A model generated the notes under the pieces. That model was given only the letters and a program-made list of their open reading frames with translations. It had not been told where the DNA came from and ran no database searches. Below are positions 1 to 64,000 of a DNA stretch of 64,000 bases, piece by piece (positions within the stretch are counted from its first letter, which is position 1; every line of letters begins with the position of its first letter). Origin of the DNA: Eledone cirrhosa. Its lineage: Eukaryota. A program made the translations under genes and the position numbers. The stretch spans positions 244,838,001-244,902,000 of the forward strand of contig OZ024742.1 of the NCBI GenBank assembly GCA_964016885.1. The letters run 5' to 3'.

Positions 1-122
1 ATTTCCATTGCTTGATTACTTTTTAGAATCGTTTTCTTCGTCCATCACTTAATCACACGAAAACCGATTTTCCTGATAGGGCTACAAACAGCTGATTACT
101 ATACTTTTCAAGGTTTCATGCT

Positions 123-344
123 ACCTACTTTTTCGCCCACTTATTCCTTGGAGGGTCATGGGGTAGAGTCCTCAAATTCGCCTTCGAGCGGGTCCTATCA
201 GCAGCAACCGTCTCCAATTAATCTGGCTGGATCCCCAAGCGAGACCAGCCAAGCTCATGGATGTTATCCAACCATCTTGCTCGGGGTCTACCCCTGGGTC
301 TCCTGCCGGTTGGTTTTGCCCGTAAAATCTGTCTTGCTCGAGAT
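123..344 (-). mobile_element. 3' fragment of an RTE-clade LINE (family distinct from A/B/C)
   Basis: Minus strand reads ARQILRAKPTGRRPRGRPRARWLDNIHELG, the G-R-RGRP--RW-D-I motif at the C-terminus of RTE ORFs; homologous copy at 14855-15057. Confidence 0.75.
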
Positions 345-749
345 TTACTTGTTACTTTAACATTTAAAAATTCAATGGTAAAAATTCTCTTGAAAATCAT
401 ATCGATTACCAATTAAACAAAGGTTTTCATAGAACCAGGGTAGAAATAACTTGATCAACTAAAGAGACAGATTGGACACTGCTAATTTCTGTGACATTTG
501 TTAACGTTAGTTGCCAGTCACGTTTAATATAGTTATCTGTTCTAGTATGATTTTTCCATGTATGTGAAAAACTATAGTATTTTGAAAACTTGCTTACGTG
601 CCCGTCGGCACACTGATAACTTTGAGATAACATTGATGAAATCGCTAGTGACTGATATCGAATATTTAAACTGAAACTTCCATTATTCTTTCTTTTTCTT
701 TTGCAAACCGGGGCCCTTGTTATCATATGTCTCGTTTAGGTGTATAGAG

Positions 750-1752
750 TCGACATTCGGTTTTATACTTTCGTTATGCAGTAGAACCACTTTCAAGCAT
801 AGTTGTGATAAATCAATAAAGAGACGCAAGTTAAATGCTGCATGAGTCTAAGACAAGTGGGTGAAGAATTCATTAATATCATTGCCATAATAGAGCTGGT
901 CATATATCGTAAAGCATGTTGCCAAATTAAAATTTCGCTTTCAATAGTAATTCACTCGCACATTTTAGCCAAATAAATCCTCTTCCTCGAGTCGAGAAGC
1001 TGTGAATTCTCTTTTGACAGCATCTCTAATATGATCATTCAAACACTCTTGAGTTAATAAACTTGGCTCAAATTCTTCATCGGGTATATTATTCGGGGTC
1101 TGTTGAAGCTCCAGCACTTTAACCAACTGCATCCTCAACATTGTTCATTTCATCATTTATGGAAGCTAGCTCATCATTTTGGAGAAAGGGAATGGGTAGT
1201 TTCATCGTGTTGCATTGGCCTGTTGTGCTGCATATAGATTTGTATAGATAATCGTGTTTGTTCTTTGCGGGGAAACTCAATTATGTTAACACTACAGAAA
1301 TAGCAGACAATATGACAATGTCTTTGTTCTCTCCATATTATGGGTACAGGGAAGTCTATGGATCATCTTTTGTTTAACCAAACATGTAGTTTACTTGAAC
1401 AAGCAGAGCAGATCTGCCTATTTCGTCACCGAAATGACAACGAAAGTATATTTGAAAATTTCAGCAGATCCGATGTGGTACTGACTGCTTGTCTTAGTCA
1501 TCTTAATGACAACGAACGTATATTTAATATTTGAAAATGTGAACATACCAAGCACAGAAAATAACTTTTCCGTCGCCAAGAGTAGTTCACCCAATGTTCT
1601 CTATTATTGTCTATAGTAATCGACTGTTATTATAGTTATTTTCTGCGCTTCGGACGCTCAGATTTAAAAATTTTAAACACTTTGATTTTTCATAAGATAC
1701 ATTTCCTATATATCCGTAAGATACATTTACTATATATTCATAAGATCCAGTG
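750..1752 (-). pseudogene. Decayed DNA-transposon transposase with one terminus (Tc1/mariner-superfamily, m44-like as recalled; family name uncertain)
   Basis: Manual minus-strand translation across frameshifts gives, in order, ICSACSSKLHVWLNK..FPVPIIWREQRH..VCYFCSVN, TQECLNDHIRD, and LRLFIDLSQLCLKVVLLHNESIKP. These match the WREP-H--DCYFC, LNDL-RDL and RLFIDSS--SLK-VLLHNGN motifs of an invertebrate transposase family. Putative terminus CACTG ends at 1752, followed by TA. Confidence 0.65.
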
Positions 1753-2118
1753 TAAAAGTACCACTTTCACGAAGTATGTTGATTAAATGGCAACGATTGA
1801 GCAAATATTCTGAAAAAATACATTTTAAGTATAATTATAAAAGGATAAGAGTAGTTTTCTGACTGGGTATCGAATTTTCCGTGAGTAAGGGAGAGAAATT
1901 GGCGAAGAAAGGAACAAAATATTTCTCTTTTTTCTTCTTTATTTTTCTCTTAAGTCAAAAACACCATATTTATACAACCAATTTTAATTCAATTGAATTT
2001 AATTAGTGTTTTTCTCAACTCATATCCACAGAAAAGTTGTTATTCGTACAAATTAACAGGTTTACAGATATTCAGTTATTTTTTTTATTATCTTATATTA
2101 AAATCTCACGTTCTACAC

Positions 2119-2425
2119 CAGGGGTGTGCAACATATTCCATTGGTGGCCCACTTTTGAACACTGGAACAACTATTAGGGCCATTAATATTTATTAAGCAC
2201 TATTCCAAAGATTCACAACTTCTTTCCATAACATGGAACTGGGAAATTATAACACACACAACCCTATCAGTGAAGCCCTTTAGTATAGGTCAACTAACAG
2301 AAAATTGTATTACGGTTATGAAAGAAATTCTAAATAAGTCTACAAGGTAAAAATTGAAAATGGTCATCGCGGGCCACTCTGACTGGTCTGGCGGGCCGGA
2401 TTCGGCCCGCCTATTGACGCCCCTG
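2119..2425. mobile_element. hAT (Charlie-type) MITE, 307 bp
   Basis: Termini CAGGGGTGTGCAA...TTGACGCCCCTG; subterminal GGCCC/GGGCC motifs; 8-bp TSD TTCTACAC (2111-2118) / ATCTACAC (2426-2433). Confidence 0.85.
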
Positions 2426-4294
2426 ATCTACACCATGTATACTGTAAGAGAAGAGAAGATACAAAAACAAGAGACTGAAAGGTAGTAATAGATTTTATTT
2501 TTTTCTCGCGTGTAGTAAAGGAGAGATTCAGAGACGATGTAAAAAAATTTTTTTTTAAAGTGTTGAATTTACTCAGTTCATAATTCTTGATCCGCAAAAC
2601 CAGAGCAGTTCGTTCAAATTTAAATTCGAATATTATGCAAATTTATAAAATAACTGATCTCATCTCCCAAACCATACGTGCAAAGTGAAGAATCAAAGAC
2701 TTTGTCAATAGTATTTTTCAAAATGGTTTCTGGTTCTCCGATGAAAGTTCTTTATTGACCTGTGCAATGAGAGTGAGGCACTCAAAGCGTTAATTAAAAC
2801 ATGTTAGTGGAAATCAGACCTAGGGCAAGACGTTTTATTTCGTGTCGCATTCATGATAAGACTGGGTACCCTATCATTAAAACACACACACACTTTCTAT
2901 GAGATGCAACCTTTTGAGAGACTAACTAAACCTATGTAGGTGTGAGCTGTAAATTTCATTCCAATTGAAGCATTACGTTCTATCTACCAAGTACAAAATA
3001 AAGTATCAGTATTAGAAAAACAGTATTAAACAATAATTTGGTATAAGTGTCTCTTCCCAGCTACGTGTATCAGAGTTCCAGTCACGTACACTCTTACACA
3101 AATGTTAACCGTCTGGATGTCACTCTTTCTACGAAGAGAGACTTCGAAAAGAACCTTTAATTGAGACAACACCTAATCCCCTTCAACTGAACTAAATCAT
3201 TTATCAGTGCAAATACCAAAGAAACAGTTATATAGTATATCCTCTCCGCCTCTGAACAATACACCACTGAAGTCCCACTCTCTCAACTCGTTGCAAAATG
3301 CTAGTCATCACAATCTCTAACTGTATTTTATAGTGACTGCCCATATATGATATTGCCAAAACTGTCCCCCAAAGACTTTGTCTCGTAGTTGGACATTATG
3401 TTGCTAGTGGGAAAATTATTTGCAATGCTCTAGAGCCTTTTCCACTAAATCATGATTTGTTTTTTGTACGCTTAACACCTCAGAGCTTGTAAACATATCT
3501 CTATAGTTTAGTGTGTGTATGCGTTTGCGTATGTAATCACACATAAGTGCAAATAGGGGAACAATTACTTTACTTGTACATTATTTACGCTTCTTTCTGT
3601 TGATGATTGATCCCATCTGAATATATGTACTAGCATGTGTGAACAATGTTTCTTTAGGTAAAGCTCTTAAAGCGATCCTTTGAGAAAAGAAGTAAAGTTA
3701 ACAACTCGCCTTATGTCAGGAAAGTGAATAAGCAATCTATCCATTTGACGAAAATCTATTATAATACGCTGTAAACTTTCTCCCAACACATGTTTATAAT
3801 ATATTTAAAGTTGTTTTACAACGTCACTAGTCTTTGAAGTAATATATTTTATTTTATTTTAGTTGACTTCTTTTTCTATTGTCCAACGTGTTAAGTTCGT
3901 TTTTCTGCACGTTAATTTTGGAAACTTAGAATGAAAACAAGAATGAAAAAGTCAACCCTGATGTGACAGATCCGGTGAATATAGAACATTTACTAAACTT
4001 TAGTCTTTTAGGTGTGGTCGGATATGTGTAGAGCCGCATATTTATCACTGAAAAATGAAAAAAAAAAAAAAAACAACAACAAACAAAGCCATTTTTATGA
4101 CTAGTGTAAAAGAGCTGTCTCGTGAAATTGAAACAGTTCAGTCGTTGAGAAACTTCAATGTTCAGATCAACACGATTTCAACCAAACGCTTAACTGAATA
4201 ATCCTTAATAGAGTTTAACAATTCGAAATGACATTATTTTTAATTTTTCAAATAAAATACATGCTTGATTTTCATGGGGGTGGAGGGCAGTATC

Positions 4295-4446
4295 CAGTGC
4301 CGGATTTAGGGCAAATGTGGCCTGTGCTAGTTAAGTTAGAGCCCCCTTACTTGGGTCCTAAAGGAGGTAAACATTTTTTGGCAGGAAGATGGGCCTCTCT
4401 GGTCAACACCTGTGCACACCTAAACACAATGGTAAATCCGGCACTG
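4295..4446. mobile_element. hAT-type MITE, 152 bp
   Basis: Perfect 14-bp TIR CAGTGCCGGATTTA / TAAATCCGGCACTG; 8-bp TSD GCAGTATC (4287-4294) / TCAGTATC (4447-4454). Confidence 0.88.
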
Positions 4447-5202
4447 TCAGTATCAATCCGTAGAGGCTATAAGATGGCGATTCAGAGGTTACATTGTACG
4501 TATGTCCGGTTAAACATTCACATTTTGGAAAAGTATCCCTGAAAGAAACTGCACCTCAATAGAATTTCTCACAGGGGCCTTGTCAACACGTGCTCGCTTT
4601 AAGTTAATTCCTGTTCATTTAGATTCTATAGGGATTACTAGTCGTGATGGGTTGAACAAAGTTTTTGATACAGACAGTAGCTCAAAGTTACCACGTCTGA
4701 AGTCGAAATGGCCATGTTGTTACGTGTGTCCCCGCTATATATATAGTCATATAGTCAACCTAAATTGAAAATAACTTCCTATGTCTTGTTTCATTTCATT
4801 TCCTACTTCCACATTAGTTATATGTCGTTTGATGCAGCTTTATTTCCTCTTCCAGACTAGTACAGCTATTCCCTAGTTGGTGGTGGGCTCTGCTGTGACT
4901 GCCATTGATACTGTGGAGTGGTGCCGATGTATTATCTTGTTAACTGATACATATCAGAGAATGAGACATTTCCACAAACATGAAAATATTTCGTAAATTG
5001 CGTATAGACAATTACACAAAAGGAAATATGAACGTTGCCTCAAGTGTGTATGTGAGAGGGTGGGTGGGAGAAAGTGTGTGTGGAGGGGAGAGAGATTTCA
5101 CTATTAAAAGGTTATACAAATGGTATATATTTGGTTCAACATCATGCATAAAACTGAATATAGAACCAGAGAAAAATGGGTGTATTTTATCTCTAATCTA
5201 CT

Positions 5203-5485
5203 AAGCCCTAGTCGAATAGACTTATGATTAAAAGCGTTCCAGCCGTGACAATTCCGTTTTATTATTTTCATAGTGTTTCTACGACTTCATTCCGCCGAGG
5301 TTGACTTTGCCTTTCATCCTTACGGGGTCGATAAAATAAAGTACCAGTAATGCACTGGGTATTTGCTGGCCTTGTGCCTAAAATAGAAACAATTATTTTA
5401 TGACACTTAGACTGTAATTTAAGGAAAAGTTTGCTGTTATTTCTAGCTGGTAGGGTGACAGTTAATGTTTCCTTGTTGACTTAGT
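5203..5485 (-). mobile_element. Old interspersed retro-repeat ((CAA)n-tailed family), interrupted by a SINE
   Basis: Similar to 9112-9237 and to the reverse complement of 10405-10621. Confidence 0.5.
5290..5397 (+). mobile_element. 5'-truncated tRNA-derived SINE (family S1)
   Basis: Core GCCGAGGTTGACTTTGCCTTTCATCCTTACGGGGTCGATAAAATAAAGTACCAG and 3' GGCCTTGTGCCTAAAATAGAAACAATTATT, shared with at least 7 other copies in the window. Confidence 0.8.
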
Positions 5486-5732
5486 TGTTGCTGTCAGTTG
5501 GTGTAATATATCTCAGTGGAAGGAGAGTCAAACAAGCAACAATATAAACATGTCAATCGTGTTCCATGTAAATATTTTCAAATTATTTGTTTTATTTCTT
5601 GCTTTGACTTTTTGTTCCAATGGAATTTGAGCAGTATGGCTTACATTTTGAAGTATTTACCATTCAGATACCTTATTTTATACGATCTCTTTTACCTCGT
5701 TTCTCCTGGGAATACATCTTAAAACTTCAGAA

Positions 5733-6225
5733 TGGCTTGGTAGAAATGTAAGTGTCCGACAAAATGCGCAACATTAGCGTAGAGTTACGGCCATTCGGCC
5801 ATTTATGTTCTGAGTTCAAATCCCGCCGAGGTTAACTTTGGCTTTTATCCTTACGGGATCGATAAAATAAAGCACCAGTAACACTGGGTCGATTTAATCC
5901 CCCCCCCCCCAATGTCTGGCCTTGTGTCTATAGTAGAAACCTTTTGAATTGGCAGTATCGGTAGAGGGTTGGACGCCATGCTTTCTAGCATAGTTACGTC
6001 CCTTTACGGTTTGAGTTCAAATCCCTTCGAGGTTAACTTTGCCTTTCATCCTTATGGGGGTCGATAAAATAAAGTACCAGTAATGTACTGGATAATTTCT
6101 GGCCTTGTGGAAAAATTGGAAACAATTATTAAGTAACGGTCTTTAATTCCGTTGAGATCAACTTTGCCTTTCATCATGCTGGGATTGATAAAATCAAATC
6201 CCAGTCAAGTACTGCTGTAGATTTA
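5733..6225 (+). mobile_element. Tandem cluster of S1 SINEs (about 5733-5940, 5946-6130, partial 6145-6225)
   Basis: A-box-like TGGCAGTATCGGTAGAG, B-box GAGTTCAAATCC, then the S1 core in the first two; the third has core only. Confidence 0.8.
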
Positions 6226-6327
6226 TATTCCTATAATACATCCTAAATATAAATATTATATTATATTTTTTTTAAATATTGAAAAATACTGTTTCAGTTT
6301 GTAATGTAAACATTTGCGACTTAGAAA

Positions 6328-6478
6328 ATAACTATTTCCAACATTGGCAGAAGGCCAGAATTTAGGGGAAAGGGAGAAAGTCGATTATATCGACTCTAAT
6401 ACTTGACTGGTACTTTATTTTATCAACCTACCCCAAAGCATTTTGTCTGACGCTCTACCAATACTGCAAATTCAACGT
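6328..6478 (-). mobile_element. Internally deleted S1 SINE
   Basis: Reverse-complement S1 pieces CTGGTACTTTATTTTATC and CTCTACCAATACTGC. Confidence 0.6.
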
Positions 6479-6857
6479 CCTCAACTCAGAAAATAAACAA
6501 CCGGCTTATTTTATCTATAAATGATTGTACCCACGGAACATCAGAAAGCATATGGAGTTTGCGTGTTCAAATTTATTAAAGAGCTGATGAGAAATGTCGA
6601 GACTATTTATTACCTTTGAGCTGACCTTACGATTGTCGGTCACCTCTTGTCACTCCAATTTCCTCTCTTAGATTATGACTATCACAGGTCAATGAAATTT
6701 AAGATTTCTTTTCTTACTCTATATCTCCACCATCAAACAAAACATCAGGCTGTTGCTAATTTACGAATGTTACAATACAACACATATTAATGGAATTATG
6801 CGCAGATAATGTATAGCTGGATTTAATCTGGATTAAATCTTGCACGGAATGTGTGTG

Positions 6858-6859
6858 TA

Positions 6860-6908
<49 letters not shown>
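6858..6908. repeat. (TA)n microsatellite
   Basis: Near-perfect TA run seen directly. Confidence 0.95.
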
Positions 6909-6914
<6 letters not shown>

Positions 6915-7144
6915 TTCTTGTTTGACAAGTGATTAGATTTGAGATTATATTGAAACTGAATTACACCGTGGAATAGTAAGTTCAGTCGTTTAAAAAGCGC
7001 ACAAAATCTACGAAATAATTTTAAGTAAATATACAAGTCGTGCTTTATATATTAGTTATTTCAGTCTGCGGCACTGACTCGACGAACAGTGTCTGCTTTT
7101 CTTTTGGTAAGTTCCTACACAAATATAGTTTTACATGCTTGAGC

Positions 7145-7387
7145 TTAGTATTTATTTTATCGATCACTATTTGCCGAACCGGTAGGTTATGGAAGATAAA
7201 TAGTTAACTAAACATAGATATACACGATGGGCTTCCAAGTCCAGAGTGGTACAGTCTTCACTCACCGCATTTTATTCACAAGGAATTGGTCAAATTGAGG
7301 CTATAGTAGAAGACACTTGCCCACAGTTCGACTGAACAAAAAACCATGTGGCTACGAAGCGAACTCCTGAACCACACAGCCATGACT
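7145..7387 (-). mobile_element. tRNA-derived SINE family S2 (resembles octopus OK/OR-type CORE-like SINEs)
   Basis: Minus strand: TGGCTGTGTGGTT...CCACATGGTT...GGGCAAGTGTCTTCTACTATAGCCTC...CGGTTCGGCAAA...GATCGATAAAATAA; second decayed copy at 13905-14075. Confidence 0.7.
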
Positions 7388-7949
7388 ACTTTTTTCTTCG
7401 TTTGTTGATAAATAACATTCTTCTTCATACTGGAAGAAAGTGTTGTAGTCAGAACTGGAGTGGATTGAGCCCTGCTAAATTTAGATGCCTTATATATGCT
7501 GTATGTCAAGAAGAACCAAAAACACGGTACATACAAGCATACTTATACATGTAAACGCACGATTCCTAACTAGCGCTTTCATTCAACTAATAAATTCGCG
7601 CATGTCGTGAAGTAATTAAATTCACTAAATAAAACCTGATTGTCACAAACATTTTAAATTGCGTTATCTAATTAAGTACTAATTGATAGAGCAAGCTGCT
7701 GCATACTTTACAATACTTTAAGATTAAAGACAAAATGATTTATTTCCTTTAACTATAATACAAACTTACACATACATATATAAACATGCACACACATCAA
7801 ACCAACCAAAGCGCTCTTGTCATATGACTATATTCTGCATTTTGTTTTTCTTTTCTGTGTCAGACTTTCTTGTCGGGTTTTGGCGGTTCTGTTTTGTTAC
7901 TAATCCAGACCAGACACATTGCTATGCTTGGTATGCAGAGTGGGGAGAA

Positions 7950-8600
7950 AACACCCACTCACTCAAAAGTTTTCTCTCATTTCATCTTAGTTTTCCTCGT
8001 CGGTCCGTTTCCATTTCTTTTCTCCCCGTTCCCCTCTAGTTTTCTATACCACCGCCGTATAACTTCCCCCCTTTTCTTCTTTCTTCTTTTCTTTTCTCCC
8101 GATTCCTACTTAGCCACGCCACGATGTCATTTTTTTTCTTTCTTTTTAGCATACGGACGGGCAGCCAATTCGACAGAGAGGGGAGGCGCGGTAGTGTAGA
8201 CAAATGAGGGTGAGGGGGTTCATGAGGGTGAAGAGATTGTGCGGTAGCGTAGACAAATGAAGGTGAGGAGAAAGAGAGATGAATATCGTTTCTTAAGGGA
8301 GTGATGATACCGTTCTCGAGGGGAAAGATATTGAGAAAAACGGAAGAGGAAAGAAGGTTCAACGCTGAGGGGAATCTGAATGAGATAGGGTGAGGATGGG
8401 GGTAGGGGAAAGACAAGAGAACTGGAGTGGGAGATAAGAGAGTGAAGAAAGTTAGAGAAAAATATATTACGTGTGGCCCATATGAAAATGTACTGAAATC
8501 AAATAAAACTACCCCAAAACAAAACAAAACAACCCAATCTCTACGTCATAATCGGAAACGTGAGGCGAGTTTAATGCGGTTTTATATATATAAATAGAAC
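7950..8600. promoter_or_regulatory. Possible promoter/first-exon region of an unidentified gene
   Basis: Non-repeat, relatively CpG-rich island with a sharp CT-rich to GA-rich switch at about 8150, CCAAT (8165), CRE-like TACGTCA (8542) and a minus-strand donor-like GTGAGT near 7960. No coding exon identified. Confidence 0.25.
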
Positions 8601-8682
8601 GCAAACATTTACAATGAAGCTCGTTCTAACATATTTTAAATGTTCTTTTCCTTAAACACGACGTAATAAGTTAATTGGGCGC

Positions 8683-8817
8683 ACCTCTCTTTCTTTCTTT
8701 CTTTCTTTCTTTTTCTCTTTTTCTTTTTCTTTTTCTTTTTCTCTCTTTTTGTTTCTTTTGTTTCTTTTTGTTTCTTTCTCTTTCTTTCTTCTTTTCTTTC
8801 TTTATTTTCTTCTTTTT
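8683..8817. repeat. Polypyrimidine (CTTT-rich) low-complexity tract
   Basis: Seen directly. Confidence 0.9.
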
Positions 8818-8987
8818 AACTTAGGCACACCCATAACACGTAGCCACACACGCACTCCATAGCTCAAGGTCTCCTTGTCTTCCAGCTAAATCATATTGTT
8901 TACAATTTAGAAAATAAATGACGTTTTTCCTTCACAGATCTGGTTGATACCATCTTTCCTCATATTATTTCATGTCAAACGTCATCG

Positions 8988-9034
<47 letters not shown>

Positions 9035-9239
9035 GACACTAGAAATGGTAGACACTGCTAATTTAATTTTATATTCAATAAGTTATTGTCCATTACGCTG
9101 TTACATACACTCAAGTCAGCCCTAATTCTACAAACTTATGAGCAAAGGTATTCCTGCCATAACCATACCATCTTTTTGTTAATTGTGGGATCTGATTTGA
9201 GGAATACTAGCAGATCAAGTGACAACATGGAGACTCACA

Positions 9240-9421
9240 AATAATTGTTTCTACTTTAGGCACAAGGCCAGCAATTACCCAGTGCATTACTGGTACTTTA
9301 TTTTATCGACCCCGTAAGGATGAAAGGCAAAGTTAACCTCGGCGGGATTTGAACTCAGACCGTAAAGGGACGTAACTATGCTGGAAAGCATGGCGTCCGA
9401 CTCTCTACCGATACTGCCAAT
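9240..9421 (-). mobile_element. Near full-length S1 SINE
   Basis: Reverse complement of A box, B box (GGATTTGAACTC), S1 core and ATT tail. Confidence 0.85.
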
Positions 9422-9796
9422 CACAAATAATGTTTGTAAATTGTTTTATATTGGCCTGATAGGATAATGTATACCTGTTAAAATCTCATGTCAATTATTA
9501 TTGCTAATACCAATGAGTTCAGATAGAGAAAACAAGACGAGTCTGTAGCAGTGGAGACTTCCGGAATTCTTGGACCCTGGGCCACATCCGTACTCACTGC
9601 TATTGGAGTGGAGTTGGCTATCCGCAAGTGTAAACTAGGTTAATGGCAAATTTTGCAACACCCCTTCTATTAATTATGTTCCGAACAATAGTTTAAAGCT
9701 ATTTCCTCTCTTTTCTGTCGACATGCATGTAGTCATAAGGGCAGCGTTTCTTGGTATTTTAAATCTGGCAGAGCCCATTCCCTTCAGTTCTAAACA

Positions 9797-9970
9797 CAGC
9801 CAATTGCTTCCAGAGAGTGAAAAAGGAGAATTGACCAAAGTACTAGACTGGCACTTTCAAAAAGATAAAGAGCAAAGTTGACCTCGTTGTAATTTGAACT
9901 CTGAGCGCAGAGAGCCTGAACGAATACCGCAAAGAATTCCAGCTGACGTTCTAATGAGTCTGTCAGTTCA
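9797..9970 (-). mobile_element. Degenerate S1 SINE
   Basis: GCAAAGTTGACCTCG...ATTTGAACTC match the S1 core and B box. Confidence 0.55.
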
Positions 9971-10404
9971 CCTTGTCTTCCGTTGACATACACACCATAA
10001 AAAAAAGCAAACAGAATTAACTCAGGAATATCACTGACGGGAAATCATTGAGACACAAACAGCATTTAGAATTATTTACTTTTAAAAAATTATTATAAGT
10101 CATTAAAATTTTATTTGTTTAACAATTTTTTTAAAGACAATTCTTATATATTTTTGAGATAACTAGGTGTTTATAAAGAAAAGATCTTCATCTTATCAAC
10201 TTGAAAGTGAAGCATTGATAGCTCCTGTTTGTGTTTACCAATTCCAAGAGCTGTCTTGTCTAGATAAATCCTTGACATGTTACGCAAGCAAATAGTGACA
10301 ATAAACGTTATCTAAAAATCCACCTAAGAAAAATCTTTTTATCATGATCTCATTTTACAGGTGATTAAAAATCAGTCTCTCCTTGGCTGACATCCTTTCT
10401 TTCA

Positions 10405-10621
10405 TGAGCCTAACGAGAGAGCCTCAACATGGTCGCTTAACTTGCTAGAAAAAGCAGTTAAATCTCCCTCAAATCAAATACTACCATCACAAAATCAAAA
10501 GACATTAGATTGTGTGGTTCTGAGTTCCTTGCACATAGAAAAAAGATGGTCATAGTTGGAATGTCTTTGATTATAGGTTGAAATGCTCAATCATGGTTGA
10601 CTTGGGGCTAAACAACAACAC
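10405..10621 (+). mobile_element. (CAA)n-tailed retro-repeat
   Basis: Ends GGTTGACTTGGGGCTAAACAACAAC; homologs in opposite orientation at 5203-5485 and 9112-9237. Confidence 0.55.
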
Positions 10622-10935
10622 CTTTCTTTCTGTAACAATTAGTAGAAAGCATTACAAGTTTTTCAAGGAATGTACATTATTTTACCTTGAACTAAATTCC
10701 ATCCACTTGCTTAGCCAGATCAACTTCTCTGGGGGAATAAGTAAACAATAAAACCTACTTATTTTATTATTTTAACATTTTAGTCTTGTAGATAAAAACA
10801 TCAAGTAAATTGACTTTGTAGCACTGTTACAAAATGAGAAGTTGTTTGTATTTTAATTCCACCTTAAATATTATCTTTACATTGTATGTCATTGTCTTCT
10901 AATATGTGAAATATTTAGCACACTATAAATAATAT

Positions 10936-11180
10936 AAGGCTGTAGTGTTGGTGCAATAACAAAGAGCACCCAGTTCACCCTGTAAGGTGGTAGTGTTGGA
11001 ATCATAATAAGATGATCCAAGTCCACCTTGTATGGTGGTAGTGCGGGAGCTACAACAGAAAGCACCCAGTTCACCCATTAAGGTTGTAGTGCTGGTGCTA
11101 CAACAAAAAGCACACATTTCACTCTGTAAGGTTGTAGTGCTGGGGAGCTATAAAATGTTCCCAGTCCACCCTGTAAGTGC
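10936..11180 (+). repeat. Degenerate tandem repeat, about 48-bp unit x5, derived from the RTE UTR module
   Basis: Units start at about 10936, 10983, 11031, 11079 and 11127; consensus TAAGGTTGTAGTGCTGGTGC...AAAGCACCCAGTTCACCCTG resembles 50762-50808. Confidence 0.8.
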
Positions 11181-11220
11181 TGGTCTGGTGTCATGACAAA
11201 ATAACATTAATATTATTATG

Positions 11221-11417
11221 GGCAGTGGATTGGCTGTATCGGTAGAGCATCAGGCACCATGCTTTGCAGCATAGTTATGGCCCTTTACGTTCTGAGTTCA
11301 AATACTGCTGAGGTTAACTTCACCTTTCATCCTTACGGGGGTCGATAAAATAAAGTACCAGTAATGTACTCGAGTAATTGCTGGCTTTGAGCCAAAAGTA
11401 GAAACAATTATTATTAT
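11221..11417 (+). mobile_element. Full-length S1 SINE
   Basis: GGCAGTGGATTGGCTGTATCGGTAGAG head, GAGTTCAAAT B box, core, (ATT)n tail. Confidence 0.85.
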
Positions 11418-11590
11418 TTTTATTGTGTCATCATTGCATTACTGAGCACAGCTCTGTGTGCCATGGGTATGTGCAGTGTTGGTTTTAGAGTTGTTGTGTC
11501 TATTGTATTGAATGTACTCATTGTAATATGTGTGCAGTGCCTAGTAGTACTATTTTATAATTCCTAGGGCTTTCTGTGTTTTTATTGTTG
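11410..11590 (-). mobile_element. 3' fragment of a Dong/R4-like (RLE) non-LTR element
   Basis: Minus strand reads KIVLLGTAHILQ (cf. the R4/Dong C-terminal QK--LLGTAHILR), then a short 3' UTR and a (TAA)n tail. Confidence 0.6.
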
Positions 11591-12521
11591 TTTTCGTTAT
11601 TATTATTGTTGCTATAATTTATCTATCTCACATAGAGGTGAGAAATAAAGCTAGTTTATTGATTGAAAATAACCAGCGATGATTCATTAGCCCTATTGAT
11701 TTCTGGGGAGGAGATATTTATGATCTAGGAATGGTACATTGGAGTATCTTTTGAGTACCTTCTCCCGTGGAGCAATTTAAATTTGGCACTTCAAACTTCT
11801 TGTTGCGTATGAGACTGTTGCTGTCTCAGGTTGTTATCTTCGCCTGATTGAGATCAGATTCCCGGGCCCACTGTAAGGAAGTTGACAACTTGGGCCTATA
11901 CTTCTCTAAGGTCTATAGTCACAACTAACTGAACTATCAAATGAATGTTTTTGTATCTTTTGTAAACACACACACAGTACAATATCAAACAGTTCAGCTC
12001 AATGATTTGTCATTTTGTAGACCACAACTCTATTGATTAAGCTAGTTTACCTTTCATATTTCATGAAACTTCATGTTATTAAAGATTGTTTTCCAATTAG
12101 ATAAGCTGCAATGTTTAGCTATTGATTCTTTTATTGATTTCTTCTCCGAAATAGAGATGGCCACCTCAGTTAATTTCATCTTCTACTACTCTCCATTCAT
12201 ATGTTAGTTTTGGCAACATTATAGATTGAATACATTTTCCTCAATATTTGAAAAAATGATTTGGAAATAAAGAAGTATTGTCATATGCCTAAAATGATAA
12301 CTTCACTATTGTAACTCATTACACACATCAAAATGTCAACTGTGATTGTGATTAAAATACTTTATTATTCATTTTAATAGCAGTTCTGAACATTTTATTC
12401 CAAAGTTAAAAACCTAATTTCTTGACTGAGCTTTAAGAACGTTATAAATATATCTTTTTCAAAGAGAAAACTTAAAATCTTAATATTTGTCACATATACA
12501 GTTTATTGAGGGACAAATTGA

Positions 12522-12620
12522 AGGCACATGGCTTAGACGTTAGAGAGGTTGCGAGTTCAATGCCCGGATCAGGCGATGCATTACATCTTTGAGCAAGACA
12601 GTTTATTTCATGTTGCTCTT
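12522..12620 (+). mobile_element. 5' head of a tRNA-derived SINE (CORE/V-like)
   Basis: TGGCTTAG A-box, GAGTTCAATGCCC B-box, then TTGAGCAAGACAGTTTATTTCA. Confidence 0.55.
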
Positions 12621-13904
12621 TCTACTAGGGGTTGTGACTCGTAGATAGTATCAGCAATGGACAAACTAATGCAAACATTGTTTCCTTGGTCCAATTTAAT
12701 GAGTTCCTGTTGATTAAGAAAGTGAGGGAAATATATGACTGAGGTTGGTAATTTGTATCTTGTTACTACTGCTGAATGCATCTATGGCCAATGTAGTTGG
12801 CACTTATAAGCCAGGGACATCATGGAGGACAGCTGACCCCAGCAAGATATGGTAATGCTGGGGAATTGACAGGGATTGTTGGCCAACTTCAGTACCTTCT
12901 GCAGGAGAAGCTACAGGAAATAGCTTAACACTCTATCCAGAGTAAAATTTGACACTCCCCAGGTTGATGTTACGAAAACTAAAGATAAATAAATAGCTCT
13001 ATGGATTCTTCTGTATGGTTTATTGATCAGTTTGGTTATGACAGAAATAAAAACACTAGAATTGTTACTTTTTAGTGAGTAGTGGATACTTGTTAGTAAA
13101 TACCAGGAGGTGTGACCGGTAGATAGTATCAGCAATGGAAAGACCAATGGAAACATTGTTTCCTTGGTCCGATTTGATGAAGTCTGGGATCTTGTTGATC
13201 AATCAGAGCAAGTAAGTAGTTCAGAAGCTAAATTTCTCTGCTTCAACCCCTGCTTTAATTGATTTAATATCTCAAAATATATATCTATTGACAATCTTGC
13301 CATTTGTTTGTTATTATAATAAAGATAAGGACATAGAAAAAGAAAAGCACTTGCTATTGATAAAGTGAACATATGACTCATGCGTTTGACAGAAATAAAA
13401 CTTATTGAACATAGCAGTTCTGTAGTTATTACTCTCAAGTATAAATTCTACCAGAACAATCTGTCTCTATAAAAACCTATAAAAGACATTAGCTCTCACT
13501 CCAGGAGATGACATTTTCCACACTCAACAGTAAAGATACAACAAAGCTTTTGCTTTATTCCTGACTGACACAGAAAAAAAAAAAAATGATTTTAAAGTAA
13601 GATATTTTTTTAGAATGACTAAGTCCAAAATATATCTCACATAGTAGGAAAATTTTGACAAACTCTAATTCCCATCACATGTTGAGAAAGTTGTTCTTAA
13701 ACAAATGATTGGTAAGTTAACAATAATAGATTTTCATATAATACTTTTTAAATAAGCTTTCCTAGAGTTTTTTAATGATAAATATACTAACTAATAAAAT
13801 GAAAGAGGATAAGCTGAAAGCAAATTAGTGATCTTATTGTTGTCATTAAATAACATTTGTGAAGTGGAATTGGGTACTAGATTAAGTCTACTACCCAAGA
13901 TCAA

Positions 13905-14075
13905 GAACAGACCCTCTGACAGACTGTTATACAATTTCTGTCTACCAAATTTTACTCACAAGTTTTTGGTTGACACAGGGCTGTGGGAGATCACACTTAC
14001 TCAAGGTGCTGTGCAGTGAGATCCAACTTGAAACCATGTAGATGTGAAATGAACATCTTGAAATTAATTCTCAGC
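13905..14075 (-). mobile_element. Degenerate S2 SINE
   Basis: GTCTACCAAATTTTACTCACAAG...CACTTACTCAAGGTGC...AACCATGT, collinear with 7250-7385. Confidence 0.6.
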
Positions 14076-14419
14076 ACATTTCTGTTACGTATTTTATCAA
14101 CCCTATCTCCAGAGGACTGGAAGCAATACACTTCAGTAGAATTTAAAGTCAGAATATAGTGCAATGATGTAAAATAGTCCATTTCTGCCAACACTAAGTA
14201 CCTTTTTAAAGGAGAGAAACAATTATTGGCAAATGAGATTTACATTTTTTTAATTGTTGATAAATAATTTTAATATTTCTTGGTAAAGTATCATTCAAGT
14301 ACTGAGGTTGATTTAATCAATGTTGAACTTTCTCTAAAATGTCCTGCCCTTATAGAAATTAATATTCCTTGTTATCACATGATGTTCACTTAAGTGTTTG
14401 TAGGCACATCCAGTGTGTT

Positions 14420-15200
14420 GTTATATATTGTAAACTTGCTGTTTTCTACTCCAGATGCATTTACACAGTTAGCAAACATCCTTCTTTTGTAATTCTCTAT
14501 CCAGAAAATCTTTTCATTAAATGATTCTGACCATAATTTTGGTATTATATCATATGGAATTAGATAAGCAGTCACAGAAACATCCTCAGAGAATTCATTC
14601 TTTTGATATTTTAATATGAGTTATCATTTCAATGAAATGTGCCTGATTGGTGTGACATGTTTGAAAATCATATCTGCTGTTTTCTCTAAAAACAGATTTA
14701 GGTTTACATATCATCATCTGTCTTCAGCACAAATATTGCCATTCCACATGAAGAATTAAAGCCATTTGATGTGAAAGAACACATTTTCTGAATGATCAGT
14801 ATAAGTTCTTTGTTAGGTATCTTTATACTTTCATCATTGATGTCATTTTGAAGATTTTATGGGCAAAACCAACTGGCAGGAGACCCTGAACAAGACCCTG
14901 AACAAAAATGGTTAGATAGCCTCCATGAGCTCGGCTGCTTTTACTTGGGGATCCAGCTGAATCAATTGGAGATGGTTGCTTCTGACGGGACCCACTGGAA
15001 AATATGTTTGAGGGCTCTCCCCTCACGGCCCTCCCAGAAATAACTGGGTGAAGAAGATGAAGACCAAGAATAAATGTGAAGCCTTTGAATTGTTTCTAGT
15101 ATCTTGACCTCCCAATTCTCTCAAATAGTGTTTCGATGTTATTTATTTACAAACATAGCAATAAGGAGCGGAGTCAGAATAATTTTATATCAAATGAGAA
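14420..15200 (-). pseudogene. Beta-1,3-glycosyltransferase (CAZy GT31 / Galactosyl_T) pseudogene, interrupted by an RTE fragment
   Basis: Minus-strand motifs in GT31 order: SAP, HRNTI*ENW (R-AIR-TWG), FTFILGL, QNDINDES, IKWL, AIFVLKTDDDM, VSVTAYLIPYDIIPKLWSES, FWIENY. Multiple stops and frameshifts. Confidence 0.75.
14855..15057 (+). mobile_element. 5'-truncated RTE 3' fragment (same family as 123-344)
   Basis: ILWAKPTGRRP...; GAAGAAGAT tail; flanked by TGAAGA direct repeats (14849-14854, 15058-15063). Confidence 0.75.
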
Positions 15201-15773
15201 ATAGTGTTGATATTTGTGATATTTGATTACAATAGAAATATAAAAATTTGAACCAACTGATAGAAAAACATTTTGTGTGGTTTTCTGGATTGATTTAGTA
15301 TATGAAAAGAGGAGTTAACAAAACTAAAATTATTAATACACATGAACACTTACTTATTAAATATTTCTCTTCTTGTCACAATAAGCGGACTTGCCTCTGA
15401 CAACTGTTGAAGTATTTGTATTGTAACTAGTTAGTAGTTAAATACTAACTTAAAGTAAATGACTTACTAGTTCTTTACTTCAAGTCGGTACTTATTTAAT
15501 TCTTTACTATTGACCAGTAATTATGCTAGTATTTTCTTTGAAGCTGAACCATTATAATTACTTAGTTTCATTTTAAGAAATTGTTGTAACAGTCAATAGT
15601 GAGAAGATATGAAGTCTGTCAAAAAAGTATTGAACTTTATTTTTTCCCTGTTGGAAATAATGACATTAAGGAGTCAAACATTTGCAGAGTGGAGCTACAT
15701 ACATTCATGTCCATATATGGTTTTTGTTAAGCTCACTTGAAAAGTCAGACATTGTCAGGCAGCCAGTGTTTAA

Positions 15774-16588
15774 CCCTTTAGTATCTAAACCGCTCATATC
15801 CGGCCAGAATTTTCTCACCTCTTTCTGTTTAAACCAGTCATATCCAGCCATTCATACTGATGTTAGGATATTATTCTCAAAATGAATAATATCAAAACCC
15901 CATAGATTCGACATTGTGAGGTCAATCCTTTACTGCAAAAATACACTAGTATAAAACCCGCCTTGCCTAAGTACAAAGTGAAACCTACAGTCAGTAGGCA
16001 CCCCCATCCCACTACACCAAGTCCCCCATCCCCATCAACACCACCCATTTCTCTGTAAAGTTATGTTGGTACCACAACATCCAGTCCTAAATAAATGAGG
16101 TCGTGTAGGTGTCACGACAAAAAAAACACACAGTCCACACTGTAATGTGGCTGAGTAGGTAACACGGTAAAAACCTCCCAGTCCACACTATAAACGTGGT
16201 TGGTGTTAGGAAGGGCATCCAGCCGTAGAAAACCTGCCAGACAGTCCTATACGAGCAAGATGACCAATCTTGCCTCAAGTGGGACAATTCCCGTCTAAAC
16301 CCATGCTAGCGTGGAAGAAAGACGTTAAACGATGATGATGATATATAGAGTAATGTAAATGCTAAAGGGTTAACCCTTTAGCATTTACATTACTTTTTAT
16401 TTACTATTGTATTTTTTATGATAAAGGCTTTACCTCACATAATTATCTGACATAATATTGAATCTATGAGATGTTGATATTATTTGAGAACAATACCTTA
16501 ACATAAGTATGAGTGGAAGGTTATGGCTAGTTTGAACAGAAAGTGGTGAGAATTCTGGCCGGATATGAGCGGTTTAAATACTAAGGGG
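15774..16588. mobile_element. Inverted dimer of a piggyBac-type MITE (15774-16369 and 16374-16588)
   Basis: TTAA at 15770-73, 16370-73 and 16589-92; termini of the CCCTTTAGYATYTA type; outer about 150 bp are inverted homologs; perfect 46-bp palindrome at 16349-16394. Confidence 0.8.
15940..16342 (+). mobile_element. 3' UTR fragment of RTE family C inserted in the MITE
   Basis: Matches 25750-26175; AGGAAGGGCATCC module, 3' stem-loop, (GAT)4 tail running into ATATAG. Confidence 0.85.
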
Positions 16589-16629
16589 TTAAGGTGCTCT
16601 ATATACTTGTCATGTTTTCATTTTACCCA

Positions 16630-17012
16630 ATACTGCCAACAAGGATCCTGAGTTTCTGGATGCTATGATAACTGGTGTAGAGACATGGGTGCGCTGGTAA
16701 GATCTGCAAACCAAAGCTCAGCCATCACAGTGGATATATCAAATGCCACTAAGGCCCTCAAAAAGCATATCAAGTGCAGAGCAAAATCAAGGTGGTGCTG
16801 TTTTCTTCAACTACCGAGGTGTTATGCATCATGAATACATACCAGAAAAACAAACAGTTATAATGATATACTAGGAAAAAGTTCTCCAACATTTTTATGT
16901 TGTAGTTCAGCACAAGAGACCAGATTTGTGGGCCTCGTAAAACTGAGAGCTGCATCATTCTCCATGGCTCTTTCTGACTTCTGGTTATTCCCAAAAATTA
17001 AGATGTCACTTC
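16630..17012 (+). pseudogene. Mariner (DD34D) transposase remnant
   Basis: DPEFLDAMITGVETWV..D.QTKAQPSQW, FFNYRGVMHHEYIPEKQTV, KRPDLW, SDFWLFPKIK across stops and frameshifts. Confidence 0.85.
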
Positions 17013-17227
17013 TTTCATATGAGACAGTAATCGCCTGATATTCCCCAAGAACATGAACCAGCTCACACTTGTGGGATTAAGGTGTGGTATGTCCACACTC
17101 TCAGGTGGGCAGAAATCCAGGCACTCACTTAGTATTTGTTCTGCAGCCTGTTCTAGTGAGCCACACTAGCAAGCTGCTGATGATCACAGCCCCCAGTGCG
17201 GCATGGTTGTATTGAATTGGCTGACAT

Positions 17228-17427
17228 NNNNNNNNNNNNNNNNNNNNNNNNNNNNNNNNNNNNNNNNNNNNNNNNNNNNNNNNNNNNNNNNNNNNNNNNN
17301 NNNNNNNNNNNNNNNNNNNNNNNNNNNNNNNNNNNNNNNNNNNNNNNNNNNNNNNNNNNNNNNNNNNNNNNNNNNNNNNNNNNNNNNNNNNNNNNNNNNN
17401 NNNNNNNNNNNNNNNNNNNNNNNNNNN
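17228..17427. other. Assembly gap (200 N)
   Basis: Round-number N run; the true distance between the two sides is unknown. Confidence 0.99.
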
Positions 17428-17607
17428 AAGAATGAAACGCGTAGATTACTTCCCTTGCTTTTATCGAGAATCTAATTGTAATACGTGACGTATTCTATTC
17501 TATAGCGATTAGGTCTTCAAAATGTTTATTATAAACATACAGAATATTTTCGAATATTCTATGTCTATACTCACATATATATCGCTATTTCAGAGCATTT
17601 ATTCCAA
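17428..17607 (+). mobile_element. Probable 3' end (pLTR) of a Penelope-like element cut by the gap
   Basis: GAAACGCGTA at 17434-17443 is the 3' half of a minimal hammerhead (palindromic stem III), about 165 nt before a TA junction, as in the other two PLE ends. Confidence 0.4.
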
Positions 17608-17647
17608 TATATATATATATATGTGTGTATATATATATATATATGTG

Positions 17648-17736
<89 letters not shown>

Positions 17737-17839
17737 ATATATATATATGTGTATATGTATATATATATATATATATATATGTGTGTATATATATATATAT
17801 ATGTGTATATATGTGTGTATATATATATATATATATGTG

Positions 17840-17876
<37 letters not shown>

Positions 17877-18051
17877 ATATATATATATATATGTGTATAT
17901 GTATATATATATATATATATATATGTGTGTATATATATATATATATGTGTATATATATGTGTGTATATATATATATATATGTGTATATGTATATATATAT
18001 ATATATATATATGTGTGTATATATATATATATATGTGTATATATATGTGTG

Positions 18052-18082
<31 letters not shown>

Positions 18083-18295
18083 GTATATATATATGTATAT
18101 ATATATATGTATATATATATATGTATATATATATGTATATATATGTATATGTATATATATGTATATATATGTATATGTATATGTATATATATGTATATAT
18201 ATGTATATGTATATATATGTATATATATGTATATATATATGTATATATATATGTATATATATGTATATATATGTATATATATATATATGTATATA

Positions 18296-18338
<43 letters not shown>

Positions 18339-18483
18339 GTATATATATATGTATATATATATATATGTATATATATATGTATATATATATATATGTATAT
18401 ATATGTATATATATATATATGTATATATATGTATATATATATATATGTATATATATGTATATATATATATATGTATATATATG

Positions 18484-18530
<47 letters not shown>

Positions 18531-18813
18531 GTATATATATGTATATATATATATATGTATATATATGTATATATATATATATGTATATATATGTATATAT
18601 ATATATATGTATATATATGTATATATATATATATGTATATATATGTATATATATATATGTATATATATGTATATATATATATATGTATATATATGTATAT
18701 GTATATATATGTATGTATATATATGTATATATATGTATGTATATATATGTATATATATATATATGTATATATATGTATATATATATATATGTATATATGT
18801 ATGTATATATATG

Positions 18814-18864
<51 letters not shown>

Positions 18865-18901
18865 GTATATATGTATATATATATATATATGTATATATGT
18901 A

Positions 18902-18982
<81 letters not shown>

Positions 18983-19157
18983 GTATATATATATGTATAT
19001 ATATATGTATATATATATGTATATATATATGTATATATATATGTATATATATATGTATATATATATGTATATATATATGTATATATATATGTATATATAT
19101 ATGTATATATATATGTATATATATATGTATATATATATGTATATATATATGTATATA

Positions 19158-19192
<35 letters not shown>

Positions 19193-19468
19193 ATATAGTA
19201 TATGTATATGTATATATATATGTATATATATATGTATATATATGTATATATATATGTATATGTATATGTATATGTATATATATATGTATATATATATGTA
19301 TATATATATGTATATATATATGTATATATATATGTATATATATATGTATATATATATGTATATGTATATATATATATGTATATATATATATGTATATATA
19401 TATATGTATATATATATATGTATATATATATATGTATATATGTATATGTATATGTATATATATATGTA

Positions 19469-19533
<65 letters not shown>

Positions 19534-19581
19534 ATATGTATATATATGTATATATATATATATATGTATATATTATATATG

Positions 19582-19614
<33 letters not shown>

Positions 19615-19792
19615 GTATATATATGTATATATATATATGTATATATGTATATGTATATATATGTATATATATATGTATATGTATATATATGTATATATAT
19701 GTATATATATATGTATATATATGTATATGTATATATATGTATATATATATGTATATGTATATATATGTATATATATATGTATATATATATGT

Positions 19793-19823
<31 letters not shown>

Positions 19824-19824
19824 G

Positions 19825-19897
<73 letters not shown>

Positions 19898-19986
19898 GTA
19901 TATATATATATGTATATATATATATATGTATATATATATATGTATATATATATATGTATATATATATATGTATATATATATATATG

Positions 19987-20017
<31 letters not shown>

Positions 20018-20247
20018 ATATGTATATGTATATATATGTATATGTATATATATGTATATGTATATATATATATGTATATGTATATATGTATATGTATATA
20101 TGTATATATGTATATGTATATATATATATATGTATATGTATATGTATATATATGTATATGTATATATATGTATATGTATATATATGTATATGTATATATA
20201 TATATGTATATGTATAATGTATATGTATATATATATATATGTATATG

Positions 20248-20280
<33 letters not shown>

Positions 20281-20488
20281 GTATATGTATATATATATAT
20301 GTATATATATATAAATGTATATATATATATATATGTATATGTATATATGATATAATGTATATGTATATATATGTATATGTATATGATATAGTATATGTAA
20401 TATATATATGTATATATATGTATATGTATATATATGTATATGTATATGTATATATATATATATGTATATATATATATGTATATATATG

Positions 20489-20577
<89 letters not shown>

Positions 20578-20600
20578 TATATGTATATATAATATATATG

Positions 20601-20631
<31 letters not shown>

Positions 20632-21789
20632 GTATATCTACTATATACTATACTATATATATATATATGCTATATACTATATCACTATGTATACATATAT
20701 ATATATACTATACTACTATACTCCTATGTACTACTATATACTCTCTATACTATATATACTATACTATATATACTACTATACTATACTACTATCTATATAC
20801 TATATATATATATACTATATACTATCTGTATACACTATATACACACAGTATACATATACTATATATGCTATACTCAGTATATCTAAATGTACTATATATA
20901 TGTATATGTATATATATGTATATATATATACTGTCACTATATATATGTATATGTACTATACTGTATATATATATATACTCTATACATACTACTATATACT
21001 ATATATACTATACTATATATATATATATATCTATATAAATACACTGTATACTCACTATACTACTATATACTACTATATGTAACTATCATATACTATATAT
21101 ATCTAATATACTATATCTATATATACTCTATATACTATATCTCTATATAATCTATATATATATGTATATATACTTATATACTCTATACTATACTATACTA
21201 TGTACACTATATATACACACACTATATACTATATACTATCTATATACTCTACTCATAAGTACTACTACTATACTATATGACTACTACACATACACACAGC
21301 ACAACACTTACATACTCTCATATACTCACTCTATACTATACTCTCATATACTATACTCTCTGTACTCTACACTATACTACTGTATACTACTATATACTCT
21401 ACTATTCATACTACAGCTATCTATACTATACTACTATCACAGTACACACTATACACTCTACACATACTCACACACACACATACACACCACATACACACAC
21501 ACACACAGTACACACACACACACATACATACACACTCAGCATACATACACACACATGTCACTACTATACACACTACTATACACTGACACTATACACACAC
21601 ATACACACTCCCCACACACACTTACACACACCCCCAAGTCCACATAGCCCCCCCCCCTACCCGCCCCCTTCCCACCCCACCACCCCACCCCACATGAGTC
21701 CCCACCTGCCTAGTTCAGGCAGCGGAACTTCCTCTGTGTCCCGGCCGCACGTGACACCTCCCCCGGCCTCCCCTGGGGCCGCATGACCC

Positions 21790-24167
21790 CCCACAGCATA
21801 CGTTAGTTCGATAGTGACTATCTCAGTAAGCAAGAGCTGGAATGAGCCATCTAGGAAGGTGTGGAGAAGAAAGGTCTGGCAGCTAAAAGACCTTTCACTA
21901 CAATTCACAATTAGGAAAGCCCTTCAAGATGTATATGACGAAAAGAAACGACGATTTAGAGACGTATGACATAGATAATAGCTGGAAGTTCTTACGTGAC
22001 AACTTGCTGAAGGCTACTGATGAAACTTGTGGCTGGAGCAGAGCCCCAACCAGACAGAGAGTGACCTGGTGGTGGAACAGCAGTGTAGATAAGGCTATTA
22101 GAGACAAAAGACTAGCATGGAAGGCTTGGAATAAGGGTGGGAGTAGGGAAGAATATACAGCCACTAAGAGAGAAGCTAGACGTCAGGTGTACTTAACACG
22201 CAGGGAGGCAGAGAGTAGGAGGTTTGCCAATGTTCTGCGACGGGAAGATCAGAGGCGTGCGGTGTTCCACATTGCAAGGCAGTGTGTCAATGCAAATCAG
22301 GATGTTGTTGGTGATAAATGTGTCCGGGATGATGCCGGTGTACTTAGTGTCACGAATGACCAGAAAAAGGAGGCCTGGAAATGCCATTATGAGAGACTGA
22401 TGAATGTGGAGAACGAATGGGAGAGAGAGAAATTACCCTTGGTAGATCCGACAGAGGGACCAGCTATTGAGATTGACGAATATAGGGTCCAAGAGGCGAT
22501 TAGGGAAATGAAAAATGGTAAGGCGGCCGGACCATCGGGAATAGTTGCTGAGATGCTGAAGGCATCAGGGGACGTAGGCACTAAACTGGTTGCACGCATA
22601 ATCAATCAGGCTATATATGGTGGTGTCATACCCAAAGACTGGTGCAGCAGTATTCTCATAAATTGCTACAAAGGTAAAGGGGATGCTTTGGAGAGGAGCA
22701 ATTATAGGGGTATAAAACTGATAGATCAGGTTATGAAAGTGGCAGAAAGGATTTTAGCACAACTAATTAGAGAAAGGGTCAAACTAGATGAGATGCAGTT
22801 TGGTTTTGTGCCTGGGAAGAGTACAACAGATGCCCTCTTCTTGGTGAGACAAATGCAAGAGAGGTTCTTAGAGAAGAATAAGCCACTATACTTGGCCTTT
22901 GTTGACCTAGAGAAGGCCTTTGATAGGGTACCCCGATCTGTCATCTGGTGGTCCCTAAGGAAGCTGGGTGTTGAGGAATGGCTTGTAAGGACAGTGCAAA
23001 CTTTGTACAGAGGTACTCTCAGTAAAGTCAGGGTAGGAATGGAGTTTAGTGAGGAATTCCAGATACAAGTAGGAGTACATCAGGGTTCGGTCCTCAGCCC
23101 GCTCTTGTTCATTATAGTCCTCCAAGCCATAACAGAGGAGTTTAAGACTGGCTGTCCATGGGAACTTCTCTATGCTGACGATCTGGCTCTTATGGCAGAA
23201 TCAGTAGAGGAGCTAGAGAATAAATTCCGGCTATGGAAACAGCAGTTGGAAGCAAGAGGACTGAGAGTAAATCTAGCTAAGACAAAAGTGTTGATGAGTA
23301 GAAAAGAGGACAAAACCCTGATTCCATCAGGGAAATGGCCATGTTCGATATGCAGAAAAGGAACTGGCATAAATTCTATAAAATGCACACAATGTAGGTC
23401 CTGGGTACACAAGAGATGTAGCGGGATAGCAGGCAAACTAACAGGTAGGGAGAAATATGTATGCAGTAGATGTACAGGGAAATTAGACAGTAGAAGTCGC
23501 ACTGATAGACACATTTTTCAAATGCGAGAGGGCGCTATAGAAGTGGTGGATAGCTTCCGGTACCTAGGAGATCAGATTAGCATGGGAGGAGGGTGTTCCG
23601 AGGCCATAGTATCTAGAATAAGGACGGGTTGGAAGAAGTTTAGGGAGCTGCTTCCTCTGTTGACGAAGAAGGGTTTCTCCCTGCGTACGAAAGGCCGGTT
23701 GTATGATGCCTGTGTGAGGAGCGCGATGCTGCATGGTAGTGAGACATGGGCAGCTACCGCAGAAGATATGCGACGGCTGGAGAGAAATGAGGCAAGCATG
23801 CTCCGTTGGATGTGCAGTGTAAATGTGCGTGAACGACCCAGCATAAATGTGTTGAGAGAGAAACTGTGTCTGAGAGGGATAGAATGTAGTGTACGGGAGA
23901 GGAGACTGAGGTGGTATGGACATGTGATGCGCATGGAGGATGACCGATGGGTGAAGAAGTGCCAGGAAATGCCAGTTGAAGGAAGACGTAGTAGAGGTAG
24001 ACCACGAAAAACATGGGCGGAGGTGGTGAGAACAGACCTCAGATCATTGAAGCTCACGGTGGAAATGACGAGGGACCGTGATGAGTGGAGAGATGCTGTG
24101 CTGAATAAGACCCGTCCCACCCTTGCAAGCAGGGAAAAGCGGTGATGATGATGATGATGATGATGAT
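21790..24167 (+). mobile_element. RTE-clade LINE family B, 5' end missing or garbled
   Basis: RT ORF, essentially no 3' UTR, terminal stem-loop and (TGA)8 tail joined to ATATG repeats. Confidence 0.95.
21929..24145 (+). CDS. RTE-B ORF, partial (738 aa): reverse transcriptase + PHD finger
   Basis: [39 protein letters not shown]-x10-CTQC-x4-H-x2-C-x14-[17 protein letters not shown]; no APE domain. Confidence 0.92.
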
Positions 24168-24234
24168 ATATGTATATATGTATATAAATATATGTGTATA
24201 TGTATATGTATATGTATGTATATATATATATGTG

Positions 24235-24353
<119 letters not shown>

Positions 24354-24452
24354 GTATATATGTATATATGTATATATATGTATATATGTATATATATGTA
24401 TATATGTATATATATGTATATATGTATATATATGTATATATGTGTATATATG

Positions 24453-24487
<35 letters not shown>

Positions 24488-24497
24488 GTATATGTAT

Positions 24498-24563
<66 letters not shown>

Positions 24564-24783
24564 GTATTATATATATATATATGTATATATATGTGTATAT
24601 ATATGTGTATATATATGTGTATATATATGTGTATATATATGTGTATATATATATGTATATATATATATGTATATGTATATATGTATATATATGTATATGT
24701 ATATGTATATGTATATATATGTATATATATATGTATATGTATATATATGTATATGTATATATATGTATATATGTATATATATG

Positions 24784-24834
<51 letters not shown>

Positions 24835-24835
24835 G

Positions 24836-24927
<92 letters not shown>

Positions 24928-25013
24928 TGTATATTTATATATATATATATGTATATTTATATATATATATGTATATATATATTTATATATATATATATAT
25001 GTATATATATATG

Positions 25014-25044
<31 letters not shown>

Positions 25045-25045
25045 G

Positions 25046-25077
<32 letters not shown>

Positions 25078-25080
25078 GAT

Positions 25081-26175
25081 TAACTAAGAACATAGATTTT
25101 ACATGTGGCCGGTGCTCTGGTGCAATAAGTAGCAGCAAGTGCCCACAAACTACTAGCTCTTTCAATTGCGCAGAGGGTTCTATAGAAATAGTGGACAGCT
25201 TCCGTTACCTGGGCGATAAAATCAGCAGTGGGGGAGGGTGCTCTGAAAGTACTGTAGCTAGAGTCAGAACTGGTTGGAAAAAGTTCAGAGAGCTTATACC
25301 ACTATTAGCTGCTAAAGGGTTCTCACTAAAAATGAAAGGCAGGTTGTACGATGCCTGCATACGAACAGCAATGCTGCATGGCAGTGAGACCTGGGCATTG
25401 TGTGCAGAGGATATACGCAGACTAGAGAGGAACGAAGCTTGCATGCTCCGCTGGATGTGTAACAGTAATATACGTGAACGGCAAAGCATAAACGAACTAA
25501 GGAAAAAATTAGAGATAAGAGGGATCAGATGTTGTTTACTCGAGAGAAGGCTACGTTGGTATGGACACGTGATGCGCATGAAAGTCGATAGCTGTATAAC
25601 AAAGTGCAGGGCAATAAAGATAGACGGTAGTCACGGAATAGGCAGACCTAGAAAAACCTGGGACGAGCTGATAAACTCCGACATCACACACTTACACCTC
25701 TCCAAGACAATGTCACTGGACCGAGACCTTTGGCGGTACTCAGTAACAGAGAAGACCCGCCTTACCTAAATATATAGTAAAACCTACTCCAGCCAGTAGG
25801 CATCTCTAACAAAATACACCCCGTCCCACCACCCCCACCCCCACCCGATCCACACCACCCCGTTCTATGTAAAGTTATGTTGGTGCCGCGCCATCGAGGC
25901 CGAAACAAATGAGATCGTGTAGGTGTCACGACAAAAAAAACACACAGTCCACGCTGTAATGTGGCCGTGTAGGCAACACGGTAAAAACCTCCCAGACCCA
26001 CACTGTAAATGTGGTTGGTGTTAGGAAGGGCATCCAACTGTAGAAAACCTGCCAGACAGTCCTATGCGAGCAAGACAATCACTCTTGCCTCAAGTGGGAC
26101 TACCCCCGTCCAAACCCATGCAAGCGTGGAACACGGACGTTAAACGTTGATGATGATGATGATGATGATGATGAT
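25081..26175 (+). mobile_element. RTE family C, 5'-truncated within the PHD finger
   Basis: Nearly identical to 61300-62365; open to stop at 25769; about 400-bp 3' UTR and (GAT)n tail; TA arrays on both sides. Confidence 0.95.
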
Positions 26176-26224
26176 ATATATATATGTATATATGTATATA
26201 TATGTATATATATGTATATATATG

Positions 26225-26271
<47 letters not shown>

Positions 26272-26291
26272 GTATATGTATATATATGTAT

Positions 26292-26323
<32 letters not shown>

Positions 26324-26412
26324 GTATATATATATGTATATATATATATGTATATATATATGTATATGTATATGTATATATATATATATATGTATATATA
26401 TATGTATATATA

Positions 26413-26447
<35 letters not shown>

Positions 26448-26501
26448 ATATATATATATGTATATATATATGTATATATATATATGTATATATATATGTA
26501 T

Positions 26502-26552
<51 letters not shown>

Positions 26553-26623
26553 ATGTATATATGTATATGTATATATATATATGTATATGTATATATATAT
26601 ATGTATATGTATATATATGTATA

Positions 26624-26676
<53 letters not shown>

Positions 26677-26708
26677 GTATATGTATATGTATATATATGT
26701 ATATGTAT

Positions 26709-26740
<32 letters not shown>

Positions 26741-26742
26741 GT

Positions 26743-26774
<32 letters not shown>

Positions 26775-27087
26775 GTATATATATGTATATATATGTATAT
26801 ATATATATATATGTATATATATGTATATATATATATGTATATATATATATGTATATATATGTATATATATGTATATATATATATATATGTATATATATGT
26901 ATATATATATATGTATATATATGTATATATATATATGTATATATATATATGTATATATATGTATATATATATATGTATATATATGTATATATATATATGT
27001 ATATATATATATATGTATATATATGTATATATGTATATATATATATGTATATATATATATATGTATATATATGTATATATGTATATG

Positions 27088-27134
<47 letters not shown>

Positions 27135-27427
27135 GTATATATATATATGTATATATATATATGTATATATATGTATATATATATGTATATATATGTATAT
27201 ATATATGTATATATATGTATATATATATGTATATATATGTATATATATATGTATATATATGTATATATATATGTATATATATGTATATATATGTATATAT
27301 ATATGTATATATATGTATATATATATGTATATATATGTATATATATATGTATATATATATGTATATATATGTATATATATATGTATATATATGTATATAT
27401 ATGTATATATATATCTATATATATGTA

Positions 27428-27458
<31 letters not shown>

Positions 27459-27810
27459 ATATATGTATATATATATATGTATATATATATATGTATATAT
27501 ATGTATATGTATATATATGTATATGTATATATATATATATGTATATATATATGTATATGTATATATATATGTATATATATATGTATATATATATGTATAT
27601 ATGTATATATATATGTATATATATATGTATATATTTATATGTATATGTATATGTATATATATTATATGTATATGTATATGTATATATATGTATATGTATA
27701 TATATGTATATGTATATATATATGTATATGTATATATATATGTATATGTATATATATGTATATGTATATGTATATATATATGTATATGTATATATATGTA
27801 TATATATATG

Positions 27811-27841
<31 letters not shown>

Positions 27842-27896
27842 GTATATATATATGTATATATATATGTATATATATATATATATGTATATATATATG

Positions 27897-27927
<31 letters not shown>

Positions 27928-27928
27928 G

Positions 27929-27959
<31 letters not shown>

Positions 27960-27960
27960 G

Positions 27961-27995
<35 letters not shown>

Positions 27996-28116
27996 GTATT
28001 AATAAGAGGAATTCCAACTTTGTCTGATTTACTCGTTTTATTTACAATCCTTTAAAATATATATAATGGTATTATAATGAAATAGTATGATAGAATATTA
28101 AATTCTAAGTGTTAAT

Positions 28117-28155
28117 TGAACAAGTACTTTCATGCTTTCGCAATCTTCAGGTTCA
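28117..28155 (-). ncRNA. Minimal type I hammerhead ribozyme
   Basis: Minus strand UGAAC-CUGAAGA-UUGCGAAAGCAU-GAAA-GUAC-UU-GUUCA: stem I UGAAC/GUUCA, stem II UGC/GCA with GAAA loop, palindromic stem III. Confidence 0.85.
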
Positions 28156-28530
28156 TGATATGTGGTGACAGTCGAGTTTGCAATTTTCAACTGTAATGAG
28201 ATGGGTAAATTTCCTACCTTTTATACATTTTATACAGAGAAAAGTGGCTCCAGAATGCAAAGCCCTGTAAACTGTATTTCGACCAATCAGTGTGTAGTTT
28301 CACTGAATTACTACAGCTGATTGGTTTAAGCGTCACGGCTGGTTGAGCATGCTAACGACCAATAGTCATATCCAACGTATCAATTGTTTTGCTTTTTTGA
28401 AATGATGAAAATAGCATTTTCTATTAATCATCACCATCAACATCACTTTTATTATTATTATTATTGTTGTTGTTGTTGTTGTTAGTGGTCGTGGTCATAG
28501 TGGTAGTAGAAGTAATACCCCTAGGCGTTA

Positions 28531-30717
28531 TTATTGTTCATTTAGCTTGGGTTTGAATTTATCAATAAAATTCTTTTCTTTGATTTTTCTCTTGATTTCA
28601 CTTGGGCTGTGTAATTTGTAGAATGGGAATATTATAAATATTCCCTGACCACATGTTGCCAGGTGGCCGCTTAGGGGTATCTGACGGACATTTGGGTCTC
28701 TGATTTGTTGACGGTGTACCCGTGCACGTTCCGATAGTGCATTTCCAGTTTGACCGACATATAGTTCTTCACAATTCGGGCATTTAATGCAGTAAATTAG
28801 ATTTCTGCTTTTGCAGTTCATATTTGCATTTGTGAATATTTTTCCAGTTTTTGTTTTCATATATTGACCGGCGTGTATGGATTGACATGTGCCGCATCGA
28901 TTATCATTGCATTTAGATACAGTGAATGATTGGTCTTTGTTGTTAAGGTCAAACTTTGCTTTTGTTAGCAATTGCTTCAAATTTTTTGGCTGTCTTTTAC
29001 TAAGAGTCAAAGATCGATCTGTGATTAAGCCTTTTAATTCATTACTTTGAGCAATGATCGGTAGGTTTGCTTTGGCAGTGTTGAAGATATTCTGGTGACA
29101 TGGGTTGTGTGTCATTATAAATGGTATGACCAGTTCTTGGTTTCTTCTTCTTTGGGTTGTTCTAAGTTGTTGTATAGGTATTTTTATAGCCCGCTGTATG
29201 CCATTTTCTATAAGTAGAGATGGGTATTTTTGTTTGAGCAAAAATTCTCTTAGTTCTGTTAGGCGTTTGTACCTGGTATTCGTATCTTCTACAATGGTAC
29301 AAATTCTTCTGGCTAGGCAGTATGGGATGTTGCGTTTTGTATGAGGTGGATGGCACGACTTAAAATTCAGATATTGATGGGTGTCTGTGTGTTTATAATA
29401 TATATCCGTGGTAATGGTGGTGTCGTTTTTGATTATCATTATATCTAGGAATGGTAATTTGGTCCTACTCATCTCTTTTGTGAATTGGAGAGATGGGTGT
29501 AGGTTATTCAGGAGGATATTGAACTCATCCAGAGTATCTAGAGATTCTGTCCAGATGATGAAACAGTCGTCAAGGTATCTCTTCCAAGATTTTTCAATGT
29601 ACTTTCTAAAGTCAGTACTATATTTTTCCTCTATTTCTTGGTAGAGTTGTTGTTCTAAGTATCCCATTACAGAGTTCGCGTAAACGGGAGCAAACTTCGT
29701 TCCCATCGCTGTGCCTCTAATTTGGATGTAATTCTTTCCATTGAAGAAGAAAGTGTTGTTTTCCAGAATAAGTTTAACTGCGTCTAATATAAATGGCGCT
29801 GTGAATCTAATGGGAATCACTTCTCTATGTTTTTCCACCCAGTATTTAACCGCCTTTATTCCTAAATCATGTGTAATGTTGGTGTAAAGGCTTACCACAT
29901 CAAAACTGAGTAGAAGTGAATTCGTTTCCGTGGTTTTGGGAAGATGGGACAGGAAGTCGATATCATCCCGGATGAAACTGGGTATGTGAATACATAGTGG
30001 TTTCAAAATAATGTCAACAAAATTGCTTAGACGGTGAGTGGGGCATGTTGGACCAGCTATAATAGGTCTAAGTTTTAAGTCTTTTGGGTGTAATAATTTA
30101 ATGTACTCACTGTTTTGTTCTCTTACTGCCAGTTGTATTTCTTTTGACTTGTGAACTTTCGGTAGGCCATACAGGTTGCTGGGTTTCGGCTCAAAATTGG
30201 TGATGTAGTCTCTTTCCTTATCAGTAAATGAGTTGTGGTATTTTGAAGCCAGGTTGTTGATCTTCTTCATGATGTTGTGGTCTATATTTGACGGTATTTC
30301 ATGATAGAATGTTGTGTCTTTCAGTTGTTCCTCAACCAAATCCTTGTAGTATTCAGTATCCATTATAACAACTGCACCCCCTTTATCTGCTTGTTTAATT
30401 ATTATTGTTTTATCATTTTGTATACGTTTAAGTGCAGACATTTCTGATTTGTTAATGTTTGGCCTAACATTAGTATTATGTCTAAGAGGAAATTTAGACA
30501 GGATGTCAATGTATTGGTCGAGATAGATATTTCTTCCTTTTGGCGGAGTGAAATTTGATTTATTCTTTACTAGTGATTCATCACTCTCATTATTTTTATC
30601 AGCGAAGAATTCTACAAGACGTAATTTTCGACAGAATTCTTGGGTATCCTCCTTCAGTTCTTGGTGGTTGACTGTTGGAGTCGGTGTGAATTTCAGTCCT
30701 TTTGACAGAATTTGCAT
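28531..30717 (-). CDS. Penelope-like RT + GIY-YIG endonuclease (728 aa from first ATG; frame open to the junction at about 31003)
   Basis: IINLS..L...E.QILSKGLKFTPTP, ADKGGAVV, YGLPKVHK, FDVVSLYT, GTAMG, RYLDD, FLD, CNDNRCGTC, LIYCIKCPNCEELYVGQTG; no stops. Confidence 0.95.
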   Translation of the reverse strand: MQILSKGLKFTPTPTVNHQELKEDTQEFCRKLRLVEFFADKNNESDESLVKNKSNFTPPKGRNIYLDQYIDILSKFPLRHNTNVRPNINKSEMSALKRIQNDKTIIIKQADKGGAVVIMDTEYYKDLVEEQLKDTTFYHEIPSNIDHNIMKKINNLASKYHNSFTDKERDYITNFEPKPSNLYGLPKVHKSKEIQLAVREQNSEYIKLLHPKDLKLRPIIAGPTCPTHRLSNFVDIILKPLCIHIPSFIRDDIDFLSHLPKTTETNSLLLSFDVVSLYTNITHDLGIKAVKYWVEKHREVIPIRFTAPFILDAVKLILENNTFFFNGKNYIQIRGTAMGTKFAPVYANSVMGYLEQQLYQEIEEKYSTDFRKYIEKSWKRYLDDCFIIWTESLDTLDEFNILLNNLHPSLQFTKEMSRTKLPFLDIMIIKNDTTITTDIYYKHTDTHQYLNFKSCHPPHTKRNIPYCLARRICTIVEDTNTRYKRLTELREFLLKQKYPSLLIENGIQRAIKIPIQQLRTTQRRRNQELVIPFIMTHNPCHQNIFNTAKANLPIIAQSNELKGLITDRSLTLSKRQPKNLKQLLTKAKFDLNNKDQSFTVSKCNDNRCGTCQSIHAGQYMKTKTGKIFTNANMNCKSRNLIYCIKCPNCEELYVGQTGNALSERARVHRQQIRDPNVRQIPLSGHLATCGQGIFIIFPFYKLHSPSEIKRKIKEKNFIDKFKPKLNEQ

Positions 30718-31017
30718 TTCATCATTGTCAAGATCTCTTTTAGATAAATTAATTATTTTAGGATCTACGTGTACAGCTGTTTTGGGTATGTTTCCTCCTG
30801 GAGTTTTTCTTTTTCCGGTTTTTGTTGTCCTGACGTTAAAAAATGAATTTTTCTCTGTTCAGGATTTATATTCCTGTTGGTGTTCGCTTGATGAACTTTT
30901 GGTCGTGATATTATATTTGGTTTCGTTATGTATTTTGTCCTATTTTTGGTATTCTGTATATTATTTTTCTTCCTGTTAGCATTATTTTTAACAATCTGGG
31001 AAATAATATATATATGT

Positions 31018-31061
<44 letters not shown>

Positions 31062-31078
31062 TATTAATATATATATGT

Positions 31079-31124
<46 letters not shown>

Positions 31125-31147
31125 GTATATATATGTATATATATATG

Positions 31148-31210
<63 letters not shown>

Positions 31211-31232
31211 GTATATATATATGTATATATAT

Positions 31233-33376
31233 GTTGTGATGTCATTGGAGAGAAGTGTATCCGGAATGATAAAGGTGAGCTTGCCCTCACAAGTGCTGAG
31301 AAGAAAGATGCATGGAAGAGTCATTATGATAGATTACTAAATGAGGAGAATGCATGGGAAGAAGAGACCCTACCCCACGTAGACCCTATAGAGGGACCAG
31401 CAGTACAAGTCAGCGGCAGCGTAGTAAGTAAGGTAATCAGAGATATGAAGATAGGGAAGGCAACCGGTCCATCGGGTATAGCTGCCGAGATGCTGAAGGC
31501 ATCTGGGTCTGTAGGTCACACTATAACCACACGTATCGTTAACCAGGTAATACTAGAGGGGGCCATACCAAAAGATTGGTGCAGTAGCATCATTGTCAAC
31601 TGCTACAAAGGTAAAGGCGATGCACTAGATAGAGGAAACTATAGAGGTATAAAGTTGATGGACCAGGTCATGAAAGTAACAGAAAGAGTTATAGCACAGC
31701 TGATTAGGGACCGGGTGAATATAGACGAGATGCAATTTGGGTTTGTACCAGGGAAAGGCACCACTGATGCGCTCTTCCTTGTGAGGCAATTACAGGAAAA
31801 GTACCTAGCTAAAAGTAAGCCACTCTACTTGGCATTTGTCGACCTTGAGAAAGCCTTTGACAGAGTTCCACGTGCAGTAATCTGGTGGGCTCTTAGAAAA
31901 CTAGGAGTAGATGAATGGCTTGTGAAAGCGGTACAAGCCATGTATAGGGGAGCAGTCAGCAAAGTTAGGATTGGCAATGAGTATAGCGAGGAATTTAGCG
32001 TACAGGTTGGGGTCCACCAGGGCTCTGTTCTTAGCCCTCTCCTGTTCATCATAGTCCTGCAGGCAATAACGGAGGAGTTTAAGACCGGATGCCCATGGGA
32101 ACTCCTGTATGCTGATGACCTCGCACTCATAGCTGAATCTATGGTAGAACTAGAGAATAAATTCCAAACCTGGAAGCAGGGACTAGAGAGAAAGGGCCTC
32201 AAAGTCAACATGACAAAGACTAAGGTCCTTATAAGTAGACGAGAAAACAGAACCCAGATCCCCTCAGGGAAATGGCCTTGCTCAGTATGTAGGAAAGGTG
32301 TAGGTAGGAACTCCATTCTTTGCCCCAAATGCAAACAATGGGTACACAAGAGATGTAGCGGGATCTCAGGAAGCTTAATTAAGAATGTAGGATTCACATG
32401 CAGCAGCTGTGCTGAAACAGCAAGCAAACAGCCACAGGAAACAAGTACCACCAATCTCTGGGAGGGCCCTGTAGAAACAGTAGACAGCTTCTGCTACCTA
32501 GGTGACCGAATTAGCAACGGAGGTGGGTGCTCAGAAAGTACAATAACTAGGGTAAGAACGGGATGGAAGAAGTTTAGGGAACTACTACCACTGCTAGCTG
32601 CAAAAGGCTTCTCCCTCAGAATGAAAGGCAGACTGTATGATGCGTGTATCCGAACAGCGATGTTGCATGGTAGTGAGACCTGGGCGCTGAAGGTGGAAGA
32701 CTTACGTAGATTAGAGAGAAACGAAGCCTGCATGCTCCGATGGATGTGTAACAGTAATATACGTGAACGACAAAGCATAAATGAATTGAGAGAGAGACTG
32801 AGCATAAGAGGAATCAAATGCTGCGTGCAGGAGAGGCGGTTACGCTGGTATGGACATGTGATGCGTATGAAGGATGACAGCTGCATAAAAAGGTGCAGAG
32901 CACTAGAAGTTGATGGAAACCGCGGAGTGGGAGACCCAAGATGACTTGGGATGAGGTGATAAAAGCCGACCTTACCCAACTACACCTCTCAAAGTCAATG
33001 ACACACGACCGTGACTTCTGGCGTCACGCAGTAATACAGGGTACCCGACCTCCCATGGGTACATGCTGAAGCATATAAACAATATGCCCCCCCCCCCCCC
33101 CCCACCGCAAGGTGGTCGTGGAGGTGCCACGGCAAAAAAGCACCCAGCCCACACTGTAAAGTGGACGTGTAGGGCGCCACGAAAAAGCACCCAGCACTCA
33201 CTGTAAATGAGGTTGGTGTTAGGAAGGGCATCCAGCTGTAGAAATCAAGCCAGATCAGTTCCTGTATGAGCAAGGCATGGTCAGCCGACCAGACACTGCC
33301 CACAACAGGACAACCCGTCTAACCCATGCTAGCGTGGAAGAACGGACGTAAAACGGTGATGATGATGATGATGATG
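31233..33376 (+). mobile_element. RTE family A, 5'-truncated, near-identical to the full-length copy
   Basis: Collinear with 47723-49863; a one-G difference at about 32930 shifts the frame (possibly a homopolymer error); (GAT)n tail. Confidence 0.95.
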
Positions 33377-33411
33377 TATATATTATATATATATATGTAT
33401 GTATATATATG

Positions 33412-33445
<34 letters not shown>

Positions 33446-33461
33446 TGTATGTATATATATG

Positions 33462-33495
<34 letters not shown>

Positions 33496-33511
33496 TGTAT
33501 GTATATATATG

Positions 33512-33545
<34 letters not shown>

Positions 33546-33671
33546 TGTATATATATGTATATATATATGTATATATATATGTATATATATGTATATGTAT
33601 ATATATATGTATATATATATGTATATATATGTATATATATGTATATATATGTATATATATATGTATATATG

Positions 33672-33702
<31 letters not shown>

Positions 33703-33828
33703 GTATATATGTATATATATGTATATATATATATATATGTATATATATGTTATATATGTATATATGTATATATATGTATATATATGTATATATATGTATA
33801 TATGTATATATATATATGTATATATATG

Positions 33829-33859
<31 letters not shown>

Positions 33860-34914
33860 GTATATAGTATATATATGTATATATGTATATATATATGTAT
33901 ATATATGTATATATATATATGTATATATATGTATATATATATATATATATGTATATATATGTATATATGTATATATATATATATGTGTATATATGTATAT
34001 ATGTATATATATATATATGTGTATATATGTATATATGTATATATATATATACGTGTATATATGTATATATATGTATATATGTATATATATGTATATATAT
34101 GTATATATGTATATATATATATATATGTATATATGTATATATATATATGTATATATATGTATATTTATATATGTATATATGTATATATATATATGTATAT
34201 GTATATATATATATGTATACTGTATATATATATATGTATATATATATGTATATGTATATATATATATGTATATATATATGTATATGTATATATATATATG
34301 TAATGTATATATATATATGTATATATATGTATATATATATATATGTATATGTATATATATGTATATATATATATATGTATATATATGTATATATATATAT
34401 ATATGTATATATATGTATATATATATATATATGTATATATATGTATATATATATATACATGTATATATATATGTATATATATATAACATGTATATATATG
34501 TATATGTATATATATGTATATATATATGTATATATATGTATATATGTATATATATGTATATGTATATATGTATATATATGTATATATGTATATATATATG
34601 TATATATATGTATATATATATATATGTATATATATGTATATATATGTATATACGTATATATATGTATATATGTATATATATATATATATGTATATATGTA
34701 TATATATATATATATGTATATATATGTATATATATATATATATGTATATATGTATATATATGTATATATATATATATATGTATATATATGTATATATATA
34801 TATATATGTATATATATGTATATATATATATATATGTATATATATGTATATATGTATATATATATATATATGTATATATATGTATATATGTATATATATA
34901 TATGTGTATATATG

Positions 34915-34945
<31 letters not shown>

Positions 34946-35204
34946 GTATATATGTATATATATATATATATATGTATATATATGTATATATATGTATATA
35001 TATATATATATGTATATATATGTATATATGTATATATATGTATATATATGTATATATATATATGTATATATGTATATTATATATGTATATATATGTATAT
35101 ATGTATATATAATGTATATGTGTATATATGTATATATATATGTATATGTATATATATGTATATATATATGTATATGTATATATATGTATATATATATGTA
35201 TATG

Positions 35205-35271
<67 letters not shown>

Positions 35272-35456
35272 GTATATTATATGTATATATATGTATATAT
35301 ATATGTATATATATATGTATATATATATGTAGATATATGTATATATATATATGTATATATATATGTATATATATATGTATATGTATTATATATATGTATA
35401 TATATGTGTATATATATATGTATATATATGTGTATATATATATGTATATATATGTG

Positions 35457-35493
<37 letters not shown>

Positions 35494-35498
35494 GTATG

Positions 35499-35547
<49 letters not shown>

Positions 35548-35584
35548 GTATATATATATGTATATATATATATATATAGATATG

Positions 35585-35615
<31 letters not shown>

Positions 35616-35678
35616 GTATATATATATATGTATATATATATGTATATATATATATATGTATATATATATATGTATATA

Positions 35679-35747
<69 letters not shown>

Positions 35748-35818
35748 GTATATATGTATATATATGTATATATATATATATATGTATATATATGTATATA
35801 TATATATATATGTATATA

Positions 35819-35897
<79 letters not shown>

Positions 35898-35898
35898 G

Positions 35899-35977
<79 letters not shown>

Positions 35978-35987
35978 GTATATATAT

Positions 35988-36035
<48 letters not shown>

Positions 36036-36036
36036 G

Positions 36037-36085
<49 letters not shown>

Positions 36086-36101
36086 GTATATATTATATGT
36101 C

Positions 36102-36150
<49 letters not shown>

Positions 36151-36162
36151 GTATATATATGT

Positions 36163-36196
<34 letters not shown>

Positions 36197-36304
36197 GTAT
36201 ATATATGTATATATATATGTATATGTATATATATGTATATTAGTATATATATATATATAGATATATTATATATATGTATATATATATATATATGTATATA
36301 TATG

Positions 36305-36335
<31 letters not shown>

Positions 36336-36346
36336 GTATATATATG

Positions 36347-36405
<59 letters not shown>

Positions 36406-36422
36406 GTATATGTATATATATG

Positions 36423-36453
<31 letters not shown>

Positions 36454-36478
36454 GTATATATATATATGTATATATATG

Positions 36479-36513
<35 letters not shown>

Positions 36514-36528
36514 GTGTATATATATATG

Positions 36529-36633
<105 letters not shown>

Positions 36634-37391
36634 GTATGTATATATATATATGTATATGTATAATATATGTATATATATGTATGTATATATATATATGTAT
36701 ATGTATGTATATATAATGTATGTAATATATATATATGTATATGTAGATATATATGTATATATATGTTTATGTATATATATATATATGTATATATATGTAT
36801 GTAATATATATATATGTATATGTATATATATATGTTATATATATATATGTATGTATATATATATATGTATGTATATATATATATATATATTATGTAAATA
36901 TATATATATGTATGGTATATATATATATTATGTATATATAGTATATATATATATGTATGTATATATATATATGTATATGTATATATATATGTATATATAT
37001 ATATGTATGTATATAATATATATATATGTAATTATATATATATATATATAGTATGTATATTATATATGTATATATATATATGTATGTATATATATATGTA
37101 TCTATATATATATATGTATCTATATATATATGTATATATATATGTATATATATATATATGTATCTATATATATATGTATATGTATATATATATATATGTA
37201 TCTATATATATATGTATATATATATGTATATATATTATATGTATATATATGTATATATATATGTATATATATATGTATATATGTATATATATATATATGT
37301 ATATATGTATATGTATTATATATATGTATATATATATATTATATGTATTTATATATGTATATATATATATATATGTATATGTATATATATG

Positions 37392-37424
<33 letters not shown>

Positions 37425-37735
37425 GTATATGTATATTATATGTATATATAGATATATATATATGTATATGTATATATATGTATATATATGTATATGTATA
37501 TATTGTATATATATGTATATGTATATATATGTAATATATATGTAGTATATCTGTCTAGTATAAGTATATATATGTATATATATATATATATGTATATATG
37601 TATATATGTATATATATGTATAGTATATGTATATATATATATATGTATATATATGTATATATATGTATATATATATATATGTATATATATTATATATAGT
37701 ATATATATATAATATATGTATCTATATATATTATG

Positions 37736-37784
<49 letters not shown>

Positions 37785-37853
37785 GTATCTATATATATAT
37801 ATGTATATATATATATTATATGTATATAATTATAGTATATATATGTTAATAAT

Positions 37854-38106
<253 letters not shown>

Positions 38107-38167
38107 GTATATAAATATATATATGTATATATATATATATGTATATGTATATATATATATGTATATG

Positions 38168-38201
<34 letters not shown>

Positions 38202-38211
38202 TATGTATATG

Positions 38212-38320
<109 letters not shown>

Positions 38321-38321
38321 G

Positions 38322-38354
<33 letters not shown>

Positions 38355-38428
38355 GTATATATATATATGTATATATATATATGTATATATATATATGTAT
38401 ATATATATATGTATATGTATATGTATAT

Positions 38429-38518
<90 letters not shown>

Positions 38519-38529
38519 GTATATATGTA

Positions 38530-38590
<61 letters not shown>

Positions 38591-38631
38591 ATATATATAT
38601 ATGTATATATATGTATATATTTATATATATG

Positions 38632-38668
<37 letters not shown>

Positions 38669-38680
38669 GTATATATATAT

Positions 38681-39291
38681 GTTATGTCAGGTCACCAGTT
38701 GGTGCTACTGGTAACATGTATCCCAGTACAACCTGTCTCATGGTCGGGTCGTTGGCGACTAAACTGGCAATCCCACCAAGGTTTCTTGGTGAGGAGGGTG
38801 ACTTTGGACATCCTGCGGGACTAAAAACAAAACCTGTCAAAGGGCAAAGGAGCTCTTAAGAGTCAATGGCCATCCAAAATCACCGGGAGAGATGACCCCT
38901 TAGCCTTTGTCAAGGCAGAATTCTAGGAGAAGGAAAACTCTGATATAACACCTGCAACTCTGATGGTATCCAATGATGTTGACTTGTTCTTCTTTTTGGT
39001 AAATATCATCTTGGTTAACAGAGTGGGACTGGCTTTGTGCAGTGCCTTTACTCACTATAAAAGCTTCACGGCACAGGCATTGCTTTATATCTGGAGATCT
39101 CTCTGCACTTGTCGTCACATGGTACCATGGGCCCAGCACTGTGTCAATAATTGTCACAAGTGTAGTGTTTGTACCGGAGTTTTCAAGTCGCTGGCTGGAC
39201 TAAAAAGTCACACTTGTTTAGCGCATCGGTAGGGGTTCTCCTACATGGATATAAAGTAGTGGCCGTACTCGAAAACGAGTTGGCAGCCACC
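38681..39291 (+). mobile_element. Non-autonomous bipartite RTE derivative (5' UTR + C-terminal C2H2 finger + 3' hairpin)
   Basis: RTE 5'-UTR-type motif CTAGGAGAAGGAAAACTCTGAT; CSVC-x12-H-x4-H then stop at 39232; terminal hairpin 39259-39290; TA on both sides. Confidence 0.7.
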
Positions 39292-39310
39292 ATATATATA
39301 TGTATGTATG

Positions 39311-39345
<35 letters not shown>

Positions 39346-39392
39346 ATATATATGTATATATATATATGTATATATATATTTATATATATATG

Positions 39393-39423
<31 letters not shown>

Positions 39424-39482
39424 GTATGTATGTATATATATATGTATATATATATATGTATATATATATTTATATATATATG

Positions 39483-39613
<131 letters not shown>

Positions 39614-39614
39614 G

Positions 39615-39805
<191 letters not shown>

Positions 39806-40041
39806 GTATATGTATATATATATGTATATATATATGTATATATATATGTATATATATATGTATATATATATGTATATATATATGTATATATATATGTATA
39901 TGTATATGTATATGTATATATATATGTATATGTATATATATATGTATATATATATATATGTATATGTATATATATATGTATATATATATGTATATATATA
40001 TGTATATATATATGTATATATATATGTATATGTATATGTAT

Positions 40042-40075
<34 letters not shown>

Positions 40076-40380
40076 ATATGTATATGTATATGTATATGTA
40101 TATATATATATATATGTATATGTATATGTATATATATATGTATATATATATGTATATATATATATATATGTATATGTATATATATATGTATATATATATG
40201 CATATATATATATATGTATATGTATATATATATGTATATATATATGCATATATATATATATATATATGTGTATGTATATATATATGTATATATGTGTATG
40301 TATATATATATGTATATATGTGTATGTATGTATATATATGTATATATATATGCATATATATATATATATATATGTGTATG

Positions 40381-40415
<35 letters not shown>

Positions 40416-40542
40416 GTATGTATATATATATGTATATATGTGTATGTATGTATATATGTGTATGTATATATATATGTATATATGTGTATGTATGTATATA
40501 TGTGTATGTATATATATATATATATATATGTATATATGTGTG

Positions 40543-40602
40543 GTCCCACCCTTGCAAGCAGGGAAAAGCGGACGTAAAATGATGATGATGATGATGATGA
40601 TG
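40543..40602 (+). mobile_element. 60-bp extreme 5'-truncated RTE-B insertion
   Basis: GTCCCACCCTTGCAAGCAGGGAAAAGCGG is identical to 24114-24142, then ACGTAAAA and (TGA)n. Confidence 0.9.
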
Positions 40603-40791
40603 TATATGTATATGTGTGTATGTATATATGTGTATGTATATATATGTATATATGTGTATGTATATATATATGTCTATATGTGTATGTATATATGTGTATG
40701 TATATATATGTCTATATGTGTATGTATATATGTGTATGTATATATATATATGTGTGTGTATATATATGTGTATGTATATATATATATATAA

Positions 40792-43454
40792 CCACAAAAG
40801 CCTTCCCTAGTGAGGAATGTACCTCCCAACATAGCTTAGTTGTCAGCGATCTCACGGTCAGAACTAGACGAACCTGGAAACAGAGTCCAACCTGGAGAAG
40901 AAAGATCTGGAAGCTGAAAGACCTCTCAACCAGTAACAGATTTTAAAATATTTTACTCAACACCTACGACAGTAAAGAAGAACAGATAGAGACATTCAAT
41001 GTAGAAGAGAACTGGGAGTTCCTAAAAAATAATTTACTAGAGGCGACGGATGAGGTCTGTGGCTGGAGTAAGACCTCAAGCAGGAGGAGTGTAACTTGGT
41101 GGTGGAACAATAAGGTAGATGAAGCAGTTAAGGCCAAGAGACAGGCATGGAAAGAACGGAAGAACGGGGGAGCAGGGTACAGTACATAGAGACCAAGAGG
41201 GAAGCTAGGCGACAAGTATACTTAGCTAGGAGGGAAGCAAAGGATAGAAAATTCAAACATGTTTTGCAACGTGAGGACCAGAAACAGGAGGTGTTCAAGA
41301 TTGTGAGGCAGTGTGTCAGAGATAGTTGTGATGTCATTGGAGAGAAGTGTATCCGGAATGATAAAGGTGAGCTTGCCCTCACAAGTGGTGAGAAGAAAGA
41401 TGCACGGAAGAGTCATTATGATAGATTACTAAATGAGGAGAATGCATGGGAAGAAGAGACCCTAGCCCAAGTAGACCCTATAGAGGGGCCAGCAGTACAA
41501 GTCAGCAGCAACGTAGTAAGTAAGGTAATCAAAGATATGAAGATGTGGAAGGCAACCGGTCCATCGGGTATAGCTGCCGAGATGCTGAAGGCATCTGGGT
41601 CTGTAGGTCACACTATAACCACACGTATTGTTAACCAGGTAATACTAGGTGTCATACCAAAAGATTGGTGCAGTAGCATCATTGTCAACTGCTACAAAGG
41701 TAAAGGTGATGCACTAGATAGAGGAAACTATAGAGGTATAAAGTTGATGGACCAGGTCATGAAAGTAACAGAAAGAGTTATAGCACAGTTGATTAGGGAC
41801 CGGGTGAAAATAGACGAGATGCAATTTGGGTTTGTACCAGTAAGAGGCACCACTGATGCCCTCTTCCTTGTGAGGCAGTTACAGGAAAAGTACCTAGCTA
41901 AAAGTAAGCCACTCTACTTGGTATTTGTCGACCTTGAGAAAGCTTTGACAGAGTTCCACGTGCTGTAATCTGGTGGGCTCTTAGAAAACTAGGAGTAGAT
42001 GAATGGCTTGTGAAAGCGGTACAAGCCATGTATAGGGGAGCAGTCAGCAAAGTTAGGATTAGCAATGAGTATAGCGAGGAATTTAGCGTACAGGTTGGGG
42101 TCCACCAGGGCTCTGTTCTTAGCCCCCTCCTGTTCATCATAGTCCTGCAGGCAATAACGGAGGAGTTTAAGACCGGATGCCCATGGGAACTCCTGTATGC
42201 TGATGACCTCGCACTTACAGCTGAATCTATGGTAGAACTAGAGAATAAATTCCAAACTTGGAAGCAGGGACTAGAAAGAAAGGGTCTCAAAGTCAACATG
42301 ACAAAGACTAAGGTCCCTGTAAGTAGACGAGAAAACAGAACCCAGATCCCCTCAGGGAAATGGCCTTGCTCAGTATGTAGGAAAGGTGTAGGTAGGAACT
42401 CCGTTCTCTGCCCCAAATGCAAACAATGGGTACACAAGAGATGTAGCGGGATCTCAGGAAGCTTAATTAAGAATGTAGACTTCACATGCAGCAGCTGTAC
42501 TGGGACAGCAAGCAGTAAACAGCCACAGGAAACAAGTACCACCAATCTCTGGGAGGGCTCTGTAGAAACAGTAGACAGCTTCTGCTACCTAGGTGACCGA
42601 ATTAGCAGCGGAGGTGGGTGTTCAGAAAGTACAATAACTAGGGTAAGAACGGGATGGAAGAAGTTTAGGGAACTACTACCACTGCTAGCTGCAAAAGGCT
42701 TCTCCCTCAGAATGAAAGGCAGACTGTATGATGCGTGTATCCGAACAGCAATGTTGCATGGTAGTGAGACCTGGGTGCTGAAGGTGGAAGACTTATGTAG
42801 ATTAGAGAGAAATGAAGCCTGCATGCTCCGATGGATGTGTAACAGTAATATACGTGAACGACAAAGCATAAATGAATTGAGAGAGAGACTGAGCATAAGA
42901 GGAATCAAATGCTGTGTGCAGGAGAGGCGGTTGCGCTGGTATGGACATGTGATGCGTATGAAGGATGACAGCTGCATAAAAAGGTGCAGAGCACTGGAAG
43001 TCGATGGAAACCGCGGAGTGGGGAGACCCAAGATGACCTGGGATGAGGTGATAAAAGCCGACCTTACCCAATTACACCTCTCAAAGGCAATGACACATGA
43101 CCGTGACCTCTGGCGTCACGCAGTAATACAGAGTACCCGACCTCCCATGGGTACAAGCTGAAGCATATAGACAATATGCCCCCACACCCCCCACCGCAAG
43201 GTGGTCGTGGAGGTGCCACGGCAAAAAAGCACCCAGCCCACACTGTAAAGTGGTCATAGAGGTGCCACGAAAAAGCACCCAGCACTCACTGTAAATGAGG
43301 TTGGTGTTAGGAAGGGCATCCAGCTGTAGAAATCAAGCCAAATCAGTTCCTGTATGAGCAAGGCATGGTCAGCCGACCAGACACTGCCCACAACAGGACA
43401 ACCTGTCTAACCCATGCTAGCGTGGAAGAACGAACGTAAAACGGTGATGATGAT
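40792..43454 (+). mobile_element. RTE family A, 5'-truncated and inactivated
   Basis: Collinear with 47190-49863; premature TAA at 40944-46 and a 1-nt deletion near 41943; GAT tail. Confidence 0.95.
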
Positions 43455-43664
43455 ATGTATGTGTATATATATGTGTATGTATATTTATATATATATATAT
43501 ATGTATGTGTATATGTATGTGTATATATATGTGAATGTATATACATATATATATATGTATGTGTATATGTATGTGTATATATGTGTATGTATGTATGTAT
43601 ATATATATGTATGTGTATATATATGTGTATATATGTATGTGTATATATATGTGTATGTATGTAT

Positions 43665-43696
<32 letters not shown>

Positions 43697-43763
43697 ATAT
43701 ATATGTGTATGTATATATATGTGTATGTATGTGTATATATATGTGTATGTGTATATATATGTG

Positions 43764-43798
<35 letters not shown>

Positions 43799-43884
43799 TA
43801 AGATGTCTGACCTGTTGACAAACTCCTAACTCCTTTCCCTGTGTTGAATGTGTGTGTGTATATATATATATATATATTCATTCA

Positions 43885-46195
43885 ATTCATTCAATCTGAA
43901 AATATTGAAGAGATAAGACACTTTGCCATTCTTCTCTGCTAAAATGTACCACTAGAGCTGATTCAAATTTTCCCAGCCAGCCATCCACCTAATCTACGAA
44001 GGTATTTTAGCCTACATATTGTCGTTAATATTATGATGTTCCCTGCTGTATTAGCGTTAAATTTTCCCTGCTGTATTAGCGATAAATTTTCGAGGGTTTC
44101 TCTTAGTAGCTTTTTCATGTCGTTAATATTATGATGTTCCCTGCTGTATTAGCGTTAAATTTTCCCTGCTGTATTAGCGATAAATTTTCGAGGGTTTCTC
44201 TTAGTAGCTTTTTCATGTCGTTAATATTATGATGTTCCCTGCTGTATTAGCGTTAAATTTTCCCTGCTGTATTAGCGATAAATTTTCGAGGGTTTCTCTT
44301 AGTAGCTTTTTCATGTCGTTAATATTATGATGTTCCCTGCTGTATTAGCGTTAAATTTTCCCTGCTGTATTAGCGATAAATTTTCGAGGGTTTCTCTTAG
44401 TAGCTTTTTCATGTCGTTAATATTATGATGTTCCCTGCTGTATTAGCGTTAAATTTTCCCTGCTGTATTAGCGATAAATTTTCGAGGGTTTCTCTTAGTA
44501 GCTTTTTCATGTCGTTAATATTATGATGTTCCCTGCTGTATTAGCGTTAAATTTTCCCTGCTGTATTAGCGATAAATTTTCGAGGGTTTCTCTTAGTAGC
44601 TTTTTCATGTCGTTAATATTATGATGTTCCCTGCTGTATTAGCGTTAAATTTTCCCTGCTGTATTAGCGATAAATTTTCGAGGGTTTCTCTTAGTAGCTT
44701 TTTTCATGACGTTATTATTGTTAATTTTACTGATGTAGTATTAACTTATTAACTTGGATATTTACCATGCGGTATTCTAATCCTATTGTATCTCTCTCAG
44801 TTATTTACCATGCGACCCTCAGTTCCTACCCCCCCCCCCCCTCTATGCACTTCTTTAAGGCTTACTACCCTGTCTTTAACCTAATTCATTCAATCTGAAA
44901 ATATTGAAGAGATAAGACACTTTGCCATTCTTCTCTGCTAAAATGTACCACTAGAGCTGATTCAAATTTTCCCAGCCAGCCATCCACCTAATCTACGAAG
45001 GTATTTTAGCCTACATATTGTCGTTAATATTATGATGTTCCCTGCTGTATTAGCGTTAAATTTTCCCTGCTGTATTAGCGATAAATTTTCGAGGGTTTCT
45101 CTTAGTAGCTTTTTCATGTCGTTAATATTATGATGTTCCCTGCTGTATTAGCGTTAAATTTTCCCTGCTGTATTAGCGATAAATTTTCGAGGGTTTCTCT
45201 TAGTAGCTTTTTCATGTCGTTAATATTATGATGTTCCCTGCTGTATTAGCGTTAAATTTTCCCTGCTGTATTAGCGATAAATTTTCGAGGGTTTCTCTTA
45301 GTAGCTTTTTTCATGACGTTATTATTGTTAATTTTACTGATGTAGTATTAACTTATTAACTTGGATATTTACCATGCGGTATTCTAATCCTATTGTATCT
45401 CTCTCAGTTATTTACCATGCGACCCTCAGTTCCTACCCCCCCCCTCTATGCACTTCTTTAAGGCTTACTACCCTGTCTTTAACCTAATTCATTCAATCTG
45501 AAAATATTGAAGAGATAAGACACTTTGCCATTCTTCTCTGCTAAAATGTACCACTAGAGCTGATTCAAATTTTCCCAGCCAGCCATCCACCTAATCTACG
45601 AAGGTATTTTAGCCTACATATTGTCGTTAATATTATGATGTTCCCTGCTGTATTAGCGTTAAATTTTCCCTGCTGTATTAGCGATAAATTTTCGAGGGTT
45701 TCTCTTAGTAGCTTTTTTCATGACGTTATTATTGTTAATTTTACTGATGTAGTATTAACTTATTAACTTGGATATTTACCATGCGGTATTCTAATCCTAT
45801 TGTATCTCTCTGTTATTTACCATGCGACCCTCAGTTCCTACCCCCCCCTCTATGCACTTCTTTAAGGCTTACTACCCTGTCTTTAACCTAATTCATTCAA
45901 TCTGAAAATATTGAAGAGATAAGACACTTTGCCATTCTTCTCTGCTAAAATGTACCACTAGAGCTGATTCAAATTTTCCCAGCCAGCCATCCACCTAATC
46001 TACGAAGGTATTTTAGCCTACATATTGTCGTTAATATTATGATGTTCCCTGCTGTATTAGCGTTAAATTTTCCCTGCTGTATTAGCGATAAATTTTCGAG
46101 GGTTTCTCTTAGTAGCTTTTTTCATGACGTTATTATTGTTAATTTTACTGATGTAGTATTAACTTGGATATTTACCATGCGACCCTCAGTTCCTA
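43885..46195 (+). repeat. Nested tandem repeat in the RTE-A 5' UTR: four ~404-bp monomers containing 7, 3, 1 and 1 copies of a 98-bp subunit
   Basis: Monomers start at 43885, 44884, 45487 and 45891; 98-bp subunits at 44020, 44118 ... 44608; 45019, 45117, 45215; 45622; 46026. Confidence 0.95.
44886..44919 (+). promoter_or_regulatory. Candidate Inr + DPE internal Pol II core promoter (repeated in each monomer)
   Basis: TCATTC fits Inr TCAKTY (A+1 = 44888); AGACA at +28 to +32 (44915-44919) fits DPE RGWYV at canonical spacing. Confidence 0.6.
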
Positions 46196-46440
46196 CCTCA
46201 CAATTTCCCTCCCCCCCACCCCCACACACCACCATAGCCTATTCGACCAATCAAACCTAGCATGCCATTTCCACTGCTGCTGCTGCTACTACCTGCCTAA
46301 CTAACTCTCTCCTCCTCTGGCGCATCCCAACACACCCTGCCATTACCCCACCACCACTGTCCTTCTAGCCCTCAATTTTCCCACCGTTAGGGATGGATGA
46401 GCTGGGAATACACGAGCAACTCTGAATCAATAGATGAAAT

Positions 46441-49400
46441 ATGAATCTGCGAGCTACCAAGCACCCACGTGAAGCGCCAACCCAGAGACCCTCCCCTACG
46501 AGTGTCGACAAATGCCCAAAACTCCGAGTTGGTACCATCAATGTAGGCTCAATGAAAGGAAGAGCAGGAGAAATCGTAGAAATGCTAGAGCGAAAGGAAG
46601 TTGATGTATGCTGTGTGCAAGAGACTAGATGGAGAGGAGGGTCTGCTAGAGTCCTTGTAGGAAAAAGCCAGTGCTACAAATTTTTCTGGGTGGGAAATGA
46701 CGATGGGATGGGTGGTGTAGGTATACTATTAGCTGACAAGTGGGTAGATAAAGTAATCTCAGTGTACAGGGTAAATGCAAGAATCATTAAACTCAGACTA
46801 GTCCTGAATAAGACAATTACCACAATAATATCAGCTTACGCACCCCAATCGGGGCTGCCAGACGAACTTAAGGATAGGTTTTACGAGTCCCTAATACACA
46901 CTACTGCTCTAACAGACGACAAGGACTTCCTAATCATTGCAGGAGATTTTAACGGACACGTAGGTAAACACTGCGACGGCTTCAATAGAGTACATGGAGG
47001 CCATGGAGTTGGCACAAGGAATGAGGAAGGATTCAGACTTCTAGAATTCTGCGACGCCAATGACATGTCGATATGTAACACAAACTTTAAAAAACCCGAC
47101 AACCACCTGATCACCTATAGATCAGGGGAGCACTCTAGTCAGTTAGATTTTATCCTCATCAGAGGACGTGACAGATGGACGGTCGTAAACACAAAAGCCT
47201 TCCCTAGTGAGGAATGTACATCCCAACATAGCTTAGTTGTCAGCGACCTCACGGTCAGAACTAGACGAGCCCTGAAACAGAGGCCAACCTGGAGAAGAAA
47301 GATCTGGAAGCTGAAAGTCCCCTCAACCAGTAACAGATTTAAAGATATTTTACTCAACGCCTACGACAGTAAAGAAGAACAGATAGAGACATTTAACGTA
47401 GAAGAGAACTGGGAGTTCCTAAAAAATAACTTACTAGAGGCGACGGATGAGGTTTGTGGCTGGAGTAAGACCTCAAGCAGGAGGAGAGTGACTTGGTGGT
47501 GGAACAATAAGGTAGATGAAGCAGTCAAGGCCAAGAGACAGGCATGGAAAGAATGGAAGAACGGGGGGAGCAGGGTACATTACATAGAGACCAAGAGGGA
47601 AGCTAGGCGACAAGTATACTTAGCTAGGAGGGAAGCAGAGGATAGAAAATTCAAGCATGTTTTACAACGTGAGGACCAGAAACAGGAGGTATTCAAGATT
47701 GCGAGGCAGTGTGTCAGAGATAGTTGTGATGTCATTGGAGAGAAGTGTATCCGGAATGATAAAGGTGAGCTTGCCCTCACAAGTGCTGAGAAGAAAGATG
47801 CATGGAAGAGTCATTATGATAGATTACTAAATGAGGAGAATGCATGGGAAGAAGAGACCCTACCCCACGTAGACCCTATAGAGGGACCAGCAGTACAAGT
47901 CAGCGGCAGCGTAGTAAGTAAGGCAATCAGAGATATGAAGATAGGGAAGGCAACCGGTCCATCGGGTATAGCTGCCGAGATGCTGAAGGCATCTGGGTCT
48001 GTAGGTCACACTATAACCACACGTATCGTTAACCAGGTAATACTAGAGGAGGCCATACCAAAAGATTGGTGCAGTAGCATCATTGTCAACTGCTACAAAG
48101 GTAAAGGCGATGCACTAGATAGAGGAAACTATAGAGGTATAAAGTTGATGGACCAGGTCATGAAAGTAACAGAAAGAGTTATAGCACAGCTGATTAGGGA
48201 CCGGGTGAATATAGACGAGATGCAATTTGGGTTTGTTCCAGGGAAAGGCACCACTGATGCGCTCTTCCTTGTGAGGCAATTACAGGAAAAGTACCTAGCT
48301 AAAAGTAAGCCACTCTACTTGGCATTTGTCGACCTTGAGAAAGCCTTTGACAGAGTTCCACGTGCAGTAATCTGGTGGGCTCTTAGAAAACTAGGAGTAG
48401 ATGAATGGCTTGTGAAAGCGGTACAAGCCATGTATAGGGGAGCAGTCAGCAAAGTTAGGATTGGCAATGAGTATAGCGAGGAATTTAGCGTACAGGTTGG
48501 GGTCCACCAGGGCTCTGTTCTTAGCCCTCTCCTGTTCATCATAGTCCTGCAGGCAATAACGGAGGAGTTTAAGACCGGATGCCCATGGGAACTCCTGTAT
48601 GCTGATGACCTCGCACTCATAGCTGAATCTATGGTAGAACTAGAGAATAAATTCCAAACCTGGAAGCAGGGACTAGAGAGAAAGGGCCTCAAAGTCAACA
48701 TGACAAAGACTAAGGTCCTTATAAGTAGACGAGAAAACAGAACCCAGATCCCCTCAGGGAAATGGCCTTGCTCAGTATGTAGGAAAGGTGTAGGTAGGAA
48801 CTCCATTCTTTGCCCCAAATGCAAACAATGGGTACACAAGAGATGTAGCGGGATCTCAGGAAGCTTAATTAAGAATGTAGGATTCACATGCAGCAGCTGT
48901 GCTGAAACAGCAAGCAAACAGCCACAGGAAACAAGTACCACCAATCTCTGGGAGGGCCCTGTAGAAACAGTAGACAGCTTCTGCTACCTAGGTGACCGAA
49001 TTAGCAACGGAGGTGGGTGCTCAGAAAGTACAATAACTAGGGTAAGAACGGGATGGAAGAAGTTTAGGGAACTACTACCACTGCTAGCTGCAAAAGGCTT
49101 CTCCCTCAGAATGAAAGGCAGACTGTATGATGCGTGTATCCGAACAGCGATGTTGCATGGTAGTGAGACCTGGGCGCTGAAGGTGGAAGACTTATGTAGA
49201 TTAGAGAGAAACGAAGCCTGCATGCTCCGATGGATGTGTAACAGTAATATACGTGAACGACAAAGCATAAATGAATTGAGAGAGAGACTGAGCATAAGAG
49301 GAATCAAATGCTGCGTGCAGGAGAGGCGGTTACGCTGGTATGGACATGTGATGCGTATGAAGGATGACAGCTGCATAAAAAGGTGCAGAGCACTAGAAGT

Positions 49401-49560
49401 TGATGGAAACCGCGGAGTGGGGAGACCCAAGATGACTTGGGATGAGGTGATAAAAGCCGACCTTACCCAACTACACCTCTCAAAGTCAATGACACACGAC
49501 CGTGACTTCTGGCGTCACGCAGTAATACAGGGTACCCGACCTCCCATGGGTACATGCTGA
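46441..49560 (+). CDS. RTE-A polyprotein (1039 aa): APE endonuclease + reverse transcriptase + PHD finger
   Basis: APE: GTINVGSM, VQETRW, SAYAPQ, AGDFNGH, SQLDFIL, SQH. RT: [27 protein letters not shown] at 48763-48900. No stops. Confidence 0.96.
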   Translation: MNLRATKHPREAPTQRPSPTSVDKCPKLRVGTINVGSMKGRAGEIVEMLERKEVDVCCVQETRWRGGSARVLVGKSQCYKFFWVGNDDGMGGVGILLADKWVDKVISVYRVNARIIKLRLVLNKTITTIISAYAPQSGLPDELKDRFYESLIHTTALTDDKDFLIIAGDFNGHVGKHCDGFNRVHGGHGVGTRNEEGFRLLEFCDANDMSICNTNFKKPDNHLITYRSGEHSSQLDFILIRGRDRWTVVNTKAFPSEECTSQHSLVVSDLTVRTRRALKQRPTWRRKIWKLKVPSTSNRFKDILLNAYDSKEEQIETFNVEENWEFLKNNLLEATDEVCGWSKTSSRRRVTWWWNNKVDEAVKAKRQAWKEWKNGGSRVHYIETKREARRQVYLARREAEDRKFKHVLQREDQKQEVFKIARQCVRDSCDVIGEKCIRNDKGELALTSAEKKDAWKSHYDRLLNEENAWEEETLPHVDPIEGPAVQVSGSVVSKAIRDMKIGKATGPSGIAAEMLKASGSVGHTITTRIVNQVILEEAIPKDWCSSIIVNCYKGKGDALDRGNYRGIKLMDQVMKVTERVIAQLIRDRVNIDEMQFGFVPGKGTTDALFLVRQLQEKYLAKSKPLYLAFVDLEKAFDRVPRAVIWWALRKLGVDEWLVKAVQAMYRGAVSKVRIGNEYSEEFSVQVGVHQGSVLSPLLFIIVLQAITEEFKTGCPWELLYADDLALIAESMVELENKFQTWKQGLERKGLKVNMTKTKVLISRRENRTQIPSGKWPCSVCRKGVGRNSILCPKCKQWVHKRCSGISGSLIKNVGFTCSSCAETASKQPQETSTTNLWEGPVETVDSFCYLGDRISNGGGCSESTITRVRTGWKKFRELLPLLAAKGFSLRMKGRLYDACIRTAMLHGSETWALKVEDLCRLERNEACMLRWMCNSNIRERQSINELRERLSIRGIKCCVQERRLRWYGHVMRMKDDSCIKRCRALEVDGNRGVGRPKMTWDEVIKADLTQLHLSKSMTHDRDFWRHAVIQGTRPPMGTC

Positions 49561-49863
49561 AGCATATAAACAATATGCCCCCCCCCCCCACCGCAAGGTG
49601 GTCGTGGAGGTGCCACGGCAAAAAAGCACCCAGCCCACACTGTAAAGTGGACGTGTAGGCGCCACGAAAAAGCACCCAGCACTCACTGTAAATGAGGTTG
49701 GTGTTAGGAAGGGCATCCAGCTGTAGAAATCAAGCCAGATCAGTTCCTGTATGAGCAAGGCATGGTCAGCCGACCAGACACTGCCCACAACAGGACAACC
49801 CGTCTAACCCATGCTAGCGTGGAAGAACGGACGTAAAACGGTGATGATGATGATGATGATGAT

Positions 49864-49884
49864 ATATATATATGTATGTGTGTG

Positions 49885-49916
<32 letters not shown>

Positions 49917-50534
49917 TCTGTCGATACGACCAGATATCAACACAGCAACTACAGCAACAGCAACAACACCATTGTCTGTGTTGAATGTGTGTGTATGTAT
50001 GTATATATATATGTGTATGTGTGTGTATGTATGTATATATATATATGTGTATGTATATATATACATGTATATATGTATATATGTATATATATATGTATAT
50101 ATATATGTATATATCACACACGCGAAGCAAACAAATTTCAAAATTTCAACCCAGCGACTACAACAGCAGTAACAACAACAGCAACAACACCATTGTCTGC
50201 AGCATCAGTGAAATGAACAACAACAACTGCCACCACCATCACTGACACCATCCACCACAAGCACCACCACCACCATCACTGGCACCACCATCCACCACCA
50301 CCAGCGATCATGCCTTAAGAAGAAAAGAAAACAACTATAATACTAAATAACTATTCTGTTCTTGGCATGGGGCAGCGATTGTCCCAGCGCATTGCTGGTG
50401 CCTTGTTTTTTGGGGCCTGGAGAGTGGAGCGCCGTTGCTCTTTGCTGTAAAGCAAACAATTATTATTATTATTATATAAAAACTGAATTGGAAAAGTCAA
50501 CAGTTGACATGATTTTGTATCAGTACTGACGGTA

Positions 50535-50567
<33 letters not shown>

Positions 50568-50700
50568 TGGCGTGTGTGTGTTTGTATGCATTAGCGTTGG
50601 TGTGTGAGTGGTGTGTGTGTTTGTATGCATGAGTATTGGTGTGTGTGTGCCGTGAGTGTCAATAAGTGGTGTTTTCTTTTTTTGTTTTTTTTTGTTTTGT
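49864..50700 (+). repeat. Duplicated low-complexity segment (with 43797-43860), paralogous to 62781-63970
   Basis: Shared unique blocks such as CACACACGCGAAGC, CAGCGATTGTCCCAGCG and GGAAAAGTCAACAGTTGACATG, separated by TG/TA/CAA/CAC microsatellites. Confidence 0.9.
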
Positions 50701-53549
50701 TATTACCATGCTGTAAAATGGAGGAGTAGAGAGGGCCCATGAGTCCAGTAAGACATCCTCTCTAGTGCTGGTGGCATGAATAAAAGCACCCAGTCCATGC
50801 TGTAAAGTGGCACTGGTGTTAGGAAAGGCATCCAACCAGTGTATCAATGCCAAAACAACTATAAGCACAGCAACAATTATATAGGAACAACAACAAAAAA
50901 ATATGTAGATGTCGCATCTCAGAGTTGCAACACTTAATGTTGGCACTCTCACAGGTAGATCTGCTGAAATAGCGGAGATGCTGGAGAGAAGGCATGTGGA
51001 TGTGTGCTGCGTGCAAGAGGTGAGATGGAGAGGTGCCTCTGCGAGACTAGTTGCAGGCAAACATCTTAGCTATAAGCTTTTCTGGGTAGGTAAGGATGAT
51101 GGGTTAGGGGGAGTAGGCATTTTCCTGGCTGAGAGATGTATTAATAAGACAATAGAGGTAGTTCGAGTTAATAATCGAATAATTAAGCTTAGATTAGTTG
51201 TAGGCAGGAGACTACTGATAATCATCTCTGCCTATGCTCCCCAAGCAGGCCTAGGCAAAGAAGAAAAAGACTGCTTTTACGCGCAACGTTTACAAACAAC
51301 CGCAATGACAGAGGACGGAGACATCGTTATGCTAGCAGGAGACTTCAATGGCCATGTTGGACAGCTCCAGGATCGTTACACTGGGGTACATGGTGCACAC
51401 GGTTACGGCTCAAGAAATGAAGAAGTGAGACTTCTTGAATTTTGTGATGCAAGTACACTGTTTCTGACACTAACTTCCAGAAACCTGCCAACCACCTAAT
51501 AACCTACAAATCTGGCGAGCACATAAGCCAGATTGACTTCTTACTAGTTAGGCAGTGGGACAGGCAGATGGTGTCTAATACCAAGGCATACCCTGGGGAA
51601 GAATGTACCCCACAGCATAGGTTAGTCGTTAGTGATATCACAGTAAGCAATAGATGGAATGAGTCATACAGGAAGGTGTGGAGAAGAAAGGTCCGGAAGC
51701 TAAAAGCCCTTTCACTGAAATACAAATTTTGGAAAGCCCTTCAAGATGTGTATGACAAAAAAGAAGACGATTTAGAGACGTATGACATAGATAATAAACT
51801 GGAATTTCTTATGTGACAACTTACTGCAGGCTACTGATGAAACTTGTGGCTGGAGCAGAGCTCCAACCAGACAGAGAGTGACCTGGTGGTGGGACAGCAC
51901 AGTAGATAAGGCTAATAGAGACAAAAGACTAGCATGGAAGGCTTGGAAAAAGGGTGGGAGTAGAGAAGGATATACAGCCGCTAAGAGAGAAGCTAGACGT
52001 CAGGTGTACTTAGCACGCAGGGAGGCTGAGAGGAGGAGGTTTGTCAGTGTTCTGCGATGGGAAGATTAGAGGCGTGTGGTGTTCCACATTGCAAGGCAGT
52101 GTGTCAATGCAAATCAGGATGTTGTTGGAGATAAATGTGTCCGGAATGATGCCGGTATACTTAGTGTCACAAATTATCAGAAAAAGGAGGCCTGGAAATG
52201 TCATTATGAGAAACTGATGAATGTGGAGAACAAATGGGAGAGAGGGAAATTACCCTCAGTAGATCCGACAGAGGGACCAGCTATTGAGATTGACATATAT
52301 AGGGTCCAAGAGGCGATTAAGGAAATGAAAAATGGTAAGGTTGCTAGACTGTTGGGGAAAGTTGCTGAGATGCTGGAGGCATCAGGGGACGTAGGCACTA
52401 AACTGGTTGCACGCATCATCAATCAGGCTATATATGGTGGTGTCATACCCAAAGACTGGTGCAGCAGTATTCTCATAAATTGCTACAAAGGTAAAGGGGA
52501 TGCTCTGGAGAGGAGCAGTTATAGGGGTATGAAACTGATGGGTCAGGTTATGAAAGTGGCAGAAAGGATATTAGCACAACTAATTAGAGAAAGGGTTAGA
52601 CTAGATGAGATGCAGTTTGGTTTTGTGCCTGGGAAAAGTACAACAGATGCCCTCTTCTTGGTGAGACAATTACAAGAGAGGTTCTTAGAGAAGAATAAGC
52701 CACTATACTTAGCCTTTGTTACCTAGAGAAGGCCTTTGATAGGGTACCCCGATCTGTCATCTGGTGGTCCCTAAGGAAACTAGGTGTTGAAGAATGGGTT
52801 GTGAGGACAGTGCAAACTTTGTACAGAGGTGTTGTCAGTAAACTCAGGGTAGGAATGGAGTTTAGTGAGGAATTCCAGATACAAGTAGGAGTACATCAAG
52901 GTTTGGTCCTCAACCTGCTCTTGTTCATTATAGTCCTCCAAGCCATAACAGAGGAGTTTAAGACTGGCTGTCCATGGGAACTTCTCAATGCTGACGATCT
53001 GGTTCTTATAGTAGAATCAGTAGAGGAGCTAGAGAATAAATTCTGGCTATGGAAATAGCAGTTGGAAGCAAGAGGACCGAGAATGAACCTAGCTAAGACA
53101 AAAGTGTTGATGAGTAGAAAAGAGGACAAAACTCTGATTCCATCAGGGAAATGGCCATGTTCGATATGCAGAAAAGGAACTGGCCTAAATTCTATAAAAT
53201 GCACACAATGCAGATGCTGGGTACACAAGAGATATAGTGGGATAGCAGGCAAACTAACAGGTAGGAAGAAATACGTATGCAGTAGATGTACAGAGAAATT
53301 AGACAGTAGCAGTCGCATTGATAGACACATTTTTCAAATGCAGGCGGGTGCTATAGAAGTGGTGGATAGCTTCCGGTACCTAGATCAGATTAGCATGGGA
53401 GGGGGGTGTTCCGAGACCATAGCATCTAGAATAAGGACGGGTTGGTAGAAGTTTAAGGAGCTGCTTCCTCTGCTGATGAAGAAGGGTTTCTCCCTGTGTA
53501 CGAAAGGCCGGTTATATGATGCCTGTGGGAGCAGCGTGATGCTGCATGG
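50700..53549 (+). mobile_element. RTE family B, decayed, retains 5' UTR and APE domain, 3' end deleted
   Basis: ORF pieces from 50909 to 53549 (ATLNVGTL, VQEVRW, GDFNGH, RT, PHD) with many stops and frameshifts; AGGAAAGGCATCC module upstream of the ATG. Confidence 0.93.
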
Positions 53550-54327
53550 TTTTCTATGGCTGGATGCCCTCCCTAACACCAACCACGTTTACAGTGTGGA
53601 CTGGGAGGTTTTTACCGTGTTACCTACACGGCGACATTACAGCGTGGACTGTGTGTTTTTTTCTCATGACACCTACATGGCCTCATTTATTTAGGACTGT
53701 CTGTTGTGGTACCAACATAGCTTTACATCAAAAGGGGTGGTGTAGATGGCGGTAGGGGTAGGATTAGTGGGACGGGGGTGTATTTTGGTTAAGAGGTGCC
53801 TACTGAATGTAGGTTTCGCTTTGTACTTAGGCAAGGTGGGTCTTCTGTATTACTACGTAGCGCCAAAGATCTCGGTCCAGTGACATTGTCTTGGAGAGGT
53901 GTGTGTGAGGTCGGATTTTATCAAGTCGTCCCAGGTTTTTCTGGGTCTGCCTACTCCGTGGCTACCGTCTATTTTGATCGCCCTGCACTTTTTTATACAG
54001 CTGTCATCTTTCATGCTCATCACGTGACCATACTAACGTAGTCTTCTCTCAAGTAAACAGCATCTGATCCCTCTTATTCCTAATTTCTCACTTAGTTCAT
54101 TTATGCTTTGCCGTTCGCGTATATTACTATTACACATCCAACGGAGCATGCAAGCTTCATTCCTCTCCAGTCTGCGTAGATCCTCTGCACACAAGGCCCA
54201 TGTCTCACTGCCATGTAACATTGCTGTTCGTATTCAGGCATCATACAGCCTGCCTTTCATTTTTAGAGAGAAACCTTTAGCGGCTAATAGTGGTATAGGT
54301 TCTCTGAATTGTTTCCATCCCGTTCGG
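53550..54327 (-). mobile_element. RTE family C-like fragment, truncated at both ends
   Basis: [14 protein letters not shown]... and a C-type 3' UTR without the terminal stem-loop or tail. Confidence 0.9.
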
Positions 54328-54333
54328 TGTATC

Positions 54334-54364
<31 letters not shown>

Positions 54365-54740
54365 GTGTGTGTATGTATATATATGTATTTAATTATGTCT
54401 CATATAAAATAATATAACTGGCTATCGCAAAATACGTATAGTTTGCACCCCAAACGTAAAATTGGGATTATATTAAGGTATATCCTAATGTTTGTTGAGT
54501 GAGACGGATGTCAGTCGGAGTATTGCTTAAAGCTTTCTCTGTTAATGTATTAAATATGTATATATATATGTGTATATATATATATATATATGTGTATATA
54601 TATATATGTGTATATATGTGTATATATATATATGTGTATATATGTGAATACATATATATGTGTATATATGTATATATGTATATATATATGTATATACCTA
54701 TCTACCTACACACACATTTTGTATATGTATGTATATATCT
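54328..54740. repeat. TA/TG microsatellite blocks flanking a 165-bp unique insert
   Basis: Repeats at about 54328-54388 and 54555-54740. Confidence 0.85.
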
Positions 54741-55957
54741 ACAAGCATCTTATTACTAAAGATCATGCCCTATATTACTGAACCTGTTCGGATGTGACTG
54801 TTATGTGACAATTCGTTAACTGTAAACTGGTTTCATAATTTTTATTTTTTTGCACTGTTTGTCACTCACCATATAGATTTATTCTATTTTTTTATATTGA
54901 ATATATATATATCAATGGGGTTTGAAATTTGGTACTTTCTAAGAAGTTATATAACTGAAAAATAAAATGCTTTTTCCATTCTTATATAATGTTTTCTATT
55001 TATAACAAATAAAATAAAAAATGTAGCATATAGCTTAACATTGTTTGATATTACTACAATTAGAATAATTCTAATAAGGTTGTGGCATAACTCAGATAAC
55101 ATTACCTTTTTTATTCCAAATCTGATTACAGGGAATCCTTTAAAAAATCCATACTTACACATTCTTTATAATTATGAATTGGAAATATTTTTTTAAAGAT
55201 TGATACATGTTTAAAGATTTCAAAAGATATTCCAATATCATTTGCTAATATGCAGTAGGCAAGTGACAGGACAATAGAATCAATTTACTGCGAAGCCTCT
55301 CATGTCCCAAGAGAAAATAAAATATCACCAAACAAAAGAATTCTGGTTGTAACTATTTGTCATAATATTGCCATGCATACTTGGATAGAGTGAACACATC
55401 ATCCACGTAGCTGCACCGTTTTTCACCATGTCCTTTTCTTATCCCTTTGGGAATATCATACCCATGATTCTCTGTGTTGGCCATGACTCAGAACTTGGAA
55501 CACAATAGCAAACAGATTGCATTAATAGTTTTGATGGAATTGTCCTTGAAACCACACAATAATACTGGTGTGCATCTTAGTTTAAGGGTATTCTGGAAAA
55601 TATTTGGCAAAATAAACAAACAAATTTTTAATATTGGAGATTATTGATGCTAGAATGCCCCAAAAGAGATTTTATGAATATGTTGATTAACACATAAAAG
55701 TTACACTTTTCTCGTTTCTTTATTATTTATTTTTTGGTAAAGTACATTTATAATGCTTCACAGTAGATGCTGAGCTTGGCAATGTTAAAACTAATTTAAT
55801 AATTATTTTTTTCTTGAAACATTTTACAAATAGTTTATTTTATAGATTTTAAAAAAAAAAGAATCCTTATACACAAACCAGTTTCAAATCAGTGTGTTAT
55901 TCCAAGGAATTTTTTTTTGGCATTTGGATACTGTAAATATCATATTAGTTACTATTA

Positions 55958-58290
55958 CTCTCTACCTGTTAGTTTGCCTGCTATCCCACTACATCTCTTG
56001 TGTACCCTGGATCTGCATTGTGTGCATTTTATAGAATTTATGCCAGTTCCTTTTCTGCATATCGAACATGGTCATTTCCTTGACGGAATCAGAGTTTTGT
56101 CCTCTCTTCTACTTATCAACACTTTTGTCTTAGCTAGGTTCTTTCTCAGTCCTCTTAGCTAGAATTTATTCTCTAGCTCCTCCACTGATTCTGCTATAAG
56201 AACCAGATCGTCAGCATAGAGAAGTTCCCATGGACAGCCAGTCTTAAACTCCTCTGTTATGGCTTGGAGGACTATAATGAACAAGAGCGGGCTGAGGACC
56301 GAACCTTAATGTACTCCTACTTGTATCTGGAATTCCTCACTAAACTCCATTCCTACCCTGTTTTTACTGATAGCACCTCTGTACAAAGTTTGCACTGTCC
56401 TCACAAGCCATTCCTCAACACCTAGTTTCCTTAGGGACCACCAGATGACAGATCGGGGTACCCTATCAAAGGCCTTCTCTAGGTCAACAAAGGCTAAGTA
56501 TAGTGGCTTATTCTTCTCTAAGAACCTCTCTTGTAATTGTCTCACCAAGAAGAGGGCATCTGTTGTACTTTTCCCAGGCACAAAACCAAACTGCATCTCA
56601 ACTAGTTTGACCCTTTCTCTAATCAGTTGTGCTAATATCCTTTCTGCCACTTTCATAACCTGATCCATCAGTTTCATACCCCTATAACTGCTCCTCTCCA
56701 GAGCATCCCCTTTACCTTTGTAGCAATTTATGAGAATACTGCTGCACCAGTCTTTGGGTTTGACACCACCATATATATAGCCTGTTTGATGATGCGTGCA
56801 ACCAGTTTAGTGCCTACGTCCCCTGATGACTGCAGCATCTCAGCAACTATACCCGACAGTCCAGCAGCCTTACCATTTTTCATTTCCTTAATCGCCTCTT
56901 GGACCCTATATTCATCAATCTCAATAGCTGGTCCCTCTGTCGGATCTACTGAGAGTAATTTCCCTCTCTCCCATTCGTTCTCCACATTCATCAGTCTCTC
57001 ATAATGACATTTCCAGGCCTCCTTTTTCTGATAATTCGTGACACTAAGTACACCGGCATCATTCCGGACACATTTATCTCCAACAACATCCTGATTTTCA
57101 TTGACACACTGCCTTGCAATGTGGAACATGGCACGCCTCTAATCTTCCCATCGCAGAACATTGGCAAACCTCCTACTCTCAGCCTCCCTGCATGCTAAGT
57201 ACACCTGACGTCTAGCTTCATTCTTAGCGGCTGTATATCCTTCTCTACTCCCACCCTTTTTCCAAGCCTTCCATGCTAGCCTTTTGTCTCTAATGGCCCT
57301 ATCTACTATGCTGTTCGACCACCAGGTCACTCTCTGTCTGGTTGGAGCTCTGCTCCAGACACAAGTTTTATCAGTAGCCTGCAGTAAGTTGTCACATAAG
57401 AAATTCCAGTTATTATCTATGTCATACGTCTCTAAATCGTCTTTTTTTTCGTTATACACATCTTGAAGGGCTTTCCAAAATTTGTATTTTAGTGAAAGGT
57501 TTTTTAGCTTACAGACCTTTCTTCTCCACACCTTCCTGTATGTCTCATTCCAACTCTTGCTTACTGAGATATCACTAACGACTAACCTATGCTGTGGGGT
57601 ACATTCTTCCCCAGAGTATGCCTTGGTATTAGACACTATCTGCCTGTCCCACTGCCTAACTAGTAAGAAGTCAATCTGGCTTATGTGCTCGCCAAATTTG
57701 TAGATTATTAGGTGGTTGGCATTTTTCTGGAAGTTAGTGTTGCAAATAGTCAGTGTACTTGCATCACAAATTTCAAGAAGTATCAATCCTTCTTCATTTC
57801 TTGAACCGTAACCGTGCCCACCATGTACCCCAGTGTAACCATCCTGGAGCTGTCCAACATGGCCATTGAAGTCCTCTGCTAGCATAATAATGTCTCCGTC
57901 CTCTGTCATTGCGGCTGTTTGTAAAAGTTGCTCGTAAAAGCAGTCTTTCTCTTCTTTGCCTAGGCCTGCTTGGGGAGCATAGGCCGAGATGATTGTCAGT
58001 AGTCTCCTGCCTACAACTAATCTAAGCTTAATTATTCGATTAGTGCCAGCATTAAGTGTTGCAACTCTGAGATGCGACGTCTTCATATTTTTGTTGTTCC
58101 CATATATTTCTTGCTGTGCTCATAATTGTTTGGCATTGATACACTGGTTGGATGCCCTTCCTAACACCAGTGCCACTTTACAGCATGGACTGGGTGCTTT
58201 TATTTGTCCCACCAGCACTAGAGAGGATGTCTTACTGGACTCATGGGCCCTCTCTACCCCTCCATTTTACAGCATGGTCATAACAAAAAA
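55958..58290 (-). mobile_element. RTE family B, decayed, inverted paralog of 50700-53270
   Basis: Same 5' flank and UTR; internal deletion in APE (LNAGT|NRIIK); ends within the PHD finger. Confidence 0.93.
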
Positions 58291-58408
58291 ACAAAACAAA
58301 AAAAAAAACACCACTTATTGACACTCATGGCACACACACACACACACTCACACACCAACACTCATGCATACAAACACACACGCCACTCACACACACACAT
58401 ATATACAT

Positions 58409-59127
58409 ATCATCATCACCATTTTACGTCCGTTCTACCACGCTAGCATGGGTTAGACGGGTTGTCCTGTTGTGGGCAGTGTCCGGTCGGCTGACCTTGT
58501 CTTGCTCATACGGGAACTGATTCTGGCTTGATTTCTACAGCTGGATGCCCTTCCTAACACCAACCTCATTCACAGTGAGTGCTGGGTGCTTTTTTGCCGT
58601 GGCACCTCCATGACCACTTTGCAGTGGGCGGGTGTGGGGGCATATTGTCTATATGCTTCAGCTTCGGCTTGTACCCGTGGGGGGTCAGGTCTTCTGTATT
58701 ACTGCGTGACGCCAGAGGTCACGGACGTGTGTCATCGCCTTTGAGAGGTGTAATTGGGTAAGGTCGGCTTTTATCACCTCATCCCAGGTCTTCTTGTGTC
58801 TCTCCACTCTGCGGTTACCATCGACTTCTAGTGCTCTGCACCTTTTTATGCAGCTGTCATCCTTCATACGCATCACATGTTCATACCAGCGCAACCGCCT
58901 CTCCTGCACACAGCATTTGATTCCTCTTATGCTCAGAGTCTCTCTCAATTCATTTATGCTTTGCCGTTCGCGTATATTACTATTACACATCCTTCGGAGC
59001 AGGCAGGCTTCATTTCTTTCTAATCTATGCAAGTCTTCCACAGAAAGCGCCCAGGTCTCACTACCATGTAACATTGCTGTTCGTATACACGCATCATACA
59101 GTCTGCCTTTCATTTTGAGGGAAAAGC
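58409..59127 (-). mobile_element. RTE family A-like, 5'-truncated
   Basis: [16 protein letters not shown]...; A-type 3' UTR; GATGATGAT tail running into ATGTATATATGTG on the minus strand. Confidence 0.92.
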
Positions 59128-59137
59128 ATGTATATAT

Positions 59138-59203
<66 letters not shown>

Positions 59204-59235
59204 AGATCAAAAGATGGTTAAAGGAGTTCAATATA

Positions 59236-59302
59236 TTTTATTATGCGCATTTCAAAAACAAACATCATCAAACAATAATATTTGTGTTTTCATCAGATAA
59301 AA
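59236..59302 (-). ncRNA. Type I hammerhead ribozyme (left arm)
   Basis: Exact reverse complement of 59425-59491. Confidence 0.8.
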
Positions 59303-59424
59303 CAGGAGAACATGATATGAAGGCTAAAAAAACACTTGTTGATAGTGCAGTTTTAAATCAACATATCAAATTAAAACTGCACTATCAACAAGTGTTTTTT
59401 TAGCCTTCATATCATGTTCTCCTG

Positions 59425-59491
59425 TTTTATCTGATGAAAACACAAATATTATTGTTTGATGATGTTTGTTTTTGAAATGCGCATAATAAAA
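59425..59491 (+). ncRNA. Type I hammerhead ribozyme (right arm)
   Basis: UUUUAU-CUGAUGA-[long AU/GU stem II]-GAAA-UGCGCA-UA-AUAAAA; stem I 6 bp; palindromic stem III; predicted cut after 59485. Confidence 0.8.
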
Positions 59492-59641
59492 TATATTGAA
59501 CTCCTTTAACCATCTTTTGATCTTATATTATGCATACTCCAGTCCCACAAACTGTAGAGTGCTTCTTATCCGATATCTGCATTGCTTTATTGTACTACAA
59601 TAAAACTCACCTCCTACATATATATATATATATATATATAT

Positions 59642-62362
59642 AGAATGCACCTCCCAACATAGACTGATAATTAGCGACCTCATAGTCAGGACGAGACGTA
59701 CCCGACAGCAGAAGAGGACTATCCTCAGGAGGAAAATATGGAAACTAAAGGACCCCACAGCCAGAAATAAATTTCAAAGCATATTACTTGATGCTTTCGA
59801 CAGTAAGGAAGAGCATCTAGAATCGGACAATATAGAGGGACAGTGGAAATTTCTGAAAGCAAACCTGCTGTTGGCGACAGACGAGGTCTGTGGCTGGAGC
59901 AGGCCTGTAGGCAGGAGGAGAGTAACATGGTGGTGGAACAATAGGGTGGAGGGGTCAATTAAGGCCAAAAAGCAGGCTTGGAAAGTATGGCGGGATGGGG
60001 GAAGTAGAGTAGACTATCAAGTGGCCAGGAGGGAAGCTAGGAGAGAAGTGTACTTAGCAAGAAGGGAAGCGGAGGAAAGAAAGTTCAAGCATGTTCTACA
60101 ACGCGATGACCAAAAACGTGAGGTGTTCAGGATTGCCAGGCAATGCGTCAAGGAAAACCGTGATATTGTCGGGGAGAAGTGTGTACTTAACGATGATGGC
60201 ATACTTGCCATCACCGACACTGATAAGAAGGTAGCTTGGAAGTGTCACTATGAAAGGCTACTAAATGAGGAGAATAAATGGGAGAAAGACAGTCTCCCCC
60301 ATATCGACCCGATAGAGGGACCAGCAGTGTTAGTCGAGGGGAGTATAATAAGTAAGGCAATCAAGGATATGAAGACTGGTAAGGCGGCTGGGCCTTCGGA
60401 AATAGTTGCTGAGATGCTGAAGGCATCTGGCACGGTGGGACACACCATGGTCACCCGCATAGTTAACCAAGTCGTACAGAATGGGGTTGTTCCGAAGGAC
60501 TGGCATAGCAGCATCATCGTTAACTGTTATAAGGGTAAAGGAGACGCCCTAGATAGGAGTAACTATAGAGGCATTAAATTAATCGACCAGGTCATGAAGG
60601 TCACGGAAAAAGTAATAGCGCAACTAATCAGAGAGAGAATTGATCTAGATGAAATGCAGTTCGGGTTTGTGTCAGGCAAAAGCACCACAGACGCTCTTTT
60701 CATAGTACGACAACTACAGGAGAAGTACCTAGCTAAAGGTAAACCCCTCTACTTAGCTTTTGTCGACCTGGAGAAAGCCTTCGACAGAGTCCCCCGCTCC
60801 ATTATCTGGTGGGCTCTTAGAAAACTAGGCGTTGACGAATGGCTTGTGAGGGCTATACAAGCCATGTATAAAGAAACAGTCAGCAAGGTTAGAATTAACA
60901 ACGAATATAGTGAAGAGTTTAGCGTAAAAGTTGGCGTCCATCAGGGCTCTGTTCTCAGCCCCCTACTATTTATTATTGCCCTTCAGGCTATAACAGAGGA
61001 GTTCAAGACAGGCTGCCCATGGGAACTCCTATACGCAGACGACCTGACACTCATAGCGGAATCAATGGCCGAGCTAGAGAAGAAATTCCAAACATGGAAG
61101 CACGGCCTAGAGTCAAAAGGACTTAAAATTAACCTGGCTAAGACCAAAGTTCTAGTTTGTAGGAAAGAAAACAAGGCGGCGGTCCCTTCTGGGAAATGGT
61201 CGTGCTCGGTATGTAGGAAAGGCGTAGGTAGAAACTCCATCTTATGTCCTAAATGCAAAGTATGGGTGCATAAAAGATGTAGTGGGATCACAGGTAAGCT
61301 AACTAAGAACATAGACTTTACATGTGGCCGATGTTCTGGTGCAATAAGTAGCAGCAAGTGCCCACAAAATACTAGCTCTTTCAATTGCGCAGAGGGTTCT
61401 ATAGAAATAGTGGACAGCTTCCGTTACCTGGGCGATAAAATCAGCAGTGGGGGAGGGTGCTCTGAAAGTACTGTAGCTAGAGTCAGAACTGGTTGGAAAA
61501 AGTTCAGAGAGCTTATACCACTATTAGCTGCTAAAGGGTTCTCCCTAAAAATGAAAGGCAGGTTGTACGATGCCTGCATACGAACAGCAATGTTGCATGG
61601 TAGTGAGACCTGGGCATTGTGTGCAGAGGATATACGCAGACTAGAGAGGAACGAAGCTTGCATGCTCCGCTGGATGTGTAACAGTAATATACGTGAACGG
61701 CAAAGCATAAACGAACTAAGGAAAAAATTAGAGATAAGAGGGATCAGATGTTGTTTACTCGAGAGAAGGCTGCGTTGGTATGGACACGTGATGCGCATGA
61801 AAGTCGATAGCTGTATTACAAAGTGCAGGGCAATAAAGATAGACGGTAGCCACGGAATAGGCAGACCTAGAAAAACATGGGATGAGCTGATAAACTCCGA
61901 CCTCATACACTTACACCTCTCCAAGACAATGTCACTGGACCGTGACCTTTGGCGGTACTCAGTAACAGAGAAGACCCGCCTTGCCAGTAGGCATCTCTAA
62001 CAAACTACACCCCGTCCCGCCACCACCCCCACCCCATCCACACCACCCCGTTCCATGTAAAGTTATGTTGGTATGTTGGTGCCGCGCCATCCAGGCCGAA
62101 ACAAACGAGATCGTGTAGGTCTCACGACAAAAAAACACACAGTCCACGCTGTAATGTGGCCGTGTAGGCAACACGGTAAAAACCTCCCAGACCCACACTG
62201 TAAATGTGGTTGGTGTTAGGAAGGGCATCCAACTGTAGAAAACCTGCCAGACAGTCCTATGCGAGCAAGACAATCACTCTTGCCTCAAGTGGGACTACCC
62301 CCGTCCAAACCCATGCAAGCGTGGAACACGGACGTTAAACGTTGATGATGATGATGATGATG

Positions 62363-62365
<3 letters not shown>
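59642..62365 (+). mobile_element. RTE family C, 5'-truncated at the end of the APE domain
   Basis: Frame open from 59643 (ECTSQHRL...) to 62000; 3' UTR, stem-loop, (GAT)n tail into (TA)n(GA)n. Confidence 0.95.
59871..62000 (+). CDS. RTE-C ORF, partial: reverse transcriptase + PHD finger
   Basis: [49 protein letters not shown]. Confidence 0.92.
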   Translation: MATDEVCGWSRPVGRRRVTWWWNNRVEGSIKAKKQAWKVWRDGGSRVDYQVARREARREVYLARREAEERKFKHVLQRDDQKREVFRIARQCVKENRDIVGEKCVLNDDGILAITDTDKKVAWKCHYERLLNEENKWEKDSLPHIDPIEGPAVLVEGSIISKAIKDMKTGKAAGPSEIVAEMLKASGTVGHTMVTRIVNQVVQNGVVPKDWHSSIIVNCYKGKGDALDRSNYRGIKLIDQVMKVTEKVIAQLIRERIDLDEMQFGFVSGKSTTDALFIVRQLQEKYLAKGKPLYLAFVDLEKAFDRVPRSIIWWALRKLGVDEWLVRAIQAMYKETVSKVRINNEYSEEFSVKVGVHQGSVLSPLLFIIALQAITEEFKTGCPWELLYADDLTLIAESMAELEKKFQTWKHGLESKGLKINLAKTKVLVCRKENKAAVPSGKWSCSVCRKGVGRNSILCPKCKVWVHKRCSGITGKLTKNIDFTCGRCSGAISSSKCPQNTSSFNCAEGSIEIVDSFRYLGDKISSGGGCSESTVARVRTGWKKFRELIPLLAAKGFSLKMKGRLYDACIRTAMLHGSETWALCAEDIRRLERNEACMLRWMCNSNIRERQSINELRKKLEIRGIRCCLLERRLRWYGHVMRMKVDSCITKCRAIKIDGSHGIGRPRKTWDELINSDLIHLHLSKTMSLDRDLWRYSVTEKTRLASRHL

Positions 62366-62420
<55 letters not shown>

Positions 62421-62780
62421 CTCATAGATAGGACAACACACTGTTTTTCGTGGGGGTAAGTTTTTACTAATTTTCGTATTTTGAAAGACCAAAATACAAC
62501 ATTTTTGCTCATTGGACGCCTGGTAAATGTTTTGAAAAATGCTGTGGAAGCTACAGAAATATTCCATAAATTTTTCCAGAGCAATCTCTATTTAAAAATT
62601 TTACATTTTTCGCTTACTTGTCCCCCATTGCAAAATGGCCATAAATTCAAATCTTGAAAAGAGAGGAAACGGGACAAGTGAACTATGAACTTGAACTTGA
62701 TACATCTCACTGCCCCCTCCACCACAATAACGTCTACACTCGCTCCCCACCACCACCACATAAGACATTACCCTATCTAC

Positions 62781-63800
62781 ACTAAGACCTGTTGACAAAC
62801 TGCTAACTCCTTTGTTGAATGTGTGTGTATATATATGTATGTGTGTGTATATATGTATGTATATATATATCTCAGTGGATGTGACCAGATTTCAACACAG
62901 CAGCAACTACAGCACAGCAGCAACAACACCATCGTGTCTGTGTTGAATGTGTGTGTGTGTATGTATGTATGTATATATATAAATGTATGTGTCACACACG
63001 CGAAGCGAACACATTTCAACCCAGCGAATACAACAGCAGCAACAACACCATTGTCTGCAGCAGCAGCATCAGTGAAATGAACAACGGCAGCAACAAAAAC
63101 GACAACAACAACAACGAGCCACCACCCACCACCTACACCACCACACAATCACCACCACGATCCACCACCATCACTGGCATCATCCACCACCATCACTGGC
63201 ATCATCCACCACCACCACCATCACTACCTTCACTGTCATTATCCACCACCACAACCATCACCATCACTGACACTATCCACCACCTTCACCACCACCATCA
63301 CTGGCACCATCCACCAGCACCACCATCACCATCAGACACTATCCACCACCACCGACACCATCCATCACCATCCACCACCACCACTATCACCAGCGATCAG
63401 GCCTTAAAAACAACTATAATAATTGTTTCTACTTTTGGCACAAGGCCAGCCATTATCCCAGTGTATTACTGGTACGTTATTTTATCGACCCTGTAAGGAT
63501 GAAAGGCAAAGTTAACCTCGGCGGGATTTGAACTCAGAATGGCAAGAGCCGTAACTCTATGCGCCAAAGCATGGCGTCCGACACTCTACCGATACTGCCA
63601 ATTACTAAATAGCTATTTTGTTCTTGGCACGGGGCAGCGATTGTCCCAGCGTATTGCTGGTGCCTTGTTTTTTGAGGCCTGGAGAGTGGAGAGCCGTTGC
63701 TCTTTGCTGTAAAGCAAACAATTATTGTTATTATTATATAAAAACTGAACTGGAAAAGTCAACAGTTGACATGATTTTGATTTTGTATCAGTACTGCCGG

Positions 63801-63853
<53 letters not shown>

Positions 63854-64000
63854 GTGTGTGTGAGTGGTGTGTGTTTGTATGCATGAGTGTTGGTGTGTCA
63901 GTGGTGTGTATGTTTGTAGTTTGTATGCATGAGTGTGTGTGCCGTGAGTGTCAATAAGTGGGTTTTTTATTCTTATGACCATGCTGTAAAATGGAGGGGT
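62781..64000 (+). repeat. Paralog of 43797-43860 + 49864-50725, running into another RTE-B 5' end at the window edge
   Basis: Collinear unique blocks; lacks the 6-kb RTE-A; has an extra SINE and an expanded CAC/CAT tract. Confidence 0.9.
63420..63602 (-). mobile_element. S1 SINE, 183 bp
   Basis: Full S1 pattern; empty site at 50340|50341. Confidence 0.9.

Follow-up and report, generated by a model that had tools for sequence, protein, structure and literature searches.

Background

In the elements jockey, I, Doc and F a single promoter lies at a fixed 5′ end, and in TRE5-A of Dictyostelium the A-modules occur in tandem multiples. In mouse, L1Md A, Gf and Tf, and likewise rat L1, carry a variable number of tandem monomers followed by a tether of about 250 bp before the ORF (PMC5381506, PMC6454616, PMC9022269). 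The 5′ truncation profile of mouse L1 has been used to infer its start site and duplication is thought to maintain the promoter. Promoter output has been described as non-linear with respect to monomer number (PMC9022269), and the way in which monomer promoters are extended has been called unclear for mouse L1 (PMC6454616). The Drosophila jockey element has a TATA-less Inr with RGWYV at +28 to +32 and T17, G19 and G24, and has been used as a DPE-dependent promoter (PMC4180977). The A-module of TRE5-A is a modular unit of 200 bp in the 5′ UTR of a non-LTR element and has promoter activity (PMC3159450).

In this work we have analyzed a window of 64,000 nucleotides from Eledone cirrhosa. It contains a LINE insertion on the plus strand, extending from position 43878 to about 49863, in which an array of tandem monomers forms the 5′ UTR of a young element with a single APE-RT ORF. 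The family of this element is designated here family A. To judge from its sequence, family A would work like the mouse L1 monomer promoter and have a jockey-like core, but it is no L1. It differs from mouse L1 in being another type of LINE, with a single ORF and no ORF1, in having AT-rich monomers (36% GC) instead of a CpG island, and in carrying an Inr+DPR motif where mouse L1 has a YY1-linked start. Of the two, family A alone has a nested array of 98-bp subunits, and its truncation peak is the weaker one, with 20% of the ends in 40 nt. Unlike the jockey-type elements, family A has a repeated core, most of its copies start in mid-array, and its promoter is a predicted one. TRE5-A differs from family A in belonging to another clade, in being targeted to tRNA genes and in having two ORFs.

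Results

Organization of the window element

All features of the element lie on the plus strand. At its 5′ end the beginning of the head is duplicated over 9 nt (43878-43886), and this duplicate abuts a (TA)n target. Monomer 1 (43887-44885; 999 bp) consists of a 133-bp head, seven 98-bp subunits (44020-44705) and a tail bearing poly-C. Monomer 2 (44886-45488; 603 bp) has three subunits (45019-45312), monomer 3 (45489-45892; 404 bp) a single one (45622-45719), and the partial monomer 4 (45893-46189; about 297 bp) again a single one (46026-46123), followed by a shortened tail. The heads, TCATTCAATC, start at 43887, 44886, 45489 and 45893, with A+1 at 43889, 44888, 45491 and 45895. The initial annotation had spoken of four near-identical monomers of about 404 bp; there are indeed four heads, but the monomers differ in length and 404 bp applies to the one-subunit form only. 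Its subunit counts of 7, 3, 1 and 1 were confirmed in the order as assembled (12 copies), as was the presence of an 18-mer twice in every subunit, 24 times in the array.

The exact order 7, 3, 1, 1 rests on the assembly, so that the array might be suspected of being an assembly artefact. Such an explanation is barely credible given the 1652 exact matches of the whole monomer head in the genome, the locus-specific array structures in 100 parsed copies, and the occurrence of both types of joint, subunit-subunit and monomer-monomer, in short-read contigs.

Downstream of the array lie a single-copy "tether" of the 5′ UTR (46190-46440; 251 bp), 84% identical to that of subfamily A2, one intact ORF of 1039 amino acids (46441-49560) encoding an APE endonuclease, a reverse transcriptase and a PHD finger, and the 3′ UTR (49561-49863), whose terminal (GAT)n tail (49842-49863) is followed by the (TA)n target. 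No separate ORF1 was found between the last head and the ORF, where the longest ATG-led frame has 73 codons. Ten ATGs, including that of this frame, precede the ORF downstream of the A+1 of monomer 4 (45895-46440). As transcripts from the outer monomers would contain far more of them, translation is likely to need reinitiation or internal entry.

The element was inserted into (TA)n within another repeat. The homologous target site at 62786-62900 is uninterrupted, which indicates that the entire array arrived with the insertion. The surrounding repeat belongs to a further family, B: the window element is nested in its long leader (43790-50910), which is followed by an ORF at 50912 (61% amino acid identity at the N-terminus), and a second copy of the leader is found at the window end (62786-64000). 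Two 5′-truncated copies of family A lie upstream in the same orientation, at 31233-33375 (99.5% identical) and 40789-43454 (96% identical), separated by multi-kb tracts of the (TA)n type.

Class assignment

The element combines a single ORF for APE endonuclease and reverse transcriptase with a microsatellite 3′ tail, (GAT)n, in place of poly(A), as has been described for RTE elements (PMC5850137, PMC6007223). Both traits agree with the published descriptions of the RTE clade (PMC5850137, PMC6007223), to which the element is provisionally assigned. Homologues of the ORF at 45-55% identity, numbering at least 120 among the matches listed, carried no clade names, and the Atlas clusters had generic names or none. 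RTE-2_OV, AdLINE3 and Perere-3, all of the RTE clade, likewise possess a single APE-RT ORF of about 1000-1100 amino acids and a microsatellite 3′ tail (PMC9115989, PMC5850137, PMC6007223). Unlike family A, RTE-2_OV has a 5′ UTR of about 600 nt, with no monomers in the description consulted, and Perere-3 has a twister ribozyme at the 5′ end. Three short motifs gave no matches in eight supplementary files on RTE-2_OV, the sequence of which may sit in four others. The literature searched, where 5′ UTR terms matched poorly and the coverage stopped short of Repbase and most subscription papers, yielded no RTE element whose promoter is made of monomers.

The monomer head as a candidate core promoter

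In each of the four heads an Inr is combined with RGWYV (AGACA) at exactly +28 to +32 and with the preferred T+17, G+19 and G+24, in keeping with the initial annotation, which had reported TCATTC with AGACA at this position in every monomer. The cores, from the Inr through +34, occupy 43887-43922, 44886-44921, 45489-45524 and 45893-45928. The DPE consensus and the strict spacing from the Inr have been described (PMC5580651), T+17, G+19 and G+24 have been reported as extra positions of DPE promoters (PMC4180977), and the DPR has been defined as +17 to +35, with RGWYS as a narrower form of the DPE (PMC10270198). When the 404-bp monomer was shuffled 20,000 times with its dinucleotides preserved, a loose Inr+DPE arose in 16% and a strict one in 0.7%, and a strict one together with T+17, G+19 and G+24 arose once. 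The sequence at +28 to +33 (AGACAC) does not match the narrower RGWYS or RGWYVT form; that at +18 to +27 agrees with the MTE consensus (PMC5580651) at 5 of 10 positions and does not qualify as an MTE. No TATA box was seen in the window heads, which have TTTAAGG, without TATA consensus, at -34 to -28.

Taken with the conservation and the distribution of 5′ ends presented below, this arrangement makes it quite probable that each monomer head serves RNA polymerase II as an internal core promoter of the Inr+DPR kind. Caution as to DPE function in this animal is suggested by an annelid, in which DPE promoters were without special features and the authors of the study doubted DPE function (PMC7854359).

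Family A copies in the genome

A 25-mer of the 3′ part of the ORF has 7560 exact matches in the genome, and the array-tether junction 374. The first 100 of these 374 junction copies, all on contigs C1 and C2, were parsed. The ORF is intact in 76 of the 98 copies having a located start codon, and the 96 full bodies depart from the majority by a median of 5 differences in 3661 nt, which indicates that family A is very young. When two duplicated loci and three copies that end within the last, partial tail had been set aside, 95 elements were left. Of these, 80 have an intact head and 51 have two or more (range 0-15). Monomers are thus a trait of the family, and the suspicion that other full-length copies might lack them, raised with the initial annotation, did not hold. 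Monomers with a single subunit characterize the more diverged sub-lineages, with the exception of one copy (L042) that has four, and the youngest has up to 19.

Two copies (L040, L171) show 5′ inversions, with part of the array inverted at the 5′ end of the element. Several insertions of families A and C are hosted by a satellite of 18-bp units on C1 (7-10 Mb; L194-L201, L095, L096). The sequencing data covered comprised seven runs, all in the form of contigs; the one RNA run among them (share 0.11) gave a single contig that is uninformative on transcription. Runs of other species (X6, X7) yielded short near-identical pieces at a depth below 15, which may be contamination or prey and were left aside.

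Where copies begin

Few target-site duplications were usable: among 90 elements a complex match of at least 8 nt was present in 3 (convincing in L177) and a microsatellite-only match in 42. The 5′ ends were therefore set by alignment. Five of the 95 elements were censored by a fetch edge or a gap, leaving 90 resolved ends, three of them hand-corrected. Eighteen of the 90 fall in +1 to +40, against 6.5 expected from the bases at risk (3.2-fold, p = 7e-5). The excess persisted after a scan over all 40-nt windows (p = 0.0016) and after stratification for microhomology with TA targets (p = 3e-4; scan-corrected, 0.011). One of the 90 ends lies exactly at +1. A non-C base precedes A+1 at 13 places genome-wide, of which 5 are true element starts and the others internal variants; two control positions had one match each, with 1 and 0 true ends (Poisson p about 0.003-0.005 for 5). 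At G000:C3:58326551-58326637 (L056/L057) a 53-bp duplication comprises flank and head, and both copies start exactly at A+1.

The remaining 72 of the 90 ends lie outside +1 to +40. The earlier statement that the 5′ end coincides with a monomer start holds approximately for the window copy, which begins 11 nt upstream of the first A+1 with the 9-nt head-start duplicate, but not for the family as a whole. Ends occur across the array at 6.5e-4 per base, compared with roughly 9e-4 along the ORF (estimated from the 7560 3′ copies and the 374 at the junction), and stops in the first 40 nt account for 18 of 259 head passages (about 7%; 8 of 87 at the last head). With an array stop rate close to that of the ORF and few stops per head, templates must mostly have been longer than the copies made from them. 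We infer that the donors have long arrays, whose RNAs arise either for the most part at the outer monomers or by read-through of upstream transcription.

The 5′ ends also bear on the proposal that a self-cleaving ribozyme in each monomer sets the end, as with the twister variants of Perere-3 or the HDV-like ribozyme of R2. There is a precedent within an RTE family (PMC8501958), but here the ends are scattered over 40 nt with no single cut site, no Rfam ribozyme was found at E ≤ 5 in 45480-46700, and four segments of the monomer showed no stronger folding than their shuffled versions (z from +0.11 to -0.60). We consider this explanation very unlikely, and a ribozyme-headed element was rejected on the Rfam and folding results.

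Conservation of the core among subfamilies

Family A comprises subfamilies A1, A2 and A3. A2 was found by a search with the ORF N-terminus, independently of the motif, and A3 by a pattern search that gave 92 places, the first 30 of which were examined; as these were selected on +15 to +34, their identity in that segment is by construction. Three copies of family B matched the pattern used, too small a number for a judgement. In A2-type heads TCA+1CTY stands at the unchanged distance from the DPE in 24 of 30 and carries one change in 2 of 30, and the other 4 are truncated within +1 to +15, one of them exactly at A+1.

While the ORFs of A1, A2 and A3 are 96-97% identical, their monomers agree in 54-58% of the aligned columns. 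No stretch shared by the three subfamilies is longer than a block of 20 nt at +15 to +34 (45909-45928 in the last monomer of the window); the second longest has 9 nt, and immediately beyond the block there is a 3-nt indel. The block overlaps the DPR window (+17 to +35), and its spacing from the Inr is unchanged in the three subfamilies; owing to the origin of A3, this comparison is only partly free of selection by pattern. The Inr of A2 and A3, TCACTC, deviates from the strict Drosophila Inr. Within A1, 245 full heads hold 8 variants in -2 to +33 against 12 and 33 in the following two windows of 35 nt; the segment +104 to +131 is equally quiet (8 variants). In 3 elements the stretch from Inr to DPE is shortened by a deletion of 1 nt at +14. 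In a very long array on contig C11, described below, the Inr-DPE spacing is kept in 52 of 63 heads of the fetched parts.

From these comparisons the +15 to +34 element appears to be kept by selection. As regards the initial proposal of an Inr+DPE promoter in every monomer, the spacing and the block conserved in three subfamilies and the excess of 5′ ends after A+1 speak for it, whereas the fact that most copies start off the heads does not.

Families without the motif

Family C (621 anchor matches) has about 70% amino acid identity to family A. Its 5′ monomer arrays reach at least three heads in 3 of 70 loci, two of these having at least seven, with periods of about 500-520 bp. Divergence among subfamilies made the extents of its copies unreliable, and the test of 5′ ends was confined to family A. 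The monomers have no significant similarity to the A monomer, and Inr+DPE was found in none of the first 30 loci checked. Since arrays occur in A and C and the motif in A alone, the stack would be a habit of the lineage and the Inr-DPR core particular to family A. In the family C arrays at L204, L210, L276 and L282, with monomers of about 440-520 bp, a GC-rich box is accompanied by (CT)n and (TA)n; this might be a TATA-type promoter, which would depend on a monomer upstream.

The arrays of family C without the motif would suit a different explanation of the whole structure, namely that it is a neutral, unstable tandem repeat, that the mobile RNA is read-through from an upstream host or element, and that Inr-DPE is a relic or due to chance. 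It is also in line with the 80% of 5′ ends that resemble ordinary truncation, with the many copies that adjoin other elements and with reports of non-LTR elements lacking internal promoters (PMC8501958). A neutral repeat leaves unexplained, nevertheless, why one conserved 20-nt block sits on the DPR window at fixed spacing, why a motif that arises in 1 of 20,000 shuffles is present, and why ends are in excess at and after A+1, and we regard it as distinctly improbable.

How the array changes

Arrays are homogeneous within a copy. In the multi-subunit lineage, 27 elements with regular arrays have two or more complete monomers; neighbouring monomers with equal subunit number make up 46 of their 74 pairs, against 17.8 by permutation. 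Substitutions private to one element recur in at least two of its monomers in 7 of the 34 elements with three or more heads. In a long array at G000:C1:408.53 Mb (L052-L054, L143) a variant of the Inr that differs by one base reappears at intervals of 3-4 monomers, which marks block duplication.

A very long array belongs to subfamily A3 (284-bp monomer), heads of which occupy some 42 kb at G000:C11:3144000-3186000 (L297-L299; sequence outside the middle 20 kb was used), in front of an ORF. The ORF downstream is 96% identical to the window ORF, and the monomers show diverged higher-order units. By its sequence this array is a satellite grown from a 5′ UTR. Its size favours duplication at the DNA level after insertion, and the same argument has been made for very long mouse L1 arrays (PMC6454616).

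Alternatively, with the same promoter, the array could be regrown at reverse transcription, the cDNA at the RNA 5′ end re-annealing to a downstream head or priming the second strand there. This is one of the two routes proposed for mouse L1 (PMC6454616), and it would accommodate the small duplications near A+1 (9 nt in the window copy, 53 bp in L056/L057), the widely differing array structures of very young copies and the periodic subunit counts, such as the blocks 5,4,5,4,7 and 3,3,2,3,3,2. The exclusion of the last monomer that it predicts was not supported by the data, however, as the last monomer equals the previous one in 9 of 17 cases and inner pairs are equal in 32 of 47 (p = 0.38). An array of about 42 kb with diverged higher-order units would, moreover, be hard to copy in one event at about 6e-4 stops per base. 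Regrowth at reverse transcription is accordingly given little likelihood. The initial description of the promoter as self-renewing can be retained in the sense of array regrowth, for which the equal pairs speak, with the DNA level as the more likely site. Tuning by copy number, the other part of that description, would be a mere possibility, the mouse precedent being non-linear (PMC9022269).

The subunit contains a 9-mer which has been multiplied separately in the subfamilies, being present in 24 copies in A1 (the window array), 4 in an A2 copy and 82 for 44 heads in A3. In family C, none of the 30 loci checked has it within the 600 nt upstream. The repeated 9-mer is a putative factor-binding site.

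Discussion

The reading we prefer, and hold as a whole to be somewhat probable, is that family A carries a stack of promoters which buffers it against truncation and is regrown at the DNA level. Each monomer head would be an internal Pol II core promoter, presumably bound by TFIID, with initiation at A+1. With the heads stacked, copies truncated at the 5′ end would keep a promoter, and lost monomers would be regained mainly by DNA-level duplication after insertion, probably through unequal exchange or slippage. Initiation would take place mostly at the far-upstream monomers of long-array donors, the first 40 nt of a head being the end point of only about 7% of the copies that pass it.

A bolder version, which we put forward tentatively and think more doubtful than not, takes families A and C together. 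The monomer strategy of mouse L1 would have evolved independently at least twice in an RTE-type lineage within one genome, the selected Inr-DPR core would be working in a spiralian, and output raised by multiplication of the 9-nt site would have driven the burst of family A. The sequence of events would then have been a 25-bp duplication followed by the array of 98-bp subunits, which number as many as 19 in the youngest lineage.

Conclusions

Transcription of RTE-type LINEs is poorly documented in the literature searched, and one case uses a ribozyme. In family A both the predicted start (A+1) and the element proposed (+15 to +34) are defined exactly and can be tested. Such a test would also show whether DPE-type promoters work outside insects and humans. 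With subunits that are nested and can be counted, the hundreds of near-identical copies, some of whose arrays are now satellites, would in addition serve as a record of the duplications by which a monomer promoter is extended.
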